From contig CALSNU010000002.1 in NCBI GenBank assembly GCA_943787795.1, positions 96,001 through 160,000 on the forward strand: 64,000 nt of DNA, read 5' to 3'. Every line of letters starts with the position of its first letter. The stretch's first letter is position 1. The position numbers and the translations under genes are program-made. Source of the DNA: an uncultured bacterium. Its GTDB lineage: Bacteria > Planctomycetota > UBA1135 > GCA-002686595. Shown in pieces: positions 1 through 64,000 of the stretch. The notes below the pieces were generated by a model, which made no database searches, was not told the origin of the DNA, and saw only the letters and a program-made list of their open reading frames with translations.

Positions 1-2071
1 GCAGGGTCGCCAGCTTGACCCGCTGGGCCTCGCCTCGGCTGAGCCGGTTGGAGGGGAAGCCGAGGGGGACGTGCCCGAGCCCGAGGTCGTCCATCGCGGC
101 GCACAGGGCCAGGGCCGGCGGGTCGTCCGCGAAGAAGTCCCGCGCCTCGGCGACGGTGAGGGCGAGGACCTCGGCGACGGTCTTCTCTCGCAGGAGCGCG
201 GTCAGGGACTCGGACCGGTAGCGGGCGCCGCCACACGCGTCGCACTCGAGCTCGAGGTCCTCGAGCAGGTGCAGGCCGACCCGCTGCACGCCGAGCCCCT
301 CACAGGCGGGGCAGCGCCCCTCCTTGGAGTTGAAGGAGAAGTGGCTCGCGCCGAGGCCTGCGGCGGCAGCCTCCTCGGTCGCGGCGAAGCGCTTGCGGAT
401 CAGGTCCATCAGCCCCGACCAGGTGGCGGGGGTGCTGCGCGGCGTCCTCCCGATGGGGCGCGCGTCCACCGCGCGGACCCGCTGGCCCTGCGCGCCCTCG
501 AGGCGCTCGAAGGGGCCGCCCGCCGCTCCCGCGAGCGCGGGGAGCAGGGTCCCAAACACCAGGGAGGACTTGCCCGCGCCCGAGGGACCCGTGACCACCT
601 GGAGGGTCCCGAGGTGCACCGTGAGCTCCGCGCCGCGCAGGTTGTGGAGCGTCGCGCCCACCAGCCGAAGCGCTCCGCTGGGTTCACGACGCGGCTCGTC
701 GTTCACGAGCGGCTCGCCGAGCGGCGCCCCGGACATGGGCGCGCTGCGCACGATGAGGCCGCCCTCCGGCCCGGCCCCTGGCCCGACCTCCACCACATGG
801 TCCGCCTGGCGGACCATGTCCGGGTCATGCTCCACCACCATCAGCGTGTTGCCCCGGTCCCTGAGCTCATCGAGCACCGCGGTCATCCCCGGCTGACCAG
901 ACGGGTGGAGCCCGAGGGTGGGCTCATCCATCGCCACCAGCAGCCCGCCCATGGGCGCGGCGAGCTGGGAAGCGAGCTGGATCCGCTGGGCCTCGCCGGT
1001 GGAGAGCGTCGTGCTCTCGCGGCCGAGGGACAGGTGACCGAGCTCGAGCAGGACCATGCGCTCGAGCCGTCGATGCAGCTCGGGGAGGATCGCGCGGGCG
1101 ACCTCGCTCCCCCCGACTCCGTCCACACCGTCGAGGGCGGGGCCCAGCTCGCGCGCGGAGAGCCGGAGCAGCTCCGGCAGGCGGCGGCTCCCGATAGCCG
1201 CCTCACGGCCGGGCCGTGAGAGGCGGGCGCCGTCGCACTCGGCGCAGGGGACCGAGCGGGCGAAGCGCAGGATGTTCGGGTTGCGGTTGCGCTTGAGGGT
1301 CTCCTCGATGACGGGGATGAGGCCGCGGTAGTAGCCCTCCTCCCGCGGCCGCGCGGTGATCCCCTCCCACCTCATGCGGGACTCGATGCTGTGCTTGCCG
1401 AAGGGGACCTTGAGCCGGCGCGTCCCCCGCAGGATCACGCCTCGCTGCTCGTCGCTGAGCTCTCTCCACGGTGTCTCCACGTCGAAGCCGTGGGCCCGGC
1501 AGATGGTGTCCATGACCTCCAGGGTCACCTGGGAGTAGACGGTGTAGCCGCTCTTGAGGGTCGGCTTCAGGGCGCCAGCGCGGATGCTCCTCGAGGCGTC
1601 CTCCACCAGGAGGTCCTCGCTCACCTCGTCCTCGACGCCGCTCCCGCCGCAGCGCTCGCAGGCGCCGACCGGGTGGTTGAAGCTGAAGTGACTGCGCGTC
1701 AGTGAGACCCCACCCGGGTCGTGCGCGACGCGGGCGTAGAGGAGACGCAGGAGATCGAGCGTGCCCGTCAGCGTCCCCACCGTCGAACGGGCGCTGGCCC
1801 GCGCGTCCGAGGAGCCCATGGCGATGGCCGGCGGCAGGCCGTCGATGGAGTCCACCGCCGCGCGCCCGAGCTTGCCGAAGAACTGACGGGCCCGGGCCGA
1901 GAGGGCGCCGAGGTAGCGCCGCTGCCCCTCACGGACGACGGTCTCGAAGACCAGCGACGTCTTGCCCGATCCGGACGGGCCAGTCACGGCGACCCACTGG
2001 CCGTGGTCCAGGTCGAGGTCGACGCCGCGCAGGTTGTGCTCCCGAGCGCCGCGGATCCGAAGCTCGCTCAC
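1..2071 (-). CDS. uvrA: UvrA-family excinuclease ABC ATPase (class II/UvrA2-like), 3' end truncated by window edge; absent from the ORF track
   Basis: Manual translation from GTG 2071: MSELRIRGAREHNLRGVDL..VTGPSGSGKTSLVFET..EGQRRY..HFSFN..CERCGG..LSTGEAQR..; second ATPase HNLRG..VTGPSGAGKSS..GRTPRSTPAT..FSFNSKEGRCPACEG..CDACGG..LSRGEAQRVKLA. Start overlaps the ogt stop (GTGA). Confidence 0.9.
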   Translation of the reverse strand, partial: MSELRIRGAREHNLRGVDLDLDHGQWVAVTGPSGSGKTSLVFETVVREGQRRYLGALSARARQFFGKLGRAAVDSIDGLPPAIAMGSSDARASARSTVGTLTGTLDLLRLLYARVAHDPGGVSLTRSHFSFNHPVGACERCGGSGVEDEVSEDLLVEDASRSIRAGALKPTLKSGYTVYSQVTLEVMDTICRAHGFDVETPWRELSDEQRGVILRGTRRLKVPFGKHSIESRMRWEGITARPREEGYYRGLIPVIEETLKRNRNPNILRFARSVPCAECDGARLSRPGREAAIGSRRLPELLRLSARELGPALDGVDGVGGSEVARAILPELHRRLERMVLLELGHLSLGRESTTLSTGEAQRIQLASQLAAPMGGLLVAMDEPTLGLHPSGQPGMTAVLDELRDRGNTLMVVEHDPDMVRQADHVVEVGPGAGPEGGLIVRSAPMSGAPLGEPLVNDEPRREPSGALRLVGATLHNLRGAELTVHLGTLQVVTGPSGAGKSSLVFGTLLPALAGAAGGPFERLEGAQGQRVRAVDARPIGRTPRSTPATWSGLMDLIRKRFAATEEAAAAGLGASHFSFNSKEGRCPACEGLGVQRVGLHLLEDLELECDACGGARYRSESLTALLREKTVAEVLALTVAEARDFFADDPPALALCAAMDDLGLGHVPLGFPSNRLSRGEAQRVKLATL

Positions 2072-2820
2072 CGCTTCGCTCCCGTTGCGTCGACGAGGGC
2101 GGCCCCGATCTTCGCGAGGTCGTGACCCGCCGGGAAGCGGAGCACCGCCACCTCCGGGCCAGCGCACCCGGCGGCCTCTGGCCCCACCTCGTCGAACCTC
2201 ACGCCGCGGGACACGAGGGCCTCCACCACAGCCTCGAGCTCCGCGGGGGACAGGGTGAGCAGGCCGGAGCCATCAGGCTCCGCGATCAAGGGTGGGACCG
2301 AGGCCGCGGCCGCCTCGAGGTCGAGGAGCGCACGCTTGCGGTCCACGCCTGCGGCGTAGCCCGTGAGCTGCCTCCGAGCGCCGACCACACGGTGACAGGG
2401 CAGCGCCACCAGCAGCGGGTTGCGGCCCACGGCGGCGCCAACGGCCCGGACCGCGGCGGGCCTCCCGAGGCTCGCTGCCAGCTCGCCATAGGTGACGACT
2501 TCCCCATGGGGGATGAGGCGCAGGGCGCCCCAGACCTCCTGTTGAAAGGCTGTGCCGGAGAGCTGCGCGGGGACCGTGAAGGGATCGCGCGCGCCGCGGA
2601 GGTAGGCCCGCAGCTCCTCGTCGAAGAGGGCAAGGTGCGCCGCGGCCGCGTCCCGCCCGCCGGACTCGTCGGCCGCCCCCCCGGCCCTCGAGGGTCCATC
2701 CACGAAGCGCACCCCGGTCAGCCCGCCTGCGGTGGCCTCTGCTTCGACCCATCCCAGATCCGGGTCGCCCGCCATGGGCAGCTGACGTCGAGCGAAGGGT
2801 GAATGGGGGGGCGTGGGCAC
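2068..2820 (-). CDS. ogt: Methylated-DNA--protein-cysteine methyltransferase with C-terminal extension
   Basis: GTAFQQEVW..IPHGEVVTYGELA..AVRAVGAAVGRNP..LPCHRVV active-site motif; TATGAT 5 nt upstream of GTG 2820. Confidence 0.9.
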   Translation of the reverse strand: MPTPPHSPFARRQLPMAGDPDLGWVEAEATAGGLTGVRFVDGPSRAGGAADESGGRDAAAAHLALFDEELRAYLRGARDPFTVPAQLSGTAFQQEVWGALRLIPHGEVVTYGELAASLGRPAAVRAVGAAVGRNPLLVALPCHRVVGARRQLTGYAAGVDRKRALLDLEAAAASVPPLIAEPDGSGLLTLSPAELEAVVEALVSRGVRFDEVGPEAAGCAGPEVAVLRFPAGHDLAKIGAALVDATGAKR

Positions 2821-2868
2821 GCCGGATCATAGGTCCTCCTGCGCCCGGGCGTCCGGCCCGCCCTGCTA

Positions 2869-2908
2869 CGGAAGCGGCCGGCACCCCGAGGGGCGCCGGC
2901 CGCTTCCG
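2869..2908. terminator. Strong GC hairpin downstream of cysC (putative terminator)
   Basis: CGGAAGCGGCCGGC (2869-2882) pairs perfectly with GCCGGCCGCTTCCG (2895-2908); no clear U-tract. Confidence 0.55.
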
Positions 2909-2959
2909 GATCGACCCCGACGGGCTGCGCCCGAGGGTGGTCGAAGGTCGGTCTGAAGA

Positions 2960-3520
2960 TCAGGCCTGAGCGGCGGTCGCGGCGATCAGGCCGCGCTCTT
3001 CGAGGTAGCCGAGGATCTTGGCCGCCGACTCCTCGATGGACTCGTCGCCGGTGTGGACCGTGATCTCGGCGTTGGTCGGCGCCTCGTAGGGGTCGCTGAC
3101 GCCGGTGAAGTTCTTGATCTCGCCGGAGCGGGCCTTCTTGTAGAGGCCCTTGGTGTCACGCTCCTCGACGACCGCGAGGGGCGCCTCGACGTACACCTCG
3201 ACGAACTCGGCGCGGGCCGGGTCGACCATGCCGCGGCACTGATCGCGAACCTCCTGGTAGGGGGAGATCGCGGCGGTGATCGAGCAGCAGCCGTTGCGCG
3301 CCAGCATGTTGGCGACGAAGCCGATGCGGGCCACGTTCGTGTCGCGATCTTCCTTCGAGAAGCCGAGGCCCTTCGAGAGGTTGGTGCGGACGACGTCGCC
3401 GTCGAGGACCTCGACGTTCTTGCCGCGCTCCATGAGGACGGGCGTGAGGTACTCGGCGAGGGTGGACTTACCGGAGCCTGAGAGGCCGGTGAACCAAAGG
3501 ACAAAACCCTTCTGGGACAT
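2960..3520 (-). CDS. cysC: Adenylyl-sulfate (APS) kinase
   Basis: [13 protein letters not shown]-loop, [38 protein letters not shown]. Confidence 0.97.
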
Positions 3521-3577
3521 GGTGATGGTTGGTTAGTTGGAGGAAGAAAATTGTTGATTGAATAGCGGGGTCCGGCG

Positions 3578-4540
3578 CTACCGGATCATCCCCTCGAGGT
3601 AGGGCACCTCGAAGCACTTCTCGTGCATGATCGGGCCGTGGCCGAAGTAACCGGCCTCACCGAACAGCTCGCCGTGGTCGGCGGTGACGATGATGTGGGT
3701 GTTCTTCGGGACCGTGTCATAGAGCTGCTCGAAGACGCCGTCGAGGTAGCGGACGGTGTCGATCTGCCGCTCCTTGAGCTCGTCGAGCTTGTCCTGGTCG
3801 AAGAACTGGAAGTCCTCTTTGAACTTGCTCTCCTCTTCGCTCTCGGCGATCTGGTCGTTCATCTTCCGGAAGACCCCGTTGACCCCGCTGATGCGCGGCC
3901 ACATGGAGGAGTCCTCGTCCGGCTTGGCGTAGGGGTAGTGCGTCTCCCCGACGTTGAGCAGGTAGAAGTGCGGACGCGGGCCGTCGAACTTCATGGTGGG
4001 CAGGATCGCCGCCATGTCGTTGTGGCTGTCCATCAGCTGGAAGCTGTCGAAGGCGCGGTTGATCCCCGTCTTCGGGTTCAGCACGGGCAGCGAGACGCGG
4101 GCGTGCGTGTCGTAGCCGAGCTTCTGCTGGAGCAGACCAGGCAACCAGAGCCCCGGGACCATGGCGCCGAAGTCGATGTCGGTGCCCTTGGAGCCGAGGC
4201 GCTTGTTGTAGTTGTAGAAGTCCTCCTTGTAGTACTCCGACGCGTACACGTTCTCCGGGGAGGTGTGCGGCAGGAGGCCCGTGAGGAGGTTGTAGTGGGA
4301 GGGCGCGGTCCACGAGGCGTACGTGTACCGCTTCTCCACCTTGCCGCCCGACAGCTTCGTGATCGTCTTCGTCTCCGCCGACATGAACGCGTCGTAGCGG
4401 CAGGAGTCGAGGATGATGATGATGAAGTGGTTCTCGGCCTGGGGGTCAGGCTTCTGGACCATCCCCGGCCGCATCGGGAGACGCGGCATGGGACGCGGCG
4501 GGGTCGCCGGCTTCTTCTTGAACTTGTCGAACAGGCCCAT
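3578..4540 (-). CDS. Sulfatase-like / alkaline phosphatase superfamily metalloenzyme
   Basis: IIILDSCRYD, SWTAPSHYNLLTG, ETHYPY, TADHGELFGE..GHG..VP motifs; lacks the CxPxR formylglycine motif. Confidence 0.8.
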   Translation of the reverse strand: MGLFDKFKKKPATPPRPMPRLPMRPGMVQKPDPQAENHFIIIILDSCRYDAFMSAETKTITKLSGGKVEKRYTYASWTAPSHYNLLTGLLPHTSPENVYASEYYKEDFYNYNKRLGSKGTDIDFGAMVPGLWLPGLLQQKLGYDTHARVSLPVLNPKTGINRAFDSFQLMDSHNDMAAILPTMKFDGPRPHFYLLNVGETHYPYAKPDEDSSMWPRISGVNGVFRKMNDQIAESEEESKFKEDFQFFDQDKLDELKERQIDTVRYLDGVFEQLYDTVPKNTHIIVTADHGELFGEAGYFGHGPIMHEKCFEVPYLEGMIR

Positions 4541-4544
4541 CAGG

Positions 4545-5804
4545 TCACTCTCCCTTGGTCTTATAGAAGTCGACGAGGATCGCGGCGGTGGTCTCGCGCA
4601 TGATCCGGGGGTCAGGGTTCTCGCCGCTCACCAGCTGCTCGCGCACCTTGGTGCCGGAGATGAAGACGGACGTCTTGTCCTTGTTGGCCTCCATGAGGCC
4701 GACGCGGCCGAGCTCCTCGAAGTACGCGGCGAAGCCGACGTTGACGGTCTTGATGGCGAGGTCGCCGCCGAGCTCGTCGAACACGGTCTGGGCGTCAAAG
4801 TCGCCCCAGATCGCGGTCTTGTCGTCGAAGGGCGCGTCCGCGTGCTTGCGGCCGATGATGAAGTGGGTGAAGCCCAGGTTCTGGCGGTAGATGGCGTGCA
4901 TCACGGCCTCGCTCGGGCCGCCGTAGTACATGCGCATGTCCAGGCCGACGAGCTCGAGCTGGTCGTTGAGGTCCTGCCCCTTCGACTCCCAGAGCTCGAC
5001 GTCCTTGTCGCCTTCGCCGAGGAGCCGGTTCGACACGAGCGCCTCGTAGGTGTCCATGCGGGTCGAGGCCGGGACGTCGTCGCCCTTGAGCTGACCCACC
5101 AGCGGGTTGAGGATGACGCCGGTCTTCTTGCCGTTGTCGCGCAGGATGACCTCGGCCCCGTAGACCAGCGCGTACTCGTGGGCGCGGTGGAGGGGGTTGC
5201 GGGTCTGGAAGGCGATGGACTGCTCCCAGCCGCGGTCCATGATCAGGCTGCGGGTCTGGGTCGGGCCCATCACACGGCCCGCGAACGGGCGGGTGTCCTC
5301 GGCGGGCGCGAGGGTGATGGTGCCGCCGACGAGCTTGGTGCGCTCATCCGCGGTCCACAGGCGCGCGCCCGGGTGGTCCGTGCGCTCGGTGCGATAGACC
5401 GCCTTGATGAAGGCCGCCTTGTCCCAGTCATAGGCGCCGCCGTCGACCTCGAGGACCCCGAAGACCTCGCCGTCGGAGCAGAGGGCGATCCTCGCCCCGC
5501 CGGTGCACGCGGCGGCCTCGGCGTCGGTGACCGGGAGGATGATCGGGATGGTCCAGGCCCACTTCCCGCCGTTGCGCTCGATGGCCTGCTCGGAGAGGAC
5601 CGAGTCGTAGTCCGCGCGGGCCATCGGCCCCTCGAGGGGCGAGAGGGTCCCGTCCGCGATGCGGTAGAGCGTGGTGCGATCCACCTCGTTCACGTCCACC
5701 TTGGCGAGGTCCGCGCCGGCGCTCGCTGCGGCGGCGTCGATGCGGTTGACAGGGGCCTCGAGGCCACCGTGGACGGGAAGAATGGAAACGTTGGCGGCAG
5801 TCAT
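4545..5804 (-). CDS. sat: Sulfate adenylyltransferase (ATP sulfurylase)
   Basis: LSPLEGPM, WTIPIILPV, AFQTRNPLHRAHE, MYYGGPSEAVMHAIYRQNLGFTHFIIGRKHA, ISGTKVRE. Confidence 0.97.
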   Translation of the reverse strand: MTAANVSILPVHGGLEAPVNRIDAAAASAGADLAKVDVNEVDRTTLYRIADGTLSPLEGPMARADYDSVLSEQAIERNGGKWAWTIPIILPVTDAEAAACTGGARIALCSDGEVFGVLEVDGGAYDWDKAAFIKAVYRTERTDHPGARLWTADERTKLVGGTITLAPAEDTRPFAGRVMGPTQTRSLIMDRGWEQSIAFQTRNPLHRAHEYALVYGAEVILRDNGKKTGVILNPLVGQLKGDDVPASTRMDTYEALVSNRLLGEGDKDVELWESKGQDLNDQLELVGLDMRMYYGGPSEAVMHAIYRQNLGFTHFIIGRKHADAPFDDKTAIWGDFDAQTVFDELGGDLAIKTVNVGFAAYFEELGRVGLMEANKDKTSVFISGTKVREQLVSGENPDPRIMRETTAAILVDFYKTKGE

Positions 5805-5844
5805 GTTGGTGGGGATTGGTGTGGGCGAAGCCCAGTGCTGGTGA

Positions 5845-6084
5845 TCAGAGGTAGCCGAGGTTCTCGAGCTTGCGCTTCACGTCGTCGAGCTCTTCCTGGG
5901 TGTAGTCAGAGCCCTCCACCCCCTCCGCGGGAGCGGCCTGGACGGAAGGCGTATCCCCCATCAGGTCTCGGAGCACGAAGACGATGAAGTCCGTGGGCGA
6001 GTTGAATCCGGACCCGTCGACCACCTGTTGGATCTTTCGATACAGGGGCCTGGGGATCTTGACGGTGACTTTGGACTCTCTCAC
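5845..6084 (-). CDS. Ribbon-helix-helix (CopG-like) protein ending in LGYL
   Basis: N-terminal VTVKIPRPLYRKIQQVV..GFNSPTDFIVFVLRD matches the RHH beta-alpha-alpha pattern; first gene of the sat operon. Confidence 0.8.
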   Translation of the reverse strand: MRESKVTVKIPRPLYRKIQQVVDGSGFNSPTDFIVFVLRDLMGDTPSVQAAPAEGVEGSDYTQEELDDVKRKLENLGYL

Positions 6085-6148
6085 GGCGGCCTACTGGATG
6101 CGACTTGGTAGCGAATGAGGGACCGATCAGAGCGAACCCAGGGGGCTC

Positions 6149-6221
6149 GACACTCCAATCGCACTCTGATCGTACTCCTATCGGAGCCCCAGGGGTCGAA
6201 CTTGAGTGCGATTGGAGTGTC
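6149..6221. repeat. Perfect 18-bp inverted repeat in the divergent intergenic region
   Basis: GACACTCCAATCGCACTC (6149-6166) and GAGTGCGATTGGAGTGTC (6204-6221), 37-bp spacer. Confidence 0.9.
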
Positions 6222-6404
6222 CCGCCTTGGGATCGTCCCGCCTCCCCCTCTCTCGACCCGGGCGCGCAGCTCACGCTCCACGCCCCGGGCCCGTAGCCGC
6301 AGTAAGCTACCCCCGGAGGCCGTTCAGGCCCTCTCAGGCGCCTCCACCAGCCCACCTTCCCGGCCAGCCCGTCCCTCAGCCAACCACGGGCGGCCCCCAA
6401 TCCC

Positions 6405-6881
6405 ATGCAGTTCAAGAACATCCTCCTCCCCCTCTCGCTGACGTTCACCCTCGCCGCCTGCTCAGGCGAGGAGTCCGCTGATCCGTCCCAGCTCATCCAA
6501 CAAGGCCAGTACGACGCGGCCATCGAGGCCTCCGAGAGCCAGCTCGCGTCGGTCGAGACGGGCTCAGCCGACCACAAGGAGCTCGTCATCGTCTACGCCG
6601 AGGCCCTGGCCGAGAGCCGCGCCGACGAGTCCCGCGACGCCTTCCTGGCCTTCGCCAAGGCCCACCCGGACATGGTCGAGCCCAGGGACTACAAGTACGT
6701 GGTCAGCGGCCTGAGGACCCACGCCGCGTACCTGCAGGCCATCGATGTCATGGACGCCGGCAAGAAGCGCTGGGCCGAGGACAGCACGATCGACGAGCTC
6801 GTCGAGGCCCTCAAGCAGGACATCGCCAAGTCCGGCGACGCCGACAGCATGGCCAAGATGAAGGGCCTGGGCTACATGTGA
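6405..6881 (+). CDS. Helical (TPR-like) lipoprotein ending in LGYM
   Basis: Signal peptide with lipobox LAAC; helical repeat-like body; clean GC3 codon bias. Confidence 0.75.
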   Translation: MQFKNILLPLSLTFTLAACSGEESADPSQLIQQGQYDAAIEASESQLASVETGSADHKELVIVYAEALAESRADESRDAFLAFAKAHPDMVEPRDYKYVVSGLRTHAAYLQAIDVMDAGKKRWAEDSTIDELVEALKQDIAKSGDADSMAKMKGLGYM

Positions 6882-7090
6882 GCCGGAAGGGCGGCGCTCC
6901 TCCGCCCCCTCTTCCGCACCCCTCATACGCCCCCTTCTTACTTACGCGCGGGGCCGCGCCGCACTCCGGCGCGGCCCCGTGCGCGTTCACCGGCACATGG
7001 GCCCAGGCGCATCATCACACGCGCCTCGCTCCTGACGACGAGCGCGCCGCGACTCTCGGCCAGGCCGCCTGGCTCCGCCCTCCTGAACCC

Positions 7091-7846
7091 ATGAACGGCC
7101 CCCTCCGAGCCTCAGCCGCCGGTGCCCTCGCGGCGCTGCTCGCAAGCTGCGCGGCAGCTCCCACGCGCTCCCGCGCTACCGGTACCGCCATCGCTGCAGG
7201 TCCCTCAATCGCCACAGGTTCCTCCACCGCCACAGGCTCCTCCACCGCCACAGGCTCCTTCACCACCACAGGGCCCTCCACCGCCACCGGGCAGTCGCCC
7301 GCGGCAGGGGACTACTCTCAGCCCACCTCCGGCCGCCTCACGTTCACGTTTGGCCAGCGCCGGCTCGGCCGGGACTTCGCGCCCACCGATGAGCCCCAGG
7401 CGTTCGGCGTGGAGTTCTCCAGGATCTCCGCCGGCGGCTCGCCGAGCTTCGGATTGGGCTTCGAGTTGGGCTTCCAGTTCGCAGACGATCGCGCGCGCGG
7501 CGCCCGGCTCTCCGGGGGCGGAACCGGGAACCTCGACCTCTTCCAGAGCGAGTTCTACGCCGGGCTCCGGGCCCAGGCCGGGGAGGGCTCGCTACGCCCT
7601 TACCTGGGCGCCGGCGCCACCTGGATCACCAACGACACGCGGGTGACCTCGGGCGGGCTCCAGGCACGAGAGAGCAGCAGTGACCTGGGTGCCTACGGGC
7701 ACGCAGGCCTCCTCCTCGAGGTCTCGCGCTCGGTCCACGTCTTGATCGACGGTCGCATGACCTTCTTCACCGATCACTCCATCGACGGCACCGACTTCGA
7801 CAGCGACTACTCGCAGGTCACGATTGGCGTGGGCGCCAGCTACTGA
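7091..7846 (+). CDS. Outer-membrane beta-barrel protein with lipobox and Thr/Gly/Ser linker
   Basis: LLASC lipobox; alternating strands (FGVEFS, LGFELGFQF, RPYLGAGATW, YGHAGLLL); C-terminal aromatic beta-signal VTIGVGASY. Confidence 0.7.
   Translation: MNGPLRASAAGALAALLASCAAAPTRSRATGTAIAAGPSIATGSSTATGSSTATGSFTTTGPSTATGQSPAAGDYSQPTSGRLTFTFGQRRLGRDFAPTDEPQAFGVEFSRISAGGSPSFGLGFELGFQFADDRARGARLSGGGTGNLDLFQSEFYAGLRAQAGEGSLRPYLGAGATWITNDTRVTSGGLQARESSSDLGAYGHAGLLLEVSRSVHVLIDGRMTFFTDHSIDGTDFDSDYSQVTIGVGASY
7211..7291 (+). repeat. Coding 18-bp tandem repeat (ATGSST-like, about 4.5 copies)
   Basis: gccacaggttcctccacc / gccacaggctcctccacc / gccacaggctccttcacc / accacagggccctccacc. Confidence 0.85.
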
Positions 7847-7885
7847 GGGCTGGCGCGTCCGGCTCGATGTGCCGGACGGAGTCGC

Positions 7886-10333
7886 TCAGTTTCCGATGGG
7901 CGGGAAGACTCGCCCAGGATCCCGGTCGACCCAGATCGTCGGGACATCGTCGGTCCCCGCGGGCCCCGAGGGGTCATTCGGGTTCGAAGACCCCAGCGCC
8001 CAGATGGCGCCGGACTGCAGGACGCGGACCACGCTCCCCGACTCGAATGAGTCGTCGGCGCTCGCGCCGTCATCGATGAGGAAGCCGAGGAAGTTGTAGG
8101 CGCTGGAGAGGATCCCGGTGGTCCCGAACGCGAAGACGGCGAGGTCGGTGTGCCCCTCGGCGTTGTTCCGCTGGCCCGCAACGATGAGAGTCCCGTCGGG
8201 CCCGATCGCGAGGGACCTCAGGCTGGTGTCACGTCCAAAGTCGATCTCAGGATTATTGGTCGACCCATCGCGCAGCGTCACCACGCCGGTCCCGGAGGTC
8301 GGCGAGGAGAGGCTCCCCGCAAACGTGGTGTCGGGGTTGCCGTCGGGCAGGAGCCGCCAGAGCGCCGGCTGATCGCGGACCACCGCGCCGCCGAAGGCTC
8401 CGGTCAGGGAACCCGCGAGGACGAGATTCGAGGCGCCGTCGAGGCTGGCCTCGCCGCAGTAGGCGCCGTACGTCGCGCCGCCGAAGAAGCGCAGGGGCTC
8501 GACGGTCCCTCCCCCGAAGCCCGCGATAGCGCTGCCGGAGGTAGGGTCGAGGGCGAGGACCCGGATCCCGCCAGCGGCGTGCCCGATCACGTAGAAGCGA
8601 TCGTTCCCCGCCACGACGCCCGTGGCGCCCTCGTTCCCAACCTCCGGGATCGCCGGCGCGTACACGACGCCCGCCGCGCCAAAGCCCGGGTCGAGCGTCA
8701 GGTCCGGGAGCAGGCTCCACGTGGCGTAGCTCCGGGAGCCGATGCCCTGGAATCCCACGGCCACGAAGCCGCCGGAGGCCGCGGGTGCCAGGTCGAGGAC
8801 GGCCTGATCCGTGATCGAGGGGTTCGGAAGATCCACCCGAGTCGACCCGCTCCCATCGGACGCCACGCGCCACAGGGAGGCCTGAGAGAAGCCGCTGGAG
8901 GCGCTCGCGCGGGCCCAGCCACCGACGATGACGTCCCCCGTGGTCCCATCCACCGCCAGGGACGTGGCCCCGCTCACCGCGAAGGGAGGCACCTCGAGCA
9001 CCTGCACCCCCGAGACACCGAAGTCCGGGTCCAGCCGCCCGTCGGGGAGGTTGGAGCCGACCTCGGATGCGGGGCTCGCGCGGAACCGGGCGACGAACGC
9101 CGTCGAGGGGGTGCCGCACCCGGGCTCAAGGCAGTCGTCGGTCCGCCAGCCGCAGGCGAGGACCTCGCCGGAGGCCAGCTCCACCGCGTCCGCGATGAAC
9201 GCCCGCGCTCCCGCGCCGCCGAGCTCGGGGTGGTTCTTGATGTCGAGGAAGGCACAGCCCCCACCGAAGTACCTGGCGTCGAAGGTGAACTGGGCGTCCG
9301 CCGAGTTGTTCGGTTGCGGGAGCACAGAGATCCGCAGGCTGTTGATACCGCTCGTCTTCGGCGAGCAGTAGCTCAGGAAGTAGAAGCTGTTGGCGAGGTC
9401 TCGGACCTGCCCGCCGATCTGCTCGAAGGCCTCGGCGAGCTCACCGAACTCCGTGGCCGTGGCCGTCCCGTTGGGCCCGAGGGCCGCGAGCACCGCCGCG
9501 TCGTATTCCTGGCCCACGCCGATGGTGAACGCGGTGTGCTCGGTGCCCTCCGGGCTGACGCTCTCGATGGCGTCTGTGGCGTCCTGCAGGGTGACCGCCG
9601 GCCCCGCCTGGTGCGTCCCGTCCGTGAAGGTCACGAGGGTGAGGGACCGGTTCTCCACGCCGCTGTTGGCCGAGCTCGTGTCCACCTCATCCAGCGCGCT
9701 GATGCCGTCGACCACCGCCCCGTAGAGGTTCGTCGAGGTGCTGAACGGCGGCTCGTCGTTCAGAGCGTCCACGGCTGCGAGCAGGAGCTCGCGGTCGTTG
9801 GAGAACCCGAAGTCATAGCCGGAGATCTCGTGGATCATCGGCGAGCCGTCGAACCAGCTGACCTTGACGTAGTTCTCGGGCTCTGCCGTGACCGCCTCGA
9901 TGAACTGCCGCGCTCCCTCCTGCACCTCGGCCGCGCCGGCTGACTGGACGCTGTTGCTCCGGTCGAGGATCAGGTGCAGATAGGAGCGGAAGACCTGGGG
10001 CTGGGCCACCAGGCGCTGGGCGCTCTCCGTCTGGGAGACCAGCTGCTCGTTCTCGTAGACGTTGAAGTCGGACCCGATGAGATCCGCCGCGGGAGACCCG
10101 TCCCCCTCGGTGACCTTCAGGAAGACGCTCACCCTCCCGGGCAGGTCCACTCGCGCGTCTGGCGAGAGGGCCGTGACCGTCGCCGGAGTTCCAGCGCCGG
10201 GAGCCTGGCTCCCGCCGCCGCCCCCCCCGCATGCGGTGAGTGGCAGCAGGGCGAGAGCGCCCGCGACCAGCAGTCCGAGGGAGCGGGAGCGGCCGCGTTG
10301 GGCCAACTCAAGAGCGGTGTGGATCTTCGACAT
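7886..10333 (-). CDS. VWA-domain lipoprotein with delta-60-like beta-propeller repeats
   Basis: Lipobox LTAC; MIDAS LILDRSNSV..TNLYGAV..FTDG; repeats PDGRLDPDFG, TLDPGFGAAG, PDGNPDTTF. Confidence 0.75.
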   Translation of the reverse strand: MSKIHTALELAQRGRSRSLGLLVAGALALLPLTACGGGGGGSQAPGAGTPATVTALSPDARVDLPGRVSVFLKVTEGDGSPAADLIGSDFNVYENEQLVSQTESAQRLVAQPQVFRSYLHLILDRSNSVQSAGAAEVQEGARQFIEAVTAEPENYVKVSWFDGSPMIHEISGYDFGFSNDRELLLAAVDALNDEPPFSTSTNLYGAVVDGISALDEVDTSSANSGVENRSLTLVTFTDGTHQAGPAVTLQDATDAIESVSPEGTEHTAFTIGVGQEYDAAVLAALGPNGTATATEFGELAEAFEQIGGQVRDLANSFYFLSYCSPKTSGINSLRISVLPQPNNSADAQFTFDARYFGGGCAFLDIKNHPELGGAGARAFIADAVELASGEVLACGWRTDDCLEPGCGTPSTAFVARFRASPASEVGSNLPDGRLDPDFGVSGVQVLEVPPFAVSGATSLAVDGTTGDVIVGGWARASASSGFSQASLWRVASDGSGSTRVDLPNPSITDQAVLDLAPAASGGFVAVGFQGIGSRSYATWSLLPDLTLDPGFGAAGVVYAPAIPEVGNEGATGVVAGNDRFYVIGHAAGGIRVLALDPTSGSAIAGFGGGTVEPLRFFGGATYGAYCGEASLDGASNLVLAGSLTGAFGGAVVRDQPALWRLLPDGNPDTTFAGSLSSPTSGTGVVTLRDGSTNNPEIDFGRDTSLRSLAIGPDGTLIVAGQRNNAEGHTDLAVFAFGTTGILSSAYNFLGFLIDDGASADDSFESGSVVRVLQSGAIWALGSSNPNDPSGPAGTDDVPTIWVDRDPGRVFPPIGN

Positions 10334-10581
10334 GGTGGGGACTCCACGGAGCGCCGAGGACCCCCGCCCCGGCCCCGCGCGGGCTCCCAAGACTGTGGAG
10401 AAGTGCAGGGGGGAGACTCAAGGGAAGTCCCCCCAACGTGAGTGCATCCTTCGAGGTTGCTGCGCAGGGCGACCCGGCTCCCTGACCTCTCGGCTGCCGG
10501 GCCTCCCCTTCTGGATCCAGCCGCTCGGCCTGGACCCCGCGCGCCCGGGCCCTCGCTTTGGCCCTGGCAAGGACGCAGGCC

Positions 10582-11700
10582 CTAGCCCTGGCCCAGGGCC
10601 TCGCGCAGCGCCGCGAGGCAGAGCTTCACGTTGCGCTCGGTGGAGCCGGCGCCCATCAGGCCGACGCGCCAGGTGTTGCCCTTCATCGGGCCGAGCCCGC
10701 CGCCGATCTCCAGGCCATAGTGCTCCAGGAGGTGACCGCGGACCGCGGCGTCGTCGACCCCGTCCGGGATGGCGATGGTGGTCAGCGGCGAGAGCCGCTC
10801 GGCCTCCGGGACGCGGGCGCTGAGCCCCAGAGTCTCGAGGCCGGAGCAGAACATCTGCGAGTGGAGTCGGTGGCGCTCGATGCGTGCGTCGAGCCCCTCC
10901 TCAAGCACCAAGCGGAGCGCCTCATGGAGGCCATAGAGCATATTGATCGGAGCCGTGTGATGGTAGCTGCGCTCTTCGCCCCAGTAGCCCTGGATCAGAG
11001 AGAGGTCGAGGTACCAGGACTGCACCGGGGTCTTGCGCGCGCGCATCTTCTCCACTGCGCGCGCGGAGAAGGTGACCGGCGCGAGGCCGGGCGGACAGGA
11101 GAGGCACTTCTGCGTGCCCGAATACGCGGCGTCCACGCCCCATCCGTCGATCTCCACGGCATGGCCCGCGAGGGAGGTCACGCAGTCGATCAGGAGGAGC
11201 GCGCCGAGGTCGTCCGCGAGCTCACGAACGGGTGGAACCGGCTGCAGCACGCCGGTGGACGTCTCTGCGTGGACGACCGCCACCAGGTCGTAGCGGCCGT
11301 GCTGCGCGCCGGCGCGGAGCGCCTCGGCATCGAAGGCGCGGCCCCACTCTCCCTTCACCTCGGTCACCTCCGCGCCGCAGCGGCGCGCGACCTCCGCCAT
11401 CCGCGTGCCGAACACCCCGTTGACCCCCACGAGGACACGGTCCCCAGGCTCGAGGAGGTTGACCATGCAGGTCTCCATCCCCGCCGATCCGGTCCCCGAC
11501 ATGGGCATGGTCAGCTCGTTCTCCGTGCGAAACACCGCCCGGAGCATCTGCCTGAGCTCATCCATCACCTCCAGGAAGCGAGGGTCGAGGTGGCCGAGCG
11601 TCGGGCGGGCCATCGCCGCCAGGACCGCGTCGTCCACATCAGAGGGTCCAGGCCCCATGAGGACGCGGCGGGGAGGTGTGAGGGCGCTGGGTACTCGCAT
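10582..11700 (-). CDS. Alanine--glyoxylate / serine--pyruvate aminotransferase (class V PLP)
   Basis: [62 protein letters not shown]. Confidence 0.93.
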
Positions 11701-12003
11701 GGGCGTCTTTGACTCGGGGTCCGATGAGCGGGTCCGCCATCTTCGGTCAACGAACGCCGCCGTCCAGAGTCGGCGCTCAGTTCCGCCTTCCGAACGGCGA
11801 AGCGGCGAGCCCGCAGGCCCCTCCTCAGGACCGGGACGTAAGGCGAGCGGCCCCCGATTCAGCCCGCCTGGCTCGTCTCGGGACGATGCACACACCCCTC
11901 TACGGTGTCGCCACTGGCGGTCCCTTCGCGCTCCCCGCAGAAGTTCGATAGCCTCGATGCAGCGGCGAGCCGGCCGCGCCCAGAACCCCTTCCCCGAATT
12001 CAA

Positions 12004-13074
12004 ATGAACCGTCTGCTCTACGGACTCGCTGCCGCGATCGCCACAGGTGGCGTCACCCTTGCCCAGCAACCCTCCATCTACGTCGATATCGGCAGCGTTT
12101 CTGGGGGAGCAGGCACCCCTGCCACCACCTTCGGGGCCGCCGCGTCCGTCGGCGGATTCTGGAACGATCTCGACCTCGACTTCGTCGCTGGACCGGTCCT
12201 CGTGAGCCCGCCGCTCAACGACATCAGCAGCAGCCCAACCGCCGTGACGCTGACCTGGGACGGGCTCGGTACGGACCCGCTGCCGCTCTTCTTCGACGAG
12301 CTGTGCACGACAGGCGACGACCAGGCGCTCATGGACGACTGCGGGTACATCGGCGGCTCCAGTCAGTTCCGCTTTGACGGCCTGCCCGGCGGGACCTACA
12401 CGGTCCTGACCTACGCCATGGCCCCGGACAGCGCGGCCTTCCTCACCAACGTCAACGTCCCGGGATCTCTCGACCCGGCGCAGGACGTGGGCGGCGACTT
12501 CTGCCTCGGCTACGCCCTGGGAATCACGCACTCACAGCACACGGTGACCGTGGGTGTGGGCCAGCCCCTGGTGATCGACGTCTCCGTCACCGCCTCGTTC
12601 GATAGCCTGAATGGCATCCAGATCTTCCCGGGTACAGGCCCGAGCTTCGGGACGAGCTACTGCGGACCGGCGGTGACGAACTCGTCGGGTGCGCCCGCGG
12701 TGATCAGCGTCACCGGGACGCCGCTCGTCTCGCTGAACGACTTCAACCTCGTCTGCAGCTCTATGCCCTCGAACTCCTTCGGCTTCTTCCTGGTCAGCCA
12801 GTCCCAGGGCTTCGTCGCCAACCCGGGTGGCAGCCAGGGCAACCTCTGCCTGGGCGGGGCCATCGGCCGCTACGTCGGCCCCGGGCAGATCCTCAACTCG
12901 GGATCAGCAGGCACCATCACCCTCCCCGCGGACCTGACCATGATTCCCAGCCCCACAGGGTTCATCGCCGCGGCGCCCGGTGACGTGTTCAACTTCACCA
13001 CCTGGTTCCGGGACTCGTCCATGGGCGTGGCGACCTCGAACTTCGCCCAGGGCGTCGAGGTGACGTTCCAGTAG
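12004..13074 (+). CDS. Secreted protein with conserved ~140-aa C-terminal domain
   Basis: Signal peptide [22 protein letters not shown]-terminal domain nearly identical to that of 53866-54960. Confidence 0.85.
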
Positions 13075-13137
13075 AGCCCGACGTGAGGGAGCGAAGAGCC
13101 CCTCATCCTGGCCCTGCGGGATCGCCCGTAGACGAAC

Positions 13138-13175
13138 GAAGGAGGCCCCGCAGCGAATGCTGCGGGGCCTCCTTC
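13138..13175. terminator. Bidirectional hairpin terminator between convergent genes
   Basis: GAAGGAGGCCCCGCAGC-GAAT-GCTGCGGGGCCTCCTTC, perfect 17-bp stem. Confidence 0.8.
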
Positions 13176-13207
13176 TCGATGGGGCGCCGCGAACGGCGCC
13201 GCGGGCA

Positions 13208-13552
13208 TCAGAGCGTCGCCGAGAAGCGCGTGCCCTCGAAGGCGGCGATCAGCGCCTTCGGCTCAACGTTCGCTCCTGCGCAATCGACCGTCGCGGTCTT
13301 CTTGTCGTAGTCCACCACGACATCGGACTCTTCGATTCCGTCGAGCTCAGCAAGTGCAGACCGCACTTGCGGGGGGCAGCCCGCGCCTCATGTCATGCCC
13401 GTGAGCCGGAGCGTCACGGTCTGGGCTTTGGCGACGCCCATGCCGGCGGCGTTGCCGTCGGCCGGGGCGTTGGTCGTGTCGATTTCGGTGGTCTCGGCCG
13501 TGCAGGCCACAAGGCCAAGCGCGAGCGCCGCGGGAAGTAGGGTCTTGAACAT
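13208..13552 (-). CDS. HMA (MerP/CopZ-like) metal-binding lipoprotein, putative selenoprotein (TGA at codon 55 read as Sec); absent from the ORF track
   Basis: MFKTLLPAALALGLVAC..QTVTLRLTGMT*GAGCPPQVRSALAELDGIEESDVVVDYDKKTATVDCAGANVEPKALIAAFEGTRFSATL; TGA at 13390-13388 sits at the Cys of GMTC and HMA similarity continues in frame after it. Confidence 0.85.
13350..13370 (-). promoter_or_regulatory. Putative bacterial SECIS element
   Basis: mRNA GCAAGUGC-GGUCU-GCACUUGC, perfect 8-bp stem starting 17 nt after the UGA; G-containing loop; GGUCUGCAC resembles the E. coli fdhF SECIS apical sequence. Confidence 0.8.
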
Positions 13553-13667
13553 GTTGATCTGGGTGATGGTGAGGGGACCACACTAGTGTAGCTCAAGTCC
13601 GCCGGACCCCACATGCCGGCAAGAGCGCGCCTGCCCCCCCCTGCCTGGTCTCCCTGAGCCGTCCCGC

Positions 13668-14342
13668 ATGATGCCCCGCGACCTGGAAGGCCGGATCCTG
13701 CTCGAAGCGGGAACTGTCCTCGTCATCGACAAGCCCCCCGGCCTCCCGTCCACTGGCCGAAGCCTGGACGATGACGATTGCCTCCAGCACGCGGTGATCC
13801 AGCGCGCCGGAGGCATGGTCTGGGCCATCCACCAGCTCGACGCCGACACGAGCGGCGTCAACGTGTTCACCACGGAGCGGCGCCATGTCGCCGCCCTGAA
13901 GGGGGCGCTGTCCGCGCCCTCGGCTCGAAAGCACTACCTCGCCATGGTCCACGGGTGTCCCCCTTGGGAGACCCGGATCGTCACCGACCCCATCGGGATG
14001 GTGGACGGCACCAGCCTGGGGGTCACCGCCCATGGACGCTCGGCCCACACGGAGTTCGAGGTCCTCGATCGGGGCCCGGAACATTCCCTGCTGCGCGTCA
14101 GGATCCTGACCGGGAGGACCCACCAGATCCGGATCCACGCCGCGCACCTGGGCCATCCGCTGGTTGGAGAGGAGTGGTATCGCTCTCCTCCGTGCGCGGC
14201 GCACCCCCGCCAGGCCCTCCACGCGAGCCGGCTCGCCCTTGAGGGAGACCTCCGCCTCGACGTGGCGGCGCCTATCCCCGACGATCTCAGAGAGCTCGCC
14301 AATGGGCTCGGCCTCTGCCTCGACCGCGCCACGCCCTACTGA
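13668..14342 (+). CDS. RluA-family RNA pseudouridine synthase
   Basis: VIDKPPGL, HQLDADTSG, KHYLAMVHG, TGRTHQIRIH..LGHPLVG, RQALHA. Confidence 0.92.
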   Translation: MMPRDLEGRILLEAGTVLVIDKPPGLPSTGRSLDDDDCLQHAVIQRAGGMVWAIHQLDADTSGVNVFTTERRHVAALKGALSAPSARKHYLAMVHGCPPWETRIVTDPIGMVDGTSLGVTAHGRSAHTEFEVLDRGPEHSLLRVRILTGRTHQIRIHAAHLGHPLVGEEWYRSPPCAAHPRQALHASRLALEGDLRLDVAAPIPDDLRELANGLGLCLDRATPY

Positions 14343-14418
14343 CCCCCCGGGCCCCGCATCGCTCCAAGCACGCCGGACGAACGCCCGCCCGCAACGCGTC
14401 CGCGCCCCCTCCAGTCCC

Positions 14419-15651
14419 ATGAATCAGCAACCCCGACACCGAGCCGCCGCGCTCATCGCCCTCTCCCTCGCGGCGAGCTGCGCGCCAGAGTCCCCGCAGA
14501 GCGCGAGCGCCGCAGGGGCCGGAGCTGAGCGGGCCGCCCCCGTCGAGGTCGCTGACATCGAGATCGGACCCCTGACCGAGCGGCGCGTGTTCACCGGAAC
14601 CCTCGAGGCCTCGGCAGAGGTCGTGGTCGCACCGCGCGTCGCCGGCAACGTCGAGCGCCTCTCCGTGGACATCGGCGACCCCGTCGAGAACGGCCAGGTC
14701 ATCGCGTGGATCGACGACGATGAGCTGGTGCAGGCCGTGGCCCAGGCGGAGGCGGATCAGGCCGTCGGTCGGGCCACCCTTGAAGAGGCCGAGGCCTCAG
14801 CGAATCTGGCCAAGCGGGTCCTCGCGCGCCAGGCGCAACTCCAGCAGGAGGGCATCGCGTCCTCGGCCGAGTTGGAGAGCGCCGAGGCCGCCGACGCCGC
14901 CAGCCGAGCCATGGTCGCCGTCGCGAAGGCCAGGGTCGTACGGAGCGAGGCCTCCCTTGAGACCGCGCGCGTGCGCCTGGGACAGACACGGATCGTGGCC
15001 GAGTGGGAGGCGCCCGCCGCTTCGATCCACAAGGACCGCCCCGCCGGCGACGGCTCGGGGGCGCCCGCCGGCCCGTCCAGGTACATCGCCGAGCGCTTCG
15101 TCGACGTGGGCTCTATCGTCAACTCGAGCACGCCGATCCTCTCGCTCGTCGCGCTCGACCCCATCGTCGCCGTGATCTTTGTCCCCGAGCGCGACTTCTC
15201 GAGGCTCGCCGTGGACCAGCGAGCGAGCTTCACGACCGACGCTTATCCGGGCCAGTCATTCGAGGGGCGCGTGGCGCGCATCGCGCCCGTCTTTCGACGG
15301 AGCACCCGGCAGGTCCGCGTCGAGCTCGAGGTCGACAACGCCGACCTGCGGCTCCGACCCGGCATGTTCGTCCGCGCCACGCTCGAGCTTGATCACGCAG
15401 AAGACGCGACCATCGTGCCCGTGGACGCCCTGACGGCGCGCGACGGCATCGAGGGCGTCTTCGTCCTCCCGCTCGGCGCGAAGACCGTCCGATGGGCCCC
15501 GGTCCAACGCGGCTTGCAGGAGGACGCCAGGGTCCAGGTCTTCGGCGACGGGCTCTCCGGCGGGGTCGTGGTCCTTGGGCAGGAGCTCTGCGATGACGGC
15601 AGCGAGGTGAGCGTGTTTGACGCCGGGCCCAACGCCAACGGCGGGCGATGA
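14419..15651 (+). CDS. RND efflux periplasmic adaptor (membrane fusion protein)
   Basis: Lipobox-like LAASC; lipoyl half-motifs [20 protein letters not shown]; coiled hairpin; LRPGMFV; stop overlaps the RND start (ATGA). Confidence 0.92.
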
Positions 15652-18600
15652 GCCTCCCCGCCGCCAGCGTCCGGCGCCCGGTCTTCGCGACCATGGTGTC
15701 GCTCATGGTCGTGGCCCTCGGCGTCTTCGCCCTGGGCCGCCTGAGGATCGACCTCCTGCCCGAGGTGGAGATGCCCTCGTGCACGATCCGGACCACATAC
15801 GAGGGCGCGAGCCCAGAGGTGGTCGAGCGCCTCGTCACGCAGATCATCGAGGAGGTGGCCGCCACGGTCCCCGGGGTGGAGGAGATCGAGTCCACGTCCC
15901 TGGAGGGGTCGAGCCGCGTCACGGTCCGCTTCGGGTATGGCGTCAACGTCGACGCCGCGGCCATCGACCTGCAGGCCCGCGTGGACCAGGAGGTGGACGA
16001 GCTTCCCGACGAGGTGACCCGCCCCCGGGTCCAGAAGTTCGACATCGGCAGCTTCCCCATCGTGATCCTGGGGGTCAGCAGCAAGCTCGACCCCGTGGCC
16101 CTGACCCAGCTGGTGGAGGACCAGATCCGCTTCCGCTTCTCGCGGATCCCCGGCGTGGCCCAGGTGGACCCCTGGGGCAGCTTCACGCGCGAGGTCCGGG
16201 TCGAGCTCGACCCCCAACGACTCAACGCCCTGGGAATCCCCCTCGACCGCGTGCTCACCGCGCTGCGGGAGGCCAACCTGGACCGCCCGGCCGGCCAGCT
16301 GGAGGAGGGTCGCTACGAGGTGACCCTGCGGGCGCCAGCGGAGTTCCAGACCCTGGACGAGATCCGAGACACGGTGATCCTCGAGCGCGGCGACGGCGCC
16401 GTCACCGTCGGTCAGATCGCCGTGGTGAAGGACACCTACGAGAAGCTTGATCGCTACGTCCGCGTGGACGGCGACCTCGGGCTCAGGGTGGCGATCCGGA
16501 AGCAGTCCGACGCCAACACCGTCGAGGTCGCCAAGGCCATCCTCGAGGAGGTGGAGCGCGTCAATGTGGCTTACCCCCAGCTCAACGTCGTCGTCACCTC
16601 CAACCAGGGCGACTTCATCCGCCGCTCCATCGACAACGTGGCGAGCTCGGTCCTCTACGGGAGCGCGTTCGCGATCCTCGTGCTGCTCTTCTTCCTCCGG
16701 AGTCTGCGCAGCACCCTCGTCATCGCGGCGTCGATCCCGATCTCCATGGTGGCGACCTTCGCCCTCCTCGAGCTCGGCGGGCTGACCCTCAACCTCATGA
16801 CCCTCGGGGGCCTCGCTCTCGGCGTCGGCATGATGGTGGACAGCTCGGTGGTCGTCCTGGAGAACATCTTCCGCCGGCGCAGCGAGTATGGAGAGGACGC
16901 CGTGACCGCCTCGGTCACCGGCGCCGAGGAGGTGGCCAGCGCCATCCTCGCGAGCACGATCACGACCCTGGTCATCTTCCTCCCCCTCGCCTTCATCGAG
17001 GGCGTGGCCGGCGCGCTGTTCGGCGAGCTGGCCCTCGTCGTCGTCTTCAGCCTGATCTGCTCGCTGCTCGTCTCCCTGAGCCTCGTCCCCGTCCTCGCCT
17101 CCAGGCTCCTCGCGCGGCCGAGCTCCCAGGGCTCCTTCGCTGCCTTCGCCGAGCGCGGGTTCCAACGCCTCGATAGCGCCTACGCTGGGCTCCTACGACG
17201 CGCCGTCCGCCGGCCCCTCGTGGTGGTCGCCCTGTCCGGCGCGGCGCTCGGTGCCAGCCTGCTCCTCTACCCCCTCATCGGGACCGAGTACCTGCCCCCC
17301 AGCGACGAGGGCGAGGTGCGAGTCACCGGGGAGATGGCCGTGGGCACCCGGCTCGACCTCGTGGACCGCCAGACCCGCCGGATGACAGCGCTGGCCATGC
17401 CGCTGGTTCCCGAGCTTGTGTCCAGCGTGGTCTCCGTCGGACCCGGCTGGCGCGGCACCGTCTCGGCCCAGGGAGACATCCAGATGTCTCTCGTCCCCGC
17501 GCGGGAGCGCACTCGGTCCAACGCCGAGATCGCGGACGCCCTTCGAGCCGCCCTCTCGGGGCAAGTCGCCGGCATGTCGATCCGGACCCGCGCACCCGAG
17601 GGGCAGTTTCTCTTGCAGCGCGTGCTCGGGAGCGAGGGCGGCGTGGAGATCGAGGTCCGCGGCCCTGACCTTGACGTCCTCGAAGGCCTCGCGGCCCACG
17701 CCGCGCGCATCGCCGAGGAGACGCCCGGCGTGACCGACGTCACGGTCAGCCGGCGCGCCGGGACGCCCCAGCAGGAGATCCTCGTGGACCGGGGCAAGGT
17801 GGCCGACGTCGGGCTCTCCGTCCGCGACGTGGCGCGGGTCCTGGAGGTGGGCTTCGCCGGCGCTCGAGCGGGCGAGTTCCGCGCGGACGGTAACTCGTAT
17901 CGGATCCTCGTCCAGCTGGAGGACGCCGAGCGACGCTCCATCGACGAGGTGCTGGACATGACCCTGAGCACCCCGGGGGGCGACGCGGTCGCCTTGCGGA
18001 ACCTCGTCGACGCCAAGCCGAGCCGCGGCCCCCTCGTGATCGAGCGCAAGGACCAGCAGCGCGTGGTCACGGTCTCCGCCAATGTCGCAGGCCGGCCCGA
18101 AGGGTCCGTGGCCCGAGACCTGCAAGCCGAGCTCACCGCGCTTCCGCGGCCCCGGGGGCACGCGGTCGAGGTGGCGGGCACGTTCGAAGAACAGGAGAAG
18201 GCGACGCGCGAACTCGTGCTGTCGTTCCTGCTGGCCATCGCCCTGGTCTACATGGTGCTCGCCTGCCAGTACGAGTCCCTGCGCGACCCCCTGGTGGTCA
18301 TGCTCTCGGTCCCCTTCGCGGCCATCGGCGTCCTGGTGACGCTGCACCTCACCGGTACGACCCTCAACATCCAGAGCGCCATTGGCTGCATCGTCCTGGG
18401 CGGGGTTGTGGTGAACAACGCCATCCTCCTGGTCGATCAGGCCGGGCGCCTGGTCCAGGACGGCACCCCCGTGCGCGAGGCGGTGGCCGAGGCCGGCCGT
18501 CGCCGCCTCCGACCGATCCTGATGACGACGCTCACCACGGTCCTGGCGCTCCTCCCCCTGGCCTTCGGGATCGGGGAGGGCGCCGACGCCCAGGCGCCCC

Positions 18601-18710
18601 TGGCGCGCGCCGTGGTCGGCGGACTGGTCGGGTCGACCCTGATCACCCTCTTGCTCATCCCGGCCGCCTACACCCTCGTCCGACGCTCCGAGGCCCCCGA
18701 GCCCGCCTGA
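15648..18710 (+). CDS. RND efflux transporter permease (AcrB/AcrD/AcrF family)
   Basis: SVRRPV start; [39 protein letters not shown]; 1020 aa. Confidence 0.96.
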
Positions 18711-18750
18711 GGCGGCACGGTGCTCGGGAGCACGCGTCGTATCGGTCCCG

Positions 18751-18917
18751 CCTGACGGGCCCTGCCTGAGCGGCCCTGCCTGAGCGGCTCTGCCTGACCG
18801 ATCTGGCCTGAGCGGCCCCCCTGACTGGCCTTCCTGACGGGCCCAGCCTCACCGGTCCGGCCTCACCGGTCCGGCCTGGCGGGTCTCGCTCGGCTGGTCC
18901 CGGCTGGCCGGGCACCC
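18751..18917. repeat. Degenerate 13-14-bp tandem array (about 12 units)
   Basis: cctgacgggccctg/cctgagcggccctg/cctgagcggctctg/cctgaccgatctgg/.../cctcaccggtccgg x2; intergenic between convergent genes. Confidence 0.8.
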
Positions 18918-19009
18918 CCGGACGAATGACCCTCGAAGCCGGCACTCCACTCGCCCACTCCGGTCCGCGCGCCGCACTCAAGGCAGCAGCGCCCAAGAGG
19001 GATCAGCGG

Positions 19010-21301
19010 TCAGCCGTCGCCGCCGCCAAGGAGGTGCTCCTGAATGAGCGCCCACTCGGTCTGACGCGAGTGCCAGGCGAGGTCGCGATCGCGGATCCCG
19101 TGACGCGTCTGGGGGTAGGCCATCATGGACCAATCGGTCTTGCCAGCCTTCATGAGCGCGTGCGCCATCTGGAACATGTTCTGCACGTGCACGTTGTCGT
19201 CCATGATCCCGTGGTGCATGTGGAGGAAGCCATTGAGGCCCTTCGCCACGCCGAGGACGCTGGTCGCCTCGTAGCCCTCGAGGTTATCCGAGGGTGTCCG
19301 CATGTAGCGCTCGGTGTAGATCGTGTCGTACATGCGCCAGTCGTAGACGCCGCCCCCGGCGACGCCGAGCTTGAAGCGATCCGTTCGACACAGACAGTTC
19401 GCGGTCATGGTGCCGCCGAAGCTGTACCCCGTGATGCCCACGCGGTCGCCGTCGGCCCAGGGGTTCGCGGTGAGCCAGTCCAGGACGTCGACCATATCGT
19501 CGACCTCCTGCAGCCCCACGCGTCGATAGAGCGCGGAGGTCGCGTCGTGGCCGCGGCTGGTGGACGAGCGCACGTTGGTCTGCAGCACGAGCACGCCCTG
19601 CTGCGCGAGGAACTGGAAGAAGGTGCTGCTGTTCCAACGGTTGCGCACCGACGGCGCAGCCGGTCCCGAGTAGGTGGAGATCCACACGGCGTAGGAGCGC
19701 GCGGGGTCGAAGTCCGCCGGCTTGAGCAGCGCCACGTCGAGCTCCACGCCGTCCCGCGTGGCGACCCGATGGAGCTCCCAGGCACCGATGCCGTAGTCCT
19801 TGGCCGGCGCCTCCGCCCGACCGAGCTCCTTGACGATAATCCCCTCCGCGTCGCAGACCCGGACCACGCCGGGGTTGGTGAGGCTGGAGAAGCGGTCAAT
19901 GAAGTAGGTCCGCGCCTCGTTGAAGGAGACCGAGTGGGACCCCTCATCCGACGTGAGGCGGACCAGCCCGGTCCCGTCGAGGGCGACCCGATAGAGGTTC
20001 GAGTTGATGTCCCCGTCCGCGGTGGACTGGAACCAGACGTGACCCGGAGAGTCACCCTCCGGGGCGTCCACGTGCTCGACGCCCCGGAGGTTCCAATCCC
20101 CAGAGGTGACCGCGCCCAGCAGCTCGCCGTCGAGCCGATAGCGGTAGAGGTGGTCCGTGCCCGTCCGGTGGCTCTGCCAGAGGAACGTGCCATCGCCCAG
20201 CCAGATCGGAGGCTCCGGGCGCTCGGTCCAGGTGGAGGATTCCTCGCGGATGAGCACCTCTCCCTTGCCCGTCTCCGGGTCGACGCTCAGGAGGTCCATC
20301 CAGGTCTGGATGCGGTCCTGGACGTAGACGAGGCAGCGCCCGCCATCCGGCGTCCAGCCCACCCGCACCACGAGGATCTCCTGCCCGTCGTAGGCCGAGA
20401 GATCGACCCAGGCCGTGGCCGCGGTGTCCGCGTCGGTGATCCCCACTCTGACGATAGGGTTCGGGTCACCGACCTTCGGGTAGTTGGTGACCTCCGACTT
20501 GACCCGGAAGGTCGAGTCCTCGATGTGGTCCACCACCGTGAACTCGTAGACGGGGCTCTCGTCGAGGGCCAGGAACGCGAGGTGCTCGGAGTCGGGGGAC
20601 CAGAAGTGCCCGAGGAAGTTGCCGCGGCCGTAGATCTCCTCCTGATAGACCCAGTCGAGGATGCCGTTGAACTGGTCGGGTCCGCCGTCGCTGGTCACCG
20701 GAGCGACGTCCCCGGTCGCGGTGTTCACCATGTAGAGGTCGTTCCCACGGACGAAGGCGAGCGCCTTTCCGTCGGCGGACATGCGGTCGTAACGAATCTC
20801 CCCGTCTACGCCGCGGGCGAGGACCCTGGGCGCCTCACCAACCCGGTGGAACCACAGCTCCTCGTTCAGGTACGCCATGCGCGCCGCGCCGTCGTCCGAG
20901 AGCTGCTCCGGGCGCTTCTCGAGGCCCCTGGCGATGCGCTGAGCCTCCTTCTCCGATCGGCCCCCCTGGGCCTGAATCAGCTCCGCGAGGCCTGCGAGCG
21001 GAGCGGCCTCCTGGCTCCCCTCCTCCACAGGCTGGCCTGCGGGCTTGCCCATCTCACCGGTCCGAACATCCAACCAGAGGGCATTCTCGCCTCGCCCCAC
21101 CTCCACGTGCTCGCCGTCCCAGGCCCAGCGGGCGCGCGGGAGCGAGGGAGAGAGGTTGATCGGCTCGCTGCCCGGCCTCCGGCTCGTCTGTTCCAGGGTG
21201 ATCCTCTTCTCGGAGGCCTGGGCGGGAGCCTCCACGGGAGCCTCCACGGGAGCCTGGAGGCTGGAGGTGGCCGCGCTGAGGAGCAGGATCGTGAGGAGCA
21301 T
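19010..21301 (-). CDS. S9B dipeptidyl peptidase IV family protein
   Basis: DWVYQEE, YPKVGDPNP, GYSFGG nucleophile elbow, YDTIYTERYM, HGIMDDNVH, YPQTRHG; start placed at signal peptide MLLTILLLSAA. Confidence 0.93.
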   Translation of the reverse strand: MLLTILLLSAATSSLQAPVEAPVEAPAQASEKRITLEQTSRRPGSEPINLSPSLPRARWAWDGEHVEVGRGENALWLDVRTGEMGKPAGQPVEEGSQEAAPLAGLAELIQAQGGRSEKEAQRIARGLEKRPEQLSDDGAARMAYLNEELWFHRVGEAPRVLARGVDGEIRYDRMSADGKALAFVRGNDLYMVNTATGDVAPVTSDGGPDQFNGILDWVYQEEIYGRGNFLGHFWSPDSEHLAFLALDESPVYEFTVVDHIEDSTFRVKSEVTNYPKVGDPNPIVRVGITDADTAATAWVDLSAYDGQEILVVRVGWTPDGGRCLVYVQDRIQTWMDLLSVDPETGKGEVLIREESSTWTERPEPPIWLGDGTFLWQSHRTGTDHLYRYRLDGELLGAVTSGDWNLRGVEHVDAPEGDSPGHVWFQSTADGDINSNLYRVALDGTGLVRLTSDEGSHSVSFNEARTYFIDRFSSLTNPGVVRVCDAEGIIVKELGRAEAPAKDYGIGAWELHRVATRDGVELDVALLKPADFDPARSYAVWISTYSGPAAPSVRNRWNSSTFFQFLAQQGVLVLQTNVRSSTSRGHDATSALYRRVGLQEVDDMVDVLDWLTANPWADGDRVGITGYSFGGTMTANCLCRTDRFKLGVAGGGVYDWRMYDTIYTERYMRTPSDNLEGYEATSVLGVAKGLNGFLHMHHGIMDDNVHVQNMFQMAHALMKAGKTDWSMMAYPQTRHGIRDRDLAWHSRQTEWALIQEHLLGGGDG

Positions 21302-21431
21302 GGAGATCGGGGGTGGACGGGAGACGGCAGTTCGCGGAGTGCCTATTTTAGGCAGAGCCCGTGAATAGACGGGCGCTCCGCTCGTACGGACGCTGAAAGG
21401 TTTCACAAGGCACCCAATCCACCCCTCGATC

Positions 21432-23190
21432 ATGCTCGCCCTCACTCCTCTTGCGCTTCCCCTGCTCCTCTCCGCCGGCGGGAGCCCCCAGCCTGCGACA
21501 TCCGACCTCCTCGCGGCCATCCCCGAGGACGCCCTGATCGCCGTCCACGTCCCGGACCCCCGCGCGATCATCGCGGCACGTGAGACCAACGCCATGGTCG
21601 GCTTCATGCTCGACCCGGAGTGGGAGTCCATCGCCGCGCTCTTCATGGGCGAGGACGAGGGGAGCGTGCGCATGCTCGACGAGCTGAAGGGGCTCCGCCA
21701 GCAGGCCATCGAGGCCATGTCGGACGCCGCCGGGCTCGTGGCCTTCGCGACGGCGGCCCCTGAGACGGGTGAGGACATGACGATCGGGGTCGTCGCCCAG
21801 GGCGGACCGAAGGTGGCCGCGATGATCGAGGAGATGTTCGTCGGCGAGTCCGCCTCGACGCTCCAGCTCTCGCCGTCGCTGATCGCGAGGGTCACCCCGG
21901 CCGCCGAGGGCCGCATGGCGCGCGCCTTCGCCACCACCGGCAACCTGGTGGTGGGGATCGAGTCCGAGTCCGGTGAGGCCGTGGCGAGAGAGCTCGCGGC
22001 CAAGTGCCTCTCCGGCGGGGCCGAGCGCCCCGGCGGGCCCTTCGGCGTCCCCGGCGTGGCGGTCGAGCGGCGCGAGTGCGCCGTCGAGATGGCCGTCAAC
22101 CTCGGGCCCATCTGGGATTCGGCGCGGGCCGAGGGCTTCAACAGCCCGATCGAGGAGCAGATGTTCGAGATGATGGTCGGCGGGTACCAACTGGATGTAC
22201 GGCTACGCCTCCCTCGGGAGCGGCGAGAAGATCGACTCCGCGGTCGTCCTCCCCTACCTCGAGGAGTCCGACCTCGCCGGCCTCTTCGCGAACTTCGGCA
22301 GCGCCGACCTCTCGACCTTCCGCAGCGTGCCCGCGAACGCCCACACGGCCTCCGCCATGTCCCTGGACCTCGAGGGCATCTTCGACTGGGCCATGGACCT
22401 CGTGAAGGCCGACTCCGAGGAGGGCTACGAGCAGGTCATGGGCATGATCGGAGGGGTCACCGAGATGTCGGGGATCGACCTCATCGAGGACATCCTCGGC
22501 AACATGACCGGGCAGTTCCTCACCTTCTCGGCAGTCAAGTCCGAGGACGACGCCGCGAGCACCGAGCCCAGCCTCATGGACCTCGCCATGGCCGGCAACC
22601 TCGCGGGCGATGACGTCACCATGATCGCCTTCGTCGAGGACACCGAGGTCCTGCTCGAGGCCATCGAGTTCGCGCTCGATATGAGCGGGATGGGTGAGAT
22701 GGTCGAGTCCGGCAGCATGGAGGGCGGCGAGACCGGCTCCTTCGAGACCTGGACGCTCGACCCGGACATGGGGATGGGCTCCATGAAGATTGCTCTTGGC
22801 GCCGGCCGACTGATCTTCTCTAGCAACCCCGCGCAGTTGAGCGACTACGTCGCGGGCATCGGCACCGAGCGCGCCTCGTCGTTCGGGGCGGACAAGAAGG
22901 TGGCCGCGGCGCTCACGCAGCTCTCCGGGGCCGCTGTGAACGTCCAGAAGACCGGCAAGGTCCTGGAGTCCATGGCGAGCTCCCTGAAGATGATGGGCTC
23001 GATGTTCGGCGAGATCACCCTCGCCGATCCGGGCTCCGACATCGACAACAGCATCAACGCGATGTTCGCGCGCATGGCGCTGGCCTCTGACCGCGTGGTG
23101 GAGCTCGGCCGCCGCTACTTCGAGGGCACCACCTCAGGGGACATGGTCATGGAGGCGGGCAAGATGCGGTTCCGCACGAGCAGCCGCTGA
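21432..23190 (+). pseudogene. Secreted hypothetical protein split by an apparent +1 frameshift near 22180-22185
   Basis: ORF 21432 has a signal peptide and acidic/Met-rich protein-like sequence up to ..FEMMVGG, then turns Arg/Pro-rich; the adjacent frame continues G-T-N-W-MYGYASLG.. to 23190 with the same composition. Confidence 0.7.
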
Positions 23191-23328
23191 TCCATCTCCC
23201 TGCGAGCCAGACCCCTGCCCGGCGGGTCCCTGCCCGGCGAGCCCAGGATTGAACGCGCCCCGCGCCCCCCTAGAGGAGGTCGCGGGGCGCGCCCGTAGAG
23301 GTCTAGCCTGGCGGCATGGCGACCCCGG

Positions 23329-24666
23329 CTAGCCGCGCTGCCGCTTGTATTGCTCGAAGGGGTCCTCGAGGGGCTGCTGCTCGCCGCCGACCTCCTGGGT
23401 GGGCCCGTCATTGGGCAACGCAGGCTCGGGGCTCGGCTGCAAGCCGAGCGCGGGTGCGGGAGGGGGAGCGGATGCGGGGCCGGGGGCGGCTGAGTAAGCC
23501 TCTCCGTGCTCGGGGGTCATGTCTGCGGGCATGTCCATCGGCGCCGCCGGGAGCGGGCTGGCGGGCATCACAGGCTGTCCGACGACCCCGGGCTGCCAGT
23601 GCACGCCCGCGGCCTGAAGGCTGTCCACGAAGCCGTCCTTCTGGATCGACTTGGAGTACGCCTCCTCGGGCGTGACCTCGCCGCTAACGACCAGCTTCGT
23701 GAGGGCGTCGTTCAGGAGGACCATCCCGGACTTTCCACCCATCTGCATCACGCTCATGATCTGGTGAGTCTTGCCCTCGCGAATCAGGGAGCTGACCGCG
23801 CTGTTCACGGCGAGCACCTCGAGGGCCGCCACCCGGCCGCCCGCCTGCCTCTTGCAGAGGGTCTGCGCCACGACCCCCTTGAGCGACGAGGAGAGCATCG
23901 TTCGGATCTGCGCTTGGCGGTCGGCAGGGAACTGATCGATGATCCGGTCCACGGTCGACGGCGCGGTGGTGGTGTGCAGCGTGCCGAAGACCAGGTGACC
24001 GGTCTCTGCGGTCTCGATGGCGATCTCGATGGTCTCGAGGTCCCGGAGCTCGCCGACGAGGACGATGTCCGGGTCCTCGCGCAGGGCGGCCTTGAGGGCG
24101 CGCTTGAAGGAAGCGGTGTGCTGCTTCACCTCGCGCTGGTTGATCAGGCACCGCTGGTCCTGGTGCACGAACTCGATCGGGTCCTCGATCGTGATGATGT
24201 GGTCAGGTCGATTCTTGTTGATGAAGTCGATCATCGCAGCGAGCGTCGTCGACTTGCCGCTCCCTGTCGGACCCGTCACCAGCACGAGCCCCTTGGAGAG
24301 CATGCAGAAGTCCCTGGCGACATCGGGGAGATTCAGCTCCTCGAAGGTCAAGAGCTCCTCTGGGATGACCCGAAAGGTGGCCGCCGGGCCTCGACTGTCC
24401 ACAAAGAGGTTGCCGCGGAAGCGAGCGAGACCCGGGATCTCGTAGGCGAAGTCCGCGTCGAAGGTCGCCTCATAGGTCTCCCACACGGACGGGATGCAGA
24501 TCTCCTTGAAGATCAGCTGCATCTGATCCGGCGGAATGGCGTCACACTCCTTCACCGGCACGATGTCGCCGTGCAGCCGAAACTGCGGCTTCGTGTTGGA
24601 GGTCATGTGAAGGTCAGAGGCGCCCACCTCGACCATTCGTTTGAACAGCGCGTCAATCCAGGCCAT
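23329..24666 (-). CDS. pilT: Type IV pilus retraction ATPase PilT/PilU with Pro-rich tail
   Basis: GASDLH, GLVLVTGPTGSGKSTTLAAMID, TIEDPIEF, ALREDPDIVLVGELRD, AETGHLVFGTLHT, LIREGKTHQI. Confidence 0.93.
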   Translation of the reverse strand: MAWIDALFKRMVEVGASDLHMTSNTKPQFRLHGDIVPVKECDAIPPDQMQLIFKEICIPSVWETYEATFDADFAYEIPGLARFRGNLFVDSRGPAATFRVIPEELLTFEELNLPDVARDFCMLSKGLVLVTGPTGSGKSTTLAAMIDFINKNRPDHIITIEDPIEFVHQDQRCLINQREVKQHTASFKRALKAALREDPDIVLVGELRDLETIEIAIETAETGHLVFGTLHTTTAPSTVDRIIDQFPADRQAQIRTMLSSSLKGVVAQTLCKRQAGGRVAALEVLAVNSAVSSLIREGKTHQIMSVMQMGGKSGMVLLNDALTKLVVSGEVTPEEAYSKSIQKDGFVDSLQAAGVHWQPGVVGQPVMPASPLPAAPMDMPADMTPEHGEAYSAAPGPASAPPPAPALGLQPSPEPALPNDGPTQEVGGEQQPLEDPFEQYKRQRG

Positions 24667-24766
24667 GTCTTCTTAGGGTTGTGTTCCAGCGGGGATCGCC
24701 GGCCTTTGGGTCCACGAGCGGCTATCGGCAGGAACGGGACAATCCTCAAGCCGATACGCTCATCGG

Positions 24767-26116
24767 ATGACGCGTCTCCATCCCGACGACACATCGTGGT
24801 CGCTCGCTCCCTCCTCCAGGGCCTCCCAGGCGCCCTGCCTCGGTCCTTCCCGGCCCTCCGCGCGGGTCGGTCCAGCGACGCTCTGGGTGGGCGCCATCGC
24901 CGCCCTGGGCGCCCTCCACGGCTGTGGAGACCCTCCGGAGCCGAGCCCGTCGACCCGCCCGTTGGCCCCCGGCGCCTGGCGGGCGACGCTCGCCAGTCCG
25001 GGCGGAGCGATCACCTTCGGGCTCGACCTGGAGGAGTCCGAGGGGGGCCTGCGCGCCGTACTCGTGAACGGAGCAGAGCGCCAACCTGCCGGCCTGCTCG
25101 AGGAGGCCGGCGAGCAGGTTCGATTCGAGCTGCCCCCCTATCGCTCGGCGGTGGTCGCGACGCCTGACCCGGACGGGCGCGGCCTCACGGGATACTGGGA
25201 ACGGGACGTCGGCGAAGGCCCCGTGCCGCTGCTGCCCTTCGCGGCGGTGGCTGGTACGGACGCGCGGCCACCCGCCCTCCCGGACGCCACCACGCCCGGC
25301 CGCCTCTCTGGGACGTGGCGCGTCCGCTTTGAAGGGGATGAGGATGACGCCATCGGCCTCTTCCAAGTCGAGGCCACAGGGCGCGCGTCCGGGACCTTCC
25401 TCACGACCCTCGGTGACTATCGCTACCTCAGCGGTTGGTTCGATGGAGCGGCCCTGCGCCTCGCGTGCTTCGACGGCGCCCACGCGTTCCTCTTCGAGGC
25501 CAGCCTGAACGACGCGGGCGACCTCTCCGGAGACTTCTGGTCACGGGACTCCTTCCACACGACCTGGACGGCGACTCGCGACGAAGGAGCGAAGCTCCCC
25601 GACGACTTCACGCTGACCCGCTGGGCCGAGGGTGAGGACCTCGAAGCGCTGACCTTCCCGGACGTGGAGGGCGAGCGCAGGACCCTCGGCGAGCTCTTGC
25701 CCGCCGAGTCGGCCGGGCTCTTGGTGGTGTTCGGCACATGGTGTCCGAACTGCAACGACCTGACAGCGACGCTCGTGGAGCTGCAGCGCCGGTACCCAGA
25801 CCTCCGCATCGTGGGAGTGGCCTTCGAGCTGGGTTCGGATCCCGTGAAGCACCGAGAGGCCGTCCGCGGTTACATCGACCATCACGGGATCGAGTATCCG
25901 GTCCTCATCGGGGGCAGCGCCTCGAAGGCACTCGCCAGCGAAGCCCTGCCCATCCTTGACCGCGTCCGTGCCTATCCCACGACCGTCTTCCTGGAACGAG
26001 GTCGGCGCCCCGCAGCGGTCCACACGGGCTTCAGTGGCCCGGCCACCGGACAGCGATACGAGGCCCTTGTGGCACGCTTCGAGTCCGAGATCCAAACGCT
26101 GATCGGCTCGCGGTAG
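24767..26116 (+). CDS. TlpA-like thioredoxin-fold lipoprotein with N-terminal beta domains
   Basis: LHGC lipobox; FGTWCPNC; RAYPTTVF; HTGFSGPATG; TACGCT 6 nt upstream of ATG. Confidence 0.85.
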   Translation: MTRLHPDDTSWSLAPSSRASQAPCLGPSRPSARVGPATLWVGAIAALGALHGCGDPPEPSPSTRPLAPGAWRATLASPGGAITFGLDLEESEGGLRAVLVNGAERQPAGLLEEAGEQVRFELPPYRSAVVATPDPDGRGLTGYWERDVGEGPVPLLPFAAVAGTDARPPALPDATTPGRLSGTWRVRFEGDEDDAIGLFQVEATGRASGTFLTTLGDYRYLSGWFDGAALRLACFDGAHAFLFEASLNDAGDLSGDFWSRDSFHTTWTATRDEGAKLPDDFTLTRWAEGEDLEALTFPDVEGERRTLGELLPAESAGLLVVFGTWCPNCNDLTATLVELQRRYPDLRIVGVAFELGSDPVKHREAVRGYIDHHGIEYPVLIGGSASKALASEALPILDRVRAYPTTVFLERGRRPAAVHTGFSGPATGQRYEALVARFESEIQTLIGSR

Positions 26117-26305
26117 CGCCCCGCTCGGGCACCAGGAGCCCGGTGAAGGGTCCGGGAGCACGGACCCTGAGAGCGCGCTCTGAGAGCGGCTCCTGGCAAG
26201 GGGCCCTTCAAGCGGCCCCTCAATCAGGGTCACATGGAAGCACTCTCGCCCTCCAGGGGGGTGAGAGGGGAGGAACCGCCAGCCGAAACGTCTTATCATC
26301 TGGGC

Positions 26306-26776
26306 ATGCCGTTCCTCGTCCTGCTCCTCCTGATCGGTGGCGTCATCGCCGCGCCAGGCGTCCTTCTTGATCGCTCATGGAAGGTGGGAGGTCAGGTCCA
26401 GGCTGCGATGGAGCGCGGCGAAGCCCCAAGCAACGAGGTCGTCGAGGTCTCCATCCTCCGCCTCAAGAATGCGCGTTACCGGAAGGGCCGGTCCCTGCCC
26501 GAGTGGGTCCAGGAGCTGGACGGCAAGAAGATCAGCCTCTGGGGCTACATGGCCATCGGGACCCTCGAGGGGCTGGGAGAGTTCGAGCTCGTCCCCGAGT
26601 CCTGCGAGTGCGGCAAGTCGAAGGTCAACCACTTCGTCCAGGTGACCCTCGACGACGACGTCACGCGCTTCATCCCCGGCCGGATCACGCTGGTGGGAAC
26701 CTTCAGCTGCGGCGAGGTGGAGGAGGACGGCTTCATCACGAGCGTCTACCGCCTCTCCACCGACCAGCTCCCCTGA
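26306..26776 (+). CDS. DUF3299-like protein
   Basis: ELDGKKISLWGYM..FELVPESCECG..VQV..LVGTF..YRL parallels the DUF3299-like protein at 29431; N-terminal TM segment. Confidence 0.65.
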   Translation: MPFLVLLLLIGGVIAAPGVLLDRSWKVGGQVQAAMERGEAPSNEVVEVSILRLKNARYRKGRSLPEWVQELDGKKISLWGYMAIGTLEGLGEFELVPESCECGKSKVNHFVQVTLDDDVTRFIPGRITLVGTFSCGEVEEDGFITSVYRLSTDQLP

Positions 26777-26796
26777 GCGGGAGCCGCCCGCGCGCC

Positions 26797-28137
26797 ATGA
26801 ACCGACTCGTCCGCCTCGCCGCCGTCGCGGCCCTCGCCCTGTGCCCGTCCGTCTCCGCGCAGGCCCAGGAGACCCCCGCGCGCCAGTACACGCCCGAGCA
26901 GATCGACCGGCTCATCGTCCACGCCCAGTCGGGCTCCGCCGTCATCCGCCCCCAGGCCGCAGAGCGCCTGGCCCGGATCGGCAAGCCGGCGGCCGATCGC
27001 CTGCTCGCCATGGCGGGCACCTCCCTCGGGGAGTTGGCTCTGCTCGGCCCGAGCCTCATCGAGGTCCTTGGCCGCTTCGATGACCCGCGCTTTCGCGCGC
27101 TCCTCTGGCCGGCGATGGAGGACGCGGAGTTCCCCTGGCGACCGGCGGTCTCGCGCTCCCTGGCTCACCGCCCGCTGCCTGCGGAGTGGGGCCGCCTCCA
27201 GGGCTTCCTCGAGGATCCCATCGCGCCCGTCCGCCTCGCCACCCTGGACGCGCTCGCGCTCTTGTCGAGCGATGGCGATGCAGCGCGAGCGGTCCCCTTC
27301 GAGCCGCTCGCCGTCGCGCGCCTGACTGACGAGAACGACGTGGTCCGTCGGAGAGCCGCTGTCCTCCTCGACGGCCGCGGCCACAGCCGCGCGCTCCTGT
27401 GGCTGCTCGAGGACCTGCAGCGCACCGACACCTACTTTGACCTCCCGACGGGCGAGGCCGCCCGCTACGCGGCCGCCAACGCGCTCCAGGCCCTGGACAT
27501 CGACCTCGCCGGCTTCGAGGCGTACCTCCCCCCCACCAAGGAGACCAACCTGGCGGCCCTCGGATCGCTCAAGGAGCGCCTGCTCGCCCGCGCCCGCGCC
27601 TCCGAGGCCAAGCTCCCCGACGCGACTCGAGCGCTTGTCCCCCGGACGGTCCCCGCCATCGCACGGGTCGGCGGCCCCGTCGAGGGCGCCCGGCTCGGGC
27701 TGCTGCTGAAGTCCTGCCGGCGCGGTGATTACTACCTGCGTTGGACCGACGACGACCAGCTCATCATCGGCTACGGCAACCCCGCCCGGGTCAAGCTCCC
27801 CGAGGGCACAACGCGGCGCCTGATGGCAGCCGCAGACACGGCCCAGGAGGCTAACCCCGGCAAGGTCTACTGGGGCCGCCCGGGCTGCGACATGGAGAGC
27901 TTCCGCATGCCCCGCGTGGGCCAACCCGACGCCCGCCTGCAGCAGCTCATCCTCTCCAAAGATGAGCGGCCCGCGCCTGACCTGCGCCCCGCCGCCCTCT
28001 CCACCCTGGGCGCCGCGATGGCCGCGTCGATCCCGACCGACGATGTGCTGGACGCCAGCGACCCCCGAACCCGGGAGCTTGCGCAAAGGGTGCGCGGAGC
28101 GTTCGCGTCCATCGGCGGGCCGGTCGCGCCCCGCTGA
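26797..28137 (+). CDS. Secreted HEAT-repeat protein
   Basis: Signal peptide; repeats IRPQAAERLARIG, DPIAPVRLATLDAL, DENDVVRRRAAVLL. Confidence 0.7.
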   Translation: MNRLVRLAAVAALALCPSVSAQAQETPARQYTPEQIDRLIVHAQSGSAVIRPQAAERLARIGKPAADRLLAMAGTSLGELALLGPSLIEVLGRFDDPRFRALLWPAMEDAEFPWRPAVSRSLAHRPLPAEWGRLQGFLEDPIAPVRLATLDALALLSSDGDAARAVPFEPLAVARLTDENDVVRRRAAVLLDGRGHSRALLWLLEDLQRTDTYFDLPTGEAARYAAANALQALDIDLAGFEAYLPPTKETNLAALGSLKERLLARARASEAKLPDATRALVPRTVPAIARVGGPVEGARLGLLLKSCRRGDYYLRWTDDDQLIIGYGNPARVKLPEGTTRRLMAAADTAQEANPGKVYWGRPGCDMESFRMPRVGQPDARLQQLILSKDERPAPDLRPAALSTLGAAMAASIPTDDVLDASDPRTRELAQRVRGAFASIGGPVAPR

Positions 28138-28216
28138 GCCGCCCACTCGACGCTCGGCCCCGCGCCTCTCCGGAGTCTCCGCTCTCGGGCTCGGCTCTTG
28201 GGCTCGGCTCTTAGGC

Positions 28217-29434
28217 TCAGCTCTCGAGGACGTCGAGCGAGTGCTCGCCCGTGGCGCGGAGGCGCCGCACGAGCTCATCACCGAGGGCCGTCGTCGGCGT
28301 CAGGACACCGCCCTCCCCGGCCACCAGCGGTCGCTGCACGAGGGCCAACCCTGTCTCCACCAGGATCCGAACGGTGGCCGCGTTCCCCGGGTCGCCCCGC
28401 ATGTCCTGTCGGACCTCGATGGTCCGCCCGTCCGAGAGCGCGAAGTGGGTGGTCGAGCGGGTGACGCCCCCCGAGAGCACGCGCTCCGAGGGTCCCTCCC
28501 CGGGCGAGGGGCCGAAGCGCCTGAAGAGCGCTCGCCCGGCGGCGGTGGAGAGCAGCATCTGACCTGCCCCAAGCGTGAGGGTCGTGGTCCTCGCGGCCAG
28601 CCAGCCCCGGCCGCTCGAGACCGATTGGAACTCGTCGTAGCGGAAGCCCTCACCCAGCGACATGGGCGCCCCGCGCTCGGCGCGCAGGTGAGCGGAGCGC
28701 TGAACGACCCGTCGATTGATGGGCCCCATGAAGAACGGCACCACCCACCGGCCCCCCACCCCATCAAACTCGGGCCACTGGGGGTCCCTCTGGAGGCGGC
28801 GCTCCTCCCCGGTGGACACGTGACCCGGGATCAGCGCGAACGGGTCCGCGAGCTCCCTCGGCGTCGCGGACTCGAAGATGTGGAGCACCGACGCGAGGGT
28901 CCCGCCGTTGAGCCCACCGCGGAGGCGGTAGACGGTGCGGCCGGACTCGAGGTGGAGCCCCTGCTCGGCGGCGTAGGCCGACGCCAGGTAGACGGCCAGG
29001 TCGGCGGGCGCGGAGTCGAAGCCGGAGGCCGGCACCAGCAGCGCGCCGCTCCCGGTCGCCGCCGCGTGGTGGCGCTCGATGATCCGGCGCATCCAGGGCA
29101 CCTCACCGGTCAGGTCTGCGTAGTGCGTGGATGCCGCGGCGCACGCGTCCACCACCGGGTCGCCGTGGATGGCGAAGGGCCCAGCGGTGGAGAGCAGCAC
29201 CCGGGTCGAGCGCGCCATGTCCTCCACCGAGGCCCGGTCGCCCACGTCCGCCACCACCATGTCCATGCCGAGCTCTCCGGCGAGCTCACGCAGGGGCCCT
29301 TCGCGCCGTCCTGCGAGGGCGACCGTGAGTCCGTCCGGTCGGACCTCCGCCAGCCGGCGAGCCGCTCGCTGTCCCGTGAACCCGGTGGCACCGAAGAGCA
29401 CCAGGTCGAAGCGTCGACCGTCGTGGTCGCTCAC
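28217..29434 (-). CDS. Saccharopine dehydrogenase-like / trans-acting enoyl reductase oxidoreductase
   Basis: FDLVLFGATGFTG, ALAGRR, STAGPF, YADLTGE, SGFDSAPADL, NGGTLAS; GTG start overlaps the upstream stop. Confidence 0.9.
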   Translation of the reverse strand: MSDHDGRRFDLVLFGATGFTGQRAARRLAEVRPDGLTVALAGRREGPLRELAGELGMDMVVADVGDRASVEDMARSTRVLLSTAGPFAIHGDPVVDACAAASTHYADLTGEVPWMRRIIERHHAAATGSGALLVPASGFDSAPADLAVYLASAYAAEQGLHLESGRTVYRLRGGLNGGTLASVLHIFESATPRELADPFALIPGHVSTGEERRLQRDPQWPEFDGVGGRWVVPFFMGPINRRVVQRSAHLRAERGAPMSLGEGFRYDEFQSVSSGRGWLAARTTTLTLGAGQMLLSTAAGRALFRRFGPSPGEGPSERVLSGGVTRSTTHFALSDGRTIEVRQDMRGDPGNAATVRILVETGLALVQRPLVAGEGGVLTPTTALGDELVRRLRATGEHSLDVLES

Positions 29435-30261
29435 TCTTCGTGGGCGTCGGTGGCCTTGATGGCGAAGGCGCCTGTGGCGTAGCCCGCCTCGTCGCTCTGT
29501 CCCGCCAGCGTGAAGGTGCCGCGCACCACGACCGGGACGTAGGCCCAGTAGGTCGTGCCCTCGGGCGCCATGTCCACATCCACCCACTCGTCCGGCTCGG
29601 GCGCGCCGCCGAAGCAGCACTGCAAGAGGTCCCGCACCAGCATGAAGTGCGGCACCTTGTTCTGGTCCCAGCGCAGTGGGATCATGTAGCCCGTGAGGGC
29701 CACCTCCTCGCCGTCCAGCGCGCGGATCCGATCCGGGAAGCGAATGTCCTCCCCCTCGTACTCCTCGGGATAGACCAGGGCGTCCAGCAGCAGCTCCTTG
29801 TCCGCCTCCGCGAGAGAGAGGTCGCCGTAGCCGATGATCCAGTGCCCCTCGTCGTCCTTGACCCAGTCATAGGACGCCGGATCGAGGGGGTCGGCCCCCT
29901 CGGCGAGCTCGAAGGGCTCGCTCTTCACGGTCCCGATGCGCAGCGGGTTCGCCGCCAGGGCCTCGGGGGTGAGCATGGCCGGATCCACCGAGCCCGCGAG
30001 CCCCTCGATGCCGGTCATCGACCGGGCGGCGGCGCGCGCCCGCACGCTCGCCTCCGCCGTGCTCATCTCCTCGGCCACCGCCTCGGAGGTGTCCGTGAAG
30101 GAACGCCCCATGACCTCGTCCGAGGCCGCGGAGGCCAAAGGCTCTGCGGTGCCGTCCACCGGGGAGGCCTCGGGCCCGCCGCAGCCCCCGGAGAGCAGCG
30201 CGGCCCCCAGGCAGAGCGCGATCGCGGACCGGAGGCTCGGGCGCGACTCAGCCCTCCTCAC
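29431..30261 (-). CDS. DUF3299-family lipoprotein
   Basis: LSGGC lipobox-like; ALDGEEVALTGYMIP..FMLVRDLLQCCFGGAP..WVDV..VVVRGTF. Confidence 0.8.
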   Translation of the reverse strand: MRRAESRPSLRSAIALCLGAALLSGGCGGPEASPVDGTAEPLASAASDEVMGRSFTDTSEAVAEEMSTAEASVRARAAARSMTGIEGLAGSVDPAMLTPEALAANPLRIGTVKSEPFELAEGADPLDPASYDWVKDDEGHWIIGYGDLSLAEADKELLLDALVYPEEYEGEDIRFPDRIRALDGEEVALTGYMIPLRWDQNKVPHFMLVRDLLQCCFGGAPEPDEWVDVDMAPEGTTYWAYVPVVVRGTFTLAGQSDEAGYATGAFAIKATDAHEE

Positions 30262-30916
30262 CCTCTCCCTCTCCGTCGTGGTCGTGGTCGTGGTCATGGT
30301 CCTCACCGTCGTGATCATGGCCCTCGCCTTCGTGGTCGTGATCGTGGTCCTCGCCGTCATGATCATGATCGCCCCCGTCGTGGTCGCCGCCCTCACCCGC
30401 AGCGGGCAGGTCGTAGTCGAACTTGACGTTCGTGAACTCCGTCCCGAGCACGGTGACGGCGCGGATCAACCCGTGGAAGTGATGGGCCCCGACCAGCGTC
30501 TCGTCCTTGGCCACGAAGTGGGAGGAGTCCCCCACCGTCTCACCGGACAGCTTGCTCGCCTGCGCCATGAGCTCAAGCTCCAGAGGCGCGTCGCCGTGCA
30601 TGTCGATGGAGACGACCACGGACTCGGAGGGGGAGCGGACGGACTTGTCCGCGTGCCCGCCCCACGTGTACATGGTCAGCTGCCCGGCCTCGGGGTCGAG
30701 GACAAACTCTGCGTTGGCGAAGTGATCCCCGAGCTCCACGAGAATCCCGCCCTCGTCGGCGTGCGGGGCGACGTGAACGTGGCCTTCGTGCGAGTTGCCG
30801 TCGGCGTCTCCGTGATCATGATCATGATCATGATCGTGGGACCCTCCGCAGGAGACGAGGGCCGCGTAGGAGACGAGGAGGAGCGAGGCGCCGAGGCGCG
30901 TGGGTTGAATGGGCAT
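30248..30916 (-). CDS. His/Asp-rich putative metal (Zn/Ni/Co)-binding lipoprotein
   Basis: LVSC lipobox; (HD)n tracts at both ends; HVAPH..GGILVELGDH. Confidence 0.8.
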   Translation of the reverse strand: MPIQPTRLGASLLLVSYAALVSCGGSHDHDHDHDHGDADGNSHEGHVHVAPHADEGGILVELGDHFANAEFVLDPEAGQLTMYTWGGHADKSVRSPSESVVVSIDMHGDAPLELELMAQASKLSGETVGDSSHFVAKDETLVGAHHFHGLIRAVTVLGTEFTNVKFDYDLPAAGEGGDHDGGDHDHDGEDHDHDHEGEGHDHDGEDHDHDHDHDGEGEGEEG

Positions 30917-30948
30917 GAAAGTGTCCTTGTGAGGGGGTGGCGCCAAGA

Positions 30949-32190
30949 CTACGCGAGGGTCCGCGCCACGTCCGTGGAATAGGCCTTGATGGCCGGAATC
31001 ACGCCTGCGAGCGCCCCAACGGCGACCATGCCCAGGGGCGTCCAGAGGAGCGAAGGGTGCACCGAAGTGACGTCAAGCACCACCCCGGTCTGCTCGCGGA
31101 TGATCATGGCGGACCCGTACAAGATCCCGCCGTAGACGAGGTACCCCACCAGGCTGCCGAGCAGGGCGATGGAGCTGGCCTCGAGCACGATGGCCGAGAA
31201 GACCGTCCGCTTCCGGGCGCCGAGGGCGCGCAGGATCGCGAACTCCCGACGGCGCTCGTTCATGGTGTTGTAGATGCTCGCCAGGAGGCCAAACCCGGCG
31301 ACCACGACCACGAGGTAGGCGACGTAGAGCAGCACCTTGGTGATCCAGCCGATCTTCAGGAAGAATGTGCCGAGCACGGACGCGATGGGCCACGCCAGCG
31401 TCGCAGAGTCCCCGCGCCGGATCTCGTCCTGCATGAACTTGCCGCGGATGGGGCTTGAGTACTTCAGCATCACCGCCGAGACCTCCTTCCACTCGTCCGG
31501 GATCGCGGCGCCGCGCTCGACCTCCTCGGTGCCGCCGGCGAGCTTGTGCCCGTCCATGCGGAAGATGCCCTCGATAGGGATCCAGATCACGCCGTCGTTC
31601 GCGGTGTTGGTGGGCTCGAGGACGCCGGTGATGGTGTACAGCTCCTGGTGCGGCGCCGAGCCCGGCATGTACTGGAGGCCGTGGTAGGGCCGGAAGGTGT
31701 CGCCACGCTTCAGCCCCAGCTTCTCGGCCACCACGCTGCCGAGCACCGCGGTCTGCGAGCCCTCGTCGAAGGGCTCTCCGTTCCCCTGGAAGGTGAACTT
31801 CTCGCCGTCCTGGAACTCGAACACGTCGAAGATCTCGTGCGTGGTCCCGACGATGCGGTAGCCGTAGAGGTTGTCGCCCAGGGCGTAGGGGATCGCGTAG
31901 CGCACGTCGCCCCGGCCCTTGACCTCCTGGTAGAGGCTCCAGGGGATGTTCCCCGGCGAGGTCTCCAGGTGGAAGACGGTGTTGAGCACGAGCTGGAGCT
32001 GGCTGCCCTTGGCGCCCAGCACCGCGTCGTACCCGATGTCCCCGCCCGTGAAGGCCGTGCGCGACTGCTCGGACACCGTGAAGACGCTCATCACGAGGCC
32101 GCTGGCGAGGCCCGCGGAGACGACGGTGATGATGGTCGACAGCAGGTGCTGGCGGAGCGAGCGCGCGACGATGAAGAGGAGTGACCTCAC
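30949..32190 (-). CDS. MacB/FtsX-like ABC transporter permease
   Basis: GAKGSQLQLVLNTVFH, ALGDN..GYRIVGT, MNERRREFAILRALGA; 1+3 TM topology. Confidence 0.92.
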   Translation of the reverse strand: MRSLLFIVARSLRQHLLSTIITVVSAGLASGLVMSVFTVSEQSRTAFTGGDIGYDAVLGAKGSQLQLVLNTVFHLETSPGNIPWSLYQEVKGRGDVRYAIPYALGDNLYGYRIVGTTHEIFDVFEFQDGEKFTFQGNGEPFDEGSQTAVLGSVVAEKLGLKRGDTFRPYHGLQYMPGSAPHQELYTITGVLEPTNTANDGVIWIPIEGIFRMDGHKLAGGTEEVERGAAIPDEWKEVSAVMLKYSSPIRGKFMQDEIRRGDSATLAWPIASVLGTFFLKIGWITKVLLYVAYLVVVVAGFGLLASIYNTMNERRREFAILRALGARKRTVFSAIVLEASSIALLGSLVGYLVYGGILYGSAMIIREQTGVVLDVTSVHPSLLWTPLGMVAVGALAGVIPAIKAYSTDVARTLA

Positions 32191-32873
32191 GAGCCCTGGG
32201 GCTCCTCGGTCATGGCCCGGTTGAGGGTTGCGAAGTCGAGGGCGTCGCCAAAGTCGTCGAGCACGCGCGGGTCGTGGCTGACGCAGATGAGCGCCGCCCC
32301 CTGCTCACGGCAGAGGTCCCGCAGGAGCCCAAGCGCCTCCAGCGCGTAGCGCGGGTCCAGGTTGCCGGTCGGCTCGTCGGCGAGGACCAGCCGCGGGCGG
32401 TTGGCGAGCGCGCGCGCCAGCGCCACGCGCTGCTGCTGGCCGATGGAGAGCTGGGCGGGGCGGTGCCCCATTCGATCCGAGAGCCCGAGCCGCTCCAGCA
32501 GGGAGCTCGCGAACTCACGGTCCGGTCCAGGACCGAACATCATCCCGAGGGTGACGTTCTCCAGGGCGGTGTACCCCCCGAGCAGGTTGAAGGTCTGGAA
32601 CACGTAACCCAGCTCCCGCGCCCGCCACGCGTCCCGCTTCGCCTCACCCAGGCTGGAGACAACCTCGCCGTCCCAGACGACCTCACCCGAGGTGGGCGCC
32701 AAGAGCCCGGCGATGATGTTCAGGAAGGTGGTCTTCCCGGACCCGCTCGTGCCGGCGATGGCGACCTGCTGTCCCGCGTCCACATTGAAGGACGGCACGT
32801 CAACGATCAGCTGATCGTCGCCGTCCGGGGACCGAAAGATCCGGCGGACGTCACGGAGTTCGAGGAGAGGCAT
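32187..32873 (-). CDS. ABC transporter ATP-binding protein (LolD/MacB-like)
   Basis: [40 protein letters not shown]. Confidence 0.95.
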
Positions 32874-32957
32874 GGACCGGATTGTAGGACCCCAGAGTCC
32901 TGGCGTAACCGCCGTACAGACCTCTCACCGGATTCGCCCCTCCCGCGGGGCGCAGGC

Positions 32958-33773
32958 TCACAGGTGCGGTCCCGGATCCGGCAGCCCGCCCTCGGTCAAT
33001 TTGGAGGTGATGTACTCCACCGCCTCGTCCACCGAGTCCGTCTGGAAGAACAGGTCGACGTCGTCGGGGGAGATCGTGCCGAACTCGATCAGGGTCTCGA
33101 AGTTGATCACCTTGGACCAGAACTCCTTGCCGAACAGGACGATCGGCAGGGCCTTCTTGATCTTGAGCGTCTGGACGAGGGTCACCACCTCCATGAACTC
33201 GTCCAGGGTCCCGAACCCGCCCGGCATCACGACGATCGCCTTGGCCATGTAGGTGAACCAGAACTTGCGCATGAAGAAGTAGTGGAACTCCAGCGACAGG
33301 CCCTCGGTGATGTGCGGGTTGTCGTTCTGCTCGAACGGCAGGCTGATGTTGAGCCCGATGTTGAGCCCGTCCGCCTCCGAGGCCCCGCGGTTCGCCGCCT
33401 CCATGATCCCCGGGCCGCCTCCCGAGCAGATCACAAAGCGCTGCCGGCCCTCCTCGAGACCCTTGGCCCACTCCGTCAGCTTGAAGGACAGCTCCCGCGC
33501 CGCCTCGTAGTAGGCGGACATGCGCAGGTCCCGCTCGGCCTTCGCCACGTCGCCGCCGGAGGACTTCGCATCCGCGAGCCCTTTCTCCGCGTCGTCCTTC
33601 GGGAGGAGCCTCGCGGAGCCAAAGACCACGATCGTATCCTCGATCTTCATCTCCTCGAAGCGGGCCTCGGGCTCGAGGTACTCGGCCAGGATCCGCATGG
33701 GACGAGCGGTCCGGCTGTGGATCCAGGAAAGGTTCTCGTACGCCTTCACGGCGCGATAGCGGCTCTCTGACAT
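32958..33773 (-). CDS. LOG-family nucleotide monophosphate phosphoribohydrolase
   Basis: VFGSAR, SGGGPGIMEAANRGA, FHYFFMRKFWF, PGGFGTLDE. Confidence 0.93.
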   Translation of the reverse strand: MSESRYRAVKAYENLSWIHSRTARPMRILAEYLEPEARFEEMKIEDTIVVFGSARLLPKDDAEKGLADAKSSGGDVAKAERDLRMSAYYEAARELSFKLTEWAKGLEEGRQRFVICSGGGPGIMEAANRGASEADGLNIGLNISLPFEQNDNPHITEGLSLEFHYFFMRKFWFTYMAKAIVVMPGGFGTLDEFMEVVTLVQTLKIKKALPIVLFGKEFWSKVINFETLIEFGTISPDDVDLFFQTDSVDEAVEYITSKLTEGGLPDPGPHL

Positions 33774-33838
33774 GCCAGGAGTCTGGCGCCCTGCACTCCA
33801 GGAGGCCAGAGAACTCGACCGGCTCCTAGACTCTTCAC

Positions 33839-35467
33839 ATGAGCGACCCGACCTCTTCGAGCCCCGCCGACGCCGAGCCCAAGCGGCGCGGCCTCTTCGC
33901 CACCTTCCTGAGCATCGTGGAGAAGCTGGGGAACCTGCTGCCCCACCCCGTGACGCTGTTCGCGATCTTCGCGGCGGGGATCGTCCTCTTGAGCGGCCTG
34001 GCCTCGTGGCTCGACCTCTCCGTGCAGGACATCCGGCCGGACACCAAGGGCGAGGAGATCCGGGCCGTGAGCCTGATGTCCGCGGAGGGGCTGCGGCGGA
34101 TCTCCATGGGGCTGGTGACCAACTTCACCAGCTTCGCCCCCCTGGGTACCGTCCTCGTCGCGCTGCTCGGAGTCGGGGTTGCCGAGCGGTCTGGCCTGCT
34201 CTCTGCCGCCATCCGTGCGCTGGTGCTGGCGGCGCCGCGGCGGCTCCTGACCCCCACGATCGTGCTCGCCGCGGTCCTGTCGAACACGGCCTCGGAGATG
34301 GGCTACGTGGTCCTGATCCCCCTCGCGGCCGTGATCTACCACTCGGTCGGGCGGCACCCCTTCGTCGGTCTCGCCGCCGCCTTCGCGGGCGTGAGCGGCG
34401 GCTACAGCGCGAACCTGTTCATCGGGACGGTGGACCCGCTGCTGGCCGGCATCACCACCGAGGCCGCCGCCATCGTCGGCGGGGCTGACTACGAGCCAGG
34501 CGGCTCCAAGGAGGTCCTGGCCACGGCCAACTGGTACTTCATGGCCATCAGCACGCTGATGATCACCGTCCTCGGCACCCTGGTCACCGAGCGACTCGTG
34601 GCCCCGTGGCTCGGGGAGTACGACGAGTCCGCCGCCGAGGAGGGGGCGCTGGAGGCGAGCCAGGACGGGCTCCAGCCCCTCGACGCCCGCGAGAAGCGAG
34701 CCCTCCGATGGGCGGGCATCACGCTCGCCGGGCTGATCGCTGTGCTGCTCGCCCTGGTGCTGCCCGAGGGCGGCGCGTTCCGCGCACCCGGCGCGGCGGT
34801 GGACGCCACCTTCGTGGAGAAGATCCGCCCAGCCCTGAAGAGCGTGGTGGCGCTCATCTTCGTCTTCTTCATTGTCCCCGCGGTGGTCTACGGCCGGATC
34901 GCCGGGACCATGCGGACCGACCGGGACGTCATCGACGGGATGTCCAAGGCCATGTCGTCCATGGGGCTCTACATGGTGCTGGTGTTCTTCGCCGCCCAGT
35001 TCGTGGCCTTCTTCAAGTGGACGAACCTCGGGCTGATCCTCGCCATCTCGGGGGCGAACTTCATCGAGAGCGCGAACCTCTCGGGGCCGATCATCTTCCT
35101 GCCGTTCATCCTGATGTGCTGCTTCGTCAACCTGATGCTGGGAAGCGCATCTGCGCAGTGGGCGATCACCGCGCCGATCTTCGTGCCGATGCTGATGCTC
35201 TCCAACTACACGCCGGAGGTCATCCAGGCGGCGTACCGGATCGGCGACAGCACGACGAATCCGATCACGCCGATGATGAGCTACTTCGGGCTGATCCTCG
35301 CGTTCGCCACGCGGTACGACCGCAAGCTCGGGATCGGGACGATCGTGGCCACGATGCTCCCCTACTCCATCGTGTTCCTCACCGGGTGGATCGTGCTCTT
35401 CTATACCTGGGTCTTCGTCTTCGGGTTGCCGGTCGGCCCTGGCACGGAGCTCTACCTGCAGCCCTGA
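33839..35467 (+). CDS. abgT: AbgT-family transporter
   Basis: VEKLGNLLPHPVTLF, FAPLGTVLV, GVSGGYSANL, ANWYFM, GSASAQWA, YRIGDSTTNPITPMMSYF. Confidence 0.95.
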   Translation: MSDPTSSSPADAEPKRRGLFATFLSIVEKLGNLLPHPVTLFAIFAAGIVLLSGLASWLDLSVQDIRPDTKGEEIRAVSLMSAEGLRRISMGLVTNFTSFAPLGTVLVALLGVGVAERSGLLSAAIRALVLAAPRRLLTPTIVLAAVLSNTASEMGYVVLIPLAAVIYHSVGRHPFVGLAAAFAGVSGGYSANLFIGTVDPLLAGITTEAAAIVGGADYEPGGSKEVLATANWYFMAISTLMITVLGTLVTERLVAPWLGEYDESAAEEGALEASQDGLQPLDAREKRALRWAGITLAGLIAVLLALVLPEGGAFRAPGAAVDATFVEKIRPALKSVVALIFVFFIVPAVVYGRIAGTMRTDRDVIDGMSKAMSSMGLYMVLVFFAAQFVAFFKWTNLGLILAISGANFIESANLSGPIIFLPFILMCCFVNLMLGSASAQWAITAPIFVPMLMLSNYTPEVIQAAYRIGDSTTNPITPMMSYFGLILAFATRYDRKLGIGTIVATMLPYSIVFLTGWIVLFYTWVFVFGLPVGPGTELYLQP

Positions 35468-35579
35468 CAGCGTCGACGCTCAGGCCCTTCTCGGACGCCC
35501 CTCATCGGAGAGGCGTCGGGCGCAACGCGCGCCCAGGTCCAACGGCTTTCCGGGCGCTCGCCCCGCGGCCCCGCGCGGC

Positions 35580-35876
35580 TCACTCGTCGTGCCGCTGCGC
35601 TCGATCGTCGACCTTCCCCTTCGCCTTCTTGAAGAGGTCATCAAGGTCGCGCGTCCTCGCCTTCTCTCGATTCAACGCGCTGTCGAAGGCGTCCTCGCTG
35701 CGCGACCCGCGGTCCGTGACCGTACGAGCCGCGGTGTCCCAGCGCTTCCCGTCCTGCACGGGCTTGCCGAACTCGTCGAGCGATGCCTTGGGGACGTGCC
35801 GGAGCACCTTCTGCGACCGGACGTCGACCAGCAGGCGCGAGTCGCAGCACGGGCAGTCGATTTCGATTTCCTTCAT
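35580..35876 (-). CDS. Small hypothetical protein with N-terminal CPCC knuckle
   Basis: MKEIEIDCPCCDSRLLVD followed by a charged helical tail. Confidence 0.7.
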   Translation of the reverse strand: MKEIEIDCPCCDSRLLVDVRSQKVLRHVPKASLDEFGKPVQDGKRWDTAARTVTDRGSRSEDAFDSALNREKARTRDLDDLFKKAKGKVDDRAQRHDE

Positions 35877-36096
35877 ACAGGCGCAGGTCGGAGCGTTTGA
35901 ATCACGCCGTCAGGGCGATCCTCATCGCGTTTGAGGCGCCGCTGGAATGGCTTCGCCGATTTTATTACAGATTGATGGACGAGAGGTGACCCCGCTGCCG
36001 CTGAGGCGTAGGGACCTCTCCGGAACGAGCAGGAACTGCGCCGAGACCCGACGCGACCTCCCGCTTCACCGCACTGACCGCCTGCCCCACGATCCG

Positions 36097-36216
36097 ATGA
36101 CGCGACAGACCACGATTCGTAGCGCGTTCCAGACCTCGCTGCTCTTCGAGCGGGCCCTGGGCCTGGTGCTCTGGACAGGGCTGATCGCCGTACTGTTCAC
36201 GAAGTCCTACCTCTGA
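36097..36216 (+). CDS. Putative 39-aa single-TM small protein
   Basis: MTRQTTIRSAFQTSLLFERALGLVLWTGLIAVLFTKSYL; AT-rich promoter-like patch at 35959-35976 upstream. Confidence 0.45.
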   Translation: MTRQTTIRSAFQTSLLFERALGLVLWTGLIAVLFTKSYL

Positions 36217-36378
36217 TCGTCCCTTCGCCGGGTCCGATGGACGCCCAGGTGGCGCCCGAGAGGCGCCCAGAAGGCACTCAGATCAGCGACACGGTCGCGG
36301 CCGAGTTGGCCGACGAGACCTCGCTCCCGCGTGACCCCGTCCAGGCACCACCGGCGTCCGGCGCCGCTGATCACGCGA

Positions 36379-37401
36379 TCACTGACTCCGGGCCGCGTCC
36401 AGCGCCAGCGTTGCCTCGCCAAAGGCCCTGCCGATGTCGCTGAAGGTGCGAGGGCTGCCGAGATAGTGGAAGGGGTAGTCCGAGCCCACCAACTTCCACT
36501 CCTCGAGGTGCTCCCGCCAGCCCTTGTCGAAGATGGCCTGAGCCTCCTCGTCCCAGAACTGGTCGGTGCGCACGAGTCGGGTGTTCGACCGGAACTCGGG
36601 GAGCAGGGTGGGCGCTGCCTGCGCGGCCTTGAACAGGTCCCGCTTCGGGTCCGCCTGCTTCGTGCCGCCGACCCCGAGCTGCCCGACCACGAAGGGCAGG
36701 TCCGCCGCCTTGAGGTCACGACGGACATCACGAATCAGGCAGGCGAGGTTGCGAGAGTAGTCGGCCACCGCCTCGTCGCTCACGAGGTCATTCCACCCCT
36801 GGAACCAGACGAAGCCGCTGAGCTCGAACGCACCGCCCCCCATGCCCGGGAAGGCGCTGCGCGCCTCACCCAGCGCACGCTCGACCTCGCGGAGCATGCC
36901 GCGGTAGTCCCGGCCGAAGGACGCCTTCACGTCCTCCATCGTCTTCTCCGGGGTCCTCTTCTGCTCCGCCGCGAGCAGACGCTCCAGGGCCCCTTGGTCG
37001 GGGAGGCCGGCGCTCGGCGGACGGAAGTCCCGGTACAGGCTCCGGCCGCCCCAGGCCGCCTTGATGAGCAGCACAGGCTCCTCGAAGTGATCCCCCACCA
37101 CGTGCCCAAAGTCCAGCTCAACCCCCACTCGGCCCGGGCTGCCATAGCCGACCGTCAGGGGCCCGCGGCGGCCAAGAAAGTCGATCCAGACGTCATCTCG
37201 GACGCCCCAATCGCCGTCCTCTCGCAGGTGCGCAAAGCGCTTCGCGGTGGCGGGCTGGGTGGCGACATGCTCCATCAGCGGGAGCTGGACCTTGCCCTCC
37301 ATGTTCGACTGGCCGGCGAGGATGAAGACCTTGATCGTCTCCGACGCCGAGGCCGGCGAGGGGAGGAAGAGGCACGCAAGGAGGAGGAGGAGCTGCTTCA
37401 T
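36379..37401 (-). CDS. Secreted sialate O-acetylesterase (SASA/SGNH)
   Basis: Signal peptide; VFILAGQSNMEG, LIKAAWGG, FVWFQGWND, DYPFHY. Confidence 0.88.
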   Translation of the reverse strand: MKQLLLLLACLFLPSPASASETIKVFILAGQSNMEGKVQLPLMEHVATQPATAKRFAHLREDGDWGVRDDVWIDFLGRRGPLTVGYGSPGRVGVELDFGHVVGDHFEEPVLLIKAAWGGRSLYRDFRPPSAGLPDQGALERLLAAEQKRTPEKTMEDVKASFGRDYRGMLREVERALGEARSAFPGMGGGAFELSGFVWFQGWNDLVSDEAVADYSRNLACLIRDVRRDLKAADLPFVVGQLGVGGTKQADPKRDLFKAAQAAPTLLPEFRSNTRLVRTDQFWDEEAQAIFDKGWREHLEEWKLVGSDYPFHYLGSPRTFSDIGRAFGEATLALDAARSQ

Positions 37402-37450
37402 CGTTGGTTGGCCGAAAGGTCCGTCCGTGGGCAGAGTGGCCCGGGCGAGG

Positions 37451-38518
37451 TCAAGAGGAGAGGTCCGCGGCGAGGAGGCGCTGGAAGTGATGGGGCCCGG
37501 CCTCGTGCTCGGGGGAGAACCGCCCGCCCGGGTAGAGCCGGGACCGGACGCCCTTCTGCACCGAGTGCACCACGGCCTGGTCCTCGAGCTCGACCTGATC
37601 GAGCCCGCTCCCGACCCCGGTCTCCACCAGCGCGGGCCGGGCGACCCAGCGCAGGTAGCGCACGCGGCATCGGCCGGGGCCAGTGGGCTCCACGAGATTG
37701 ACCGAGATCCCCCACGTGTAGACGTTGACCATGAGGTTGGGATAAAGCCACAGGTACTCAGCCACGAGCCCCGCCTCCCGCCGGAGGCAGCGCTCGTCCC
37801 CGGAGCCAAACCCCAGCTGGTTCACCGTCTGCCCCTCGATCTCCACGCGGTACTTCCCGAAGTCGAGCCCTGCGTTGAGGCCGGGATGCACGAAGGGGAT
37901 ATGGAAGCCCTCGAGGTAGTTCTCGCAGTACACCGCCCAGCTCGCGTCGAGGTCATAGGCGCGCGAGGCCTCCGGGGCGAAGGTGAACCTCTCACCCTCG
38001 AACTCGGTGAGGGCGGTGCGCAGCGGCCCAGACCAGCGTTCGAAGTCGATCCCCGGGGCGAGCGACAGGAACCGAAGGGGACCCAGGGCCTCGAGCCCCA
38101 CGCCGGCCAGGTCGTCCTCGGGACGCGGGAAGTCGAGGGCCCCCTCGAACCCGGGGCAGGACTCCATCTTCCCGTCGAGCCCGAACCTCCGGCCGTGATA
38201 CGCGCAGCGCAGCCCCCTGTTGTTCGAGCCACACTCGGCAAGCAGCGCGCCCCGGTGGGTGCAGACGTTCGAGAGCACGCGCTCCGCCTCCCCATCACGG
38301 ATCCAGACCAGCGGCTCGTTGAGCCCACCCTCGAGGAGCGTGAAGGGCTCCACCACGTGGGCGGGTTCCGGGACCGGGAGCAGCTGCCAGGAGGGCACAA
38401 AGACGCGTTCGAGGACCCGCTGGTGAGCCGCCGGGTCGAAGTGCAGGCCCGGGTGAATCGTGCCCGCCCGCCGGAGATCGGGGTGAACCGGGCTCGCTCC
38501 ATGTGACTCTTGACTCAT
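37451..38518 (-). CDS. Rieske non-heme iron oxygenase alpha subunit (choline monooxygenase-like)
   Basis: NVCTHRG..CAYHG Rieske motif; ENYLEGFHIPFVHP; EDQAVV. Confidence 0.92.
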   Translation of the reverse strand: MSQESHGASPVHPDLRRAGTIHPGLHFDPAAHQRVLERVFVPSWQLLPVPEPAHVVEPFTLLEGGLNEPLVWIRDGEAERVLSNVCTHRGALLAECGSNNRGLRCAYHGRRFGLDGKMESCPGFEGALDFPRPEDDLAGVGLEALGPLRFLSLAPGIDFERWSGPLRTALTEFEGERFTFAPEASRAYDLDASWAVYCENYLEGFHIPFVHPGLNAGLDFGKYRVEIEGQTVNQLGFGSGDERCLRREAGLVAEYLWLYPNLMVNVYTWGISVNLVEPTGPGRCRVRYLRWVARPALVETGVGSGLDQVELEDQAVVHSVQKGVRSRLYPGGRFSPEHEAGPHHFQRLLAADLSS

Positions 38519-38530
38519 GCTCGACTCACT

Positions 38531-39235
38531 TCAGGAGGGCACGGAGGTCGACGCGCCGTTGTCGGCGGCGCCGAGGTTCAGGAAGAAGGGCGCCGCCCGA
38601 TGCGACCAGGCCTCGGGGGTCTCACAGTCCCCCGCCGCCTCTCCGCGCACCTGCCGCAGCATGCTCGTGTCGATCACTCCCGGACCGACTGCCACGGCCG
38701 CCATCCCGGCGGGGAGCTCCTGGGCGAGGGCGCTGATCATCCCCTCCACCGCGAACTTGCTGGCGCAGTAGGGCGCCACCTCGGGGGAGGCGAAGCGCCC
38801 CCAGCCCGACGAGAGCCCGACCAGCACCCCTCGTCCTCGCTGGATCATCGGGGGGGCGAGGGCCCGTACGACGTTGGCGATCCCGGAGACGTTGACCGCG
38901 AGCACGGCGTCGAACTCCTCGGCGGAGACCTCCCAGAGGGGGGCGGGGTCGTTGATCTTGCCAGCGTTGGCGATCACGAGGTCGGGTACCAGGCCGTGGG
39001 CGCACGCCTCCTCCGCCCAGGCCGCCACCTCGGCGGCAGAGCGGACGTCCACGGGTCGCGCGAAGACCCGGTCACCGCCCAGCTGTTCAAGCTCCTTCAG
39101 AGCCCCCTCGGACCGGCCGCAGGCCACGAGCCGGTGCCCGCCCTCCAGCAGGCGCTCCGCGAGGGCCCGGCCCAGGCCCCTCGTCGCGCCGGTCAGGGCC
39201 ACGGTCCGTTGCGTCACTTGCTCCATCCTCGACAT
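38531..39235 (-). CDS. Short-chain dehydrogenase/reductase
   Basis: TGATRGLG, ANAG, SSGWG, YCASK. Confidence 0.92.
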   Translation of the reverse strand: MSRMEQVTQRTVALTGATRGLGRALAERLLEGGHRLVACGRSEGALKELEQLGGDRVFARPVDVRSAAEVAAWAEEACAHGLVPDLVIANAGKINDPAPLWEVSAEEFDAVLAVNVSGIANVVRALAPPMIQRGRGVLVGLSSGWGRFASPEVAPYCASKFAVEGMISALAQELPAGMAAVAVGPGVIDTSMLRQVRGEAAGDCETPEAWSHRAAPFFLNLGAADNGASTSVPS

Positions 39236-39439
39236 TCGACCACGCCGGAAGCGACCCCGCCGCTCCCGTAGGGCCGAAAGCCCGCCACCCCGTAGGGCCG
39301 AGAGAGCGGCGGGTGCAGCGGGCCGCGGGGCGGATGACCGGGGGCGGGCGAAGCGCTCGGCCGCAGTATCGCTATCCTCGCCCCGAGTCCGCGCGGGCCT
39401 TTCCCCGCCCTCCTCCGACGTCCACTGCCCCGGCTAGCC

Positions 39440-40234
39440 GTGCTCGAGTCCCTCTTCACGCTCTTCATGCTCATCGTCCTCCAGGCCGTCCTGGGGTTCG
39501 ACAACCTGCTGTACATCTCCCTGGAGTCCAAGCGCGCGCCCGAGGCGGAGCGCAAGCGGGTCCGGCAGCTGGGTATCGGGATCGCGATCGGCCTGCGGAT
39601 CGTGCTGCTCTTCGCCCTGCTCCAGCTCATCGAGGTCGCGCAGAACGTGTTCTGGGAGCCCCACTGGGAGGGGGTCTTCATCGCCGAATTCAACGCTCAC
39701 AGCCTGATCGTGCTCTTCGGTGGCGCCTTCATCCTCTACACCGCGACCAAGGAGATCCTCCACATGATCGCGCTGGAGGACGTGGACTCGGGCGAGGGAA
39801 AGAAGGCCGCCTCGACGGCGCGCGTGGTGGCGCTGATCGTGCTCATGAACCTGGTGTTCTCCTTCGACTCGATCCTCAGCGCGATCGCGCTCGCCGGGCC
39901 GGACGGCGAGGTCATCATGTCCATCGCGATCATCGTCAGCGGCATCCTCATGATCGTCCTGGCCGAGCACGTGTCGACGTTCCTGGCGCGCAACCGGATG
40001 TACGAGGTGCTGGGGCTCTTCATCCTCTTCATCGTCGGCGTCATGCTCGTCACCGAAGGCGGTCACCTCGCCCACATCGAGCTCTTCGGGAGCGAGGTGA
40101 TGCCGATGACCAAGACGACCTTCTACTTCGTGATCGCCGTCCTCGTGCTCACCGACGTGGTCCAGACCCGCTACCAGAAGCGGCTCCAGCGCGCGCTTGA
40201 GGCACAGAAGGGCCGCCCCGTCGACGCCGCCTGA
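39440..40234 (+). CDS. TerC-family membrane protein
   Basis: LQAVLGFDNLLYI, LRIVLL, MNLVFSFDSILSA; multiple TM segments. Confidence 0.92.
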   Translation: MLESLFTLFMLIVLQAVLGFDNLLYISLESKRAPEAERKRVRQLGIGIAIGLRIVLLFALLQLIEVAQNVFWEPHWEGVFIAEFNAHSLIVLFGGAFILYTATKEILHMIALEDVDSGEGKKAASTARVVALIVLMNLVFSFDSILSAIALAGPDGEVIMSIAIIVSGILMIVLAEHVSTFLARNRMYEVLGLFILFIVGVMLVTEGGHLAHIELFGSEVMPMTKTTFYFVIAVLVLTDVVQTRYQKRLQRALEAQKGRPVDAA

Positions 40235-40398
40235 GGAACCAGCCGGCGGCGTGCAGAGCGCCAAGTCCAGGTTCGGCGACCGCGCCGGCCGAATCTCCGC
40301 GCCGAGCCTCCAAGCCAGATCCCGACGCCGGGTTCAAGCCGACCGCTTCATGGGCGCGACGGGGCGCGCCGGCGGCGCTGCCTGATCGCAGGCTCGCC

Positions 40399-41097
40399 CT
40401 AGGTCCGGCCCGGGAGGTGCGCGTTCGTGTGCGGGGCCCACTCCCGGAGCCGACCGCGGTAGACCCGAAGGTGCTCGTGATAGAAGCCGTCACGCAGCTC
40501 GTAGGCGCCCTCCACGTCCTCGATCTCCTCCATGAAGTGCTCGTCCTCGAAGTAGTAGTCGCGGAAGGGACCCGAGGTCGTGCCGATGACGTCCACGTCG
40601 AAACCATTCCGGTCCATCAGGCGCTCGGTCTCGCCGAAGTCCGCCATGGACGACTGGATGAAGATGAGCTCCCCGAGGGGCCGCAGCCGCTTGTGGGCGT
40701 CGAGGATGAGCGAGTCGATGAAGTAGCGTCGGTTCTGCTTCCCGCTCTGACAGAAGGGCGGGTTCGACACCACCGTGTCGAAGCGCCCTGGCGTTGAGAG
40801 CCAGTCGGCGACCCGGAACTCGATGTCCACGTCGTGGCCGCAGTTGCGCTCGAAGTTGGCCTTGGCGGTCACGAGCAGGTCCTCGGTGATCTCCGTCGCG
40901 ACGATGGACTTGGCGCCCTTGCGATGGATCAGGATCGTGTGATTCGCCACCCCAGCGCCGAGCTCCAGGACATCACGATCCTTGACGAGATCATTCTCCG
41001 CGATCATCCGGGCCAGCCAGTGACCGTGCGGCGTGGGGCTCCAGTCTGCGTCTCCAGCTCGGAGGTCCATCGAGAGCAAGCGGTCGGCTGATTCCAT
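40399..41097 (-). CDS. Class I SAM-dependent methyltransferase (HemK/MTS-like)
   Basis: VLELGAGVA motif I; VVSNPPF. Confidence 0.8.
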   Translation of the reverse strand: MESADRLLSMDLRAGDADWSPTPHGHWLARMIAENDLVKDRDVLELGAGVANHTILIHRKGAKSIVATEITEDLLVTAKANFERNCGHDVDIEFRVADWLSTPGRFDTVVSNPPFCQSGKQNRRYFIDSLILDAHKRLRPLGELIFIQSSMADFGETERLMDRNGFDVDVIGTTSGPFRDYYFEDEHFMEEIEDVEGAYELRDGFYHEHLRVYRGRLREWAPHTNAHLPGRT

Positions 41098-41188
41098 CTG
41101 CGTTCTCCGTCGTGGGGGCATGATCACCCCGAGGTCGGCAGAGCATAGCAGGTCACGCCGATGATCCGGCGCGCCCCCTCGGCGCCCT

Positions 41189-41288
41189 CACCCGGGCGGC
41201 GTCACCCGACGGAAACACCCCGCGGAAACACCCCGCGGACTCACCCCGCCGAGTCTCCCCGCCGAGTCACCCCGAAGCGTCACCCGTC
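41189..41288. repeat. Degenerate 13-bp tandem array (about 7.5 units)
   Basis: cacccgacggaaa/caccccgcggaaa/caccccgcggact/caccccgccgagt/ctccccgccgagt/caccccgaagcgt. Confidence 0.85.
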
Positions 41289-41708
41289 AACAATGGAGTT
41301 CGTGGCGGACTCCGCGAGGAAGAAGCGACCCACCTCGACCTCAACCGGCTCCCCCTCGTCCGGGGCGAAGGCGAAGCTGCCCTCCATCGTGCCCCAGTCT
41401 GTCGGGAGCTCGGCCATGCTCTGGTACTCGAAGTGGTCCCCCGGCTCCAGCCGCGGCTGCTCCCCCACGACCCCTGGGCCGCGAACCTCGCGCCGCTCGC
41501 CGTTGGCGTCCGTGATCACCCAGTGCCGCGTGCGAAGCGTGAGCGGGCGGTCCCCGACGTTCGTGATGGTGATCTGATAGGCGTAGACCCAGCCCCGCTC
41601 CCCCGGATCCGTGCGCTGCTCGAGCAGCTGCGCCTTGGCCGCCACCTCGATGCCGTGGGTCGTGGTCACGCTGTTCGGACCGTCGGTCTCGCCTGAGGAG
41701 GGTTTCAT
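41280..41708 (-). CDS. apaG: ApaG protein
   Basis: YAYQITITN..LRTRHWVITDANG..EVRGPGVVGEQPRLEPG..FEYQS..GTMEG. Confidence 0.96.
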   Translation of the reverse strand: MKPSSGETDGPNSVTTTHGIEVAAKAQLLEQRTDPGERGWVYAYQITITNVGDRPLTLRTRHWVITDANGERREVRGPGVVGEQPRLEPGDHFEYQSMAELPTDWGTMEGSFAFAPDEGEPVEVEVGRFFLAESATNSIVDG

Positions 41709-41806
41709 GATCGCAGGGTGGGTGTCGGCAGGCTCATCCAGACCGGTGGGCGGGCCTCGGGAAGTGTAAGCCCAACCCGTTACTCTTTACATCGCGGCTC
41801 GCGACC

Positions 41807-43693
41807 ATGGTCCAACCTGCACACACCTCGAACTCGACCTTCGCGGTCCTCGTTCCGGGGGCCATCGCCTCCCTGACCCTGGCGCTCGCCGCCTGCGGTT
41901 CTGTCGGGTTGTTCTCCGAGGATCCGGGCGCCCCGAGGGACCGTGCCTCGAGGTTCGACCGTTTCGTGTCCGAACTGGACCTCGCGCTCACGGACACCGC
42001 CCCGCTGCTCGAGCAGGTTCGACGGAATTCCGATGGCGGCTCCGGGACGGCCTCGAGGCCGGGGTCCGACGTGGGGAACGTCGTGCTGAACGCCGAACGC
42101 CGCGACGCCGTGCGGCGCGCGGTGATCGAGAGCGGCCGGCGGCGGCTCGACCGCGAGTTTGCTCCCGGCCGACTGGACGAACCCCAGGCCACGACTTCGA
42201 GCATCCTGATCCGCGATCTCACCCAGCTGGCGGATCAGCGCGAGAGAGCGAGCCAGCGCCCCACGACCCCGTGGAACGGACCGCTCACCCAGGCGCCATC
42301 AGTCTTCCTGCGGGAGCACCAGCGCTCCACCAGCGCAGACCTCGAGCACTGGGAGGAGGCCCTGCGCGTCCTGGCGGCCACCGAGGACACCGAGCTCCCC
42401 AGCCCCTCCGACTCGCCGAGCGCCCGGGACGCCGCCGTCGCTGGCAGCGCCGGAGTCTTGCTCGATGCGCTCGCCCGGTCCGTCGGTCCTGGCGGGACTC
42501 CGGACCCACTCCTCGGCCCCCTGGATGCGGCCCTCGATGAGCTCAACGGGCGCCCGACCTCAAGCCTGACGTCCGACGCAGACCGCTCCGAACTGGGCGT
42601 CACGCTGCAGCGCCGATATGCCACCGCCGCCTCGGACGCCGCCATCGAGGAGGTGTTTGGCGCCTCTTCGTGGGAGGCCCTCGAAGGACCCGCGAAGGAA
42701 CGATGGCTCTCACCGCTGCAGGAGGCAGCGGGCATGGAGGCCTCCGCAGAGCGCCTCTCCGACATCGCTCGCTCCGAGCTCGATCGCCTGACCCTTGAGC
42801 TGGCGCAGGCCGCAGAGCTGGTCGACGAGGACGAGACGTCGCCCAGCGCCGCGAGGCTGGCTCTGCGGGATCTGCGATCCGGTGAGCGCTCTGTCCCCGG
42901 AAGCGGACGTCCCGTACGCCAGCCCGAACTCCTCTGGTCCGAGGCGCGCAAGGGCCTCGCCAAGCTGGTCGCGGGCGCGCCTCCGGTCACCATCGAGGTC
43001 GGGATCGCCCTCCCATTCGAGCGACCCTACGGCCGCTGGAGCCCGTTCATTCCGGGCAACCTCATCCCAGGAGAGGATCCCCGGGCCCGCGCCCCTCTCT
43101 ATCTCGCCGCGCCGGCGGAGGCGGAGTATCAGCCGCGCTGGCTTCGGGAGGCTGAAGCCTGGCGGAACGGCATCCCCGGTCGAGCCGTCGCGGATGCGTA
43201 CCGCCGCTCGGCCCTCGACGTCCCGCCCATGATCCGCTGGAAGACGCGGGAGGCGTTCGAGGAGGGCTGGGGCCTCTACGCCGTCGGGGCCGCCGCAGAA
43301 GCCGGGACACTCAACGAGGTCGACGGCGGATTCGGCCGGATCGCCCAGGAGCTCTGCGCCTTCGCGGCCATGCTCTCCGACCTCGGGGTCTATGGAGATG
43401 GGTGGTCCCAGGAACAGACCGTGGCCTTCCTGCTCGACGTGACCCCGCTCCCCGAGGCGTCGGCGGAGCTGCTCGCGCTTCGCTGCTTCGCCCAGCCAGG
43501 CCGCATCACGCTCCCCGCCATCGGGCTGCTCCGGTTCCGGGCGCTCCGTCGCGGGGTGGAAGCTGCGCTCGGTGGGCGCTTCGACCTCGCCTCATTCCAC
43601 GCGGCGCTCCTCGATGGCGGCCCGATCCCGATGAGTCAGGTGGATCCGCGGATCCAGAGCTGGCTCAGGCGCGGCGCTCCCGGCCCGCGCTGA
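41807..43693 (+). CDS. DUF885-like lipoprotein with degenerate metal-binding motif
   Basis: LAAC lipobox; C-terminal FEEGWGLYA, DLGVY..GWS, QPG, FDLASFHAALLDGGPIPM. Confidence 0.7.
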   Translation: MVQPAHTSNSTFAVLVPGAIASLTLALAACGSVGLFSEDPGAPRDRASRFDRFVSELDLALTDTAPLLEQVRRNSDGGSGTASRPGSDVGNVVLNAERRDAVRRAVIESGRRRLDREFAPGRLDEPQATTSSILIRDLTQLADQRERASQRPTTPWNGPLTQAPSVFLREHQRSTSADLEHWEEALRVLAATEDTELPSPSDSPSARDAAVAGSAGVLLDALARSVGPGGTPDPLLGPLDAALDELNGRPTSSLTSDADRSELGVTLQRRYATAASDAAIEEVFGASSWEALEGPAKERWLSPLQEAAGMEASAERLSDIARSELDRLTLELAQAAELVDEDETSPSAARLALRDLRSGERSVPGSGRPVRQPELLWSEARKGLAKLVAGAPPVTIEVGIALPFERPYGRWSPFIPGNLIPGEDPRARAPLYLAAPAEAEYQPRWLREAEAWRNGIPGRAVADAYRRSALDVPPMIRWKTREAFEEGWGLYAVGAAAEAGTLNEVDGGFGRIAQELCAFAAMLSDLGVYGDGWSQEQTVAFLLDVTPLPEASAELLALRCFAQPGRITLPAIGLLRFRALRRGVEAALGGRFDLASFHAALLDGGPIPMSQVDPRIQSWLRRGAPGPR

Positions 43694-43719
43694 GGCGCGC
43701 GACCGGGACCGTCAGATCG

Positions 43720-45387
43720 TCACTGGCTGGCGAGGTAGGCCTCGGCCAGCCACCCACCGAGCGCGACGATGCCCTCGGTGGAGATCACGAGCGGCTTCGC
43801 CTGCGGCGGCAAGTCGCTGATCGGGATGTGGACGGTGTACTTGTCTGCGGCGGCCAGGGCGGCGACCTCAGACATCACGTCGATCCCGTTCACGTCCTGG
43901 TGATCCGTCGGGGGCTGTTGGCTGATGAACCAGAGCAGGCTCTTCTCCTTGAGGTCCTTCCGGCTGGCCTCGACCAGCTCGCTGATGCGCGCCGCGGCGC
44001 CGCGCCGGAACGGGCCGAAGGACATGTCGTTCTCACCGACGTGATAGAAGATCCCCTCGAGCTCGACCCGGTACCCCTTGGAGCGGAGCTCCTTGATGGA
44101 GGCTTCCACGAACTCGATGAAGCGCGGGTACAGGTTGCGGCTCACCGCGACGCTCCCGCCGGGCGTCCAGTCGATGATCTGGCTGCCGCTATGGGTGAAC
44201 TTGGCGATGGCCACGTCCTTCACCTTCCCCTTCAGAAGGGCCGCGCCAAAGCTGAGCTCCGGGCCGAAGGTGTCATAGGGGCCGCAGGGTCCGAGGGGCT
44301 CCCAGCCGCTGGAGACCTTGAAGTCGCCGCCGACGCTGTAGCGGTAGGCGATGTCGTCCCGGTCCCTGAGCAGCGCCTTGCCGCCCTTGAGATTCCCGAG
44401 CTCCTGCACGAAGGCCCGCTCCCCCTCCATGTTGCGGTGCCCGGCGAGGACGAACAGCTTGACCTTCCGGCCCCGGCGATAGGGCAGCTTCTTGAGCCCG
44501 CGGTCCTCATCCTCGAGGGCGCCGATGTTCCGCAGGTACGCCCGCGCGTAGTTCACGCCGTGCTCCAGCTGGCCGAGGGTGCCGTAGTGGTAGTGCAGTC
44601 CCACGCCGCCGCCGATCTCCACGCCCACGTGGGAGGTCGGGACGTACTCCGAGAGCGGGTCCGCCTCGGTCACCGCGCGCTGGCCGACGCTGATCGCGTG
44701 CATGCGCGGCCGGAGATCCATGCCCCAGATCGTCTTGGTGCACAGCTCCCCCACATAGAACCGCAGGTCCGGCGCGTCGAGGTCCTTGCGCCAGCGGGCC
44801 ACGAAGTTGGCGAGGTTCTCGCCGTAGTTCTTCTGGTAGTCCTCGTTGAACATGTCGTTCTCGCCCTGGTGCCACATGACGCCCTCGAGGCGGTAGGGCA
44901 CCTTCTTGCGGTCGAGCTCGTCGAGGGCGGCGCGGATCAGCTCCATGGTCAGCGGGTACATCTCGAAGCCGCTGGGCTCGTCGGGGTTCCAGTCCCCGCC
45001 GAGGTGCGTCCCGCCCGCGGCGCACTTGATGATGGCGATGGGCGCGTCGATGGCGCCGGTCACCTCCCGGGCGAAGCTCAGCTCGGGCCCGACCACGCCG
45101 TTGACCGGCTGCAGATCGACCCAGCCGTCCGAGCGCATCTTCTGCTCGCGGCCGATGCAATACTGGAAGCGGACCTTCTGCTGGGGTTCACCCAGACCGG
45201 CGAAGGGCGGGAACCGCTCGATGTCCCTGACCTTCGAGTCGGAGCCGACCATGTTGGACTGGCCCGCGAAGATGAAGACCCGGACAGGCTCGCGCGCGGC
45301 GTCGCTCGGGGCGGGGTCGGAGGCCGCCAGAGCCGAGACGACGAGGACAGGGGCGAGGACCGCAGCGGCGAGGAAGCGGAGGATCAT
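43720..45387 (-). CDS. Secreted protein with tandem sialate O-acetylesterase (SASA) domains
   Basis: Domain 1 FAGQSNMVG..GPELSF..WHQGEND; domain 2 LAGHRNMEG..FGPELSF..YHVGEND. Confidence 0.85.
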   Translation of the reverse strand: MILRFLAAAVLAPVLVVSALAASDPAPSDAAREPVRVFIFAGQSNMVGSDSKVRDIERFPPFAGLGEPQQKVRFQYCIGREQKMRSDGWVDLQPVNGVVGPELSFAREVTGAIDAPIAIIKCAAGGTHLGGDWNPDEPSGFEMYPLTMELIRAALDELDRKKVPYRLEGVMWHQGENDMFNEDYQKNYGENLANFVARWRKDLDAPDLRFYVGELCTKTIWGMDLRPRMHAISVGQRAVTEADPLSEYVPTSHVGVEIGGGVGLHYHYGTLGQLEHGVNYARAYLRNIGALEDEDRGLKKLPYRRGRKVKLFVLAGHRNMEGERAFVQELGNLKGGKALLRDRDDIAYRYSVGGDFKVSSGWEPLGPCGPYDTFGPELSFGAALLKGKVKDVAIAKFTHSGSQIIDWTPGGSVAVSRNLYPRFIEFVEASIKELRSKGYRVELEGIFYHVGENDMSFGPFRRGAAARISELVEASRKDLKEKSLLWFISQQPPTDHQDVNGIDVMSEVAALAAADKYTVHIPISDLPPQAKPLVISTEGIVALGGWLAEAYLASQ

Positions 45388-45438
45388 GGGGAGGTCCAGG
45401 TTCGGCCGGGCAGCGCCGGGGGGGGGGGAGGTCGCGAC

Positions 45439-46062
45439 TCAGTCGCGGAGCGATGGGTCGAAGAGGTCGCGGGGGATCCCGCCCTCGGCGAGGCGCTTGC
45501 GCAGCCGCTGCCAGCGGCGAGCCACGGCGCCCTCCGTGGAGTCGAGGCGCTGGGCCGCGACCTTGTAGCTGAGCCCCTCGAGCCCGCAGTAGCTCACGAG
45601 CTTGCGATCTCCCTCTTGCAGGGAGGAGACCGACTCGAGGAACCGGGCGAGGGAGTCGTCGCGCTCGATGCGCGCGCTGATGGCGGTCGCGGGGTCCATG
45701 ACCTGCTCGAAGACCGCGCGCTTGGTCTCGCTCCCCAGGTTCACCTGCCGGCGTCGGCGCCCGTCGCGGAGCAGCTCGAGCAGCACGATCTTCGCCACCC
45801 GGAAGATCCACTTGCGAAAGGGCGTCGTCTCGGCGTCGATCCGTTCGATCGAATTCCAGGCCCGCAGCCAGACCTCTTGCACCACGTCCTGGGCGTCGAT
45901 CTCCGAGCGGCGGTCCCGCGCGAGTCTCAGCGTGGCCCAGGCGTAGATGGACGGCGCCACGTGCTCATAGAGAACACCGAACTCCGTGACGCCGCCGTCC
46001 TGGGCACGCCGCAGCCAGTTCTGTGTCTCGCCTTCGGGCGGCTCTGCATCAGGATCAGACAA
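45439..46062 (-). CDS. ECF RNA polymerase sigma factor
   Basis: DAQDVVQEVWLRAW..FRKWIFRVA (sigma2); GLSYKVAAQRLDSTEGAVARRWQRLR (sigma4); start uncertain (TTG). Confidence 0.88.
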   Translation of the reverse strand: MSDPDAEPPEGETQNWLRRAQDGGVTEFGVLYEHVAPSIYAWATLRLARDRRSEIDAQDVVQEVWLRAWNSIERIDAETTPFRKWIFRVAKIVLLELLRDGRRRRQVNLGSETKRAVFEQVMDPATAISARIERDDSLARFLESVSSLQEGDRKLVSYCGLEGLSYKVAAQRLDSTEGAVARRWQRLRKRLAEGGIPRDLFDPSLRD

Positions 46063-46181
46063 GCTGTTTGGATGATACCCCGTAGCGCGACGCCTACGGG
46101 GAAGACCCCATGACCCAGAGGCTTCCCGGGAGCATCGAGATTCCCACCGCGCTGCTAGGCTGAACCAAGAGCCTGCTGCCC

Positions 46182-49100
46182 TTGGAAGACCCCGAAGAGA
46201 TCGTCGACCCCGCCGTTCTGGACTTCATCCAGGACTTCGAGGACGACGTGGCCGAGGGGACGCACCGCCCCCTCGGGTTCTATCTCAAGCGCTACCCCGA
46301 AGCCGAGACCCAGGTCGCCGGGGAGTTCCTGCGTCGACGCGCGGCGACGGACGAGGAAGCCAAGCGCCAGGCCAACGAGCCGGACGGCGAGCGGATCGGG
46401 CGCTACCGGATCGTGGGCGCCCTGGGCCAGGGCGGACAGGGGATGGTCTACGAGGCCGTGGATGACCGCCTGGGCCGAAGCGTCGCCCTGAAGCTCCTCC
46501 AGGGGCGGCTCATCACCCCGACGCGTCGCCGACGATTCCAGCGGGAGGCCGAGATCCTGGCGCGGATCGAGCACCACGCCATCGCCGAGATCCTCGACGC
46601 AGACTTCGATGGCGAGGAGCCCTACATCGCCATGCGCTTCGTCCCCGGGACGGACCTGGCCGCCGAGGTCCGCGCCGCGCGGTCTGGGGCCCAAACGGTC
46701 CTGCCCCTCCCCCCCGCCAACGTGCAGGACCTGCACGAGGTGCTGCGCTTCTTCGAGGGCGTCGCGCTGGCGCTGGACGCCGCCCACGAGCTGGGTGTGG
46801 TCCACCGGGACGTGAAGCCCGGCAACCTGATGGTCCGCCCCGACGGCGAGCCGGTGGTCCTGGACTTCGGGCTGGCCACAGGCTCGGAGGGCGAGGCCCT
46901 CACCCGCGTCGGCGAGGGCATGGGGACACCGGAGTACATGGCCCCCGAGCAGATCGAGGAGGGGCGCGGCGCGGTCGACGCACGGACGGATGTGTATGGC
47001 CTCGGCGTCACCCTGTACGAGGTGCTGACCGGGACGCGCCCCTTCCAGGGCCCCAGCCCACACGAGATCCAGGCCTCGATCCTGCGGGACGCCACGGCCA
47101 CGGTGGATCGGCTGAACCCCGCCCTCAACGGGAGCGTCGCCGCCGTGGTGGCGGTGGCCATGGAGCGCGACCCGGCCCGCCGCTACGGGAGCGCGCGCGA
47201 CCTCGCCGAGGACCTGCGCCGCCTGCGAGCCTTCGAGCCGATCATGGCGAGGCCGCCCGGCCCCGCCGTCCGCGTCCAGCGCTGGGCCCAGCGCCAGCCC
47301 GCCCTCGCCGCCTCCCTCGCGGGGGTCTTCCTGGCGATCACCGCGGCCTTGCTGGTGGCCCTGCACGGCATCGACGTGCGGGACGGGCTGATCGCCGACA
47401 AGAACGACGCCCTCCGGGAGAAGACCGAGGCCCTCGACTTCGCGCGCTCGCGGCTCTACCTGGCCCGCGCGGAGGAGCGCCTCGAAGGCAACCCCAGCGC
47501 CGCCCTCGCCCTGGCCGAGTACGCCGACCGGCTGCACTCCACGCCCGAATCCCGCTCGGCCCTCTTCGCCCCGCTCCTGGCCACCCGCCTCGAGCGCCGC
47601 TTCACCGCCGAGGGGACGGGCCGAGTGCGGAGCGTGGCCATGTCGCCGGATGGGAGCAAGGTGGCCGGCGTCGCGGACCAGGACCAGCTCTGGATCTGGC
47701 CCGTGGGACCGGAGCCCGGACGGCGCCTCGACCTCCCGGGCGACGGCAAGGATCTCACCGTGGTGCGGTGGCTCGACAACGACGGCGGTCAACTCGTGGG
47801 CAGCGCAGGCGGAACGGTCCACCGGGTCCGCGGCGAGACGCTGCTCTGGTCCTCAACCGGCGGGCCAGCGGTGAGCTCCATCGAGGTCGACGGCACGCGC
47901 GCCTTGGTCTGGGGCGAGGAGGGCGGAAGGGTGCTCGACCTCGCCACGGGCAACCACGTGGAGGCCGACGGGAACGAAGCATCACACCTCGCCCTCATCC
48001 GGCACCGCGTGGAGTTGACTGCTCGCCCCGGCTCCACCGAGCGATTCCTCCAGGTGCGGAACTCGGACGGAGCGGTCTCCCTGGAGATCCCGTGCCCCCC
48101 CGGCGAGGTCACCGCCCGCGTCGTGTCCGCCGACGGCACCCGCGCCGCGGTGGCCCTCAAGCCCGGACGAGTCCTTGCGTGGTTAGTGGCAACCGGAGAC
48201 ATCCTTGCAGATGAGACCGGGGAGTTCATCGCAGACTCCTTGAGCTGGACGAACCGTGGGCGCCGATTGCTCATGACCACCGAGTCCCGCAACGCCTACC
48301 TCTGGCGGGCTGAGCCTCTACCCGAGCTCTTCGAGGTCCGAGAGGCGGGACCCGGGCTCCTGACCGCCGAGTTCATCGGCGATGGGCGACGCGCCCTCTT
48401 GGTCGACCGCAGCGGGCGTCTACAGCTGATCGCCACGCCCCATCGGAGCCGGGGCGTCATCGGGCATTCCCCCGGCAAGATTCTCTGGGAGATGGAGCTC
48501 CCTCGGAGCCTCGAATGCGCGTCGAAGATCCCGCCGAGTGGGCACCTGCTCACGATAGACGTCCGCGGAAAGGCGGCCCTCTGGCGCGTGGATCCTGAGG
48601 GCGACCAACTGGAGTTGGAACACACGGTGAATCTCGGCCGGACGGCCACGGCCTCATCGCTCACTGCTGACGGCACCTTCGGCCTCTTCACCTGCGAGGA
48701 TGGATCAGCTCACCTCTGGGAGCCCGCACGGGGCACCCTGATCGAGGTCGACGGGAGCCGGCAGGCCACCTCGTGCTGCCTGCTGGAGGGGGGGCGAGTG
48801 GCCCTCGGTCAGCCGGACGGTCAGATTCGGCTCCTCGGAGACCCCACGCGTCATCGGCCCTTCGATGACCCGGCGCTCCTGCCCCCCTTCGACGACCCTC
48901 GGCTGCACCCCGTGCTGACCATGGCCCTGAGCCCCGACGGGCGGCAACTGGCAGCCTGCTACTCTCCCACTTTCGTGGTGACCTGGAACCTGGAGACCCT
49001 GGAGGTGGTTGGCCGGCGGGTCACCGTGTTGCGCACGGACAGTCTCCTTTGGAGCAACGACTGCAGCCAGATCGCGGTGGGCGCGCGCGTCGCAGGGAAC

Positions 49101-49466
49101 ACCTTCAAGATCATCAACGTCGCCACGGCCACGGCCTCACCTCGAGTCCTCCCGATCAAGGCTGGGTTGACCAGCGCGTCATTCTCGACTGAGGACGGGC
49201 TTGCCGTCGTGGGGGCCCGGGATGGGCGCGCCTACGTCTTCGGAGCTGCGCCGGAGGCGAAGTTGACCTTCGGCCTGCACTCCGCGGCGGTCAACACCGT
49301 CGACCTTGATACGAGGGGGCCGGTCACGCGCGCACTCTCCAGCGACGACGATGGTGGTCTGTACCTCTGGCCGCTCCGCCCGACTCCGGTGGCGTCCGCC
49401 TCCCTGGCCCGCGGCGTGGACGACTGGGAGCAACAGCGGATCGACGGGAGCGTCTCCGATGGGTGA
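46182..49466 (+). CDS. Hanks-type Ser/Thr protein kinase with hydrophobic segment and WD40 repeats
   Basis: LGQGGQGMVY, VALK, HRDVKPGN, DFGLA, GTPEYMAPEQ, DVYGLG; WD-like repeats (VAMSPDGSKV, ALSPDGRQLA, HSAAVNTV..LYLW). Confidence 0.95.
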   Translation: MEDPEEIVDPAVLDFIQDFEDDVAEGTHRPLGFYLKRYPEAETQVAGEFLRRRAATDEEAKRQANEPDGERIGRYRIVGALGQGGQGMVYEAVDDRLGRSVALKLLQGRLITPTRRRRFQREAEILARIEHHAIAEILDADFDGEEPYIAMRFVPGTDLAAEVRAARSGAQTVLPLPPANVQDLHEVLRFFEGVALALDAAHELGVVHRDVKPGNLMVRPDGEPVVLDFGLATGSEGEALTRVGEGMGTPEYMAPEQIEEGRGAVDARTDVYGLGVTLYEVLTGTRPFQGPSPHEIQASILRDATATVDRLNPALNGSVAAVVAVAMERDPARRYGSARDLAEDLRRLRAFEPIMARPPGPAVRVQRWAQRQPALAASLAGVFLAITAALLVALHGIDVRDGLIADKNDALREKTEALDFARSRLYLARAEERLEGNPSAALALAEYADRLHSTPESRSALFAPLLATRLERRFTAEGTGRVRSVAMSPDGSKVAGVADQDQLWIWPVGPEPGRRLDLPGDGKDLTVVRWLDNDGGQLVGSAGGTVHRVRGETLLWSSTGGPAVSSIEVDGTRALVWGEEGGRVLDLATGNHVEADGNEASHLALIRHRVELTARPGSTERFLQVRNSDGAVSLEIPCPPGEVTARVVSADGTRAAVALKPGRVLAWLVATGDILADETGEFIADSLSWTNRGRRLLMTTESRNAYLWRAEPLPELFEVREAGPGLLTAEFIGDGRRALLVDRSGRLQLIATPHRSRGVIGHSPGKILWEMELPRSLECASKIPPSGHLLTIDVRGKAALWRVDPEGDQLELEHTVNLGRTATASSLTADGTFGLFTCEDGSAHLWEPARGTLIEVDGSRQATSCCLLEGGRVALGQPDGQIRLLGDPTRHRPFDDPALLPPFDDPRLHPVLTMALSPDGRQLAACYSPTFVVTWNLETLEVVGRRVTVLRTDSLLWSNDCSQIAVGARVAGNTFKIINVATATASPRVLPIKAGLTSASFSTEDGLAVVGARDGRAYVFGAAPEAKLTFGLHSAAVNTVDLDTRGPVTRALSSDDDGGLYLWPLRPTPVASASLARGVDDWEQQRIDGSVSDG

Positions 49467-49598
49467 TCTCCGCCTCCAGATCAGATTCTTCCGGGATTCC
49501 TGTCGCGGAACCCGCGCCCGATTCACGTGAACGCGTCGGATGGGCCCCAAGGGCCCCCTCCGATACCCCCCCTGATGCCTCTTCTTCCCTTCCTCGCC

Positions 49599-51368
49599 AT
49601 GCCCCACGTCTTCCTCCTTCGCCCCCGGACCTCCGCCTGCGCCGTAGCGCTGGCGGCCCTCCAGGGCCTCTCGCTCGCCCAGAGCGGCCCTGTGTTCGAG
49701 ACCCCGTCCCGGGACGACATGTACTTCTCGATCACCTGGCGCGGCCCCTCCATCGGCCTGATGAGCGGCCCCAACACGGTGACCTCCGGCGACATCCTCC
49801 AGCCCGAGGCTCCCGGCACTGCCCTGGCGGCCCCAGCCCCCAAGATCTTCCTGCCTGCCGCCGCCATCGGCCTCCAGGGCCTGTGCGACGAGGTCCCCGG
49901 CCTCCCCTGCGCCCAGGAGCTCGACGCCCTCTCCTTCGGCTTCGACGCCAAGCTCGGCCACGCGGCCTCGCCCACCGAGGCCATCCACTTCTCGGTGGAC
50001 CGCCACGCAGAGGGCATCACCGCCTCGTTCCTCCAGCAGGGAGTGTGGACCGAGGCCGTCCTCCACGACCACGGCGCCGACGTCATGGCGTCGAACTGGT
50101 CCGGCGCCCCCGACCCCGCCGACCCCATGGCCATCGGGCACAACTTCATCTCCATCGACGGCAACGGGGTCGCCGCCTCCAGCGGTCTCGGCGCCGAGCG
50201 GCCGGGGAGCGGGCTCGTGGAGCCCAACGACCCCTCCACCGGCTGGCCCATGAACATCCACGATCGGGGGGACGAGCTGGACGCCCTCGACCTCGGCACG
50301 CCGCGGGAGCACACCCAGGGCCGCTTTTACTTCTCTGTGCAGGGCGGCGGCATCGACGTGTTCGACCCCATCGGTACGCCGCCCGTCCCCGACACCGCCG
50401 GCCTCGAGCGGGTCTCCCCCGCGGACGTGCTCATGGGTCGCCGCGGCGCCCCCCACAGGCTCTACGCCCGCTCGCGGATGCTCGGTCTCGACCCCCAGCG
50501 GGACGACATCGACGCCCTCATCATCGGTGAGAACGGTCAGCCGGGCTATCAGATGCCGCCCCGACCCTTCGAGTGGTCCAGCCAGGCCCACGACATGGTG
50601 ATTTTCTCGGTGCGCCGCGGCTCCGCCATCATCGGCACCCCCGACAGCGCCCTGGGCCTCCCCATCACCGAGGGCGACCTGCTCACCGCCCCAGGCCACA
50701 TGGGGGGTCCCCCCGCCATCGTGGCCACGGCCGAGAGCCTGGGCCTGCGCGCTGAGCGCGGCGGCGTCTCGGGGGAGAGCGACGAGCTCGACGGCGCCAC
50801 CGTGGACAAGTACGACTTTCCCGACTGCAACGACAACCTCGTGGATGACCGCATCGACATCACCTCCGGGGCGAGCTACGACGAGAACCATGACGGCATC
50901 CCCGACGACTGCCAGTACGAGGGCGGCGACTTCGGGTCCTGCCCCGACGGGTCGTCGCCCATCTGCGCCAACCTGGACTTCTGGGCGGGCTGCGAGAACA
51001 ACACCGGAGTCGGCGGCGGCCTCCACTGCATCGGGCCGGTGGACGCCCTGGACAGCTTTCGGTTCTCCGGCACGAACCTGCCGGCGTCCCAGCTCGCGGT
51101 GCTCTATCACTCGGACGGGTCGGCTCCCGTGCCCGCCGCCCTGGGGAACGGGCTCCTGTTCCTCGGCGGTTCGCTCACCGCCGCCAGTGGACTGATGAGC
51201 ACCTCATGGGACGGCACGCTCCTGACGGACGACGGCATCCTGTCCACGCTGGCCGGCGCCGCGCCGACAGCGGGCCAATCCTCGTTCTTCCAGCTGGTCT
51301 ACCGTGACGTCGGCGGCCCTTGCGGCAGCGTCTGGAACATCACCAACGGGGTCAAGCTGATCCTCTGA
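49599..51368 (+). CDS. Secreted repeat protein with Asp/Cys Ca-binding-like segment and divergent C-terminal domain
   Basis: Signal-like N-terminus (start 49575 or 49599); FS(V/I)..LGL..ELDAL repeats; DCNDNLVDD..DENHDGIPDDC; ends FFQLVYRD..WNITNGVKLIL. Confidence 0.75.
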   Translation: MPHVFLLRPRTSACAVALAALQGLSLAQSGPVFETPSRDDMYFSITWRGPSIGLMSGPNTVTSGDILQPEAPGTALAAPAPKIFLPAAAIGLQGLCDEVPGLPCAQELDALSFGFDAKLGHAASPTEAIHFSVDRHAEGITASFLQQGVWTEAVLHDHGADVMASNWSGAPDPADPMAIGHNFISIDGNGVAASSGLGAERPGSGLVEPNDPSTGWPMNIHDRGDELDALDLGTPREHTQGRFYFSVQGGGIDVFDPIGTPPVPDTAGLERVSPADVLMGRRGAPHRLYARSRMLGLDPQRDDIDALIIGENGQPGYQMPPRPFEWSSQAHDMVIFSVRRGSAIIGTPDSALGLPITEGDLLTAPGHMGGPPAIVATAESLGLRAERGGVSGESDELDGATVDKYDFPDCNDNLVDDRIDITSGASYDENHDGIPDDCQYEGGDFGSCPDGSSPICANLDFWAGCENNTGVGGGLHCIGPVDALDSFRFSGTNLPASQLAVLYHSDGSAPVPAALGNGLLFLGGSLTAASGLMSTSWDGTLLTDDGILSTLAGAAPTAGQSSFFQLVYRDVGGPCGSVWNITNGVKLIL

Positions 51369-51393
51369 GCGGCCCGCGCTGCGGCGACGAAGG

Positions 51394-51428
51394 GGGCGCC
51401 CCGGAAGCTCGTGGCTTCCGGGGCGCCC
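51394..51428. terminator. Bidirectional hairpin between convergent genes
   Basis: GGGCGCCCCGGAAGC-TCGTG-GCTTCCGGGGCGCCC, 15-bp stem. Confidence 0.75.
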
Positions 51429-51453
51429 TTCCTCTTACGGGGAATCCGAGCGA

Positions 51454-53037
51454 TCAGTGGGTGAAGGCAGCCGGCTGGTGGAGGATCCCGCCGAAGCATG
51501 ACCCGTCGATCAGGTTCTGCAGGTCCTGACGGCGGCGTTCGAGGTCGCCGAAGGGCCTGACCACACCGGAACCGGCGGCGTCCGGCATGGAGATCCCGGT
51601 CAAGAACGGGGAGAGCGCCGGAGCCACACCGGGCTCGGTCCAGTTGATGTGGGTGAAGAAGGTCCCGACCTCACCGCCGTGGCAGCCGTTGCAGGTGTTG
51701 AGCGAGAAGTGGTGACGATCGTCCGTGAAGACGCCGCCGGAACCGAACCAGAAGAAGCTGGACGGGGGGAACGGTACCTCGGTCGCCGCCCCCTCGATCG
51801 ACTCGAGCAGCGTTCCCAGCGGGTCGAGACCGTTCATGATGTCCGTGACCTCCGGCCCTCCGTTCATGTTGTTGGGGGGGGTGAGCTTGACCGTGACCTG
51901 ATCGAGCATCCCCGCCGAGTCGAGGCGGAACTCTCGCATCTGCCAGATGGTGCCGGGGATGAACTCGTTTGTGCGGAGCTGACCCAGCTCGTTCGCGTTG
52001 GGGCTGCTCGTGGCGTCAGTGAACTGAGTCGTGAGCGCCGCGAGCGCGTCGTTATAGGCCGGCGTACCCATGGCAAGGTCGCTGAGATCGGCCCAGTCCT
52101 GGCCCCACTGGCGAACATCACAGCCCGTCTTGTTGATGGCGTACTCGAAGATGGCGAGGAACCCGAGGGGCCCAGCGTCGCAGTTCTCATCCACGAAGCT
52201 GTAGACGATACGCGCCTCGCCCGCGGACCCAGCGCTGTAGCCGTTGGTGTCCCGCAAGTCGACGCGTAGGACGATGGCGATCGGGTGGAACGGAGCCGCG
52301 TCCATGTCGAGCACCCCGGTCCCCATGGGATCCCAGACGTCCAGGATCGTGTTCATGGTCGCCGCGCGCGCGGGGGTGGTGTCGCCGTTGACGGTCTGAG
52401 CCGCCCCCCAATTTGACAGCCAGTCCATGGCGAAGGCAGAGGGGTCATTCGTCCCTGCAAGCTCGGTCATCACGTGGCCAAAGGACCAGGCGCCGTCGGG
52501 GTTCCCGACCCCCGTGCAGGGGTTGAAGCTGTGGTTCAGGTCCGCAAAGACCGTGGGGTTCGTGACCATCAACGAGTTGTCGACCTCCACGGTCGTGCTC
52601 GCGCTCGTCGTAATGATCGGGATCGTCATGGGCCTCGGGCGCTTGACGAGGGTGCGTGAATTCACGCGCTCGACGAGCTCGCGGCCCTCGAAGATCGGGA
52701 TCAGCACGCCGCGCTCGGCGGAGAGTTGCAGGTCTCGGGCAATCGCGCGCTCCTCCTGGAGATCGGCGCGGACGACGCCCGTATAGACGCCGTCACCGCC
52801 GCGCTCGTCCATGTCGCGGCCGTCGTCGCGGAACAGGGTCATCTTGCGGTCCTCGAGTTCGAGTCGAACCCGTCCGCCGCGGCTCCTGTCCGCCTTGAGT
52901 TCAAGGACAGCATCGCCGGGCCGCAGCTGCTGGGAGAGGTCGAGGCGGAACTGCGCCTCGGTGAAGGTCGGCTGGAGCTGCGCACTCGCGAGAGAGGTGA
53001 GGGCGAGCGCAGCGCCAACATGAATGGGGGTCTTCAT
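51454..53037 (-). CDS. Secreted protein with choice-of-anchor-X-like motif and single CxxCH heme-c motif
   Basis: Signal peptide MKTPIHVGAALALTSLASAQ; RDDGRDMDERGGDGVYTG; FSLNTCNGCHG. Confidence 0.75.
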   Translation of the reverse strand: MKTPIHVGAALALTSLASAQLQPTFTEAQFRLDLSQQLRPGDAVLELKADRSRGGRVRLELEDRKMTLFRDDGRDMDERGGDGVYTGVVRADLQEERAIARDLQLSAERGVLIPIFEGRELVERVNSRTLVKRPRPMTIPIITTSASTTVEVDNSLMVTNPTVFADLNHSFNPCTGVGNPDGAWSFGHVMTELAGTNDPSAFAMDWLSNWGAAQTVNGDTTPARAATMNTILDVWDPMGTGVLDMDAAPFHPIAIVLRVDLRDTNGYSAGSAGEARIVYSFVDENCDAGPLGFLAIFEYAINKTGCDVRQWGQDWADLSDLAMGTPAYNDALAALTTQFTDATSSPNANELGQLRTNEFIPGTIWQMREFRLDSAGMLDQVTVKLTPPNNMNGGPEVTDIMNGLDPLGTLLESIEGAATEVPFPPSSFFWFGSGGVFTDDRHHFSLNTCNGCHGGEVGTFFTHINWTEPGVAPALSPFLTGISMPDAAGSGVVRPFGDLERRRQDLQNLIDGSCFGGILHQPAAFTH

Positions 53038-53460
53038 GGGGAGAGGGGTTAGGGCTTGAGTCTGAGCGCACCGCCGCGCGGCGCGCATACAAGGGCACGT
53101 GCGCCGAACCCCTCCGAACGCGACAGGAATCCGGGGGGAGATCGGCGATGCCCCATCGCGGGCAGCCCCGAGCTTCGACCGACGCAGGCGTCGAACAATC
53201 GAGCGAACCCTGTCGCGTTCACGCGACGCCGACACATGTGTGATCGACCGGCGCGACGGCGCCTCGAACCCCGAAGGGGGTCCGGCCGGGCGACGCGAGA
53301 GCCAGTCAACGGACGGGTCTGGCTCTCTCGGTCCAGCTCTCCCGCCTGATCTCGACTCGGCTCCGCGGCTCCTCTCCGCGGCTCCTCTCCGGGGCCCGAC
53401 CCGCCGAGTCCGCGACTCCATCTCCCCCCAGCCGACCTCCTCCCGCGCGGCCCTGACGTC

Positions 53461-53712
53461 ATGACTCCAATCCGAAAGATCCTGCGCAGCTATCGCGGCT
53501 CACTCCTCTTCTTGATCGCCCCGTCGATCCTCTTGTTTGTGACGGTGAAGGAGGTCCGCGCGCATACGTTGAGCGTCGTCACACAGCCCTCGCTCGCCGC
53601 GTCTGACGCCCCTACCGACCCCAACGACCCCAAAGACGCCGACGACGCCGACGACTCTGAAGCGAGGCCGCCCCTTGAGCGACGGGTCGCTCTCTCAGGG
53701 CCTCTCCCCTGA
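53461..53712 (+). CDS. Small hypothetical membrane/secreted protein
   Basis: Basic N-terminus, hydrophobic stretch LLFLIAPSILLFV, acidic tail. Confidence 0.45.
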   Translation: MTPIRKILRSYRGSLLFLIAPSILLFVTVKEVRAHTLSVVTQPSLAASDAPTDPNDPKDADDADDSEARPPLERRVALSGPLP

Positions 53713-53865
53713 GTTCTTCCCCCTGGCGCCTCGCCGCTCACCCCCAGGCGGCGGGGCGCTTGAGGCGCGGCTCACGCTCCAACGAGACGGACGCCGCCGC
53801 CCCATGGGGAGCAGACGGCGTCCGAGGCTCGTTCCGGCCAGGGGCGAGCCCTGGCGGTCAGCGGC

Positions 53866-54960
53866 TCACTGGAACTGGACCGAGATCCCGTCCGTGAAGT
53901 TGGAGGTCGCGACGCCGCCGACGGCGTCCCGGTGCCAGGCCTGGAAGTTCCAGGTCTCTCCCGCCGCGATGGCCACAAGGCCCGTGGGAGTCGGGGTCTG
54001 AGTCAGGTCGAGCGCCAGGGTGAAGGCTCCCACCGCCCCGGAGCTCAGGATCTGCCCCGGGCCCACGTAGCGACCGATGGAGCCGCCGAGGCAGAGGTTG
54101 CCCTGGCTCCCTCCAGGATTGGCGACGAAGCCCTGGGCCTGGCTCGTCAAGAAGAACCCAAAGGCGTTCAGGGGGAGGTCACCAGCGACGAGAGCGAGGT
54201 TGTTCTGCGAGACCGAGGCGCTCCCCGTGACCTCGACGCTGCTCGGCGCGCCGGTGGAGTTCGCGGAGCCGGGGCTGCAGTACCGGGTCCCGATCGACCC
54301 CACCCCGTCGAGGATGAAGTTGTCGAAGCTGATGATGTGGTTGCCGAACCAGAACGCGCCGCCAAAGGGCCGGTCCATGGCGATGCCAATGTAATCCACG
54401 TCCTGGATGATCGCGTTCCAAAGGGCGTCTCCGGAGAGGCCGCCCAGGGGACTGCCAGGCAGCGCAGCGAGGTCCCAGCCAGCGGGCGTGGTGGTCGAAG
54501 AGCTCGGAATGGGAGTCGAGACGGTCGTCCACGGCGAGGAGCCGAACTGGAAGAGGTCGCCGGTGTACACGAAGGCCCAGGCATCGTCAGCGAAGTCCGT
54601 CCGGGTCCCACCGTCGTTCGCGATCACAAGGAACGGGCGGGTGCCGAAGTTGGAGGAGCCCACCTCCACCTGACGATCGAAGGTGAACGACGTCACGCCC
54701 AGCCCGCGGAAGTCGCCCTTCCAGGGCTGGTTCACCGCCCCCGGCACCACCATGGCCGCCGGCAGCTGGGACGCAGAGTTCTGCACCGTCACCTCGATCC
54801 GGCCACCGGGGTTCCCGCCCGTGGTCATGTGGACGCCCACCAGAGCGGGGTTGAACTCAACGCCCCAATCGTCCGTGTTGGTGACCTCGAAGTCCTCGGT
54901 GGCGACCTGGGCCGCGGCGCTTGAGCTGAGGGCGAGGGCGAGAAGGAGGGAGTTGCGCAT
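53866..54960 (-). CDS. Secreted protein with conserved ~140-aa C-terminal domain
   Basis: Signal peptide MRNSLLLALALSSSAAAQ; C-terminal domain paralogous to that of 12004-13074. Confidence 0.85.
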   Translation of the reverse strand: MRNSLLLALALSSSAAAQVATEDFEVTNTDDWGVEFNPALVGVHMTTGGNPGGRIEVTVQNSASQLPAAMVVPGAVNQPWKGDFRGLGVTSFTFDRQVEVGSSNFGTRPFLVIANDGGTRTDFADDAWAFVYTGDLFQFGSSPWTTVSTPIPSSSTTTPAGWDLAALPGSPLGGLSGDALWNAIIQDVDYIGIAMDRPFGGAFWFGNHIISFDNFILDGVGSIGTRYCSPGSANSTGAPSSVEVTGSASVSQNNLALVAGDLPLNAFGFFLTSQAQGFVANPGGSQGNLCLGGSIGRYVGPGQILSSGAVGAFTLALDLTQTPTPTGLVAIAAGETWNFQAWHRDAVGGVATSNFTDGISVQFQ

Positions 54961-55060
54961 GACGGAGGCCGGGAGGGGGGAGGGGACGGCGGAGAGAACA
55001 AGATAGTCCCCGGATAGCAGACTCGCCGACCCGGGGAGGCCTGGAGGCTATGGGCGTGAC

Positions 55061-56341
55061 CTAGAGTGCGACAGCCGGGCCAGAGACCGCGATGGCGCAG
55101 GCGTCCGGGTGGAGGTGCTCGGCGGCCACGCGCAGCACATCCTCGACGTTGACCGCAGCGAACTCCGCGGGGAGGCGCTCCAGATGATCGGACGGGAAGC
55201 CGTGAATCTCGGCGCTCACGAGGTACTGGGCGCGACGCGCTGCGCGCTCGAAGCCCATGGCAAAGGACCCCACGAGGTAGCTCTTGGCCACCGAGAGTTC
55301 CTCCTCGGGCACGGGCTCTTGGCCGATGCGCCGCATCTCCGTGGCGAAGCCGTCCAGGGCCGTGTGCACGTGCTCCGGGCTCGTTCCGATGTAGGCGCGG
55401 AACATGCCCGGCAGCTTTCCGGCGGTCCCGTGAATGTCTGCATGCACGGTGTAGGCGAGGCCAAGCTCGTCCCGCAGGATCCGTGTGATTCGGTTCGTGA
55501 ACCCCGGCCCGGTACCGAGCACGTGATCCATGACTGCCAGCGGCACGTAGTCAGGGTGCGCACGCTCGATCCCGAGGTGGCCCAGGTGCACGTGAACCTG
55601 CTGCCGGTCACGCTCAAAGGCCGCAGTGCGGCGCTCGATGGGCGGGAATGACGGCTTGGTCCGCTCGTGGGGTGCCCCCACGGGCACGGCTCCAAACGCC
55701 CGCTCCGCGTGGTCGCGGACCTGGTCCGGGTCGACGTCACCGACGACCGCGATCACCAGCCGCGAGCCGCACCAGTTCGCCGCGCGATGAGCGCGGAGGT
55801 CCGCGGCCGTGATGCGCGAGACCGACTCGAAGTCGCCGTAGGTGTTGCGGCCCAGGAAGTGCTGGTCGCCGTACACCAGGCGCTTGAACAGGATCCCCCC
55901 CTGGGCCCGCGGGTCATCCGCCTCCACCTCGAGGCGCGTCTTCATCCGCTGGAGCTGTCGCTCGATCATGGCGTCGGGGTAAGCCGCGTCCGTGACGAGC
56001 TCACCCAGCACCTCCATCAGGACTCGCCACGCCGTCCCGGCCACGGCTCCAGAGAGGCCCATGGCATCTCCGCTGACGCCACCTCCCTCGGGCTCAAGCA
56101 GCGCCGCGATGTCCTGGTCTGTGCGCGCGGACGTGCCCTGATCCGCGAAGGCTCCGGTGAGGTGAACCACCCCCTCCTTGCCTGCCGGGTCGAGCCCCGG
56201 ACCGCCCCGCACATGGACGCGCACCGCTGTCACCGCCGAGGACGGCCGACGATGGACGAGGAGCACCGCCCCGCAGGCGAGGACGAACCGCTCCCTCTCC
56301 ACTTCGATCCTGGGGGCGTCTGCCTTGGACTGAGCGCTCAT
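55061..56341 (-). CDS. M16B peptidase, non-catalytic subunit
   Basis: M16 fold, HxxEH replaced by HLTGA; LRDELGLAY R/Y pair. Confidence 0.88.
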   Translation of the reverse strand: MSAQSKADAPRIEVERERFVLACGAVLLVHRRPSSAVTAVRVHVRGGPGLDPAGKEGVVHLTGAFADQGTSARTDQDIAALLEPEGGGVSGDAMGLSGAVAGTAWRVLMEVLGELVTDAAYPDAMIERQLQRMKTRLEVEADDPRAQGGILFKRLVYGDQHFLGRNTYGDFESVSRITAADLRAHRAANWCGSRLVIAVVGDVDPDQVRDHAERAFGAVPVGAPHERTKPSFPPIERRTAAFERDRQQVHVHLGHLGIERAHPDYVPLAVMDHVLGTGPGFTNRITRILRDELGLAYTVHADIHGTAGKLPGMFRAYIGTSPEHVHTALDGFATEMRRIGQEPVPEEELSVAKSYLVGSFAMGFERAARRAQYLVSAEIHGFPSDHLERLPAEFAAVNVEDVLRVAAEHLHPDACAIAVSGPAVAL

Positions 56342-57636
56342 GCGGTCACCTCCGCCGGCGCCGGCCGGGACCAGGCGACCACTCGCCGATCAGGGCGCAG
56401 GAGGCGCTCGCAGGTGGCCATGAGCGAGCTGGCGTTCACCGATGCACGCCGCGCCTCGACCTCGAGGGCGTCCTGCCAGCGGAGGTCCGTCGCGTACTCT
56501 CCCAGGGTCTCGGCCACGTCCGTCACGGTCTCCGAATCAAAGGCCTCGCTCGCAGCCAGGAGCTTCTGGGCGCGGGTCATCTCGCCTTCTGCGACGAGCT
56601 CCACGCAGAGGCGCGCCACCTCCTCATGGATCGCCGCCTCGAGCTGCTCCGTGTCGGCGCCATGGACCGCCTCGGCATAGATCCAGAAGCCGCCGCCGCG
56701 GGCGCGCGCATCGTTGTTGGCGGACACGCTGGTGGCGAGCCCCTCGTCGATCACGAGCCGGCGGTAGAGCCGAGAGAGCTTCCCGCTCGTGAGCACGGAG
56801 ACCACGACGTCCATGGTGAAGTCCACGTCGGAACCGAAGGGCCCGCCCGGATAGGCCACGATCATGCGCGACGCGTTGTCGTCCCACGTGGTCTCGATCC
56901 TCACCTCGCCGTCCAGCTCGACCTCGAGCGCGGGGTCGGGCCGCCCTTCGCCAACTGCCTCGTCTGCGGCTTGGTCCTCGATCGCGCCGAAGCGGGCCGC
57001 GACGGCAGCCAGGGCCGCCTCCGGCTCGACGTCGCCAGCGACCACCAGCGTCGCGTTGCCAGGCCGATAGTGACGCAGGTAGTACGCCCGCATATCGTCG
57101 GCCGTCATGGGCTCAAGGGTCTCGCGATACCCGATGACGGGCCGGGCGTAGGGGTGCTCGCCGAAGAGCGCCTCCGAGACCTTTCGACTCAGTGAGCGCC
57201 AGGGGTCGTCGAGTCCCATGGAGAGCTCCTCCAGGACGACCTTCTTCTCCGCCGCGAACTCCTCCGGATCGAGGAGCAGGCCCTGCATCCGATCGGCCTC
57301 GAGGTCGAGCGCTCGCTCCCAACGGTCCGAGGCGAACTCGAACCAGTAGGCGGTGTGGTCCGGGGTCGTGAAGGCGTTGTTGCTCCCACCCAACACCGTG
57401 GTCTCCAGGTCGATGGCGCCCTTGCCGTGCGCCTCCGTGCCCTTGAACATCATGTGCTCGAGGAAGTGGCTCACGCCCGCCTCAGGACCGGTCTCGTGCC
57501 GCGCCCCCACGCCGTACCAGACCATGACCGCCACGACGGGGTCGAGGTGACGCTCGGCGATCAGAACGCGCATCCCGTTGTCGAGCCTTCGCTCGTGCAC
57601 GGTTGCGCCGCAGTAGGTGGGGAGAGTCTTCGTCAT
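56338..57636 (-). CDS. M16B zinc peptidase, catalytic subunit
   Basis: GVSHFLEHMMFKGT, NAFTTPDHTAY, EKKVVLEE, HPYARPVIG. Confidence 0.93.
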   Translation of the reverse strand: MTKTLPTYCGATVHERRLDNGMRVLIAERHLDPVVAVMVWYGVGARHETGPEAGVSHFLEHMMFKGTEAHGKGAIDLETTVLGGSNNAFTTPDHTAYWFEFASDRWERALDLEADRMQGLLLDPEEFAAEKKVVLEELSMGLDDPWRSLSRKVSEALFGEHPYARPVIGYRETLEPMTADDMRAYYLRHYRPGNATLVVAGDVEPEAALAAVAARFGAIEDQAADEAVGEGRPDPALEVELDGEVRIETTWDDNASRMIVAYPGGPFGSDVDFTMDVVVSVLTSGKLSRLYRRLVIDEGLATSVSANNDARARGGGFWIYAEAVHGADTEQLEAAIHEEVARLCVELVAEGEMTRAQKLLAASEAFDSETVTDVAETLGEYATDLRWQDALEVEARRASVNASSLMATCERLLRPDRRVVAWSRPAPAEVTA

Positions 57637-57650
57637 GGATGTTCTGGTTC

Positions 57651-58784
57651 TCAACGGCGCCGTCGACCGCCGCGGCGGCGTGAGCCGCGAGCGCTGCCGC
57701 CGCTTCCACGCGCCCCCCGGGAGGAGCGCGCGCCACGAGCGGAGCCGCCGCCGCGCGTGGATCCGCCCGAAGAGCCGCGCCGAGAGCCCCCGCCCGAGCC
57801 ACGGTCGAAACCAGCGCCGCCCGAAGAGCGGCGCACAGGTGTCCTGGGCAGCCCCTCCGGAGCCCCGCCGGCCTCCAGCGACTCGTGCTCCGCGAGGAGC
57901 GCCTCCACCTCCTCGCGGCTGAGGGCGCGCCATTTGCCCTCGCGCAGGCCCCGGATGCCAAGGGGTCCGATCTGGGTCCGGGTGAGCGACGTCACCTTGT
58001 AGCCGACGCGCACGAAGATGCGGCGCACCTCTCGGTTGCGCCCCTCCTGGATCGTGACCTCCAGGGTGGAGCCTTTCGCGGTCCGCCGCTTCACGATCAC
58101 CCGGGCGCCCGCGGTGCGTCCCTCGGCGAGGTAGACGCCCTCGCGGATCTTCTGGACGGCATCGTCTGTGATCTGCCCCGGGATACGCACGAGGTAGGTC
58201 TTGGGGACACCGAAGCGCGGGTGCGCGATGCGCTCCGCGAACTCACCGTCGCTGGTGAGCAGCAGCAGCCCCTTCGACTCCTCGTCGAGGCGGCCCACCG
58301 TGAAGATGCGGCCCTTCTTCGGATCCGTGATCAGGTCGATGGCGCGCGGCTTGGTCTCCCGGATCTCGCTGGTGCAGACCACGCCGGCCGGCTTGTGAAG
58401 GATGTAGTAGCGGCGCTCGCGAGGGTCGGACTTGAGGATGACCCCGTCGACGTCGACCTCCTGGGTGCGGGGGTCGATCTTGGTGCCGAGCTCGGTGACG
58501 ATGTCTCCATCCACGAGCACCTTGCCGCCGAGGATCAGCTCATCGCTTCGACGACGGGAGGCGACCCCGTTGTCCGCGAGGAACTTGTTCAGGCGCACCA
58601 TCTCGGCGTCGCGCTTCGCGTCCCGCGCCGAGGACGATCGAGCGGGGAGTCGCTTGCCGCCGACCTGCTTCAGGCGCGGCCGTCCGCCCCTGGCGCTTCT
58701 GGTGCCTCTGCCGCCTCTGGCGCCGCTGCCGCTCCTGGCACCGCTGCCGCCCGAACCACGTCGGGCTCTTCTCGCTCTTCTCAT
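57651..58784 (-). CDS. RsuA/RluB-family pseudouridine synthase with S4 domain and R/G/S-rich tails
   Basis: RLNKFLADNGVASRR (S4), HKPAGVV, VGRLDEESKGLLLLT, EGRNREVRR; start uncertain. Confidence 0.92.
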   Translation of the reverse strand: MRRARRARRGSGGSGARSGSGARGGRGTRSARGGRPRLKQVGGKRLPARSSSARDAKRDAEMVRLNKFLADNGVASRRRSDELILGGKVLVDGDIVTELGTKIDPRTQEVDVDGVILKSDPRERRYYILHKPAGVVCTSEIRETKPRAIDLITDPKKGRIFTVGRLDEESKGLLLLTSDGEFAERIAHPRFGVPKTYLVRIPGQITDDAVQKIREGVYLAEGRTAGARVIVKRRTAKGSTLEVTIQEGRNREVRRIFVRVGYKVTSLTRTQIGPLGIRGLREGKWRALSREEVEALLAEHESLEAGGAPEGLPRTPVRRSSGGAGFDRGSGGGSRRGSSGGSTRGGGSARGARSSRGARGSGGSARGSRRRGGRRRR

Positions 58785-58809
58785 GTCTAGCTGTCCTGCC
58801 TCACGGCGG

Positions 58810-59838
58810 TCAGTTCCTGATGGTCGGTCGGGCCCGGAGGACCCGTAGCTCCCCGTCCGCGTCGACGATGCGCGCGTTGGGAAGGTCTGCAGGGAGCACC
58901 CATGTGCCCCCACGTGTGAGGGGAAACGCCTCGTCGTCGACTCCGTCGACGTCCAGGCGACCCGACCCAGAGAGTACGAGGATCGCCGTCGGGCGTCCCT
59001 CCGATGCCATCTCTTCCGGATCGTGAACGTCCAGAATGTCCACTTCGAAGCGCTCGCCCCTGCGCAGGGGGGCGATCTGATTGACCGAATCGGCTCCCCC
59101 TGAGCCCTGGAACTTCAGCGGCCCCGGGGGCTGTGGGGCCGCGCCGAAGTCGATCGAGCGCAGGGCCTCGTCCAGGTGCGTCTCCCGGGGACGCCCGTCG
59201 AGGCCGACCCGATCCCAGTCGTAGATCCTGTAGGTGGTGGTCGAATTCAGCTGCACCTCGGCCAGGACCAGCCCGGCCCCCATCCCGTGCACCACCCCGG
59301 GTGAGACGTCGACGCCGTCTCCCGCTCGGATCGGATATCGGCCGAGGAGATCGACCACGTCCGGCGTTGAGGCGCCGACGGCGAAGGACGTCGCGTCCAC
59401 CCCGTCGCCGAGGCCGAGGAAGACCTCCGCTCCAGGATCAGCGTCGAGCAGGTACCAGCACTCGCTCTTGGGCTGCACGCCCAGCTTGCGAGCGGCGGTC
59501 TCGTCCGGATGGACCTGGAGCGACAGGTTGGTGCGCGCCTCCACGAGCTTCAGCACGAGGGGGAACTGCTCGTCGCCATCGAGCGTGACCGCTCCCATCA
59601 GCGCCTCTCGCTCGGAGAGCATGAGCCCGCGGAGCGAACGCCCCGCGAACGGACCGCAGGAGATCACCGAGGCGTGACGGTCCTGGTCACTGACCAGGAG
59701 CACCTCGCCCACCGGTTCGGACTCGGGCCACGCAGACTCCGCCACATCCTCTGCGCAGAGGACGTCGCGCAGCGCGCTGCCACCCCAGACCTTGGGGACA
59801 GCATGCGGCTGGAGTCGGAGAGGGCGGGCGATGACCAT
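58810..59838 (-). CDS. manA: Mannose-6-phosphate isomerase, type I (cupin)
   Basis: KVWGG, FPLVLKL, LSLQVHP, KSECWY, PGVVHG, EVQLNSTTTYRIYDWDR, RETHL. Confidence 0.88.
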   Translation of the reverse strand: MVIARPLRLQPHAVPKVWGGSALRDVLCAEDVAESAWPESEPVGEVLLVSDQDRHASVISCGPFAGRSLRGLMLSEREALMGAVTLDGDEQFPLVLKLVEARTNLSLQVHPDETAARKLGVQPKSECWYLLDADPGAEVFLGLGDGVDATSFAVGASTPDVVDLLGRYPIRAGDGVDVSPGVVHGMGAGLVLAEVQLNSTTTYRIYDWDRVGLDGRPRETHLDEALRSIDFGAAPQPPGPLKFQGSGGADSVNQIAPLRRGERFEVDILDVHDPEEMASEGRPTAILVLSGSGRLDVDGVDDEAFPLTRGGTWVLPADLPNARIVDADGELRVLRARPTIRN

Positions 59839-60041
59839 GGGGCAAGCGCGAGAGCCTAGCCGCAGGGGTCAGGCCTCGGGGGCGCCAGGTCCACAGAACC
59901 CCAGTTCCACGCCGGCCCCGCGCCCGCTCCGCGCCGGCTCCACCTGGGCAGACCGGTTCGCAACCCCTGGAAGCCGCAGGTCCCGCCTGCGACGCTTCCA
60001 ACTGCAGGGTGTCCGTCCGCCGGACCTCAGCCTGAGGGAGC

Positions 60042-61766
60042 TCAGTCCGCGAGAAGACGCTGCGCCTCGGCGAGCGCCGTGGGCTCTGCGGCCCCACCGG
60101 CAATCATGTCCGCAATCTCGGCCACGCGGCCCTCGCCAGAGAGCCACTGGATCCGCGTCCGCGTCCGGCCCCCGTCCACCTCCTTGGAGACCTGGAGGTG
60201 CCGGGTCGCGCGCGCGGCGATCGCCGGCAGGTGCGTCACGCAGAGGACCTGGTGGTGCTCCCCGAGCCGCTCGAGGTTGCCAGCGACCTTCGGGCCGAGC
60301 CGTCCCCCGACACCAGCGTCCACCTCGTCGAAGATCAGCGTCGGCGTCGAGCGCCGGACGGCCAGCGCGCCGCGGAGCGCGAGGAAGATCCTGGCCGCCT
60401 CGCCGCCGGACGCGACCGCGCGCAGGGGCTGCGGGTCCTCGCCCGGATTCGCCGCGAGGAGGAGCTCCACGGCCTCAGCGCCGCTGACGCCGAACCGGCG
60501 GCGATCCGTCTCGGGGTCAGCGTCCGCTTCGGCGACATGGGGAACGAGCGCCATGGAGAAGCGCGCGCGCTCGAGGCCGAGCTCGCCGAGCCCGCCCTCG
60601 ACGGACTCTTGAAGCTTGGCGCCGAGGGCGCCGCGCGCCGCCGTCAATCGCCTCGAGGACTCGGCCAGGCTCCCGCGGGCTGCAGCGACCTCGACCTCCA
60701 GGGCCTCGCGATCCACCGACCCGTTCGCCATGAGGTCCAGCTCGTCCCGCAGGGACTGCAGCCGCTCTTCGAGGCCCGCCACGTCGGTGCCGTACTTGCG
60801 CTCCAGCCGCTCCAGCAGGCCCAGGCGATCCTCGACGTGCTGCAGGCGCGCGGGGTCGGCGTCTACTCCGTCGAGGAAGCCGCCCAGGGAACGGCACGCC
60901 TCCTCGAGCTGAAGAGACGCCTCCCGGAAGCCCGCCGCGGGCTCCTCGAGGTCGGTCACCCGGCTCGACCAGTCGGTCACGGTGCGCTCCGCCCGGCGCA
61001 GCAGGTCGAGCGCGCTGTCCTCGGCCTCGGAGAGCCCGTGAAGCGCGGACCCAAGCTCCGTTCCCAGCTCGGCGGCGTGGCGCAGCACGCTCCGCTCGGC
61101 GCGGAGGTTCTCCGCCTCGAGGGCCGAGGGGTTCGACTCCTCGAGCTCGCCCACCTGAAACCGGACGAGGTCGAGGCGCTGAAGCCGCTCCGACTCCCCC
61201 GCCTCGAGGTCTTCGAGCTGGGTCACCAGCTCGAGCCAGCGAGCGCGCCGCTCCCGATAGCCCTCCAGGGTGTCCTGCAGCCCGCCAAAGGCGTCCACCA
61301 GGCGGAGCTGCTCCACGGGCTCGAACAGCCGCTGGTGCTCGTTCTGACCGTGGATCTCCACCAGCTGCCCGGCGAGGCCGCGCAGCAGCTTCTGGGTCAC
61401 GGGGCGGTGATTGACGTGGGCCCGTGTGCGCCCGTCGCGGCCGATGGTCCGCGTCAGGATGAGCTCCAGCTCGTCCTCCTGCTCCCGCTCCTCCAGGGCC
61501 TCGGGGAGATGCTCCGCGAGCCAGCGTCCCACGAGCTCGCCGTAGTCATCGAGAGGGAGGACAAACCGGCCCTCCACTCGAGCCCGCTCGGCTCCCTTGC
61601 GGACCATGGAGGCCCGTGCCCTGCGCCCCAGGAGCAGCTCGAGGGCGTCGACGAGGAGGCTCTTGCCCGCGCCGGTCTCCCCCGTCACCGCGTTCAGCCC
61701 TGTTCCAAATTCCAGCGCCGCCCGTTCAAAGAGGGCGAGGTCCTGCAGCGTGAGTTCAACCAGCAT
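60042..61766 (-). CDS. recN: DNA repair protein RecN
   Basis: TGETGAGKS, EIHGQNEHQ, ANPGE..VASGGEAAR, LIFDEVDAGVGG, CVTHLP. Confidence 0.97.
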   Translation of the reverse strand: MLVELTLQDLALFERAALEFGTGLNAVTGETGAGKSLLVDALELLLGRRARASMVRKGAERARVEGRFVLPLDDYGELVGRWLAEHLPEALEEREQEDELELILTRTIGRDGRTRAHVNHRPVTQKLLRGLAGQLVEIHGQNEHQRLFEPVEQLRLVDAFGGLQDTLEGYRERRARWLELVTQLEDLEAGESERLQRLDLVRFQVGELEESNPSALEAENLRAERSVLRHAAELGTELGSALHGLSEAEDSALDLLRRAERTVTDWSSRVTDLEEPAAGFREASLQLEEACRSLGGFLDGVDADPARLQHVEDRLGLLERLERKYGTDVAGLEERLQSLRDELDLMANGSVDREALEVEVAAARGSLAESSRRLTAARGALGAKLQESVEGGLGELGLERARFSMALVPHVAEADADPETDRRRFGVSGAEAVELLLAANPGEDPQPLRAVASGGEAARIFLALRGALAVRRSTPTLIFDEVDAGVGGRLGPKVAGNLERLGEHHQVLCVTHLPAIAARATRHLQVSKEVDGGRTRTRIQWLSGEGRVAEIADMIAGGAAEPTALAEAQRLLAD

Positions 61767-62027
61767 CGTCCAGATGAAGATCGCACGGCCCCCCCGCCCG
61801 TTGCAACCACCATCGCCACGTCCGGGCCCCGACTCATGGGCGAGGCCCCGGTGGCGCTCTCCCCCCTGTCCGCCCCCGGACGCCGCTCGTCGGCGACAAG
61901 TCCTGATCAGCTGCAGACCCCCAAGGGGCAGAAGGCCACCAAGGAGCCGAGACTCCGAAGAGCAGAGGACCCCCAGGAGCTGGAGACCCCGAGCGGCGGC
62001 AGGCCCTGCCTGCTAGCCTGAGGAGCC

Positions 62028-62843
62028 ATGGACCTGAGCTTCCCCCATGAGCCGACTGCGGACCTCCTGGAGCAGTTCCAGCGGGACGGACACATCACCC
62101 TCCGTCGGCTCCTCGATCCGCTGGAACTCGAGGTTCTCGAGCCAGGCCTCTCCGCGGCGGTACACCGCGGCGACCCGACCGCCGGAGTCCCCTGGGAGGC
62201 GCGCTCGACCTACGACCGCGCCTTCATCCAGGTCGGCGACGTGCACCGGCGCTCAGAGGATGCCCGTCGCCTCGTCTTCTCTCGCCGGCTCGCCTCCGCG
62301 GCCGCGGCCTTGCTGCGCGTGCCGACGATCCGCCTCTATCATGATCAGGCCCTCTACAAGCTCCCCACCGAGGGAGAGGGCGGCCACACGCCCTGGCACG
62401 TGGACCAGTACTACTGGCCCATGGCCACAGACCGATGCGTCACGGCCTGGATCCCGCTGGTCGACGTCCCCGACGACATGGGGCCGCTCACCTTCGCCAG
62501 CGGCAGCCACCGGCTCGAGGAGGGCCGCGACATCGAGATCTCCGACGAGAGCGAGGCCCGCTGCGACCGTGCCCTGGCCGAGGGCGGGTACATGCGCAGC
62601 CGGGAGCCCTTCGATCTGGGCGACGTCTCGTTCCACCTGGGGTGGACGTACCACAGCGCGCCACCCAATCGCAGCACCAAGGAGCGCAAGGTCATGACGG
62701 TCATCTACATGGACGGCGAGATGCGAGTCGCCGCGCCGTCCAACAGCCACCAGCACGACGACCTGAGAAAGTGGCTGCCCGGCCTGGCACCCGGGGACCT
62801 CGCCGCCAGTGAGGCGAACCCCCAGCTGTGGCCCGCAGGATGA
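62028..62843 (+). CDS. Phytanoyl-CoA dioxygenase (PhyH) family 2OG-Fe(II) oxygenase
   Basis: TPWHVDQYYW, WIPLVD, GSH, GDVSFH..TYHSAPPN..R. Confidence 0.9.
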   Translation: MDLSFPHEPTADLLEQFQRDGHITLRRLLDPLELEVLEPGLSAAVHRGDPTAGVPWEARSTYDRAFIQVGDVHRRSEDARRLVFSRRLASAAAALLRVPTIRLYHDQALYKLPTEGEGGHTPWHVDQYYWPMATDRCVTAWIPLVDVPDDMGPLTFASGSHRLEEGRDIEISDESEARCDRALAEGGYMRSREPFDLGDVSFHLGWTYHSAPPNRSTKERKVMTVIYMDGEMRVAAPSNSHQHDDLRKWLPGLAPGDLAASEANPQLWPAG

Positions 62844-62893
62844 GCACCGGCCTCCGGCGTTGATGCTCGGCGCTGCACCTTGGCAGCCGCCTC

Positions 62894-63541
62894 TCAGCGC
62901 TTGGCCAGCGCTTCGGTCTCCGCCGCACACTCCGCCTTGAGGCGCAGGAGCTCGGCGCGCACATGGGGCGGGAGGTTCGGTGCCAGGGCGCGGTCGAATT
63001 GGCCGCTGGCGAGCTCCCAGCCGTCCCTCTCCATCAGCTCCAGCGCACGGATGGCGTGGAGCACGGTCCCCGCTGGCGTCTGCTGCTCGGACCAGCGAGC
63101 CTCGGTCACCTCGATCCACGCCCGGCCCGCGTGCATCTCTCGAACGACGACCTGGAGCTCCAGGCGATCGTTGGAGCCCGCGGCGGCGAGGGCCGCAGCG
63201 GCCATCGAGCCGCGGCGCGCGAAGAGCCGCGCCTGGGGCGCGTCAAACTCCTGCTTGATCCAGAGGAACTGCTCGTCGGCCCAGAACTCGAAGGCGCGGA
63301 AGGCTCCCGGGTCGAAGCGAGTCAAGAAGGCGCTCCAGTCATCGACCTCCCGGCAGACCTGAGCCAGGACTCGCTGGGGTTCGCCGAGGCGAAGCTCTGG
63401 CCGCTGGCTCAGGTCGAGCACCGAGACCGTCGGCGCCTCTGCGACCGCGGTGGGCGAGCCACCCAGAGAGGCCGGGTCCGAGGGAGCCGGCGCCTGAAGC
63501 AGCATGGCAGCGGCGAGGGGTACGGTGAGGAGGTCGAGCAT
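62894..63541 (-). CDS. Hypothetical secreted protein
   Basis: Hydrophobic N-terminus; protein-like composition; TPR-like end. Confidence 0.6.
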   Translation of the reverse strand: MLDLLTVPLAAAMLLQAPAPSDPASLGGSPTAVAEAPTVSVLDLSQRPELRLGEPQRVLAQVCREVDDWSAFLTRFDPGAFRAFEFWADEQFLWIKQEFDAPQARLFARRGSMAAAALAAAGSNDRLELQVVVREMHAGRAWIEVTEARWSEQQTPAGTVLHAIRALELMERDGWELASGQFDRALAPNLPPHVRAELLRLKAECAAETEALAKR

Positions 63542-63621
63542 GGGCGCGGGGTCCGAGCAAGCCCTCGGCGCCCCGACGCGATGACATCGACAGGATCTCC
63601 CCGCTCCTTGAGGTCCCTGGC

Positions 63622-64000
63622 TCAGCGCCCGTGAGCGGCCTGCCAGGCCGCCATGGACGCCCGCAGGTGCACCGGGGCTGGGAGTCCGATCCCGTAGGCC
63701 TGGAGGCCCACGGGGCCCTCGAAGCCCACCTCATCGAGTAGGCGGAGCAAGCCACCCAGATCGTGATCCCCCGCACCCAGAGGCTGGATCAGCTTCGCCC
63801 AGCTCTCCCCGTCGACGTCGGCTCCGTTGACGGTCACCGCGAACAGGCGCTCCCCCGCCCCACGCAAGGCGGCGGCGGGGTCCGTCGCGTCCTGGACCCT
63901 GAGGAAGTGACAGAGGTTGAAGCAGACACCCACCTGCGGGCTGTCGAGCTCCTCCGCCAGCGCGAGAGCCTCCTCGTCGGTCTCCATCCAGAAGCCCGCG
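63622..64000 (-). CDS. Sugar phosphate isomerase/epimerase (TIM-barrel) family, 5' end outside window
   Basis: VGVCFNLCHF, IQPLGAGDHD, GFEGPVGLQ. Confidence 0.7.
   Translation of the reverse strand, partial: AGFWMETDEEALALAEELDSPQVGVCFNLCHFLRVQDATDPAAALRGAGERLFAVTVNGADVDGESWAKLIQPLGAGDHDLGGLLRLLDEVGFEGPVGLQAYGIGLPAPVHLRASMAAWQAAHGR

Follow-up and report, generated by a model that had tools for sequence, protein, structure and literature searches.

A predicted selenocysteine-containing HMA lipoprotein with its own SECIS hairpin in Planctomycetota

We analysed a 64,000-nt stretch of planctomycete DNA, called the window here as a whole, and found on its minus strand a 114-residue reading frame with an ATG start (13552-13208) that is absent from the list of open reading frames because each of its halves is short; an earlier note on this DNA, made from the letters alone, had claimed such a missed frame, and it is indeed present. 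The translation runs MFKTLLPAALALGLVAC...TVTLRLTGMT-U-GAGCPPQVRSAL...FSATL with the loop GMT-U-GAG-C-PP, U marking an in-frame TGA that we read as selenocysteine (Sec). The features of the locus are:

13552-13208, minus strand: Sec-HMA lipoprotein gene, 114 aa including the predicted Sec55, ATG start, true stop TGA at 13210-13208
13502..13552, minus strand: putative lipoprotein signal peptide with the lipobox LVA-C17 at its end, from the sequence pattern
13424..13501, minus strand: low-complexity variable tether, residues 18-43, from sequence comparison
13211..13423, minus strand: HMA (MerP/CopZ-like) domain, residues 44-114, from PF00403, AlphaFold2 and Foldseek
13388..13390, minus strand: predicted Sec55, the in-frame TGA at the first ligand of GMT-U-x3-C, aligned with the first Cys of MerP
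13376..13378, minus strand: Cys59, the second ligand, followed by a conserved Pro-Pro, from the family alignment
13350..13370, minus strand: SECIS hairpin GCAAGTGC-GGTCT-GCACTTGC over the codons P-Q-V-R-S-A-L, from bSECIS constraints, codon bias and covariation
13138..13175, no strand assigned: GC-rich strong hairpin, probable terminator (fold z -7.6)

On one side of the gene lies a divergently oriented gene for an RluA-type pseudouridine synthase, on the other a convergent, unannotated gene at 11905-13074 (+). The product of this second neighbour has 389 aa, looks exported and matches nothing in Pfam or NCBIfam. Its C-terminal part (~12770-12900) recruits many contigs that are 90-95% alike and is therefore probably a repeated domain in the lineage. 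Between the two convergent genes lies the strong hairpin at 13138..13175, which the terminator scan did not call because it has no T-run. The promoter scan upstream of the Sec-HMA gene returned no sigma-70 site, and no shared operator-like motif was seen by eye in 76 upstream regions. On the plus strand, 14419-18710 encodes an RND adaptor and permease with a best score of the multidrug type, below the CusA/CzcA cut-off, and by score it is not a CusA-type pump. No conserved metal operon was found among 100 representative neighbours scanned; beside the plain lipoprotein lie housekeeping genes of unrelated function, different ones in different genera. Metal-related neighbours occur only beside a multi-domain U-x3-U subfamily (one MerT-HMA), which adjoins MerT-HMA genes and a sigma-54 regulator, and in one further case as an adjacent HMA paralogue.

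The protein begins with a positively charged start and a hydrophobic stretch, followed by a lipobox Cys (MFKTLLPAALALGLVA-C; a pattern-based assignment with no false-positive control), the LVAC described in the earlier note being found at residues 14-17. This lipobox pattern is kept in 76 of the 88 TGA-bearing copies of the family, with a spacing of 21-43 residues from lipid-Cys to Sec, and the product is thus probably an exported, lipidated envelope protein. Its read-through translation matches PF00403 (E 9e-10, 39.2 bits against a cut-off of 24.8), and the TGA at 13390-13388 is codon 55, aligned to the first Cys of MerP, which is the metal-ligand position that had been claimed for it. The GMT preceding the first ligand is kept in >90% of copies, and the Cys59 position is itself TGA in 4 of the 81 x3-spaced TGA copies. 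In the AlphaFold2 model (64 sequences, U entered as C; mean pLDDT 89.6) the domain takes the beta-alpha-beta-beta-alpha-beta HMA topology of a ferredoxin-like fold, with residue 55 just ahead of helix 1 and Cys59 in the first turn of the helix, and Foldseek matches it to ATP7B domains, MerP, NmerA, PacS and CopZ (TM 0.74-0.82). By sequence, MerP and ATP7B are nearest, each with a one-residue loop gap: U-x3-C carries a one-residue insertion against both and departs from the CxxC of HMA domains.

The TGA stands in public contigs, with no TGC or TGT in its place; an independent seawater run (X5) gave a contig of 2675 nt that crosses the codon and reads the same, and TGA55 is not an assembly error. 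The best 14 DNA matches to the locus come from marine runs. Contigs of RNA runs from one study, possibly the source study itself, also cover the gene (X15, 13050-13393; X16, 13375-13619), a weak hint in which strand and level are not readable. The source genome (G000; 4.7 Mb, 85% complete) carries selA, selB and selD over their cut-offs together with a tRNA-Sec of anticodon TCA, and its SelD is itself a selenoprotein, with an in-frame TGA in C-U-x-x-K.

We found that the protein search matched 87 of the 174 genomes of the family, in which 105 domains at 90 loci were read, leaving out nine weak stop-free matches, mostly in long frames. TGA occupies the first ligand in 88 domains from 71 of the 174 genomes and 30 genera, comprising 76 U-x3-C, 4 U-x3-U, 1 U-x3-W and 7 UxxC, and the 17 remaining domains are 12 CxxC, 4 C-x3-C and 1 S-x3-C; among the x3-spaced domains (n=86) there are 81 TGA, 4 Cys and 1 Ser. 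The in-frame UGA is aligned to Cys in the 4 family C-x3-C copies, in 13 C-x3-C domains elsewhere in the phylum and in MerP. Homologues thus carry TGA or Cys at this codon and conserve the hairpin, which bears out the Sec reading proposed in the earlier note. The stop codons of the relatives vary (TAG 39, TGA 36, TAA 9; n=84), whereas codon 55 is constant, and the distance from Sec to the true stop is 57-63 codons in 83 of 84 relatives. Close database relatives, 70-94% identical, belong to Planctomycetota, in support of the planctomycete origin that the earlier note thought probable; all eight of near length terminate exactly at GMT, and C-terminal halves are stored apart as entries of 52-59 aa, one of them named 'copper chaperone CopZ'. 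The Cys form in G155 was set aside as evidence: it keeps the whole hairpin and the near-identical P0007 ends at GMT, so that a recent change or an error is possible. In a tree of 186 domains (quick method, 71 columns, 99 of 182 branches open) Cys forms are scattered among Sec forms, the order of Sec and Cys events not being inferable from it. We also observe tandem pairs of Sec-lipoprotein genes at 12 loci (L043, L044, L045, L047, L048, L050, L051, L054, L057, L058, L075 and L077), with a different hairpin in the downstream copy of six and UxxC in the upstream copy of three.

The perfect hairpin GCAAGTGC-GGTCT-GCACTTGC had been reported in the earlier note and is there, with 8 bp at 13370-13350, starting 17 nt past the TGA. 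It lies within all the published bSECIS constraints (loop of 3-9 nt, stem of 4-16 bp, G in the first two loop positions, 16-37 nt from UGA, MFE <= -7.5), with the loop GGTCT, 8 bp, 25 nt and -12.0 kcal/mol. In E. coli fdhF, GGTCTGCAC is indeed present downstream of the Sec codon, as the earlier note says, and the same 9 nt surround the loop here; unlike in fdhF, the loop is ~7 nt farther from the UGA (25 vs 18 nt), there is no bulged U and no lower stem is needed. The Rfam scan of the locus gave eight weak matches, none to a SECIS family. Stability as evidence on its own was set aside, since the folding z-scores are near zero (-0.55 to +0.25, not significant against chance) and 57 of 354 coding-like TGA contexts of G000 pass a generic bSECIS filter written from the published constraints; the hairpin is raised above chance because it is conserved across relatives. 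In the 81 x3-spaced TGA copies, the Ala codon at +11 is GCA in 73 (8.9% elsewhere in the same genes), the Ser codon at +10 is TCT in 45 (5.4%), the Val codon at +8 is GTG in 74 (31%) and the Arg codon under the stem is CGG in 43 (18%). Among 75 distinct sequences, a stem pair whose 3' base falls on a silent Leu position is A-U in 30 and G-C in 28, and 6 genera contain both forms. In the unselected alignment 84% of cells pair. The covariation score is reached by 0 of 500 shuffles and all six slid controls are lower, relatedness inflating such measures, and two of the five covariation measures are unexceptional (40 and 77 of 500 shuffles). Judging from this strong synonymous constraint and compensatory change, the hairpin is selected as RNA. 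The canonical stem is absent in 12 of the 88 TGA copies, six of which are second members of tandem pairs; most of the 12 fold another G-loop hairpin at an allowed distance, and the idea of a SECIS acting in trans on the downstream tandem copies was set aside, as their own G-loop hairpins fold there. Two Cys copies (G155, G113) retain the hairpin, and the three remaining non-TGA copies lack it.

These comparisons bear directly on whether the TGA could instead be a genuine stop, mark a pseudogene, come from a sequencing error or encode Trp by reassignment. What such readings have in their favour is that the hairpin taken alone is unexceptional and that the Sec reading rests on comparative, not protein-level, data. 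Against a stop or an artefact, 81 of the 86 x3-spaced domains, from 30 genera, have TGA together with an intact domain downstream, and the first ligand switches between TGA and Cys, never to Trp; reassignment to Trp is further contradicted by the 36 of 84 genes that end in an ordinary TGA stop, and a sequencing error by the agreement of independent contigs. We therefore regard all of these readings as very improbable, and UGA55 as almost certainly a selenocysteine codon with its own SECIS.

Other genes of G000 also contain in-frame TGA. By their motifs we take these to be FdhA (UHAP), a SelW-like gene (CxxU), an AhpD-like gene and several thioredoxin-like UxxC genes, and the GGTCT loop is common to the hairpin described here and to those of the presumed FdhA and SelW-like genes. 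Further candidate Sec codons were noted at C4:265626 and C4:265386 (-), C6:69376 and C6:70103 (+), C1:189924, C7:99960, C8:5572, C3:277088, C2:620327, C2:247580, C2:428135, C2:479457, C8:38656, C4:327374, C1:589883 and C4:645494. Thioredoxin-like UxxC, CxxU and UHAP are the recognisable motifs among the candidates; SGKG-U-SAG and PGLT-U-SDT (in one frame), as well as FDT-U-STYW and PDL-U-SSFW, have no recognisable one. These sites suggest that G000 holds a large unannotated selenoproteome.

Within the family, selA is present in 163 of 174 genomes, and the three TGA carriers without it comprise two with a tRNA-Sec and one whose genome is 64% complete. Upon extending the analysis to a phylum sample of 401 genomes, with up to 14 candidates scored per genome, at least 108 genomes match the profile and at least 48 have a TGA inside the match; selA accompanies 48/48 of these TGA carriers against a baseline of 288/401 (checked by eye; kin not independent). 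Reading 65 loci, we found Sec at the loop in 42 genomes and in one further case cut by a contig end, from 24 other families, in the form of lipoproteins, soluble exported proteins, proteins with 2-3 Sec-bearing repeats and MerT-like fusions. The Sec domains read in the phylum sample are exported or MerT-fused, and none of the sample's HMA matches in frames >700 aa has a TGA. A metagenome scan with one family member gave 11 loci, mostly CxxC, with one U-x3-U and one C-x3-C lipoprotein (L166:1812-1931, GMT-U-AFG-U; L163:2001-2144, GMT-C-EIG-C).

In a profile search of 1.8 billion representatives, the best 150 matches are all multi-domain. Fifty of these best 150 contain C-x3-C HMA repeats (GMxC-x3-C, often GMMCQKNCG), among them P0011-P0014, P0017, P0024 and P0054. 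P0012, P0024 and P0054, which carry such repeats, score over the cut-offs for heavy-metal and copper P-type ATPases; these three scanned copper-type P1B-ATPases are 1127-1325 aa long and by length probably eukaryotic. The wider x3 spacing is compatible with a metal role because C-x3-C repeats sit on heavy-metal P-type ATPases. The three-residue spacing, which the earlier note called unusual, is not unique in itself: Cys versions of it occur at the N-termini of P1B-ATPases as well as in HMA proteins that are exported.

The usual partners of such a domain are largely missing. The sole HMA match in G000 is this gene, and none of MerT, MerA, P1B-ATPase, CusA or PCuAC is over its cut-off in this 85% complete genome, leaving no evident receiving partner; a COX2 subunit and two Sco proteins are present. 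Within the genus, 9 of 17 genomes (78-90% complete) show no P1B-ATPase, with 147 of the 174 family genomes having one, and MerT occurs in 3 of 63 family genomes sampled. The gene thus persists where these classical partners are missing. The Sec gene is found in 16 of 27 genomes without a P1B-ATPase vs 55 of 147 with one (7 of the 27 by elimination; kin not independent). An anti-correlation with these pumps is not upheld, given this non-independence, and our claim is confined to the gene needing no pump.

We consider a stand-alone, lipid-anchored binder of soft metals made by UGA recoding to be the likeliest account as a whole, held with slightly better than even confidence. SelB would bind the hairpin at 13370-13350 and bring Sec-tRNA to UGA55, and the product would be exported and, by its lipobox, lipidated at Cys17. 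A flexible tether would then hold out a single HMA domain in the envelope. Where its helix 1 begins, the selenolate of Sec55 and the thiolate of Cys59 may bind one soft metal ion as Se-M-S, much as MerP and CopZ do through two thiolates. At physiological pH a selenol is ionised, and it recovers more readily from oxidation; these properties suit an oxidising compartment and would favour Sec there. The protein would act alone as a membrane-anchored buffer or holder, with no dedicated MerT or P1B-ATPase partner, Cu(I) being the likeliest physiological ion and Hg(II) and Ag(I) being captured too. Metal binding through the U-x3-C loop is suggested by the HMA fold and the GMT motif and by three relatives with a U-x3-C/U domain behind a MerT-like domain, and copper by COX2 and two Sco proteins in G000 in which no PCuAC match was found. 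Of the proposal that this is a metal chaperone or scavenger (Hg/Cu/Ag), the fold and the few fused relatives speak for the metal part, and the locus without metal genes and the absence of the usual partners speak against it.

It is this absence of a metal operon, MerT, MerA, P1B-ATPase and CusA that makes a redox role a real rival, in which U55 and C59 would alternate in the envelope between a selenol/thiol pair and a selenenylsulfide, with exported thioredoxin-like proteins restoring the reduced form and with metal binding incidental. Such a role is possible, with perhaps a minor share of the probability: in G129, G128 and G105 a fusion joins U-x3-U domains to WCxxC thioredoxin domains, G000 has several UxxC thioredoxin-like TGA genes, MerP is known in an oxidised structure (1osd), C-x3-C is the spacing of Sco according to a passage of PMC11213822, and a passage of PMC13188914 has the characterised selenoproteins as mostly redox enzymes. 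The thioredoxin fusion, however, fits equally well with keeping a metal site reduced, the fold is HMA and not thioredoxin, the GMT is kept ahead of the first ligand, and the same domain occurs on MerT-like transporters and, in Cys versions, on copper ATPases. A MerP equivalent, capturing Hg(II) for a MerT-type importer, with MerA then reducing the ion, could explain why MerP makes up two of the three best PDB sequence matches and shares the QTVTL start and the Cys-Pro at the second ligand, why Cys homologues in databases are named MerP, and why MerT fusions occur in three other families. We judge it improbable, as G000 has neither MerT nor MerA over the cut-off, the gene is far commoner in the family (71/174) than MerT (3/63 sampled), the MerP model gives 39.3 bits vs a cut-off of 92.55, and an Hg-Se bond would be hard to release. 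More improbable still is a carrier, store or sensor of selenium that would hold Se, or in which Se supply would decide whether the full protein or a lipidated stub of 38 residues is made. The tandem pairs at 12 loci, the 2-3 Sec-bearing repeats of other families and the prevalence of selA (163/174) agree with it; one Sec per 114 residues makes a poor store, intact-frame Cys versions persist in selA genomes, and the loop, together with the second ligand, is conserved as a site.

Returning to the soft-metal binder, a bolder form of it, in which the Sec-HMA lipoprotein would be the main copper buffer or delivery chaperone for the copper oxidase in marine members that, like G000, show no P1B-ATPase, CusA, MerT or PCuAC, and part of a selenium-based envelope metal module of Planctomycetota, is doubtful. 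If true, Se supply would, via UGA read-through, set the capacity for copper and mercury, and expansion of the module would have given rise to tandem genes, to multi-Sec repeats and MerT fusions, and to a six-Sec thioredoxin/PDZ fusion. Even the metal role as such, should it hold, would link the way a common marine lineage handles copper and mercury to its supply of Se. The recoding adds a selenoprotein family that is widespread in Planctomycetota. Its members appear in databases as two pieces, one a stub with GMT at its end and the other a 52-residue 'CopZ' that lacks the motif, and annotation thereby hides the metal site. Sec as a metal ligand of chaperones is predicted and little tested, and a 72-residue soluble domain with natural U-x3-C, C-x3-C, U-x3-U and UxxC variants offers a test of selenium in metal binding.

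Among known systems, MerP has a CxxC with two Cys, is soluble and is encoded in mer operons beside MerT and MerA. The protein described here resembles it (TIGR02052; PDB 1afi, 1osd) as an exported single HMA domain with a GMT-ligand loop and a Pro after the second ligand, and differs in the predicted Sec, the extra loop residue, the predicted lipid anchor and the lack of mer genes; it falls outside TIGR02052 by score (39.3 bits, as above) and has no merT/merA context in a genome that is 85% complete. HMA-fold selenoproteins are known (NF041115, NF045683 and the UxxC of ATPases), and the class is, as the earlier note had allowed, not entirely new. NF041115 (UxxU_metal_bind), a metal-binding selenoprotein and the 'putative mercuric reductase' of the Olavius symbiont survey, also has Sec in the metal loop of an HMA-like domain and is the best NCBIfam match (E 6e-12). 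Table 1 of PMC13188914 gives it a UxxU motif, which has two Sec, in contrast to the U-x3-C-PP on a lipoprotein found here; the score is 45.5 bits vs 95, the 74-position model covers residues 41-113 only, and the best of 64 members reaches E 1.2e-16, against 8e-12 for 45 bits. NF045683, a MerT/CopZ fusion-like heavy metal transport selenoprotein, likewise has a Sec-bearing CopZ-like domain, and some relatives of our gene are MerT-fused; compared by model score, however, it is a 235-position fusion and the protein here lacks the MerT part, scoring 37.5 bits vs 375 in the C-terminal part only, with 61-70 for three MerT-fused relatives.

In three other families, L135:761-1324 (+), L141:1474-2154 (-) and L143:1450-2109 (-) have a MerT-like domain fused to a U-x3-U/U-x3-C HMA domain, L135 with a TGA also at the MerT Cys pair (SVCU), and all three are below the NF045683 and NF033556 cut-offs. 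A larger protein was observed at L091:1527-3281 (+) in genome G129, a 585-codon frame with six in-frame TGA, for which no NCBIfam model was over its cut-off; 2-3 Sec per protein is the upper range in the table of PMC13188914. Its domains are, in order, a signal peptide, HMA (U-x3-U), HMA-like (UxxU), thioredoxin (WCAPC), PDZ and a thioredoxin-like domain with adjacent TGA-TGA (GAET-U-U-P). This last domain type (also in L210-L224) occurs in 15 of 174 family genomes, 14 of them with both TGAs, and its CGAGAG/CTCTCG hairpin is mostly conserved; in G129, 64% complete, no selA and no tRNA-Sec were found.

Table 1 of PMC13188914, with 119 families, includes UxxU metal-binding, UxxC cation ATPase and MerT-type selenoproteins, and no U-x3-C and no HMA lipoprotein. 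A U-x3-C HMA family is not described in the literature searched, which mostly excludes subscription papers, nor in the passages available from 10.1101/2022.07.06.499078, PMC12013277, PMC1976440, PMC11213822 and PMC9312934. The accessible text of the BSepDB paper (PMC13326102) does not mention the family; its species list includes planctomycetes, and the database may hold members. The UxxC P1B-ATPase (TIGR01525; PMC13188914 Table 1) shares Sec in a heavy-metal ATPase motif and, unlike the protein here, is a large membrane pump. BaCopZP1-3 of Bizionia (Flavobacteriaceae) are, in the passages seen of PMC11213822, exported CopZ-like HMA proteins, one of them encoded alone, but they are predicted proteins with Cys only. 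The lipoprotein of the marine contig L163 has a lipobox and GMT-C-x3-C as an HMA lipoprotein, again with Cys only. Standing outside MerP, NF041115 and NF045683 by these sequence comparisons, the gene is best described as a real, unannotated selenoprotein gene whose product resembles an exported MerP/CopZ domain.
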